DNA of 32,276 nt from Hyphomicrobiales bacterium. GTDB taxonomy: Bacteria; Pseudomonadota; Alphaproteobacteria; Rhizobiales; Hyphomicrobiaceae. Both the position numbers and the translations under genes were made by a program. Shown here in pieces: positions 1 to 32,276 of the stretch. The notes beneath the pieces were generated by a model that did not search any database, was not told the origin of the DNA, and saw nothing but the letters and a program-made list of their open reading frames with translations. The stretch's first letter is position 1, and every line of letters starts with the position of its first letter. The DNA lies in the NCBI GenBank assembly GCA_017304275.1, contig JAFKKW010000458.1, forward strand, positions 1 through 32,276, in the 5' to 3' direction.

Positions 1-932
1 ATCGTGCGGCCGGCGTCAACCTCGTTTCGATCGGCGTGCAGTCGCTCCGCGATGCGGACCTGAAGCGCCTCGGCCGCATCCACTCCGTCGCGGAGGCGAA
101 GGCCGCCGTCGACATCGCGCATCGCACCTTCGATCGCGTCTCGTTCGACCTGATCTACGCCCGGCCCGAGCAGTCGCCCGCTGCGTGGCGCACCGAGCTC
201 ACCGAGGCGCTCGCCATGGCAAGCGGTCACCTCTCGCTCTACCAGCTCACCATCGCGCCCGAGACGCGTTTCGCCGACCTCTACGCCAAAGGCCGCCTTG
301 CAATCCCCGCCGCGGAGGCCGCGCACGACCTCTACGAGCTGACCCAGGAGCTGACTGCAGCGGCTGGGCTCAACCAATACGAGATCTCGAACCACGCGCG
401 CGCCGGCGAGGAGAGCCGCCACAATCTGCTCTACTGGCGCTACGGCGAATACGCGGGCGTCGGTCCCGGCGCGCACGGACGCCTGCGGACGCCGGCCGCG
501 CACCTTGCCACCGTCACGGAGCGCAACCCCGAGCGCTGGCTCGAACGCGTCGAGACGGCGGGCCACGGCATCGCCGAAACGGAAACGCTGTCACCCAAGG
601 CGCGTACCGACGAGATGCTGCTGATGGGCCTGCGCCTCGACGAAGGCATCGATCTCGACCGGCTCGCGGGCATCGGCGGCTTCGCGCCGAGAGCCGAGAC
701 ACTGGCCGGATTGATCGAGCAGGGCGTCATCGAGCGCCTCCCGCCACCCGCAGCCGAGCCCGGACTGGACGAGATCCGCGCCTGCCTCGGTCCAGGCCTT
801 CCGCCATCGACCGAGGTGCGCTCCTTCGGCCGGGTCCGCGCCACCGATGCCGGCCGCTTCATCCTCAATCAGCTCGTGCTGGAATTGTCGGCGAGCCTCG
901 TGCCGGTAACGCACACGGCGTCGCCGCGATAG
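1..932 (+). CDS. hemW: Radical SAM heme chaperone HemW (HemN-like), 5' end outside the window
   Basis: Motifs S(I)GVQS, SFDLIYARP, HLSLYQLTI, YEISNHA, HNLLYW, GVGPGAHG and LMGLRL are typical of HemW/YggW. The frame is open from the window start. Confidence 0.9.
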   Translation, partial: RAAGVNLVSIGVQSLRDADLKRLGRIHSVAEAKAAVDIAHRTFDRVSFDLIYARPEQSPAAWRTELTEALAMASGHLSLYQLTIAPETRFADLYAKGRLAIPAAEAAHDLYELTQELTAAAGLNQYEISNHARAGEESRHNLLYWRYGEYAGVGPGAHGRLRTPAAHLATVTERNPERWLERVETAGHGIAETETLSPKARTDEMLLMGLRLDEGIDLDRLAGIGGFAPRAETLAGLIEQGVIERLPPPAAEPGLDEIRACLGPGLPPSTEVRSFGRVRATDAGRFILNQLVLELSASLVPVTHTASPR

Positions 933-1089
933 ACATTTCTCCCGCCGCCCACTAATCAGCCCGCTGGGGCACGTCGTTGCGAACCGAACCGTCTCCCGCC
1001 CACACTATGGCCAGATCAAGTCCGGCCATGACGGGTGGATCGCGCGTGTTTCATCAAAGCAAACGCCCGGGCATCGGGGGAGCACTGGC

Positions 1090-1668
1090 ATGCGGCGGCT
1101 ATACGATTGGATGATGGCGAAGGCCCGCAGCGAGCGCGCCCCGCACGCGCTGTTCTGGGTCTCCTTTATCGAGAGCTCGTTCTTCCCCATTCCGCCGGAC
1201 GTGATGCTGGTCCCGATGGTGCTCGCCAACCGCCTCAAGGCCTGGTGGTACGCGACCGTCGCCACGCTTGGCTCGGTCATCGGCGGCGTGCTCGGCTATC
1301 TCATCGGCTACTTCTTCTTCGAGAAGATCGGCGAGCCGATCCTGGCGTTCTACGGCAAGGCCGAAAGCTTCGGCGAGTTCACGAGCTGGTTCAACGAGTG
1401 GGGCGTTTGGATCCTGATCATCAAGGGCATGACGCCGTTCCCTTACAAGGTGCTGACCATCACCGCGGGCGTGACGCACATGCCGCTCATCGAGTTCATG
1501 ATTGCGAGCGTCATCGCGCGTGCCATGCGCTTTTATCTCGTCGCCGGCCTCCTCTATTTCTTCGGCGAGCCGATCCGCGAGTTCATCGAGAAGCGGCTGA
1601 GCCTGGTAACCACGGTTTTCGTTGTGCTTCTGGTCGCGGGCTTTATCGCGATTAGATACGTGTTCTGA
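1090..1668 (+). CDS. YqaA/DedA (VTT domain) membrane protein
   Basis: SFIESSFFPIPPD and TPFPYKVLTITAG motifs, hydrophobic helices, GGGGAG RBS upstream. Confidence 0.9.
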   Translation: MRRLYDWMMAKARSERAPHALFWVSFIESSFFPIPPDVMLVPMVLANRLKAWWYATVATLGSVIGGVLGYLIGYFFFEKIGEPILAFYGKAESFGEFTSWFNEWGVWILIIKGMTPFPYKVLTITAGVTHMPLIEFMIASVIARAMRFYLVAGLLYFFGEPIREFIEKRLSLVTTVFVVLLVAGFIAIRYVF

Positions 1669-1707
1669 ACCGGCCTCCCGGAGGGGCCGCCGGCGCGAGG
1701 AGTATGA

Positions 1708-2232
1708 GTGATGCTGTTGTCTGACACGCCGCAACGGACGGCCGCTTACCGCTACGGCGGTCTCGCGCTCTTTCTCGCCACCGCCGTCATCCTGACCGCG
1801 CTCGGCTTCGAGTATCTCGCCGGCTACGCGCCGTGCCCGCTCTGCCTGCTGCAGCGATACGCCTACTACGCGGGGATTCCGCTTCTGTTCGTCGCCATGG
1901 CGCTCACCGCCGAGATGCCGCGCGTCGCCGCCTTCATCTTCCTCGCCGTCGCGCTCGCATTCCTCGCCAATGCCGGTCTCGGCGTCTATCACGCGGGCGT
2001 CGAATGGAAGTTCTGGCCGGGGCCCGTCACCTGCGGCACGGCACAGGCGTTGCCGACCAATGCGTCCGATCTTCTGAGCAGCCTCGGCACCACCCACGTG
2101 CCCCGCTGCGACGAAGCCGTCTGGACCTTTGCCGGCCTCTCGATGGCGGGCTGGAATGCGATCGTGTCGTTCCTGGCCTTCGTCCTGGCGCTCAAGGCAG
2201 CCTTCCTGGCGGCAGCGACCGAGGCCGATTAG
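1708..2232 (+). CDS. dsbB: Disulfide bond formation protein B family
   Basis: GYAPCPLCLLQR (CxxC), YHAGVEWKFWPGP, second Cys pair (C...PRCD) and GLSMAGWN; four TM segments. Confidence 0.88.
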   Translation: MMLLSDTPQRTAAYRYGGLALFLATAVILTALGFEYLAGYAPCPLCLLQRYAYYAGIPLLFVAMALTAEMPRVAAFIFLAVALAFLANAGLGVYHAGVEWKFWPGPVTCGTAQALPTNASDLLSSLGTTHVPRCDEAVWTFAGLSMAGWNAIVSFLAFVLALKAAFLAAATEAD

Positions 2233-2429
2233 ACGGCTGATTCAACGTCTTCCGGTTATCAACAACAGACGCCGGTCGAACAAAAATCATGCGCGTAGAA
2301 GCCCTTGCGCACGCTGCATGTGGCCGTGTCGCATCAAGTCAAGATCATTTCTTGGACAAGACGTTTTTGCGCCCTCGCGTGGCCACAGTGTCACGGTTAA
2401 TTGTCATCATTCGCGGAACACAAAAGGAA

Positions 2430-3340
2430 CTTCTGTTGTGAGCGTACCGCGTCGGGAGGGAGTGTCGAGGTCGTGTGAGTCCGTCGCGCAACAGGCGACG
2501 GATGTGCCGGCCGGGACAGCGAATTTCCCGAGAGTTGAGCAGAAGGTGAAGGCCTCGCCCTCGTTGGGCGGGTTTTCAACAGCAGTTCGTTCCGCGATCC
2601 GGAACCCTTTGAGTGAGCGTTGCGTCAGTAGCGTACCGAGTGCCGTTGCGTTGCGTAAGCGTGAGTTGCGTACCAGTCAGTTGCGTACCTTTGAGTGGCG
2701 TACAAGCGTACCGCGTCGAGTAACTGCGTACCCCCCTGCATCCCCCAAGGACACGCTTGCCGGCGTGTTCGAACGAATGAAGCGAGCCGCCCGGACGAAA
2801 AAGTTCGCGTGTATCTCCGAGCGGCTCGCCCCCCGGTCCTGCGTTTGAGTTCCAACGTAATGCGTCGCCTGTGTCCCCGCGTATGCGTGCAAGCGTAAGC
2901 GTTCGACGTCACGCGCCCGCGGCAAGGCAACAGCACGCGTAACAGTAGCAGTGAGAGTGAAGTGATGCCGTTTGAAGAGAGTGCGTGGCGTTCGTTGCAG
3001 GACGTCGTTGGCAGCGTACTTGAAAGCGCTGCGGCGGCCCAGCCCAAGCAGCGGTAAGCGAGCGCGAGACGACGTACGGGAACTGGTCGGCTCCCGGATG
3101 ATGCGTATCTCCGACCACGAAATTCTGAGGCCGCGGACCATGGTCGGTTCGAAAGGTCTCGAACGGTAAGGCAAGCATACCGGACGCCTGACGGACAGTC
3201 CAAGTTGGTGTCACATGAACCGGTCGCGCGTAGTGGCACTGAAGAGCCGGTGTGCTTGCCCCCTAGACGATGGCTTCGGACCGACCGGTCCGAAGCAGTG
3301 AATCACCGGTCTCCTATTGACCGCTTTGCGTAGCAGTAGA
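2430..3340 (+). ncRNA. Candidate large structured non-coding RNA or long 5' leader with reiterated GCGUA motifs
   Basis: No convincing long ORF. About 15 GCGTA copies on the + strand and at least 8 stem-loops, several with + strand G-U pairs. Boundaries approximate. Confidence 0.4.
2965..3057 (+). CDS. Putative 30-aa small protein MPFEESAWRSLQDVVGSVLESAAAAQPKQR
   Basis: ATG 2965 to TAA 3055-3057, purine-rich upstream sequence (GTGAGAGTGAAGTG), amphipathic-helix pattern. Below the ORF-track cutoff. Confidence 0.4.
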   Translation: MPFEESAWRSLQDVVGSVLESAAAAQPKQR

Positions 3341-3355
3341 CATCAGGAGCGATCC

Positions 3356-3571
3356 ATGATCCCCGGGCATATCAATTCGATCGAGTGGCATCAGGCCATC
3401 GGCATCGCGCGTCAGTCGTGCGCCCGCTTTTTCCGCGACGGTGGAACGGCGAAGGACGCCATGCGCGCATTCGGCGCCGACGCGGCGGGCGAGGATGCCG
3501 CAGATTGGGGAAAGGCCGTCGAGGCCATCGCCTACGTCTTGTGCGCAAGACCCGAAAAGCGCGCTGCCTGA
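3356..3571 (+). CDS. Small hypothetical protein (71 aa)
   Basis: AGGAG RBS 6 nt before ATG 3356, host-like codon usage, followed by an intrinsic terminator. Confidence 0.75.
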   Translation: MIPGHINSIEWHQAIGIARQSCARFFRDGGTAKDAMRAFGADAAGEDAADWGKAVEAIAYVLCARPEKRAA

Positions 3572-3617
3572 CGGCACGCGCCCCTGAGACGACCACTTCG
3601 TAAGACCTTCCAATCTC

Positions 3618-3643
3618 GGCCCCGGCAACGGGGCCATTTTTTT
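3618..3643 (+). terminator. Rho-independent terminator
   Basis: GGCCCCG-GCAA-CGGGGCC stem-loop followed by ATTTTTTT. Confidence 0.85.
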
Positions 3644-3650
3644 GCGCATC

Positions 3651-3736
3651 CGGATACCGGCCTCCGCCGGTGTGACGTGAACGAGTTGAAGCCGCCCACC
3701 ACTCACGACGTCATCCCGGCGAAGGCCGGGATCCAG
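3651..3736. repeat. Inverted pair of REP-like palindromes
   Basis: 3709-3736 CGTCATCCCGGCGAAGGCCGGGATCCAG, plus a reverse-oriented relative at 3651-3677 (rc CGTCACACCGGCGGAGGCCGGTATCCG). Confidence 0.75.
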
Positions 3737-3786
3737 ATACGTCGAAATTGACGCAGCTGCGCATCCTCTCGAGAACCCGCCGCACG

Positions 3787-4347
3787 CTAAGGCTCGAGCT
3801 CGGTATCCCAGTAGAGATAGTCGAGCCAGCTATCGTGCAGGTAGTTGGGCGGGAACAGGCGTCCGTTGCGATGCAGCTCGAACACCGTCGGCCGATAGGG
3901 AGGCTGATGGGGCCTCATGCCCGCATCCCACGGCATCTCGCCACCCTTCTTGAGATTGCAGGGCGCGCACGCCGTCGTCACGTTGTCCCAGCGCGTCTGT
4001 CCGCCGCGCGACCGCGGGATCACGTGATCGAACGTGAGATCGTCCCGACAACCGCAATACTGACACGAAAAACGGTCCCGCAGGAACACGTTGAACCGCG
4101 TGAAGGCCGGATAAAGCGCTGGTTTGACGTAGGTTTTTAGCGAGACGACGGACGGCAGCCGCATCTCGAAGCTCGTGCTCCGCACCGTGCGGTCGTACTC
4201 GGAGACGATGTTGACGCGATCCAAAAAGACAGCCTTCACCGACTCCTGCCAGCTCCAGAGCGACAATGGATAGTAGCTCAGGGGCCGGAAGTCGGCGTTG
4301 AGAACCAGTGCCGGAAAGGACTCCGGCGTGGCAGCATGAGCGTTCAC
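3787..4347 (-). CDS. HNH endonuclease (McrA-like, conserved alphaproteobacterial type)
   Basis: LVLNADFRPL, RFNVFLRDRFSCQYCG, TFDHVIPRSRGG, WDNVTTACAPCNLKKG. Confidence 0.92.
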   Translation of the reverse strand: MNAHAATPESFPALVLNADFRPLSYYPLSLWSWQESVKAVFLDRVNIVSEYDRTVRSTSFEMRLPSVVSLKTYVKPALYPAFTRFNVFLRDRFSCQYCGCRDDLTFDHVIPRSRGGQTRWDNVTTACAPCNLKKGGEMPWDAGMRPHQPPYRPTVFELHRNGRLFPPNYLHDSWLDYLYWDTELEP

Positions 4348-4521
4348 TTGCTTGCTTCCAGTCGGTTCGTCGAATCGGGGGCGTCACCCCCCGATTGGCG
4401 TGCGGATACTAGCGACGCATGTCATCTCTGTGAAGGTCTCTGGCCCCAATTGGGACTTTCGCCGTCAGAACAGCGCGATGCTGCTGATTTCTACGGTGAA
4501 AATGGGGATTTGGATGACTGC

Positions 4522-5238
4522 TCACGGCAGCGGATCGCGATGAGCGTAGAACGACCACAGCAGCCGCGCCGCAACCCCGCGCCAGGGCCGCCAGCGCTCC
4601 GCGATCTCGGCGAGCCCCTGCATGTTGGGTCGCTCGTCGAGCCCGAAGGCCCGCTGCACCGCAATCTGCAGCGCCAGATCCCCCGCCGCGAAGCCGTCCG
4701 CATGACCAAGGCAGAACATAGTGTAGATGTCCGCGGTCCACGGCCCGATGCCGTTGATGGCAAGAAGTGCGGCGCGCAGGTCGTCATGCGCGAGCGGCGC
4801 CTCGAGGTCGAGCGCGCCGGTCACGATGGCGTCCGCGACCGCTCTCAGCGTCTTGACCTTGCCCTGCGAAAGCCCTGCGCCCCTGAGCGCTCCCACATCC
4901 GCCGCCAGCAGCATCGGCGCATCGAACGGATCGACGACGATCTCCACCCGGTTCCAGATCGCGCTCGCGCTCGCGATCGAGAGCTGCTGGCCGACCACCA
5001 CGCGCGCCAGGCCGGCAAATCCGGGTATATGCCGCCGCAGCGGTGGATCGCCCACGGTATCGTGCACGCGCTTCATCACCGGACACAGCTTGCGCAACGC
5101 ACGCGCACCGGAACGAATGTCGGCCGACGTCTCGATCACGCGGACACGCGCACGACCACGTCTTGCCTTCGGAGCTGATGCTTTTTGTGGAAGAGGTCGC
5201 TTCGGCACGGCGCGGTCGCGCTCCTCGCTTTTCGTCAT
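4522..5238 (-). CDS. alkA: DNA-3-methyladenine glycosylase II (HhH-GPD family)
   Basis: VVGQQLSIASA, GLSQGK, HhH motif INGIGPWTADIY, GDLAL and WRPWRGVAARLLW. Start placed at ATG 5238, not 5943. Confidence 0.85.
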   Translation of the reverse strand: MTKSEERDRAVPKRPLPQKASAPKARRGRARVRVIETSADIRSGARALRKLCPVMKRVHDTVGDPPLRRHIPGFAGLARVVVGQQLSIASASAIWNRVEIVVDPFDAPMLLAADVGALRGAGLSQGKVKTLRAVADAIVTGALDLEAPLAHDDLRAALLAINGIGPWTADIYTMFCLGHADGFAAGDLALQIAVQRAFGLDERPNMQGLAEIAERWRPWRGVAARLLWSFYAHRDPLP

Positions 5239-5304
5239 CCCCGACCCAAAGTAGGGTGCGGGAGCCGGGATTGGAATGTCTTGCAGTGAGGGCGTGGTGA
5301 CGTC

Positions 5305-5853
5305 ATGGGATACGACAGGAAAAGACACGGCAAACGGCGCGCGGTGATGATGAGCATCGCGTGCGTGACCATCGGCTTCGCAACCGCAGCGATTGCAGCC
5401 GGCCAGAAGCTCAGGCAGTGGGAAACGATCCAGAGCGAGCGCTACGGATTCATGATCGCCTATCCCGGCTCGGTTTTCGCCCCGGGCACGACCGAGGCCA
5501 CCGAAAACGGTCATGTCCTGATCTCGCGCGACGGCGGGGCCCGGCTTCTCGTCGCCGCGTTCGACAACGAGGAGCAGGCGACGCTCGCGGAATACCGCCG
5601 GCAGATCCTGGCGGAGAATTACAGCGGAGCCGACCTCGACTACGCCCCCGTGAGGAAACGCTGGTTCGTCGTTTCCGGCACGCGCGGCACGATGCACTTC
5701 TACGAGCGGGTGAGCTTCACCTGCGGCGGCAAGCTGATCAATAGCTGGGCCCTGCTCTATCCCGCCGCCGAGCGTCACGTCTACGACCGCATCGTCGAGG
5801 CCATCGCACGCACCTACGCGCCGGGCGCTGGACGCAACGGCCAATGCGATTGA
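5305..5853 (+). CDS. Hypothetical exported protein
   Basis: Signal-peptide-like segment (..FATAAIAA), then YGFMIAYP / WFVVSG / YDRIVEAI domain. Start could be 5347. Confidence 0.7.
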   Translation: MGYDRKRHGKRRAVMMSIACVTIGFATAAIAAGQKLRQWETIQSERYGFMIAYPGSVFAPGTTEATENGHVLISRDGGARLLVAAFDNEEQATLAEYRRQILAENYSGADLDYAPVRKRWFVVSGTRGTMHFYERVSFTCGGKLINSWALLYPAAERHVYDRIVEAIARTYAPGAGRNGQCD

Positions 5854-5900
5854 GCGCAATGGACGCGAGACGCGAAGCGCGACCTCACGCCGGAGCGTAT

Positions 5901-5990
5901 CTGGACCCCGACCTCCGTCGGGGTGACGTTGATGAGGAGGCAATCGGCGTCCAACAAACGTCCGTCATCCCGGCGCAGGCCGGGATCCAG
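5901..5990. repeat. Second inverted pair of REP-like palindromes
   Basis: 5963-5990 CGTCATCCCGGCGCAGGCCGGGATCCAG (1 mismatch to 3709-3736) and a reverse copy at 5901-5928 (rc CGTCACCCCGACGGAGGTCGGGGTCCAG). Confidence 0.8.
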
Positions 5991-6052
5991 ACACGTCTCC
6001 GCAGGGCGCAACGGTCCTCGCTCCTCGCCAGCCTCCGCGGAAAAGGCACGGA

Positions 6053-6973
6053 ATGACCGCGCCCCGTCCTGTCCTGCGTTTCGCACCGAGTCCCAACGGC
6101 GAGCTGCACCTCGGCCATGCACTATCCGCACTCGTCGGCTTCGACATGGCCGAAAGGCTCGGCGGCCGCTTCCTGGTGCGCATCGAGGACATCGATACCG
6201 CGCGCTGTCGCGAGGAGTACGTCACGCAAATCTTCGAGGATCTCGCCTGGCTCGGCATCACGTGGGAGGAGCCCGTGCTGCGCCAGAGCCTCCACATCAC
6301 GACCTACAGCGCCGCCTCCGACTGGTTGCTGAAGCTCGGCCTTCTCTATCCGTGCTTCGCGACCCGCACCGAAATCAGCGAGGCGACGGAGACCGCGCCG
6401 GGCCCGCCGGCGCTCGACCCTGACGGCACGCCGCTTTATCCCGGCTTGCACAAGGCCCTGCCGAAGAAGGAGATCGCCGCGCGCCTCGCCCGCCACGAGC
6501 CGTTCGCGCTGCGCCTCGACATGGACCGCGCGCTCGACGCCCTCGAAGGCATTACAGGCGAGCGCCACGTCACGTTCAAGGAGCTCGATGCCGACGGCAA
6601 TCCGCAGGTGATCCAGATGAACCCGGCCGACTGGGGCGACACCGTGATCGTGCGCAAGGACGTGCCGACCAGCTACCACCTCGCCGTCACCGTCGACGAC
6701 GCGCGCCAGGGCGTGACGCACGTCACGCGCGGCCGCGATCTCTATGCGGCCACGAGCCTGCACCGCCTGTTGCAGATCATCCTCGGCCTGCCCGAGCCGC
6801 TCTACCATCACCATCGGCTACTCGCGGGCCCGGACGGCCACAAGCTCTCGAAAAGCGCGGGCGACACGTCGCTGCGCGCCCTTCGCGAGCAAGGCATCGA
6901 TAGGTTGCAGCTCCGACAACGCGTGGGGCTTGCCGACCAAACGCCCGCGGGCGCGCGCGGGAATCTTTCGTAA
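6053..6973 (+). CDS. gluQ: tRNA glutamyl-Q(34) synthetase GluQRS
   Basis: RFAPSPNGELHLGH (HIGH), RIEDID, SYHLAVTVDD, VTRGRDL and KLSKS. About 300 aa with no anticodon-binding domain. Confidence 0.92.
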   Translation: MTAPRPVLRFAPSPNGELHLGHALSALVGFDMAERLGGRFLVRIEDIDTARCREEYVTQIFEDLAWLGITWEEPVLRQSLHITTYSAASDWLLKLGLLYPCFATRTEISEATETAPGPPALDPDGTPLYPGLHKALPKKEIAARLARHEPFALRLDMDRALDALEGITGERHVTFKELDADGNPQVIQMNPADWGDTVIVRKDVPTSYHLAVTVDDARQGVTHVTRGRDLYAATSLHRLLQIILGLPEPLYHHHRLLAGPDGHKLSKSAGDTSLRALREQGIDRLQLRQRVGLADQTPAGARGNLS

Positions 6974-7052
6974 ACCAAATTTTACGATGGTGAACCATTG
7001 GGTTGTCTCTTAGACTTCAACACTGAGTTCCACCCGAATCTCGGGCGCCGAC

Positions 7053-8555
7053 GTGAAAAAGAAGCCGCGCAAGTCACGGCCGAAGGCGATGAAGCCCCGT
7101 CGAGAGGCAACGGCGGCTGCCTGGAAGCACGCCCAAACGCCATCCCGTCAGTCGTTGCGTTATGCGCCTCCCGCCAGCGCCGCAGGCGCGCGCTTCGCGG
7201 ACCTCTTCGCCTCGCATGCGGGACGCATCGAACGGACCCTTGCATCCCTCGTCGACGGCGCCAGACGCCTGCCGGCAGAGATGGGCGTGCGAGCCGGCCG
7301 CCTGCGCGCGGGAGCCCATGCCGCAGCCCGCACCTATTCGCGCGACGAGCGCGAGGCGCTCCTGCTCTTGTTCCTGCCGTTCCTGCTCGTCGCCTCGGCC
7401 ATGGTCGTCCACCAGTCCGTGCGCATGCTGCAGAACTATCTCGCCGCCATCGCCATGCCCGACGACGAGATTTCGCCGCTCTCGCCCGGCGTGATGCGGG
7501 ACGTGCGCATCGCCGCCGTCCCTCAAACGCGCGCGCAGGAGGCACCACCGGCGCGAACCGATCTGGCCGCGATCTCCACGGCATCCGAAAGCCGCGCCAT
7601 CACCGTGGCAGGGACCGCCCTCGCGGAAGCGCCCGCCGCGACCGGCCCCTCGGCGAGAGCCGTACCGGCATCCGACCTCGGGCGCCCCGCGGATACGCAC
7701 GGCATGGAGCTCGCGTCCGCGCCGTTTTCCTCAGCCGTTGCGGCACAGGAGGAAACGCAGTTCGCCCTGCTCGGCCCCATCGGCGACATGGGCCACAGCG
7801 TACCGCAGCGCACGCCGGAACCGGTCGAGACGCTCGAGGTCGACGATAACGGCAAGCCCATCCGTGCCGGCATTTGCGCCATCGACCAGACGCCGCGCTC
7901 GCCCGCGGCATTGCCGCTCGGCGAGACCGTGTCGCTTGGCGCCGACACCTTCGGCCTGCGCCTGGCCAAGGCGGCCGAAGCCCAGACCGCCTCGTTCGTC
8001 ATCTACAATGACGCCTACCGCACGATCTCCTATCCCATGGGCGACGTGAACGGCCTGTTCGGCGTCTGCACCGACGTCGTCGTGCGCGCCTACCGCGCGC
8101 TCGGCCTCGACCTGCAGGCACTCGTGCAAGAGGCTCGCGCCGGCACCGGCGACCGGAGCATCGACCACCGCCGCACCGAGATCCTGCGCCGCTTCTTCTC
8201 GACCCAAGGCGAAAGCCTGCCGATTACGAGCTACCCCGAGGATTATCGCCCCGGCGACATCGTCACGTACTACCGCCCCCAGAACCGCCGCACGCGCGCG
8301 CATATCGCCATCGTGTCGTCGGTCATGGCGCCGTCCGGGCGGCCGATGATCGTCCACAACCGCGGCTGGGGGCCCGAGCTCGAGGACGCGCTCTTCGTCG
8401 ACCAGATCACCGGCCACTATCGCTATCGCGGCCCCGTCCAGACGCGCAACGCCGGCAGCGGCCGTGCTGCGTTGCCGGCCTGGACCGCAACGGCGCCCGT
8501 TCACCCGGCGACCTTCAACGCGGAGCGCGACGCTCCGCGTCCGTCACCGAACTGA
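7053..8555 (+). CDS. DUF1287 (YijF-like, NlpC/P60-related) domain protein with N-terminal TM anchor and long linker
   Basis: YPMGDV..GVCTDVVVRAYR, DRSIDHRR, PGDIV, HIAIVS, IVHNRG, ITGHYRY; TM helix LLLLFLPFLLVASAMVV. Confidence 0.8.
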   Translation: MKKKPRKSRPKAMKPRREATAAAWKHAQTPSRQSLRYAPPASAAGARFADLFASHAGRIERTLASLVDGARRLPAEMGVRAGRLRAGAHAAARTYSRDEREALLLLFLPFLLVASAMVVHQSVRMLQNYLAAIAMPDDEISPLSPGVMRDVRIAAVPQTRAQEAPPARTDLAAISTASESRAITVAGTALAEAPAATGPSARAVPASDLGRPADTHGMELASAPFSSAVAAQEETQFALLGPIGDMGHSVPQRTPEPVETLEVDDNGKPIRAGICAIDQTPRSPAALPLGETVSLGADTFGLRLAKAAEAQTASFVIYNDAYRTISYPMGDVNGLFGVCTDVVVRAYRALGLDLQALVQEARAGTGDRSIDHRRTEILRRFFSTQGESLPITSYPEDYRPGDIVTYYRPQNRRTRAHIAIVSSVMAPSGRPMIVHNRGWGPELEDALFVDQITGHYRYRGPVQTRNAGSGRAALPAWTATAPVHPATFNAERDAPRPSPN

Positions 8556-8796
8556 CCGCGCCTCGGCACGCCGAGCATACGCGTGTTGTATCATCAGCAT
8601 TTCTCATCGTCTGAACGCCCCCACTAGAATTCGCGTTTGAATTCACGGCCGCGCTGCCGCTGGAAACCACTTCGCGCGAATTGGCTTGCGTAAACATACG
8701 AATAAGCTCACGTTTTGCGCGCCCACAAGACAGAACTGCGACACAGCTCAGCATCGCAATTGCGCTGCGACGGGCCTCGCGTTGGACCTACAGCGC

Positions 8797-9345
8797 ATGC
8801 AATTTTCAAAGCTCCGCCTGCCACTCGAACTGCCCGGACCGTTCTGGTTCGAGGATCTGATGTTCTTCGTCATCGACGAAGGCCGCCGCCTGCCGTCGCG
8901 CCTGAGGCTCGCGGCAGAGCGCGTGCGCCATCTGACGGAAAAAGCCATCGAGACCGCAGCGGGCTTCGATCCGGCCGCCCTGCTTCGGGGGCAGCGCGCG
9001 GCGACACCCGCTCCCGCGGTCCCGTTGATCCGCGACGTCCCGCCGATGGACGAAGCAGAAAGCTGGGCGTTGGCCACCGAGCCCCTCGTCGCCGCCCATA
9101 CGGGGCTCGATGCCGCCCTCGCCTGCCAAGCCGCAGCCGCCGAGCAGCTCGATTCGCTGACCTACGTCCTCGCGTGCATGCGTGACGACCTCCGTCCGAT
9201 CATGACCACCACGCGCTTCAAGGACGATAACGTCGAGACGTTCCCGGATCCAAAGATACTCGACACCTCCATCGAGGCCCTGCTCGAGCTGTCGCGGAAG
9301 AACGCAGCGACGCGTCCCAAAGACCGCGTGCAAACCGCCGCCTGA
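8797..9345 (+). CDS. Hypothetical protein
   Basis: Host-like codon usage and helical C-terminal half. Start uncertain (8797 or 8860). Confidence 0.55.
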   Translation: MQFSKLRLPLELPGPFWFEDLMFFVIDEGRRLPSRLRLAAERVRHLTEKAIETAAGFDPAALLRGQRAATPAPAVPLIRDVPPMDEAESWALATEPLVAAHTGLDAALACQAAAAEQLDSLTYVLACMRDDLRPIMTTTRFKDDNVETFPDPKILDTSIEALLELSRKNAATRPKDRVQTAA

Positions 9346-9383
9346 CGCTTTCCTTCGTCATTCCACCTCATGTGGCCGCGCGC

Positions 9384-10673
9384 TCAGCGCGCCGTGACGC
9401 GCCCGTCCGGCGCGGCAGCAGCCTGCGCGGGATCGATGACGTTGCCCCCGAACGTCTGCAGCTCGAGCACCGCCAGTGCCCGGTCGGGAAGGCCGTCCGG
9501 CCGGAACCGCAGGCTTCCGTCGACGCCCGTGAATCCACCCGGCCGCGTCAGCGCCGCCGTCGTGAAGCGCTGGCCCGGCTCGGCCGACGAAAGCGTGATC
9601 GCCACGCTGACCGCATCGTAGGCGAGGCTCGCAATCCTGGGCGGCGGCTGCCCGAACGAGCGCGTGAACCGCTGCGCGAAATCCGCCCAGCCGTGCGGAT
9701 CGGGACCGGGATACCAGCCGCGCACGAATGCCGCGCTGCGGCCCGCATTTGGAAAATCCCATCCGCTGGTGCCGAGAAGCTGGATGCGGTCGCCGCCGAT
9801 CCCCGCATACGTCAGGATCGGATCGATTTGCGGCAGCATGTCCGCCCCGGCAGCAATGAGCAGCGTATCGATCGGCGCCGCGGAGTCCGCGCTTTGCTTC
9901 ACCTCGTCTGCCAGCGCCCGCACCGTGCCAAGCATGGCGTTGGCCTCGAGCGGGTAGCGCGTCACGGCCGCCACCGTGCCGCCGTTGCGCTCGACGGTCT
10001 GCCGGAACGCCGGCTCGACCACCTGGCCATAGGCGTCGTTGGGGATCAGCGCCGCGAACCTGCGCTTTCCGCGCCCCGCCGCATACGCGACGATGCGCTC
10101 GATCTCGGTCTCGGGCAGCACGCTCATGAGATAGACGCCGCTGCCGGCAACGCGCCGGTCGTTTGAAAACGCGAGCACCGGCACGTTGGACTGCCGTGCA
10201 ACCGGCGCCACCGCGCTCGCCGCGGCACCCGTCATGGGTCCGATGAGAATTTCGGCGCCTTCGCTGATCGCCTCCTGCGCCGCCTGCGCGGCCCCTTGCG
10301 GAGACCCCTTGTCGTCCTTGACGATGAGCTGCACGAGCGGGTTGTCGAGCTCGAACAAGGCAAGCTCGCCAGCCTGTTTCAGGCCCTTGGCGGCCACCGT
10401 CTGCGGGCCGTAGCCGGACAGCGAAAGCACCATGCCGATGCGGACGGGCTTCTGCGGCTTGCCGTCGGGAAGCGCCGGCGTCTGCTCGCCGAGCGCATTC
10501 GTGACGCTACCACCCATGTTGGTCGCGCAGCCCGCGAGCATCAGGGCGGCCGCAACCGTCGCGCTGGCGCGACCGATGACACGCGCCCACCGACGGGCGC
10601 GTCCGATCCCCCACTGGAAACCGGTCTCTGCCATAATTACGGCCCCTTGCAGCCGGCGCGATTGGCTCATCAC
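9384..10673 (-). CDS. Penicillin-binding protein activator LpoA-like lipoprotein (periplasmic binding protein type 1 fold)
   Basis: Lipobox LAGC, LIVKDDKG, ILIGP, VLAFSND, LAYDAV and GFTGVDG. Divergent from rsmI-yraN, a conserved arrangement. True start may be downstream of 10673. Confidence 0.85.
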   Translation of the reverse strand: MMSQSRRLQGAVIMAETGFQWGIGRARRWARVIGRASATVAAALMLAGCATNMGGSVTNALGEQTPALPDGKPQKPVRIGMVLSLSGYGPQTVAAKGLKQAGELALFELDNPLVQLIVKDDKGSPQGAAQAAQEAISEGAEILIGPMTGAAASAVAPVARQSNVPVLAFSNDRRVAGSGVYLMSVLPETEIERIVAYAAGRGKRRFAALIPNDAYGQVVEPAFRQTVERNGGTVAAVTRYPLEANAMLGTVRALADEVKQSADSAAPIDTLLIAAGADMLPQIDPILTYAGIGGDRIQLLGTSGWDFPNAGRSAAFVRGWYPGPDPHGWADFAQRFTRSFGQPPPRIASLAYDAVSVAITLSSAEPGQRFTTAALTRPGGFTGVDGSLRFRPDGLPDRALAVLELQTFGGNVIDPAQAAAAPDGRVTAR

Positions 10674-10871
10674 GCAGGTATGGTGCGCATCTTGAACAGG
10701 TTTGCCCCTTGACCGTGCGGCGTCCCCGGGCCGCGCGTGGCATGCACGAGTTTCGTTACAGGCTCAGACCCCGTGGGTGAAGCGAAATATTGCGCCGGTT
10801 CAAATATGTCCTGGATTTTCGGAACTGAAGGCGTGAAACAGAAGCGAGCCTGTTCCACACAAGGCACACGA

Positions 10872-11801
10872 ATGACGGCTGACGAGCCTTCCGGAACCGC
10901 ACAGGACGACGTCCCTCAAACGGCGAGACGAGTGGCCTTCGAGATCGAGCGCCAGCTTGGACTGCCGCTTGCGCCGGGCCTCTATCTCGTCGCGACGCCG
11001 ATCGGCCACCTTGCCGACATCACGCTGCGCGCCATCGCTGTCCTCGCGCGCGCCGACGTCATCTACTGCGAGGACACGCGGCACAGCCGCACGTTGCTCT
11101 CCCACTACACCATCCGCGCGCCGCTGCGTCCCTATCACGAGCACAACGCCGAGGAGCAGCGCCCGCGCGTGCTGAGGGACCTGGCCGACGGGCGCGCCGT
11201 GGCGCTGATCAGCGACGCCGGCACGCCGCTCATCTCCGACCCGGGCTTCAAGCTCGTGCGCGAGGCCACCGCTGCCGGCCACGACGTCACGGCCGTGCCT
11301 GGCCCGTCGGCGGCGCTCGCCGCGCTCACCGTCGCCGGCCTGCCGACGGACGCCTTCTTCTTCGCGGGATTTCTGCCAGCCAAGGAAGGCGCACGGAAAT
11401 CCCGCTTGGCAGAGCTCGCGGCCGTTCCCGCCACGCTCGTCTTTTTCGAGGCCCCGACTCGCGCCGCCGAGACGCTGGCGGATCTCGCGAGCGAGCTCGG
11501 CAACCGGGAAGCCGCCCTCGCACGCGAGCTGACCAAGCTCCACGAGGACGTGCACCGAGCCCGCCTTGCCGACCTTGCGCGCGCATTTGCGGATACGCCC
11601 CCGAAAGGCGAGGTCGTGATCGTCGTCGGTCCGCCCGAAGCGGGCGAGGTGAGCGACACCGCGATCGAGGAGAGCCTGATACCCATCCTGGAGACGGTGA
11701 GCCTCCGTGACGCCTCTCGCATCGTCGCCGACACGCTGAAGGTGCCGAAAGCCCGCGTGTACGACGTGGCGCTCGGACTGAAACGCCGCGAGCGGAGCTG
11801 A
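10872..11801 (+). CDS. rsmI: 16S rRNA (cytidine1402-2'-O)-methyltransferase
   Basis: LYLVATPIGHLADIT, CEDTR, SDAGTPLISDPG, VPGPSA, FFEAP, RELTKLHE. Confidence 0.95.
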   Translation: MTADEPSGTAQDDVPQTARRVAFEIERQLGLPLAPGLYLVATPIGHLADITLRAIAVLARADVIYCEDTRHSRTLLSHYTIRAPLRPYHEHNAEEQRPRVLRDLADGRAVALISDAGTPLISDPGFKLVREATAAGHDVTAVPGPSAALAALTVAGLPTDAFFFAGFLPAKEGARKSRLAELAAVPATLVFFEAPTRAAETLADLASELGNREAALARELTKLHEDVHRARLADLARAFADTPPKGEVVIVVGPPEAGEVSDTAIEESLIPILETVSLRDASRIVADTLKVPKARVYDVALGLKRRERS

Positions 11802-11806
11802 CCATC

Positions 11807-12196
11807 GTGCGCCCTCGCCGCACACCCGCACCGGATGACAGATGGCGGGGTGAGCGGCGCGCCCGCGAGCGCCGGGGCCGCCAAGCCGAATGGCTGGCCG
11901 CGTTGAGCCTGCGGCTGCGCGGCTTCCGCATTCTCGCGACCCGGGAAAAGACACCGCTTGGCGAGATCGACCTCATCGCCGTGCGCGGGCGCCGGGTGGC
12001 CTTCATCGAGGTCAAGCGTCGGGCCACGCGCGAGGCGGCGGAAGCGGCCGTCACGACCGCCCAACGCACCCGCGTTCGCAGGGCGGCCGACCTCTGGCTC
12101 GCGCGCAATGAGCGTTACCAGGCCTACGAGCTCGGCTTCGACCTCGTTTTCCTGATCGGCCGCCGCTGGCCCCGGTACGTGGCCAATGGGCTCTGA
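11807..12196 (+). CDS. yraN: YraN family PD-(D/E)XK nuclease (UPF0102)
   Basis: GRQAE, GEIDLIA, FIEVKRR and FDLV motifs; directly downstream of rsmI. Confidence 0.9.
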   Translation: MRPRRTPAPDDRWRGERRARERRGRQAEWLAALSLRLRGFRILATREKTPLGEIDLIAVRGRRVAFIEVKRRATREAAEAAVTTAQRTRVRRAADLWLARNERYQAYELGFDLVFLIGRRWPRYVANGL

Positions 12197-12321
12197 CGGT
12201 CCACAGGCACACGAATATGTGTCCTTGCCAGGTCTTCCCGGTCCCACCCGTGATCAATTATACGCTACAGTGTTACATGGGGACCAAGCTAACCCAAACG
12301 AGGCACGTGGAGGTAAACGCT

Positions 12322-12864
12322 ATGAGAAGATGGACTGCCGCGCTGATGGTGACCGCCGGAGCTTTGTATGTTGGAGCCGGGATGGCCTCAGCCGCGAGCC
12401 TCGTCTCCGCCAAGAAGCTCGAGATCAACGTCGACGAGACTAAGACCGAGGAGGAGCGCCGGGCGCTCTGGGAGAAAGTCGGCGGCTGGTGCGCGATCCA
12501 GGATTGGCACCCCGCCGTGGAGAAGTGCGAGGAGAGCAAGGAAGGCGACGATACCTACCGGACGTTGACCCTCAAAGGCGGCGGCACGATCAAGGAGAAG
12601 CTCGTCGACACCGGCACCACGAGCTACCGCTACGAGATCATCGAGAGCCCGCTGCCCGTCAAGAACTATGAGGCCCAGTTCTCGGTCACGCCGGACGACG
12701 ACGACCTCGACGAGATCAACGTCGTCTGGAGCGCCACCTACGATCCTGCCGACGGCAAGGACGACAAGGAGGCGCGCAAGACCATTGACGGCATCTTCAA
12801 GGACGGCATCGACAGCATCAAGGCCAAGTACGGCAACGCCGACGATGACGACGACAAGAAATAG
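12322..12864 (+). CDS. Exported SRPBCC (polyketide cyclase 2 / MxaD-like) protein
   Basis: GGAGG RBS, signal peptide, W..VGGW..IQDWHPAV, RTLTLKGGGTIKEKL, YEIIESPLPVKNY. Confidence 0.82.
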   Translation: MRRWTAALMVTAGALYVGAGMASAASLVSAKKLEINVDETKTEEERRALWEKVGGWCAIQDWHPAVEKCEESKEGDDTYRTLTLKGGGTIKEKLVDTGTTSYRYEIIESPLPVKNYEAQFSVTPDDDDLDEINVVWSATYDPADGKDDKEARKTIDGIFKDGIDSIKAKYGNADDDDDKK

Positions 12865-12896
12865 TCCCACCGTCTGACGACGCACTCAAAAACAAT

Positions 12897-12930
12897 AGGC
12901 GCGATCCGGAGAGGATCGCGCCTTATTTGT
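12897..12930. terminator. Likely bidirectional terminator between convergent genes
   Basis: 11-bp stem AGGCGCGATCC/GGATCGCGCCT, with an A-rich left flank and a T-rich right flank. Confidence 0.75.
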
Positions 12931-12943
12931 GTGATCGGATACC

Positions 12944-13279
12944 TCAATCGGCGGACGCGGTCTTCGCCTTCGCCTTTGCGATCTTGGTGGCGCGGCGGCG
13001 GTCGACTTCCGCTTTCGAAACTTCACCGGCCGAGATCAAGGCATTGATGCAACCGCTGGAAAGCTGCGAGCCGTGAGCCCGCATGCACTGGCGGACAGCC
13101 GTGGTGCCAACGGGGTGCTGGCTGCAGTAGGAATAGTAGTCCGACGCGCAGGCGAGCTTGACGCCGAGGCTGACGGCACCGGCTTGCGTCGTAAGCGCGA
13201 CGGTGGCCGCAGCGACGACGAGGGCAGCGCGCACGGATGGAGACGTGGAGACGGCAGAGATCAGGGTCGACGGGGTCAT
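12944..13279 (-). CDS. Small exported cysteine-rich protein
   Basis: Signal peptide, C-x-x-D-x4-C...C...LS-x-x-C pattern, basic tail, GGAG RBS before ATG 13279. Confidence 0.75.
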   Translation of the reverse strand: MTPSTLISAVSTSPSVRAALVVAAATVALTTQAGAVSLGVKLACASDYYSYCSQHPVGTTAVRQCMRAHGSQLSSGCINALISAGEVSKAEVDRRRATKIAKAKAKTASAD

Positions 13280-13420
13280 GGCAAACTCCATAGGCCTTGT
13301 ATGACGAAGACCCTAAAGGCTCTTGCGCAAACCCGCTGTCCCGCGCGTTACTGGGCCCGGCAAAAATACGCCGCCGGCAAGCAAGCCCGGGGGCAGGAAA
13401 CGACAGGAGAGGAAACGCAC

Positions 13421-14080
13421 ATGAGCAGGTTGTATGGACCGCAGCACCGCGAGCTGCAGGACCGCTTCGAAAGCCGTCCGATGGCCGACCGCATCGAGCT
13501 GATTGCGGCCAAAACCGAGATCGACGACATGGCGCGCGCCTTCATTGAAAGCCGCGACATGTTCTTTCTCTCCTCCGTCGACCACCAGGGCCGCCCCACC
13601 GTGTCGTACAAGGGCGGCGATCCGGGGTTCGTGCGCGTGCTCGACGCCAAGACGCTCGCGTTCCCGAGCTACGACGGCAACGGCATGTACTTCTCGATGG
13701 GCAACATCGCCGCCCATCCGGAGATCGGCTGCCTGTTCATCGACTTCGAGAAACCCTTTCGGCTGCGGCTCCAGGGACGCGCCGAGCTTGTGCACGAGGG
13801 CCCGGTCGTGAACCTGTTCAAGGAGGCGGAGCTGGCCGTCAAAGTGACCGTGTCGGACCTCTGGATGAACTGCCCGCGCTATGTCCACCGCTACCGGAAG
13901 GAAGCCGCGTCGCGCTACGTCCCCCGCGCGGAAGCGGAAACGCCCCTCTGCGAGTGGAAGCGCATCGACGGGCTGCAGGACATCCTGCGTCCCGGCGAGC
14001 TTCAGGCCGTCGAGAAGGCCGGCAACATCACCCAGGACGAGTGGATGGGCCACGTCTTCGCCGGCGACGACAAGGCCTGA
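13421..14080 (+). CDS. Pyridoxamine 5'-phosphate oxidase family (FMN-binding split barrel) protein
   Basis: FFLSSVD..GRPTVSYKGGDPGFV, YDGNGM..SMGNI, LFIDFE and NCPRY; GGAGAGG RBS. Confidence 0.88.
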   Translation: MSRLYGPQHRELQDRFESRPMADRIELIAAKTEIDDMARAFIESRDMFFLSSVDHQGRPTVSYKGGDPGFVRVLDAKTLAFPSYDGNGMYFSMGNIAAHPEIGCLFIDFEKPFRLRLQGRAELVHEGPVVNLFKEAELAVKVTVSDLWMNCPRYVHRYRKEAASRYVPRAEAETPLCEWKRIDGLQDILRPGELQAVEKAGNITQDEWMGHVFAGDDKA

Positions 14081-14224
14081 AGACGAGCCCACCGCCGGCC
14101 TGGTGGGGGCAGGCCGGCCGCCAAGCCTCGCGCTTGGTCATTCGCTATCAATATTAACGCCAACGCCCTGCGCCGAAACCGGGGGAACCCCCTATGATCC
14201 CGGATCGTACACAGGGAGTTTACC

Positions 14225-14602
14225 ATGCAGATCACCGCCCGCTTCGGCCTATGCGGTCTCCTGGCCACAGTGAGCCTCATCGCAAGCGCAGCAACCGCGG
14301 TATCCGGCCCGCTTCCGGCGCGGGCCTTCGTGTCGGACGACGCCGGAACGATCTCGATCGAGGTTGGCCGGCGCTGGTATCGCGAGCTTGAAGAGTCGCG
14401 CTACCCGCCGAACTTCTACGTGCCGCCGCCGCGCGGCTGGTGGCGCGCACGCGGACCGCGCGGCGTCTATCTCTACGAGCCGCGCGTCTACGGCTGGAGC
14501 TACCCGCCTCCGCCGCCGGTCAGTTGCGGCCAGTACCGCTACTGGAACGGCGACTATTGCGCCGACGCGCGCCGCGAGCCGCCCTACGTCGGGCCACGCT
14601 GA
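14225..14602 (+). CDS. Small exported Pro/Tyr/Trp/Arg-rich hypothetical protein
   Basis: GGGAG RBS, signal peptide, C-terminal CGQYRYWNGDYCADAR motif. Confidence 0.65.
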   Translation: MQITARFGLCGLLATVSLIASAATAVSGPLPARAFVSDDAGTISIEVGRRWYRELEESRYPPNFYVPPPRGWWRARGPRGVYLYEPRVYGWSYPPPPPVSCGQYRYWNGDYCADARREPPYVGPR

Positions 14603-14807
14603 TCACGCGCGGACCGAAACGATCAGCCTGCCAACGACGTGCAATAAGGCAACGCCGACGCCGCATTGTTTACTTCACACGTAGACAAATAGGTCTCCTC
14701 GTGTATCTTGCGGACGTCAGCGTGATTATTAGCCAGCATGAACGGGATCGGCGCCCCGGCCAGCCAACCTCCGTCTGACGTCAGGGGATTGGACTGGGGG
14801 CTGGACG

Positions 14808-17321
14808 ATGACCACGGGAAACGTGCGCGCATTTGCGCGCTTTGCGGCGTGTGCGGTATCGCTGTCTACGACCGGCGCGCTGGCGCAGCAAGCCGCCGAG
14901 CCTGCCCAGGAGCTGCCGCCGCTGGAAGTCACGGCGAAGAAGGCTGCGAAAAAGGCGCCCGCCAAGAAAGCCCAGGCCAAAGCTGCGCCGAAAGCTTCAC
15001 CCCAGCCCGTCGCCGCGCCGCAAGCCGAGCACCGCCCCGCGGGCGTAACCAACGGCCTGCCGGCAGTCCAGGACTACGTCGCAACCGATGCGACCACCGG
15101 CACTAAGACCGACACCCCATTGAAGGAAACGCCGCAGTCGATCTCCGTCGTCGGCAAGGAGCAGATACGCGACCAGGGCGTGCAGAACCTGCAGGAAGCG
15201 TTTCGCTATACGCCGGGCGTGATTGCCGATCCGTTCGGCTACGACAGCCGCTACGACAGCTCCATGATCCGCGGAACCAATGCCGCCTTCTTCATTGACG
15301 GCCTCAGGACCACCTACGGCTTCGGCTACACGAGCAGCATGATCGAGCCCTACAGCCTGGAACGCGCCGAGGTATTACGCGGCCCTGCGTCCATGCTCTA
15401 TGGCCAGGCACCCGTCGGCGGCATCATCAATGCCGTTTCCAAATTGCCGAGCGAGCTCCCCTACACCGAAATCGGTGTCGATTACGGTTCGTTCGACTTC
15501 AAGCAGGTGAGGTTCGATAGCACCGGAAAACTCACCGAAGACGGAAAATGGCTCTATCGCATCGTCGGGCTCGGCCGCGAGGCCGAGACCCAAGTCGATT
15601 TCGTCGACAACGACCGCCTGATGCTGGCGCCGTCGATCACTTATCGGCCGACGAACGACACCAGCATCACCTTCCTCGGCAATCTTCGCAAAGACCAAAG
15701 CGGATCGACGCAGCAGTTCCTGCCGCAGGAGGGAACGCTCTATCCGAACGAAGCCAACAACAAGAGAGTGCGGAGAAGCACTTTCGTCGGTGAGCCGACT
15801 GACCACTACGACACCGACGCACAGTCTGCGTCGATCATCGTCGATCACAAGTTCAGCGACGCGCTGTCGATCCATCATGCATCGCGCTACGCGCACACGG
15901 AAACCAACTACGATTCGACGTACGGCGCCGTCATTACACCCGCCCGCTTCGGCTTCATCAACGCTCTCCTCGCCAGCATTCCGCTGCCTTTCACACTTGA
16001 CCCCTCGACCTCGCCCTTCCTCAACGGGAGCCACACCGAAATCGCACGGGCCCGCACCGCCAGTTTATACGACACGGACGTCTTCAATACGGACACCAGC
16101 CTGACGGGTCAGTTCACCACCGGGCCGATCGCGCACAAGCTCACGGGCGGCGTCGACTACATGCGCTACGATCACGAGCGACGCACGTCCGGCACCCTGA
16201 TCGACAATCTTCTGACCACCAGCAGCATCGGCTTCCCACTGCAGCCGGTGTTCGACATCTTCAATCCCACGTACGGACAGTCCGGTTCGCTTATCTCGAC
16301 AACCGGCGGATTCGTATCGGCGGACGATATTCCGATTTTGTCGTTGCCCGGCGACGTGCAGACGCAGACCGGCCTTTATATCCAGGACCAGCTCAATATG
16401 GGTCCATGGAGGGCCGTGCTGGGGCTGCGGCAGGACTGGGTGTCCATCGATCAAGGACCGGGGCTGACCAGCGCCGGACTTCACGAGGACGACACAGCCA
16501 CCACGGGCCGTGCGGCCTTGATGTACGACTTCAGTTTCGGACTGACGCCGTATGTCAGCTACTCGACGTCGTTCTCCCCGCAGCCTGGAACGCCGGTCGG
16601 CGACCACATCTTCACGGACTTCAGGGATACGCATCCTGCGGGACCGCTCGAAGGCGAGCAGTTGGAGATCGGCTTCAAGTATCAGCCGCGCGGGGCGCCG
16701 TTTGCGATCAACGCCGCGCTCTACGAGCTGACCGACAAGAACCAGACCGTGCAGCCGGACTTCCTCTTCCAGGCGGTCCAGGGCGCGGACGTGAACGTGC
16801 GCGGCTTCGAGATCGAGGCGATCGGCAAGGTGACGCCGGAGCTCAAGATCCTGGCCAGCTACACCTACACCGATGCGACGTACGACAAGTATCCTGAGCT
16901 TTTCCCGTACCCGACGGGCATCAGCGACTTCATGGAAGGTAAGCGGATCGACGGCGTTCCGGAGCACATGGCGTCCCTTTGGGCCATCTACAGCGTAAAC
17001 GACGGCCTGTTCAAAGGCTTGTCCTTCGGTGGCGGCGTTCGCTACGTGGGATCGACCGAAAGCCATGGCCTCGAAATCAACCTCGTTGATCTCGGCGGTG
17101 GAAACCTGTTCCCCGTCTTAGGTCCGGAGCTCGCGGTAAAAACGCCGTCATACACGCTCTTCGATGCGATGATCGCCTACGAAACTGAGGATTGGCGCTG
17201 GCAGCTCACCGCCCAGAACCTCGAGGACAAGTACTTCGTGACGTCCTGCACCGTATATCGAGGCGATTGCGGCATCGGCCAGGCGCGCACCATCCTTACC
17301 GGCTTCACGTATAAGTTTTGA
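14808..17321 (+). CDS. TonB-dependent siderophore receptor (FhuA/FoxA-like)
   Basis: Signal peptide, TonB box ELPPLEVTA, plug motifs TKTDTPLKETPQSISVV and EVLRGPASMLYG, NLEDKYF, C-terminal Phe. Confidence 0.95.
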   Translation: MTTGNVRAFARFAACAVSLSTTGALAQQAAEPAQELPPLEVTAKKAAKKAPAKKAQAKAAPKASPQPVAAPQAEHRPAGVTNGLPAVQDYVATDATTGTKTDTPLKETPQSISVVGKEQIRDQGVQNLQEAFRYTPGVIADPFGYDSRYDSSMIRGTNAAFFIDGLRTTYGFGYTSSMIEPYSLERAEVLRGPASMLYGQAPVGGIINAVSKLPSELPYTEIGVDYGSFDFKQVRFDSTGKLTEDGKWLYRIVGLGREAETQVDFVDNDRLMLAPSITYRPTNDTSITFLGNLRKDQSGSTQQFLPQEGTLYPNEANNKRVRRSTFVGEPTDHYDTDAQSASIIVDHKFSDALSIHHASRYAHTETNYDSTYGAVITPARFGFINALLASIPLPFTLDPSTSPFLNGSHTEIARARTASLYDTDVFNTDTSLTGQFTTGPIAHKLTGGVDYMRYDHERRTSGTLIDNLLTTSSIGFPLQPVFDIFNPTYGQSGSLISTTGGFVSADDIPILSLPGDVQTQTGLYIQDQLNMGPWRAVLGLRQDWVSIDQGPGLTSAGLHEDDTATTGRAALMYDFSFGLTPYVSYSTSFSPQPGTPVGDHIFTDFRDTHPAGPLEGEQLEIGFKYQPRGAPFAINAALYELTDKNQTVQPDFLFQAVQGADVNVRGFEIEAIGKVTPELKILASYTYTDATYDKYPELFPYPTGISDFMEGKRIDGVPEHMASLWAIYSVNDGLFKGLSFGGGVRYVGSTESHGLEINLVDLGGGNLFPVLGPELAVKTPSYTLFDAMIAYETEDWRWQLTAQNLEDKYFVTSCTVYRGDCGIGQARTILTGFTYKF

Positions 17322-17358
17322 TAGGAACCGAACGATCACACGAGAGGTCCCTGGCCCT

Positions 17359-17946
17359 TTGAACGTTGACGCTCTCGACCTGTCCCATCTGCTGGCGCTC
17401 GCCGGCGGCCTTCTCATGGTCGCTGGCGTCGTCATGCTGCGCGAGCGCTGGCTCGCGCGGGGAACCGACGGCCTTGCCTTCCTGATCGGCGGCTGGTTGG
17501 CCGTCCTCGCCGCCGTCTACCTGTTCGCCGAGACCTGGGGTGCCGAGATGGGAACCACCTATGCCCTCGGCGCAATCTCGCTCGCCGCCTATACCGTTGT
17601 GGCCGCCACCTTCGAGCGCCGCGAGAGCAAGCGGCGCGAGCCGCGCGAGGCGGCCGTCGATCCCGAGGAGCGCCCGACCAACTGGAAGCGCGGCACGGGC
17701 AAAGCCCTGCTGGCGATCGTGCTCGCCGGTGTCGCCTCCATCGGCATCGGCGTCGCGATTGCCGTCCAGGCGCCGTGGCCGCCGCAGGACCGCGCCGTCA
17801 TCGGCGGCCTTCTGGTGCCCATCCTCTGGGGCGGCGGCATGGCCTGGACCCTGTGCGACCCGCGCCTCGTCCGCGCGACCCTCATCCTGCTCGCCGTCTC
17901 GGCGCTCGGCTACGGCATCGCCTTTCTTCCCAAGGCGCTTTCCTGA
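17359..17946 (+). CDS. Multi-pass membrane protein of the iron-uptake operon
   Basis: About 6 hydrophobic helices. Its stop overlaps the next start (TGATG at 17944-17948). Confidence 0.75.
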   Translation: MNVDALDLSHLLALAGGLLMVAGVVMLRERWLARGTDGLAFLIGGWLAVLAAVYLFAETWGAEMGTTYALGAISLAAYTVVAATFERRESKRREPREAAVDPEERPTNWKRGTGKALLAIVLAGVASIGIGVAIAVQAPWPPQDRAVIGGLLVPILWGGGMAWTLCDPRLVRATLILLAVSALGYGIAFLPKALS

Positions 17947-19460
17947 TGCAGGACCTTGCGCCCGAGAAAAAGACCCGCAAGCGTCCGTTCCTGCCGCCGC
18001 CGTTCGTGCGCGCGATGCTGGCGGGACATTCGGCCCTCGGCATCGCCTTCGCAGCCCTGATCTACATCGTCTGCCTGACCGGAACGCTGACCGTCTTCAT
18101 GCACGAGCTAAAGCGGTGGGAGCAGCCGGACGCGCCGCGGATCGAGGAGGGCTTGACGGCGGAAGCCGCAGCCAACGCCGTCGAGAGCACCTATCGCAAG
18201 GCCCTTGCCCTCAACGCAGCCCACGACGTCTTCGTCATGGGTCCGAGCAGCACCCAGCAGCGGCTCCTCGCCAACTTCCACGACCATGACTCGGGCGTCG
18301 AAGGCCACTGGCTCGGCGATGCCGCCGGCAACCTCGTCGTCGAGGAGCATGCGCCCTGGGCGGAGTTCATTACCGACCTGCACATCCGCCTGCATCTCCC
18401 GAACACCTGGGGCCTGTTTCTCGTCGGCCTCACAGGCGTCGCACTGCTCTCGTCGCTGATCTCGGGCCTGCTCTCGCACCCGCGCCTGTTCAAGGATGCG
18501 TTCGCGCTCAGATGGGGCGGCTCGCGCCGCCTGCAGGAAGCGGACCTCCACAACCGGCTCGGCGTCTGGGGACTGCCCTTCCACGTCGTCGTCTCGACGA
18601 CCGGCGCCCTGCTCGGGCTCTCGACCTTGATCGTCGGCGTGCTGGCACTGGCTGCCTACGACGGCGATTCCGAGAAGGCGTTCGCGACCATTCTCGGACC
18701 GCTCCCGACGGCGGACGAGACGGCCGCGCCGGTCCCTGACATCGCCGCCATGATCCGCACCGTACGCGCCGAGCATCCCGATGCGGAATTCGCCAGCGTA
18801 TTCATCCAGCACATCGGCAAGGCAGGCCAGGCCGTGAACCTCGGCATGAAAACGCCCGGCCACCTCGCCATGTCGAACGCCTACTATTTCGACGGCGCCG
18901 GCAAGCCGCTGGGCGACGGGGGCCTCGAGACGGGGACCATCGGCCAGCAGATCCTCGGCGCCCTGCAGCCGCTGCATTTCGGCTGGTTCGGCGGCTTCGC
19001 CGTCAAGATCGCGTACGGCATCCTGGGGCTGGCGCTGACCGTCGTGACGCACAGCGGCATCACCATCTGGCTTGCCCGCCGCCGCGAGCGGGGTCGCCCG
19101 GCCCCGCACTGGGAGAAGGTCTGGACGGCGCTGGCCTGGAGCCAGCCCCTCGCCTTCGCGGCCGCCGCCCTCGCCATCTTCGCCGCGAGCGAGGCCTTCG
19201 CCGTCCCCGTCTACCTCGCGACGACGATCGTCTGCATGCTCGCCTCCCAGACCGCAGGCGAAGCCCGGACCGTGAGCCGCATCGTCCGCGTGCTGGCAGG
19301 CCTCTCCATCGTCGCCACCGTGTTCGTCCACGGCCATGCGCTGTGGGATCGCATGCAGGATCCGGCGGCTCTCTGGGTCAGCGGCACCATGACCGCGATC
19401 GGCCTCGTGCTGCTCGCTTCAGCCCTCGTTCCCATGCTCGCATCCCGGACCCGCGCTTAG
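17946..19460 (+). CDS. PepSY-associated TM helix domain protein (ferric-siderophore reductase-like)
   Basis: HSALG..LTGTL, LHIRLHLP, DLHNRLG, LHFGWFGG: conserved His pattern of PepSY_TM proteins. Downstream of a TBDR. Confidence 0.9.
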   Translation: MQDLAPEKKTRKRPFLPPPFVRAMLAGHSALGIAFAALIYIVCLTGTLTVFMHELKRWEQPDAPRIEEGLTAEAAANAVESTYRKALALNAAHDVFVMGPSSTQQRLLANFHDHDSGVEGHWLGDAAGNLVVEEHAPWAEFITDLHIRLHLPNTWGLFLVGLTGVALLSSLISGLLSHPRLFKDAFALRWGGSRRLQEADLHNRLGVWGLPFHVVVSTTGALLGLSTLIVGVLALAAYDGDSEKAFATILGPLPTADETAAPVPDIAAMIRTVRAEHPDAEFASVFIQHIGKAGQAVNLGMKTPGHLAMSNAYYFDGAGKPLGDGGLETGTIGQQILGALQPLHFGWFGGFAVKIAYGILGLALTVVTHSGITIWLARRRERGRPAPHWEKVWTALAWSQPLAFAAAALAIFAASEAFAVPVYLATTIVCMLASQTAGEARTVSRIVRVLAGLSIVATVFVHGHALWDRMQDPAALWVSGTMTAIGLVLLASALVPMLASRTRA

Positions 19461-19477
19461 CGAGCCCGGAATGAAAG

Positions 19478-19507
19478 TGGAGCCGCTCACATCAGTGAAC
19501 GGCTCCA
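19478..19507 (-). terminator. Probable terminator of the autotransporter gene
   Basis: TGGAGCCGCTCAC-ATCA-GTGAACGGCTCCA. The single mismatch is a G-U pair on the - strand, and the hairpin is followed by CTTTCATT on that strand. Confidence 0.6.
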
Positions 19508-19554
19508 GGCAAGCACAAGACAATCCGATAGGAATGAGTGAGACGGGGGTTGTC

Positions 19555-22476
19555 CTACCAGTTCACCTTGAGCCCTCCCGTGCCTTGCCAGCCTTCCACG
19601 TCTCCGAAGTGATACTCGCCGGAACCGTAGAAGCTCAGCGCGTTGGCGAGCTTGGCCGTGACGCCGCCACCCGCCGAGTACCAGGTGCCGCTCACGTCGC
19701 TGACGAACTCGACATCGCTGATCTTGCTCTGGTTGGAGCCCTCGAACTCCGAATAGACGTTGAAGATCGCGTAGGGCGAGATGAGCCCGCCGTCAGCCTG
19801 CACGATGTTGGCCTGCAGTTGCACGCCGAGACGCCCGATCAGGCTTTCGGAGGTGCCGTAGTGCGCCTGCACGCCGTAGCTGTCCTCGAAGCCGTCGATG
19901 GTGAGGCTCGTATAGGCGAGCTGCGCCTGCGGTTGCACGACAAGCCCGCCGACACCGAACCCGTAGCCGACTTCACCCGACGCCGTCAGCGCGTCGCCGT
20001 CGGCCGAGCTGTGAACCCCGCGCGCCGAGGACGACATGCCGAAATCGATGAAATCGGCTTTGACGACCGTGTCGACATAGAGACCGGTGCCCGGCCGTCC
20101 GAGCTCGTAGTAGGTGGCATAAGCGCCACCGCCCCACGCATCGGCATCGACGGACGATTTCGAGGCTTGTCCGAAGATGACGGCGTCGACACCGGCATCC
20201 GCCTTGCCGTAGCTGCCGAAGATGCCGACGGCCAGCCGCGCACTCGAATCGCCGGCGATCACGCCGCCGAGGCCGCCCGTCACGCCACTGCTCCGCTGCG
20301 AGAAATCGTAGCCTTCCTTGGCATCCACATCGACGTCCGAGAAGCTGCCGCGCACCCAGATCAGACCGTCGGAGCTCGTCGCTCCTGCGTTCTGACCGTT
20401 CCGGATCTCGCCGAGCCGCTTGTAGAGCGTATCGAGACCGGCGGAGACGAGCCGCTGCCCGACCGACGGCGCGGAAACATAGGCTGGCACCTGATCGAGA
20501 ATATCGGACTGCAGCAACACCTCGTCCTCGTTCACGCGCAGGACATAAGCGAAGCCGCCACCAATGACCTCCTGACGGCCCGAGAGCGCGTTGACGGCAA
20601 GCTTGAAGGCATCCGGATCGAAGTCGTCGCCTGCGACGATGACGATGCCGTCGTTGTCGCCCTGCCCGGTGAAGCCGCCGTTACCACCCGCGTTGTTGAT
20701 GTAGATGGTCGTCGTGCCGGCAACCGTGCCCTCGAGGACCAGCTTATCGGTCTCCGAGTCGCTGTCGCCGAGCGCGGTATCGAGTGCCAGCTTGCCGTTG
20801 TTCCCGATCGAGATGTAAGTGCCCTCGACGGTAACGGTGTCGCCGGCCGTACCGGTGACCATCGACAGCGTGCCGCCGTTGTTGAACGTGTCGGTTTCGA
20901 TGGTGAGCGAGATCGGCCCCCCTTCCTCTCCGCCATCGTCATCGTCGTCGTCATCGTCTCCGCCTGCACCGAAGGCACCGATCTGCAGGATGCCGCCGGT
21001 CGCGAAGGGAGCGTATTGCTCGAGCACTCCGTCGAAGAAGCCGGGCAGGCCCGAACCGCTCTGCAGCGTCAGCGTTTCCGTCTCGAGCTCAACCTCGAGC
21101 GGTCCATCGCCCTCGGGGAGAAGCTGGACGACCGACGTCCCGTCGACCGTCATGGCCTCGGAGAACTCCAGCTCCATGCCGCCGCCTTCATCCTCGATCT
21201 CGAAAGCGAGATGCGAGTACTTTGAAACGACGAGTTCTTCGAAATCCTCGACCTCGCCGAGCATCAGCTTGCTGCCGCCGGCAACGGCGCCGGTTCCGGT
21301 GACGGTCAGGATGTCATAGCCGCCGCCGCCCCCCAGCTCGGTGATCTCGCCACCCGCACCCTCCAGCTTGAGGTTGTGGCGACCATCTCCCATGTTGACG
21401 GCGCCGAGGAAGGTGAGCTTGTCGTCGCCGCCGCCAAATTCCAGCTCCGCGGTCTTGATGAGCATCATATGGTCGGCATTGGGGTTCGCCGGCGCGCTGG
21501 AGAGCAGGTTGTTGAGGTTCGAGGTGCTCAGCGTCGGGTCGGCGCCATTGGTGGCGTCGTTGGCCAGGTCTTGGAAGAAAGATGCGTCCTTGGAATTGAT
21601 TGGATCGATGATGAAGGTCCAGTTGGTCCATGCTCCCGTGGCGGAGCCGGTACCTCCATTTGCGACTTCGTCTATCCCAATTTGAAAGTTGCGACCGCCG
21701 AGTTCGAGTTCGCCCGCGTCATACACGCCGGACCGGAAGTAAATGGTCGGATCCTTGGGGGCATTGCTTGTAGCCGCGGTCCCGTTGCCGTTTTGGACTT
21801 CGATGCCTTCGCCCTGCGGCAGAAGAATATTGCCGCCGTCGAGCACGAACACCGCGTTCTGCGACCCGCGGTTGATCTCGATGCTGCCGCGGAAGTTGGG
21901 CCCCGGGCCCTGCTGGATCGTGCCGCCCATGAAGAAGAAGTAAGGATTCTGGCCCGAGCCGAGCTGCGCCTCGATACCGGTGAGCGTGCCGCCGAACATG
22001 AACATGCGGTCGGACGTATCGCCGACAGAGGCAGCACCGGTTCCCGGATTGAAGTCCGAGTTTGGCGGTGGCGTCACGTTGGTGCCGCCGTTGATGATGA
22101 TGAGGTCGTTACCGGCGCCCCCGCTGATGTTGCCGCTCAGCGTCGCGCCGGGGTTGATCGTCACCTTGTCGTTTCCGGTGCCCGCGGTGATCGCGCCGAT
22201 CTGGCCGCCATTCACCGTGATCGTGTCGCTGCCGTCGCCGAGGTTGATGGCACCCGTGCTTGCGGGAGCATTGACGACGAGAGTGTCGTCGGCGCCATCG
22301 CATGCAATGGACGCCGTGGTCCCGTTGAAAGTCCCGGTCGATCCCGTCCCCGAGCTGGTGGGTGTGCACGCGGCCATCGCCGGATGAGAAACCGAGAGAC
22401 TCAGAACGAAGGCCAGCGAGAGCGACCCTGCGGTCAGAGCAAATCGGCTGGAAGTCTTGAACGCAAAACGAGACAT
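19555..22476 (-). CDS. Autotransporter (type Va) with Gly/Thr-rich, acidic passenger
   Basis: Signal peptide, pertactin-like autochaperone (ALDTALGDSDSETDKLVLEG), beta-barrel (VQPQAQLAY, GRLGV), C-terminal W. GGAGG RBS before ATG 22476. Confidence 0.92.
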   Translation of the reverse strand: MSRFAFKTSSRFALTAGSLSLAFVLSLSVSHPAMAACTPTSSGTGSTGTFNGTTASIACDGADDTLVVNAPASTGAINLGDGSDTITVNGGQIGAITAGTGNDKVTINPGATLSGNISGGAGNDLIIINGGTNVTPPPNSDFNPGTGAASVGDTSDRMFMFGGTLTGIEAQLGSGQNPYFFFMGGTIQQGPGPNFRGSIEINRGSQNAVFVLDGGNILLPQGEGIEVQNGNGTAATSNAPKDPTIYFRSGVYDAGELELGGRNFQIGIDEVANGGTGSATGAWTNWTFIIDPINSKDASFFQDLANDATNGADPTLSTSNLNNLLSSAPANPNADHMMLIKTAELEFGGGDDKLTFLGAVNMGDGRHNLKLEGAGGEITELGGGGGYDILTVTGTGAVAGGSKLMLGEVEDFEELVVSKYSHLAFEIEDEGGGMELEFSEAMTVDGTSVVQLLPEGDGPLEVELETETLTLQSGSGLPGFFDGVLEQYAPFATGGILQIGAFGAGGDDDDDDDDGGEEGGPISLTIETDTFNNGGTLSMVTGTAGDTVTVEGTYISIGNNGKLALDTALGDSDSETDKLVLEGTVAGTTTIYINNAGGNGGFTGQGDNDGIVIVAGDDFDPDAFKLAVNALSGRQEVIGGGFAYVLRVNEDEVLLQSDILDQVPAYVSAPSVGQRLVSAGLDTLYKRLGEIRNGQNAGATSSDGLIWVRGSFSDVDVDAKEGYDFSQRSSGVTGGLGGVIAGDSSARLAVGIFGSYGKADAGVDAVIFGQASKSSVDADAWGGGAYATYYELGRPGTGLYVDTVVKADFIDFGMSSSARGVHSSADGDALTASGEVGYGFGVGGLVVQPQAQLAYTSLTIDGFEDSYGVQAHYGTSESLIGRLGVQLQANIVQADGGLISPYAIFNVYSEFEGSNQSKISDVEFVSDVSGTWYSAGGGVTAKLANALSFYGSGEYHFGDVEGWQGTGGLKVNW

Positions 22477-22853
22477 ATCCTCCCCCATCGACGGATGTTG
22501 GTGCTTGCAAGTCTGATTTTTGAGTTTTTGAAGCGGTTCGAACGCCTTAGCGCGCTACGACCCGCGTAGCCCTAAGGCCACGGCGGTCGACGCCACACGT
22601 CGGGAACGTTTGCTTGGATAGCTAGAACGGCTGGGCCGTTTGGAACGCAATACATCTTCCCCTCCCGCCGGAATTTTGCGTCACGCCTGGACCAGATATC
22701 CCGATCCGAAAGCCACGCCATCCCGTTGTTCGCGCGGTCTGTGAGAGAGTCCCCCCATGTCACAGAACACAATAACATTTCGCGCTAGAACACTGACGGA
22801 GCATTTCGGAACTGAGAATAGGAGATGTTCCCTTCGTAAGGTTTTGTAAGGAA

Positions 22854-22919
22854 GGTAACCAACGGGATGTTGCGCGTCGGATACAGAAACGCGGTAACCA
22901 AACCACGGTAACCAAACCA
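22854..22919. repeat. Direct repeats upstream of the autotransporter
   Basis: CGGTAACCAAACCA twice in tandem (22892-22905, 22906-22919), plus GGTAACCAA at 22854-22862. Confidence 0.7.
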
Positions 22920-23208
22920 CCGAGTCATCCTTTGTTGATCCGGCAATCTCCAGCCGCGCCTTCCCTTTCACCGTAGGCATGATGACCGGCTCCCGACCTG
23001 AAAGACCGGCAACTGCGACAATTCATTTTCGAAATCGGAAGGAGTCTTGTCGTACCTTCGAGCAGGTAATCTCGAGTCCACCGCCCTCCGTTCGGACCCG
23101 GCGGCCCCGCCATCGAGCACCCCTGATCATGCGACGGCGACCGCCGACGGCAGACAACGCCCGCCTTGCGCGACGATCCCGCCGCTCCTTCGCGTGAGGA
23201 GACGGAGA

Positions 23209-24921
23209 ATGGATGAGCCCGCACCGAGCCCGCTGAAGGCGCCACCGCCGACGTTCCGGGAACTGTTCACGCCGAAGCTCGTGACGCTGCTCCGGGATGG
23301 ATATGGCGCGCGCGATCTCACCGCGGATGCGATGGCCGGCCTGACCGTGGCGATTGTCGCCCTGCCACTTTCGATGGCGATCGCCATCGCCTCGGGCCTG
23401 TCGCCGGAAAAAGGACTGTTCACCGCCATCGTCGGCGGCTTCCTCATATCGGCGTTGGGCGGCAGCCGCTTTCAGATCGGTGGACCGGCCGGCGCCTTCA
23501 TCGTGCTCATCGCCGCCATCGTTGAGCGCCACGGCTACGAGGGGCTCGTCCTCGCCACCGCCATGGCGGGCCTGATGATGATGGCCGCCGGTTTCCTGCA
23601 AGTCGGCACTTACATCAAATACATCCCCCTGCCCGTCACAGTGGGCTTCACAGCCGGCATCGCCGTCATCATTCTCGCGAGCCAGGTCAAGGAGGTGCTG
23701 GGGCTCGACATCGCCACCGAGCCCGCCGCGCTGGCGCCGAAGCTCGCGGCCATATGGGCCGCACTCGGTACGATCAATCCGGCCGCTGTCGCGCTTTCGG
23801 CTCTGGCCGTTGGGCTGATCCTCGGCCTCAGGCGCCTGCGCCCGCACTGGCCCGGCATGCTGATCGCCGTCGGCGCGACGGCGATCCTGACCGCGCTGCT
23901 CGGCCTCGACGTGACCACCATCGGCTCTCGTTTCGGCGACATCCCGCGCACGCTGCCGCTGCCGTCACTGCCGTCGTTCGACCTCGCGAAACTGCGCGCG
24001 GTGCTCCCCGACGCCATCGCCATCGCGATGCTCGGTTCCATCGAGAGCCTGCTCTCGGCCGTCGTGGCGGACGGCATGACGGGCCGCAAGCATCGCTCCA
24101 ACTGCGAACTGGTGGCACAGGGCGTCGCCAACATCGCCTCCGTGACCTTCGGCGGCATGTGCGCCACAGGCACCATCGCGCGCACCGCAACCAACATCCG
24201 CGCCGGAGCCCGCACGCCGGTCTCCGGAATGCTGCACGCCCTCTACATCCTTCTGTTCCTCCTCGTCGCCGCGCCGCTCGCCGCTTACGTCCCGCTCGCG
24301 AGCCTCGGCAGCGTGCTCGTCGTCGTTGCCTGGAACATGGCCGAGCGGGAGGAATTCGCCAATCTGTTGAGAGCGTCCTGGGGCGACGCGACCGTTCTCC
24401 TGGCGACCTTCCTGCTGACGATCTTCGAGGACCTGACCATCGCCATTGCCGTCGGCGTGACGCTCGGCGCATTCCTGTTCATGCATCGCATGGCTGAGGG
24501 CGTGGAGGTCGCGACGGGCCGGCCGCTGGTCGCCGACGACGCGGCAGACGAGGCCGGCGCCTCAGCCGGCTACGAGCCGGCGGCGTATGGCGGCGACATC
24601 CTCGTGTATCGCATATCCGGCGCCTTCTTCTTCGCCGCAACCGCGACCGTCCGCGGTGTCCTCGACCGCATCGGCGAGCACCCGAAAATATTCATCCTCG
24701 ATTTCTCCGACGTGCCGCTCGTGGACAGCACGGCCGCAAAGTCCCTCGAAGGCTTCGTGAAGAAGCTCGACCGCGCAGGTACGAAGGTCTTCTTCACGTC
24801 CGCCCGCAGGGGCGTGCGCCGCACGCTGCTGCGCGCCGGCCTGCGCACGCCGCTTGTCACCTATGCACCGAGCATCGAGGACGCGGCCGAAGCCGCCCGC
24901 AAGTCCCCGTCCACGGGCTAG
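23209..24921 (+). CDS. SulP family inorganic anion transporter with STAS domain
   Basis: DAMAGLTVAIVALPLSMA, GGSRFQIGGPAGAF, IESLLSAVVADGM, TGTIARTATN, STAS motif VDSTAA; GGAG RBS. Confidence 0.93.
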   Translation: MDEPAPSPLKAPPPTFRELFTPKLVTLLRDGYGARDLTADAMAGLTVAIVALPLSMAIAIASGLSPEKGLFTAIVGGFLISALGGSRFQIGGPAGAFIVLIAAIVERHGYEGLVLATAMAGLMMMAAGFLQVGTYIKYIPLPVTVGFTAGIAVIILASQVKEVLGLDIATEPAALAPKLAAIWAALGTINPAAVALSALAVGLILGLRRLRPHWPGMLIAVGATAILTALLGLDVTTIGSRFGDIPRTLPLPSLPSFDLAKLRAVLPDAIAIAMLGSIESLLSAVVADGMTGRKHRSNCELVAQGVANIASVTFGGMCATGTIARTATNIRAGARTPVSGMLHALYILLFLLVAAPLAAYVPLASLGSVLVVVAWNMAEREEFANLLRASWGDATVLLATFLLTIFEDLTIAIAVGVTLGAFLFMHRMAEGVEVATGRPLVADDAADEAGASAGYEPAAYGGDILVYRISGAFFFAATATVRGVLDRIGEHPKIFILDFSDVPLVDSTAAKSLEGFVKKLDRAGTKVFFTSARRGVRRTLLRAGLRTPLVTYAPSIEDAAEAARKSPSTG

Positions 24922-24979
24922 CCGCTAGGGCTCCCGGGAGATGCCCAGCATCTCCACGGCGAACGTGCCAGATCCGCGC

Positions 24980-25411
24980 TCAGTCTTTCGCGACCGTAAG
25001 CGTCCAGGGATCGTAGCTACCGAAGCTCCAGGCGTGTCCTTCGGGATCGCGCACCGAATAGCTCCGGCCGCCGTAGCTTTCGCCGCGCGGCGCGATGATC
25101 GTCTCGGCGCCGGCGGCCGCCGCCCGCGCATAGTGCGCGTCGACATCGTCCACGACGACATAGATCGTCTGCGTGCAGCGGCCGTCGGCGCGCTCCGGCA
25201 GCGTCATCACTCTCTTGCCGAACTCTCCGCCCTGATCCGGCCCGATCATGATCATGCCGTTGCCGAAGCTAAGCTCGGCGTGGACGACCTGCCCCGCCTC
25301 GTCACGATAGACCGCATGCGCCTTGAACCCGAATGCGCGTACCAGCCAGTCGACCTCCGCATCGGCATCCTTATAGGCAAGGCACGGGATGAGAACGCTT
25401 CCATTTGGCAT
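24980..25411 (-). CDS. VOC/glyoxalase family (PhnB-like) protein
   Basis: LAYKDA, WLVRAFGF, HAELSFGNGMIM, DVDAHYARA, RDPEGHAWSFG. Confidence 0.9.
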   Translation of the reverse strand: MPNGSVLIPCLAYKDADAEVDWLVRAFGFKAHAVYRDEAGQVVHAELSFGNGMIMIGPDQGGEFGKRVMTLPERADGRCTQTIYVVVDDVDAHYARAAAAGAETIIAPRGESYGGRSYSVRDPEGHAWSFGSYDPWTLTVAKD

Positions 25412-25467
25412 CGCAGATGACACTCCGCTTGCGGATCGAGAGGCCTGAGAGTCGCAACGATCAGCGC

Positions 25468-26022
25468 CTACCCTTGTGGAGGAAGAAGATAGTTCTTCAG
25501 CAGGTAGTCGAGACTGCGCGACCACGACTCGTCCGTATTGCCACGAATGTCGACGCTATGGACGAAAACCATCTTCCGGGCTTTTACGTCCTCCATGTAG
25601 ACGTTCAGGTTGAGAATGAGGTTCGAAACCTTTTGGATGTTGATCCACGCGGCAATGTCGCCCCCGAGCGCTGCGGCGTAGTCGGCTTCGCAGCCCCCGC
25701 AGCTCCCCATGGGCTGGCCGGCGTCGATCTTGGCACGCGTCTCCGCCGGAACCGGAACGATCGTGTACAGGCCGGACGCCTGCAGGCGATCCTTGAACTG
25801 CTGCTCGATGTGGCGCAGACGCGCCGTCTCCTGCGCGCTCGTCGGCTCGTACATGCTGTTGTCGTTCTCGAAGCCGACGCCAAGGACGACGACCTTGCCG
25901 CTCTTCGGAAGCTGCAGCGTTGGCGCGGCGAACGCGCTGCCTGCGGCGGCCGCAAAGCACAGCGCAAGCGCGCACGCAATCCATTGCTGGATACGCCGCG
26001 CATGATCTGGATTTCGAAGCAT
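25468..26022 (-). CDS. Exported DUF3280/DUF2380-like protein
   Basis: Signal peptide, CGGCE, QKVSNLILNLNV and SVDIRGNTDESWSR motifs. Confidence 0.8.
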   Translation of the reverse strand: MLRNPDHARRIQQWIACALALCFAAAAGSAFAAPTLQLPKSGKVVVLGVGFENDNSMYEPTSAQETARLRHIEQQFKDRLQASGLYTIVPVPAETRAKIDAGQPMGSCGGCEADYAAALGGDIAAWINIQKVSNLILNLNVYMEDVKARKMVFVHSVDIRGNTDESWSRSLDYLLKNYLLPPQG

Positions 26023-26181
26023 GGGCTTCTCCGTTCGAACAATAACCGCCCGCCCCGACCCCGGCCGTTGCCGGCCTGATAAGGATGTCGGCACCCGTCC
26101 TCGGGCATTCAACCCTTGACGCGCGACGGATTCCGCGCGGACGGATCGTTCCCCCCACGGATCAGCACACGGGGCGTCGGA

Positions 26182-26915
26182 ATGTACGGATCAATCGCCA
26201 CAGTCGCATTCGTGGGCGTGGAGGCACGCCCCGTCGAGGTGCAGGTCCGCATCTCGCCGGGTCAGCAGGCCTTCGCCATCGTCGGCCTTCCCGATAAGGC
26301 GGTCGCCGAAAGCCGCGAGCGCGTGCGCAACGCCTTGCACGCCGTGGGTCTTGGCCTCCCCTACAAGCACATCACGGTCAATCTCGCGCCGGCCGACCTG
26401 CCGAAGGAAGGCAGCCATTTCGACCTCGCCATCGTGCTGGCTCTCATGGTCGCCATGGAGGCCGTCGCACCCGACGCGGTCGAACGCTACGCCGCCGTGG
26501 GCGAGCTGGCGCTCGACGGCACGATCCGCCCCATTCCCGGCGCGTTGCCCGCGGCCATCGGCGCCAACGCCATGCAGAAGGGCCTCATCTGCCCCGCCGA
26601 GTGCGGCCCCGAAGCCGCCTGGGCCGGCGAGGACGCCGACATCCTCGCCGCGCCGCACCTGCTCTCGCTCGTGAATCACTTCAAAGGGCTGCAGACGCTC
26701 GCCCGGCCGAAGCCGGCGCTCGCAGCGCGCGGTCCGGTCGCAGCGCTTGCGGACCTGCGCGACGTACGCGGCCAGGAGAACGCAAAGCGCGCCCTCGAGG
26801 TCGCCGCCGCGGGCGGACATAATTTCCTGATGATCGGCCCGCCGGGCTCCGGCAAATCCATGCTCGCCGCCCGTCTGCCGTCAATCCTGCCGCCGCTCTC
26901 GGCCGAGGAGATGCT
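26182..26915 (+). pseudogene. comM: ComM/YifB (Mg-chelatase-like AAA+ helicase), 5' fragment interrupted by IS
   Basis: [39 protein letters not shown], Walker A GPPGSGKS. Reads into the IS TIR and stops at 26928. Confidence 0.93.
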
Positions 26916-26943
26916 CGGCATTGCGTAGCAAACGCACCAAGTC
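26916..26943 (+). repeat. Left terminal inverted repeat
   Basis: CGGCATTGCGTAGCAAACGCACCAAGTC, the exact reverse complement of 31003-31030. Confidence 0.97.
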
Positions 26944-26983
26944 TCGACTGGATGGATCTTAGCTGATTTGCGACTCTGGGGGC

Positions 26984-27424
26984 ATGGCAGAGCCCCACGT
27001 CATATCCGCCCTATCCCGCAAGCGCGCCGAGTTGTCTGGTGACATCGAACGGTTGCAACGGGAACTGTCGGAAACCGTCTCCGCATTGGAGAAACTGGAC
27101 GCAACTCTGCTCCTGTTCGATCCGGCTTATGAGATCGCATCCATCCGTCCGAAAGCCTTCCGACCGCCAGAGGACTGGTCAAAGCGCGGAGAGATGACCC
27201 GGATCATTCTCGGGATCATGCGCAAGGCAAGTGAACCGCTCACGTCCGCCGACATCGCCGCTCAGTTGATCGCAGAGCGGGCGCTGGAACCAACGGACAA
27301 GCTGCAACGGTTGATGACCAAGCGCGTAGGCGTCGCCCTGCGTGGGCTTCGCGACCGGAGCATCGCCGTATCGGCCCCCGGTCCCGGCATGAGCGTCGTT
27401 TGGCAGCTAGCCGGACGCGAGTAG
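26984..27424 (+). CDS. IS passenger hypothetical protein (N-terminal coiled coil, probable C-terminal winged helix)
   Basis: Heptad-like ISALSRKRAELSGDIERLQREL, LDATLLLFDP, then PLTSADIAAQL...VGVALRGL. Confidence 0.75.
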   Translation: MAEPHVISALSRKRAELSGDIERLQRELSETVSALEKLDATLLLFDPAYEIASIRPKAFRPPEDWSKRGEMTRIILGIMRKASEPLTSADIAAQLIAERALEPTDKLQRLMTKRVGVALRGLRDRSIAVSAPGPGMSVVWQLAGRE

Positions 27425-27547
27425 GTAAACCAGACCGCACGCGACCAAGGCTAGAGCGAGCCAATACACCCATTCCCATTTGTTGGGCGGGGGATCGCCG
27501 TAGTCGGGGGATTTCTCGTAGCCTGACATTGCTGGCCCACCCAAATC

Positions 27548-27563
27548 TTAAGGGATCGTTAAC
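27548..27563. promoter_or_regulatory. CtrA-box consensus TTAA-N7-TTAAC
   Basis: TTAA GGGATCG TTAAC, about 100 bp upstream of the antitoxin start. Confidence 0.5.
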
Positions 27564-27663
27564 TAATTTGGGACAAATCTTGCAAATCGTGCAAAACGTA
27601 CGATATGTACGAATCGGAAGATTCCGTTTAAGCTTGCACAAACACTGGGGGCATACCGTCGTG

Positions 27664-28008
27664 ATGGAGCCAACCACATATACGGTTAGCGAGGCGAGAG
27701 ACAAACTAGCGGAAGTGATTGACCGCGTTACTTATACTGAGCAGCCGGCGGTCATCACTAAACATGGAAAGGACAAGGTTGCTCTTGTTCCGTATCGTTT
27801 GCTTGAGTTGATTACGCGTATCGAAGCCATGATGGACTTGGAGAAGGCCCAAGAGGCGTTGGACGATTTCAACGCCCGTGGAGGGATGAGCCTCGCCTCG
27901 TTCAAGCGTCAACTCCGCCTCGAGGAAGAGGCGTCGAACGTGGGGGGCAAGAGTGAAGTACGACGTTCACTTGGCACACGCCGCAATGCGCGAACTACGA
28001 AAGCTTGA
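27664..28008 (+). CDS. Type II antitoxin, Phd/YefM family
   Basis: TVSEARDKLAEVIDRV....PAVITKHGKDKVALVP is the Phd/YefM signature; lies directly upstream of a RelE-like gene. Confidence 0.9.
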   Translation: MEPTTYTVSEARDKLAEVIDRVTYTEQPAVITKHGKDKVALVPYRLLELITRIEAMMDLEKAQEALDDFNARGGMSLASFKRQLRLEEEASNVGGKSEVRRSLGTRRNARTTKA

Positions 28009-28309
28009 TCGGCCTACTCAAGGGAAAATCCTTACTGCAATTGAAGGTCTGGAAACAAATCCGCGACCGCCGGGCGTAGAGAAGCTCAGCGGTCATCCGG
28101 ATTTTTTTCGTATTCGCGTGAGCGATCACCGCGTGATCTATGCCATCCCGCGAAAAAAGGTTGTCGTCGTGTGTGGTGTCCGCAATCGCAAGAACGCATA
28201 CCGTCAGCTCAACATGCTGAACTCCACTCTTAAGAGCGCAATCAGCGAAATCGAAACTATGGGCCAGAGCCCGGAGCTTCAGCAGGCTCTGACGTTACGC
28301 AAATCATAG
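27953..28309 (+). CDS. Type II toxin, RelE/ParE family
   Basis: YDV....AMRELRKLD, LETNPRPPGVEKLSG, FRIRVSDHRVIY and VRNRKNAYR. GTG start with G-rich RBS. Confidence 0.9.
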   Translation: MKYDVHLAHAAMRELRKLDRPTQGKILTAIEGLETNPRPPGVEKLSGHPDFFRIRVSDHRVIYAIPRKKVVVVCGVRNRKNAYRQLNMLNSTLKSAISEIETMGQSPELQQALTLRKS

Positions 28310-28314
28310 TTACC

Positions 28315-29277
28315 TTATCGCTGCCAGTAGCCCTTCCAATTCCTCGACACGGGATGCGCCATCGCGAGGCTGATGGCCTTGCCGGTCATCGCGCCGTTGC
28401 TCAGTTCCCGGTGATCCTCAACCCAAGCGGCGTGCGCTGCGTATTGGTGAAGGTAGCGCGCCGAGACGTGGTGATGCTGGCCACCGATCATGCGGCGAAG
28501 GCGTGAGAAGTATGACTCCACCTGATTGGTGCAGACGCCGTTGAGCGAATACGCTTCGCTGTGGTTGATGCGGAGCGTCGGGAACATGGCGTGCAGCGTA
28601 TCCCAATGGCTGGCTTCGTCGGCATGAACTTCCGCCGTACGAACAACGGCCTTCTCGACAAGCTCAACGCCGTCAGATTCCTGTGTGCACACGAACGAAA
28701 GCGTGCGGCCCTTGCGCTGGCGCATGGCGACGACAACGCGACGCTTGCCGGTTTGGTGCTCAGCAAGGCGACGGTCAACGCGATCCTCTTTCTTGTTCGC
28801 GGGGCGAATGTGGCCACCAAAATAGGCGCCATCAACTTCCACGATGCCCGAGAGCTTGAGGCCAGCGGTTTCCGACTTCATCGCTTCGCGCAGCTTGTGC
28901 GAGAGAACCCAGGCCGTCTTGTGCTGCACGTCGAGGTCGCGCGAAAGCTGCATCGCGGAAACGCCCTTTGCCGCGTTCGCGACGATCAGGACGGCCGCCA
29001 GCATGTCCGTGAAGCTGAGCTTACGGCTCGCGAAGATCGTGCCCGACGTGACGCTGTACTGATGATGGCACGCCTTGCACTTGAACTTGCGGCGCGTGGC
29101 AATGTCGTATGCATCGCAGCAGCCGCAGCGCGGGCAGACGGGATCGCCATCCGTATCCGGCCAGCGGACCTTGCGGAACAGGCCGTAAGCCTTGTCCTCA
29201 CCGCCCTGATAGACCTCCTTAAGAGAGAGGGTCCGAGAGGCTGCTTTGAGCTTGATGTTCGTGGCCATTATCATCAT
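28315..29277 (-). CDS. IS1595-family (ISXO2-like) DDE transposase
   Basis: Zn ribbon CPRCG..CKAC, SVTSGTIF, HTH ..KTAW, VEVDGAYFGG, VHADE, INHS, TNQVESYFSRLRR, YLHQY. Start could be 29268. Confidence 0.96.
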   Translation of the reverse strand: MMIMATNIKLKAASRTLSLKEVYQGGEDKAYGLFRKVRWPDTDGDPVCPRCGCCDAYDIATRRKFKCKACHHQYSVTSGTIFASRKLSFTDMLAAVLIVANAAKGVSAMQLSRDLDVQHKTAWVLSHKLREAMKSETAGLKLSGIVEVDGAYFGGHIRPANKKEDRVDRRLAEHQTGKRRVVVAMRQRKGRTLSFVCTQESDGVELVEKAVVRTAEVHADEASHWDTLHAMFPTLRINHSEAYSLNGVCTNQVESYFSRLRRMIGGQHHHVSARYLHQYAAHAAWVEDHRELSNGAMTGKAISLAMAHPVSRNWKGYWQR

Positions 29278-29380
29278 ATCCGATGTAAATTACACCAGAT
29301 ATGATGACATAACACATCGTTGTCAAGGGTAAAAACATCGAATATGATGATATTCGCATCGAATCAAGAGGTATCATCAT
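29269..29380. promoter_or_regulatory. Divergent promoters with inverted operator-like repeats
   Basis: + strand TTGTCA(29320)-17bp-TATGAT(29343); - strand TTGACA at 29326-29321; 17-bp inverted repeat at 29269-29285 / 29336-29352. Confidence 0.65.
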
Positions 29381-29603
29381 GCGGGAAGACGTCTGGGCAG
29401 AGCGGGCCAAGGGCTTACTCAAGGCCGAGTTGAAGCGCCGAAACGTGGGTTATCGGGAACTCGCCGAGAAGTTGTCTGCACAAGGAACGCCAGAAACGGA
29501 GCGCAACCTTGCGAATAAGATCAGCCGGGGCGGGTTTACCGCTGCGTTTTTGATCCAATGCCTTGAAGCCATCGGTTGCTCGTCTCTGCGACTAGCCGAC
29601 TAG
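29379..29603 (+). CDS. Small HTH protein (DUF6471-like)
   Basis: LLKAELKRRNVGYRELAEKL...NLANKISRGGFTAAFLIQCLEAIG, a Cro/XRE-like pattern; GAGG RBS. Confidence 0.85.
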   Translation: MREDVWAERAKGLLKAELKRRNVGYRELAEKLSAQGTPETERNLANKISRGGFTAAFLIQCLEAIGCSSLRLAD

Positions 29604-30073
29604 GTGCCGTTGCCCGGATCATCATCGAAGAACTCCGGTTCGATGGCGAACACCAGTTGGGTCAGTGCGGTCATAATCAGCACGTGACACAATAAAATTC
29701 CTAGCGCCGTCATGTTGAAGAACGCTTCACCTGTCGCATTCATCGACGCTATCGGCTTGACCGTGACGACAGCCACTCCTAGCGCGAATAGGGAAATGAG
29801 CCAGTAGACGTTGCTGCGAAGCTGCGCACGTGATTTCTCTAAGGCGTTTCGCACCCGATGCTGTTCTTCGATCCGATTAAACGCCAAATGAATTTGCGCA
29901 GCCGACGCGAGCGTCACGGCAAGCGTAATGCCCAGCACATTTATGAACTCGTGGTTCACAAAGTCTCGCAGAAACCTGTTGTTGTCCGCAATCCAGTCTG
30001 GACGCGCGGCCATCAGGCACAATGATATCGCGATGAAAACGAGAAGGATTCCGTAAGCGAGCCCCTTGGTCAT
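29600..30073 (-). CDS. Four-TM membrane protein (IS passenger)
   Basis: Four hydrophobic helices. ATG overlaps the upstream stop (TGATG); acidic C-tail. Confidence 0.8.
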   Translation of the reverse strand: MTKGLAYGILLVFIAISLCLMAARPDWIADNNRFLRDFVNHEFINVLGITLAVTLASAAQIHLAFNRIEEQHRVRNALEKSRAQLRSNVYWLISLFALGVAVVTVKPIASMNATGEAFFNMTALGILLCHVLIMTALTQLVFAIEPEFFDDDPGNGT

Positions 30074-30912
30074 CAGAACCGCTCTCCCATCCAAGAGAGT
30101 AACCTATCCCAAAAGTCTTCCCGCCCCTGCTCCGTCTCGATCCTATCGCTCTTTACATGGTCTCGTGAGTTGTAGAATTGATTTCCGGTGGTTTTAGCCT
30201 TGATGCTGCCGGCACCCATTTCTGTATAGTCAACAACCTCTTCGATGTTCGGCTGCTTGACGTCGATCGTGCTATCGCTGGAAAGCGTTGCCTTTACTCT
30301 GTTGACCCGGTTTTTGTCCCTCAGTTGTCTCAACTCATTTGAAAAATCGTCTGCGCCGCCAAACATATTGGGAGGGGCGACGTCGAACATTATCCAATTG
30401 ATCTGGTAGTCGTGTTGTTCCGCAAACCTCCAAAAGGAATGCATCTCTGCGATCGGGTGAACCTGAACATCGAACGGCGGCGGCAAGTCTGGCGATAGGC
30501 GCATTCCATCAGCGAGCGAGTTGAGAACGGAAAGCGGCTTGCCGATCTCCGTCCGCACCTCCATTGCCAATTTTTGGCCGTCGTCGTGATGCGTAGGGTC
30601 AACCACCAGGAGCGCGCCCTGCCACGACCCATGCTCGGTGGGTTCAAAGCCTGCGCTCGGAGGCGTTCTCTCGTTGAGAAGCCGTTGGCGCGCGATATAT
30701 CCCACGATCAGACTGGCCGGTAGGTTTCGAGGTGCGTCACGTGCCGGCACGTATAAAAAGGTGTTTCCTCTGTGTTCGAACACCCGCTCCTCGGAGAAGT
30801 AGAGCCGTAGCCACTCCTCACGAGAATATGGACGACCCTCTGGGTTGATGGAACCAAACGCATCCGGCAAATCGACCGGCTTCAACGACAACCGAAAATA
30901 TTGAACGAGCAA
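30073..30912 (-). CDS. Soluble hypothetical protein, tentatively DUF4747/KwaB-like (IS passenger)
   Basis: About 279 aa alpha/beta protein with FDVAPPN motif and VDYTEMGAGSIKAK. Probable TTG start at 30912 after a G-rich RBS (ORF open to 30990). Family call from memory, uncertain. Confidence 0.6.
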   Translation of the reverse strand: MLVQYFRLSLKPVDLPDAFGSINPEGRPYSREEWLRLYFSEERVFEHRGNTFLYVPARDAPRNLPASLIVGYIARQRLLNERTPPSAGFEPTEHGSWQGALLVVDPTHHDDGQKLAMEVRTEIGKPLSVLNSLADGMRLSPDLPPPFDVQVHPIAEMHSFWRFAEQHDYQINWIMFDVAPPNMFGGADDFSNELRQLRDKNRVNRVKATLSSDSTIDVKQPNIEEVVDYTEMGAGSIKAKTTGNQFYNSRDHVKSDRIETEQGREDFWDRLLSWMGERF

Positions 30913-31002
30913 CGCAACCCCCCGCACTACAAAGGCGGTAAGGATGTACACAGAGTAGCCAATTGAGCAACTACGAGTTGTTGCTAGCATTCTCGATGCT
31001 CC

Positions 31003-31030
31003 GACTTGGTGCGTTTGCTACGCAATGCCG
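31003..31030 (-). repeat. Right terminal inverted repeat
   Basis: GACTTGGTGCGTTTGCTACGCAATGCCG. Confidence 0.97.
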
Positions 31031-31837
31031 GAGATGCTCGACGTCTCGATGGTGCACAGCCTTGCCGGTGAACTGATGGGCGGCAAGCTCTGCACCGAGC
31101 GGCCGTTCCGCGCGCCCCATCATTCCGCAAGCATGGCCGCTCTCGTCGGCGGCGGCACCCGTCCGCGTCCTGGCGAAGCGAGCCTCGCGCATCTCGGCGT
31201 TCTGTTTCTCGACGAGCTGCCCGAGTTTCAGCCCGTCGTGCGCGATGCGCTGCGCCAGCCCCTCGAAACCGTCGAGCTCATCATCGCCCGCGCCAACCAT
31301 CGCATCGCCTACCCGGCGCGCCTGCAGCTCGTCGCCGCCATGAACCCGTGCCGCTGCGGCGGCGGACCGGGCCAGACCTGCAAACGCGGCCCGCGCTGCG
31401 CCGCCGACTATCAGGCCCGCATCTCAGGCCCGCTGCTCGACCGCATCGATCTGCAGATCGAGGTGCCGGCCGTCTCCGCCGCCGACCTGGTGCTGCCGGC
31501 TCCGGAGGAGGGCAGTGCCGAGGTGCGCGCCCGCGTCACGGCCGCCCGGATGCGTCAGCACGAGCGCTTCAAGTCGCACGGTGCCCCGCACCTGCGCACC
31601 AACGCCGAATGCGCCGGACACCTGCTGGAAAAAATCGCGCAACCCGACGACGCCGGGCTTGCCCTCATCCGCCAGGCCGCCGAAACGCTGAAGCTCTCCG
31701 CGCGCGGCTTCCACCGGACGCTGCGCGTCGCCCGCACCCTCGCCGATCTCGACGGCGCCGATGTGGTCGGCCGCATCCACGTCGCGGAGGCACTGTCGTA
31801 TCGGGGGGAGACGTTGCGCCAGGAAAAAGTGGCCTAG
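31031..31837 (+). pseudogene. comM: ComM/YifB 3' fragment
   Basis: RPFRAPHHSAS, PGEASLAHLGVLFLDE (Walker B), LRQPLE, AAMNPCRCG, SGPLLDRID, LSARG..R.LRVART.ADL. Confidence 0.93.
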
Positions 31838-31844
31838 CGAAAAC

Positions 31845-31872
31845 TGGCAGCAGGCAGCGGGCAACAGGCAGG
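31845..31872 (+). repeat. Tandem heptamer repeats (consensus nGGCAGC)
   Basis: TGGCAGC AGGCAGC GGGCAAC AGGCAGG. Confidence 0.75.
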
Positions 31873-31883
31873 ATTATACGGGA

Positions 31884-32261
31884 ATGATACAGTCGTATCG
31901 GGATTTGAAGGTTTGGCAGGAGGCGATGGACCTGGCTGAGGCAGCTTATCGTATATCTCAGACGATGCCGCCATCCGAACGCTTTGGAATGATCTCGCAA
32001 ATTCGCCGGGCGGCCGTATCCATTCCATCAAACATTGCGGAGGGATACGGACGCGAGAGCACAGGATCCTATGTTCACTTTCTTAAGACTGCACGTGGCT
32101 CGCTTCGAGAGCTGGAAACGCACGTTCTCATCGCGCACAGAGTCGGGTTAGTGCAAACACAGGAAACCGACAAGCTTCTCGACCTTGCGGAGCGTATCGC
32201 AAAGATGCTCCATGCGCTGATCCGATCGGTTCAAAGCAGCCGAATGGCAGCAGACAAATAA
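31884..32261 (+). CDS. Four helix bundle protein (23S rRNA IVP / bAvd-like family)
   Basis: SYRDLKVWQEAMDL, ERFGMISQIRRAAVSIPSNIAEGYGR, FLKTARGSLRELET. Confidence 0.93.
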   Translation: MIQSYRDLKVWQEAMDLAEAAYRISQTMPPSERFGMISQIRRAAVSIPSNIAEGYGRESTGSYVHFLKTARGSLRELETHVLIAHRVGLVQTQETDKLLDLAERIAKMLHALIRSVQSSRMAADK

Positions 32262-32263
32262 CA

Positions 32264-32276
32264 CCTGCCCGCTGCC
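32264..32276 (-). repeat. Inverted heptamer repeats, truncated by the window end
   Basis: CCTGCCCGCTGCC (rc GGCAGCGGGCAGG) is complementary to the tract at 31845-31872. Confidence 0.6.

Follow-up and report, generated by a model that had tools for sequence, protein, structure and literature searches.

The tract between dsbB and the gene for a 71-aa protein in the Hyphomicrobiales DNA analysed here (the window, 32,276 nt) carries a conserved unit of ~1.2 kb, which is headed by a LexA-type box, holds three small reading frames and combines covarying hairpins with a GCGU/GAGU motif reiterated on one strand. In our best explanation, to which we give an even chance, the RNA of this unit would act in trans as a decoy for a predicted RNA-binding protein and would at the same time be the message for small proteins. 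The RNA family is limited to part of the order and is undescribed, while being of a known general kind. The original prediction of a large regulatory RNA is therefore retained as regards conservation, structure, + strand, reiterated motif and lack of an Rfam family, and is given up as regards its 'non-coding' nature in this genome; the LexA-type and DnaA-type boxes and the two covarying domains did not feature in it.

At the locus, a hemN-like gene, dedA and dsbB precede the tract, which is followed by the 71-aa ORF, a hairpin resembling a terminator and an HNH gene in convergent orientation. The closest relatives are Hyphomicrobium, and cultured species including H. zavarzinii carry the unit. 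A direct count confirms that GCGTA occurs 15 times on the + strand of 2430-3340, exactly at the positions originally given, with seven of the copies inside 2631-2730; its complement TACGC is found 0 times in 2430-3340, in agreement with the proposed strand specificity. The density is indeed above chance: 2000 dinucleotide shuffles of the tract gave a mean of 1.8 copies and a maximum of 7, and any 5-mer reached 15 copies in only 1/2000. The tract is also the densest cluster of the genome, the runner-up 900-nt stretch in the 3.48-Mb assembly having 7 GCGTA. The exact 14-nt repeat reported at 2441-2454 and 2705-2718 is real. The motif is broader than first described, as the tract contains 29 GCGT against 4 ACGC and 11 GAGT against 0 ACTC; its general form is GCGU/GAGU (G[AC]GU). 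The core repeat cluster (2611..2730, + strand) consists of imperfect 15-nt units at 15-nt spacing and reaches 19 G[AC]GT per 200 nt, compared to 10 at the next best place in the genome, and a variable GCGU-rich linker (2849..2964, + strand) has 6 GCGT in 116 nt and aligns poorly across homologues. Pooled over 66 homologous leaders, GCGT occurs 1717 times against 705 expected, its complement ACGC 120 times against 255 expected and TTGCGT 418 times against 4 reverse copies, with a modal motif spacing of 5 nt; the loci are kin and not independent, and such pooled counts, here and below, are descriptive, not p-values, and overstate significance.

The absence of a known Rfam family was borne out for positions 1-8000 of the window, which gave no match at E<=1 bar one chance match outside the tract, and none of 16 homologous loci came near the gathering score of an Rfam model. 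The housekeeping large RNAs RNase P, two-piece tmRNA and 6S sit elsewhere in the own genome and in two others (G000, G020, G022). Searches of the open-access literature gave no description of the locus; a listing in a transcriptome supplement is possible.

RNA-library contigs from four of 23 listed runs point to a likely single transcript of ~1.2 kb (2420..3647), presumably from the + strand, with a 5' end that probably lies at ~2410. In run X2 one contig covers 2430-3647 and links all three ORFs, run X1 gave contigs 2430-2742 and 2713-3647, and the contigs of X8 and of X3 (another study, possibly DNA) begin at 2420 and 2423, respectively. X1, X2 and X8 come from one study, and the contigs carry no strand, true ends or level and may include DNA carry-over; as contig depth (179 in X2; 375 over 2430-2742 and 34 beyond in X1) cannot rank expression, neither the depths nor the lack of cover in stretches next to the unit count as evidence here. 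An X1 contig has a 1-nt deletion at 2923. A pattern scan found an intrinsic-terminator-like hairpin with a T run at 3618..3643 (+ strand), shortly before the position (3647) where the contigs of both X1 and X2 stop. The RNA-library cover fits one transcript from promoter to terminator. Long inverted repeats are present at 3645-3741 and at ~5960-6000, before a gluQ-like gene; many foreign contigs clip there, and the pattern suggests REP-like elements.

The promoter block (2371..2415, + strand) is found in 66/68 family regions. A sigma-70 scan gave no consensus promoter, and we therefore infer the -10 element at ~2398-2403 and the start at ~2410. GGTTAA in this block (~2395-2400) is, we assume, a CtrA-half-site-like element; the window has no more than this half site, and sites that we take to be of the full CtrA type (TTAA-N7-TTAA) occur in the promoter regions of several distant loci (L108, L109, L118, L066, L088, L133 and L180). 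Directly downstream of the block lies a LexA (SOS) box, GAAC-N7-GAAC (2416..2430, + strand). The strict box has the same place in 45/66 loci, compared to 0.1 expected, and a relaxed box is found in 48/66 family loci. It is missing in 18/66, and in families other than the own one only 5/27 loci have a promoter LexA box and 22/27 lack it, so SOS control is not universal. The alphaproteobacterial LexA box is GTTC-N7-GTTC (PMC8565304, PMC3323433, PMC12700426). The identical box precedes lexA in 3/4 relatives and, in the own genome, an ATP-dependent ligase gene and an imuA-like gene (the latter below the family cut-off), and recA of the own genome has a GAAC-N7-GTAC variant upstream. A lexA gene scores above the cut-off in 4/4 relatives and is not assembled in the own genome (G000). 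The conserved promoter box is thus likely, by its sequence and company, an element of the alphaproteobacterial LexA regulon that LexA would bind. Two other assignments considered for 2416-2430, an ECF promoter and a ribosome-binding site only, were replaced by the LexA box, the second half of which likely doubles as the ribosome-binding site of ORF-A.

A DnaA-box-like 9-mer with one mismatch (2256..2264, no strand assigned) is located ~116 nt upstream of the promoter block, scored against what we take to be the DnaA-box consensus. DnaA-type boxes (<=1 mismatch, <=150 nt upstream) are present in 44/65 loci compared to 1.6 expected, most of them at 115-118 nt. A second DnaA-box-like 9-mer lies within ORF-A at 2573-2581 and in several same-genus loci, and the recA promoter (L193:364-410, G000:C293) shows a DnaA-box-like site together with a word, ACGGTTAA, that it has in common with the tract promoter. 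Strict LexA-type boxes also precede a TIGR04283-like glycosyltransferase gene (G000:C454:2272) and a small unknown ORF (G000:C243). One locus has an extra 0.7 kb between dsbB and the promoter block (L025:1063-1770), with an apparent HTH antitoxin-like ORF.

Two domains of the RNA are supported by covariation. Domain A (2750..2829, + strand) comprises two hairpins with RGU-N4-GCGU in the second loop, where this genome has GUGU. In its alignment (52 of 55 profile matches, three near-duplicates dropped) 91.6% of cells are paired and 14/16 pairs have two-sided changes, which 0-1/500 shuffles equal, and the loop has GCGT in 43/52. Domain C (3170..3260, + strand) is non-coding and comprises a 14-bp closing stem and a 7-bp inner hairpin with the loop RGU-N3-GCGU. 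Its alignment of 68 sequences was made with no structure model from 75 matches (six near-duplicates and one partial match dropped; 7 rows from other families) and is 96.2% paired, with two-sided changes in 18/21 pairs; 0/500 shuffles equal this, and slid controls reach 27-45%. GCGT and RGT are each found in 68/68 domain C loops, a slightly circular count as the row-picking profile includes these letters. In both domains G-U far outnumbers A-C (67 vs 16 cells in domain A, 189 vs 10 in domain C), and the RNA is therefore assigned to the + strand. A purely protein-coding explanation of domain A was rejected: the apparent amino-acid covariation tracks base pairs, and in some loci the frame is interrupted. 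Of 12 aligned sequences, the window and L030 alone have a hairpin insertion at 3270-3310, between domain C and the 71-aa gene.

The original view that the motifs lie mostly between hairpins holds in part. Local folding speaks against it, with an unpaired probability of 0.33 at motifs compared to 0.40 over the leader as a whole. The core cluster, 2606-2735, however, folds no better than shuffles (z +0.7) while its flanks have z ~ -3, and in both covarying domains the conserved GCGU is located in loops. The global fold of 2400-3360 is unremarkable (z -1.4, 20 shuffles), and structure is thus visible per domain and through covariation only.

The claim that the tract has no credible long ORF did not survive, as it contains a conserved GTG frame at 2438-2848 (136 codons, ORF-A) and an ATG frame at 2965-3057 (30 codons, ORF-B), both on the + strand. 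ORF-A has a low-complexity Ser/Val/Arg-rich body and a basic, probably helical C-terminal end that overlaps domain A. In 13/13 loci with a recognisable start (61 loci scored), start and domain A are separated by a whole number of codons, at 12 distinct lengths, and its variable part, domain A excluded, has 31 stops in frame compared to 121 and 214 in the other frames (55 loci), against 161/176/181 by frame in a downstream control region. Its amino acids are weakly constrained, with a pN/pS of 0.58 over 17 genus-level rows and 0.84 over 44 family rows. In L024, 147 nt of ORF-A (49 codons) are missing at 2452-2600 with the frame preserved, and the joined form is also a contig in X3.

ORF-B (2965..3057) encodes 30 aa with the core W-x-x-L-x-D-V-V-x-x-V-L, probably an amphipathic helix to judge by its residue pattern, and its block is present in 52/68 regions. 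Over these 52 loci the 12-codon core has a pN/pS of 0.38 in frame compared to 1.03 and 1.74 in the other two, a comparison that somewhat favours the frame because peptide likeness served to anchor the core. Column entropies at the three codon positions are 0.81/0.52/1.39. These patterns indicate that ORF-B is under purifying selection. It is polar outside the 12-residue core, without a match in Pfam, NCBIfam or PDB, and the RNA contigs that cover it, being unstranded, would not reveal an antisense RNA such as a type I toxin-antitoxin system has. Its likeness to the last helix of the 71-aa protein is not significant (E 0.56). Weak ORF-B matches occur elsewhere in the genome, outside the locus. 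The ORF-B-like proteins of family f10 (L133:1271-1474, L135:1214-1414, L180) end in QLNLF/QLSLF, which we take to resemble a sliding-clamp-binding motif; such ends would fit a role in a replication checkpoint. In L087, QYEFG follows the ORF-B-like helix. With a frame under selection inside a structured RNA, the transcript is, as far as its sequence tells, likely a dual-function RNA with predicted translation.

The 71-aa protein gene (3356..3571, + strand) is preceded by AGGAG at 3345 and encodes an all-helical protein (AlphaFold pLDDT 85). It has no match in Pfam or NCBIfam, DUF1127 included. In fold searches, Foldseek gave none at E<=0.001, the best VIA match had Z 5.4 with an rmsd of 3.4 over 52 residues, and the ESM Atlas matches are all below 0.9 and hypothetical. 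Two long matches resemble TPR-type repeat proteins by eye. Most homologues keep two Trp and two Cys, and most end in Ala-Ala, ends that we assume to resemble ClpXP degradation tags.

A DNA match to the tract is found in 24/25 same-genus genomes. Upstream regions were examined at 21 relatives' loci and at 49 of the other 138 matches to the 71-aa gene (29 best, and 20 weaker on long contigs); all of them span 0.7-1.9 kb, and all are GCGT-rich (16-47 GCGT vs 1-10 ACGC). Removal of 3 duplicates left 68 family regions, and iterated profiles detected domain C in all 68, the promoter block in 66, domain A in 63 (a few of them weak matches) and the ORF-B block in 52. A single match to the 71-aa gene was obtained in each of 139/151 family genomes, and the gene is present in 30/201 genomes of the order. 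Domain C occurs in 17/151 genomes of the order search and was found in 0/150 other genomes of the class; it is single-copy in the own genome and, wherever checked, always at this locus. The tract is lacking in 39/40 dsbB-downstream regions from other genomes of the order, and its absence from most other families of the order may be why the RNA was missed.

The unit is modular. In family f10 the order is an ORF-B-like gene, domain C and a repeat tract; in three AT-rich genomes this tract is non-coding (longest stop-free run 36-49 codons) and has 26-35 GCGT+GAGT against 1-3 reverse complements, with GAGU as frequent as GCGU. The 71-aa gene is found in 0/3 f10 genomes at least 95% complete. Five loci of family f24 have the 71-aa gene behind a short repeat-free spacer of 174-352 nt. 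The f10 tracts, non-coding and without a 71-aa gene, therefore show that the repeats persist as RNA sequence even where both a frame and the downstream gene are lacking. The 71-aa protein is, for the same reason, unlikely as an obligate partner of the repeats, as f10 has the RNA without the gene and f24 the gene without the repeats.

The alternative to be taken most seriously, although we consider it unlikely, is that a protein binds the repeats and hairpins only in cis, so that ORF-A, ORF-B and the 71-aa gene would be controlled in their translation, processing or stability. In 44/54 loci a G[AC]GT is found no more than 45 nt from the 71-aa start, compared to 30% by chance at the genome rate, and motifs are also found just after the ORF-A start and in the ribosome-binding region of ORF-B; their presence near all three translation starts fits cis control and counts against a decoy. 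One RNA contig joins the three ORFs, domain C has its single copy here, and the long leaders of LexA-regulated dinQ offer a precedent (PMC3567139). On the other hand, the number of GCGT per region exceeds what one start site needs, and the f10 tract and domain C lie downstream of the sole small ORF, with no 71-aa gene after them. A trailer on the 3' side could still affect stability in cis. The separability of RNA and 71-aa gene in f10 and f24 nevertheless argues against a purely cis-acting leader.

An improbable second possibility is an RNA-RNA scaffold, in which GCGU/UGCGUA would self-pair via G-U wobble into multimers or condensates instead of binding protein. By its sequence GCGU is a wobble palindrome, TGCGTA occurs 228 times against 0 reverse copies in the homologous leaders, the motifs are predicted to be largely paired, and the invariant loop GCGU could form kissing contacts. 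GAGU, however, is not self-complementary and is yet enriched across homologues (636 vs 453 expected) and equal to GCGU in f10. Furthermore, GCGC and ACGT, which are perfect palindromes, are depleted about twofold, and the core cluster is no stabler than shuffles.

The repeats could also be a by-product of coding, with a three-small-protein operon in which they stem from low-complexity ORF-A and the hairpins are ordinary stabilisers. The ORF-A frame is strongly conserved, gene finders have called it in 45 database proteins, which belong to no family, and GCGT in ORF-A is distributed over the frames as 42/71/113, the 113/226 in one frame serving as Arg codons. The strand bias is nevertheless equal outside ORF-A, where the stretch from domain A to domain C has 2.66 GCGT vs 0.15 ACGC per 100 nt; it also persists in non-coding f10. 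The codons are skewed to rare motif-forming ones (CGT, AGT, TTG and GTA/GTT; compared to the genome, Arg CGT 0.46 vs 0.10, Ser AGT 0.25 vs 0.03 and Leu TTG 0.49 vs 0.07), and several lineages break the frame yet keep the hairpins, with domain A pairs surviving indels or stops in L055, L057, L059, L065 and L079. The presence of the motif in all ORF-A frames, the rare-codon skew and the non-coding f10 tracts lead us to the view that the motif is selected independently of coding; the by-product explanation, very improbable in our estimate, is largely refuted by the f10 tracts. The least credible idea, that the tract is a DNA element of one-strand protein sites near DnaA boxes (for titration or unwinding) with an incidental RNA, draws on the conserved upstream DnaA-type boxes and the second one within ORF-A, and founders on the compensatory changes with G-U preferred over A-C, which indicate selection on the + strand RNA, and on a unit that spans promoter block to terminator.

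For a protein decoy that is also a message, the following mechanism can be proposed. LexA would sit just behind the presumed start, and DNA damage or replication stress would lift the repression; through the DnaA-type box 116 nt upstream, control would also be linked to replication. The RGU-N3/4-GCGU loops of domains A and C may be high-affinity sites for a single-strand RNA-binding protein, and the repeats ~5 nt apart would load further copies of that protein and titrate it away from its mRNA targets, in the way CsrB acts on CsrA. Translation of ORF-A might protect the RNA from premature termination or strip off bound protein. The frame is kept open while its codons are skewed to rare motif-forming ones, and translation through the repeats therefore probably outweighs the peptide. 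ORF-B and the 71-aa protein, on both of which selection is seen, would be SOS effectors. The invariance of GCGU in the loop of a covarying hairpin counts for a decoy. A search of the own genome for a regulon gave no second GCGU-dense leader, and six cold-shock-gene leaders have just 2-5 motifs per 300 nt, with no target regulon visible; this, and repeats that are not predicted to be single-stranded, count against it. Presence in untreated sludge RNA libraries is a misfit with tight repression, except if a stable RNA or leaky expression is assumed. CsrA (PF02599), found in 0/41 family genomes (39 with a completeness of at least 90%), is not the binding partner, and the 71-aa protein is an unlikely one; neither TRAP nor DUF1127 was found in the own genome (89% complete). 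A more far-reaching proposal, tentative and possible rather than probable, is that Hyphomicrobiaceae and allied families have an unrecognised global post-transcriptional switch, in which a G[AC]GU-reading protein would be titrated by a translated, LexA/DnaA-controlled 1.2-kb decoy with two new small checkpoint proteins.

If the decoy is true, it points to a new sequence-specific RNA-binding regulator in a lineage that lacks CsrA, and the RNA would fill the class of dual-function decoy/mRNA, which a review counts among those yet to be discovered (PMC10339803). The alphaproteobacterial SOS response would gain an RNA arm as well as new small proteins, and with the global switch DNA damage and replication state would be tied directly to protein sequestration by RNA. 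Even under cis control, domains A and C constitute a new family of structured RNA, and the locus adds two gene families that lack annotation.

Several known systems resemble parts of the unit. The trp leader bound by TRAP has (G/U)AG triplets at 5-nt spacing, and the modal 5-nt spacing of a G-started motif here would suit a ring-shaped binder; here, in contrast, GCG dominates GAG, and the own genome, as noted, yielded no TRAP. The Rhodobacter ccaF1-ccsR operon combines a small protein with repeat sRNAs. The unit is similar in being alphaproteobacterial and in having a stress-type promoter and a ~70-aa protein co-transcribed with repeated RNA motifs, and differs in its motif, in a 71-aa protein without a DUF1127 match and in the lack of an Rfam match. 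The tisB/istR locus has a LexA-regulated peptide gene with a long leader. The dinQ/agrB locus is described as a LexA-regulated small-peptide transcript with an SOS box and a long leader (PMC3567139). The SOS box, the long transcript and the ~30-aa product (here ORF-B) are in common with dinQ and tisB, whereas ORF-B looks amphipathic rather than transmembrane, there are three ORFs, and no family match was obtained. We know of no counterpart to the repeat array in dinQ/tisB-type systems.

The 5' UTR of Salmonella fimAICDHF is an mRNA leader that sponges CsrA (PMC13501541). As there, the decoy, predicted in our case, is built into a coding transcript; in contrast to it, the motif is another one, and the decoy overlaps an open frame and can shift to the 3' side (f10). 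CsrB/CsrC and RsmY/RsmZ carry many copies of a short one-strand motif, some of them in hairpin loops (PMC10339803). The likeness to CsrB drawn in the original prediction is plausible, and in f10 the conserved hairpin is followed by a repeat tract that is genuinely non-coding; the likeness does not extend to membership of the CsrB/RsmZ family, as GGA motifs, a CsrA gene and an Rfam match all fail. The common feature is a reiterated one-strand motif with copies in conserved loops. The motif itself is GCGU/GAGU and not GGA (17 GGA vs 15 TCC in 2410-3355), no CsrA was found in the 41 genomes, and the RNA is ~1.2 kb long, predicted to be translated and preceded by a LexA-type box, a translated and SOS-boxed design that is unusual for such an RNA. 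The reiterated motif with its loop copies makes it plausible that the RNA works like a protein-sequestering RNA, which would bind and titrate a protein in trans.
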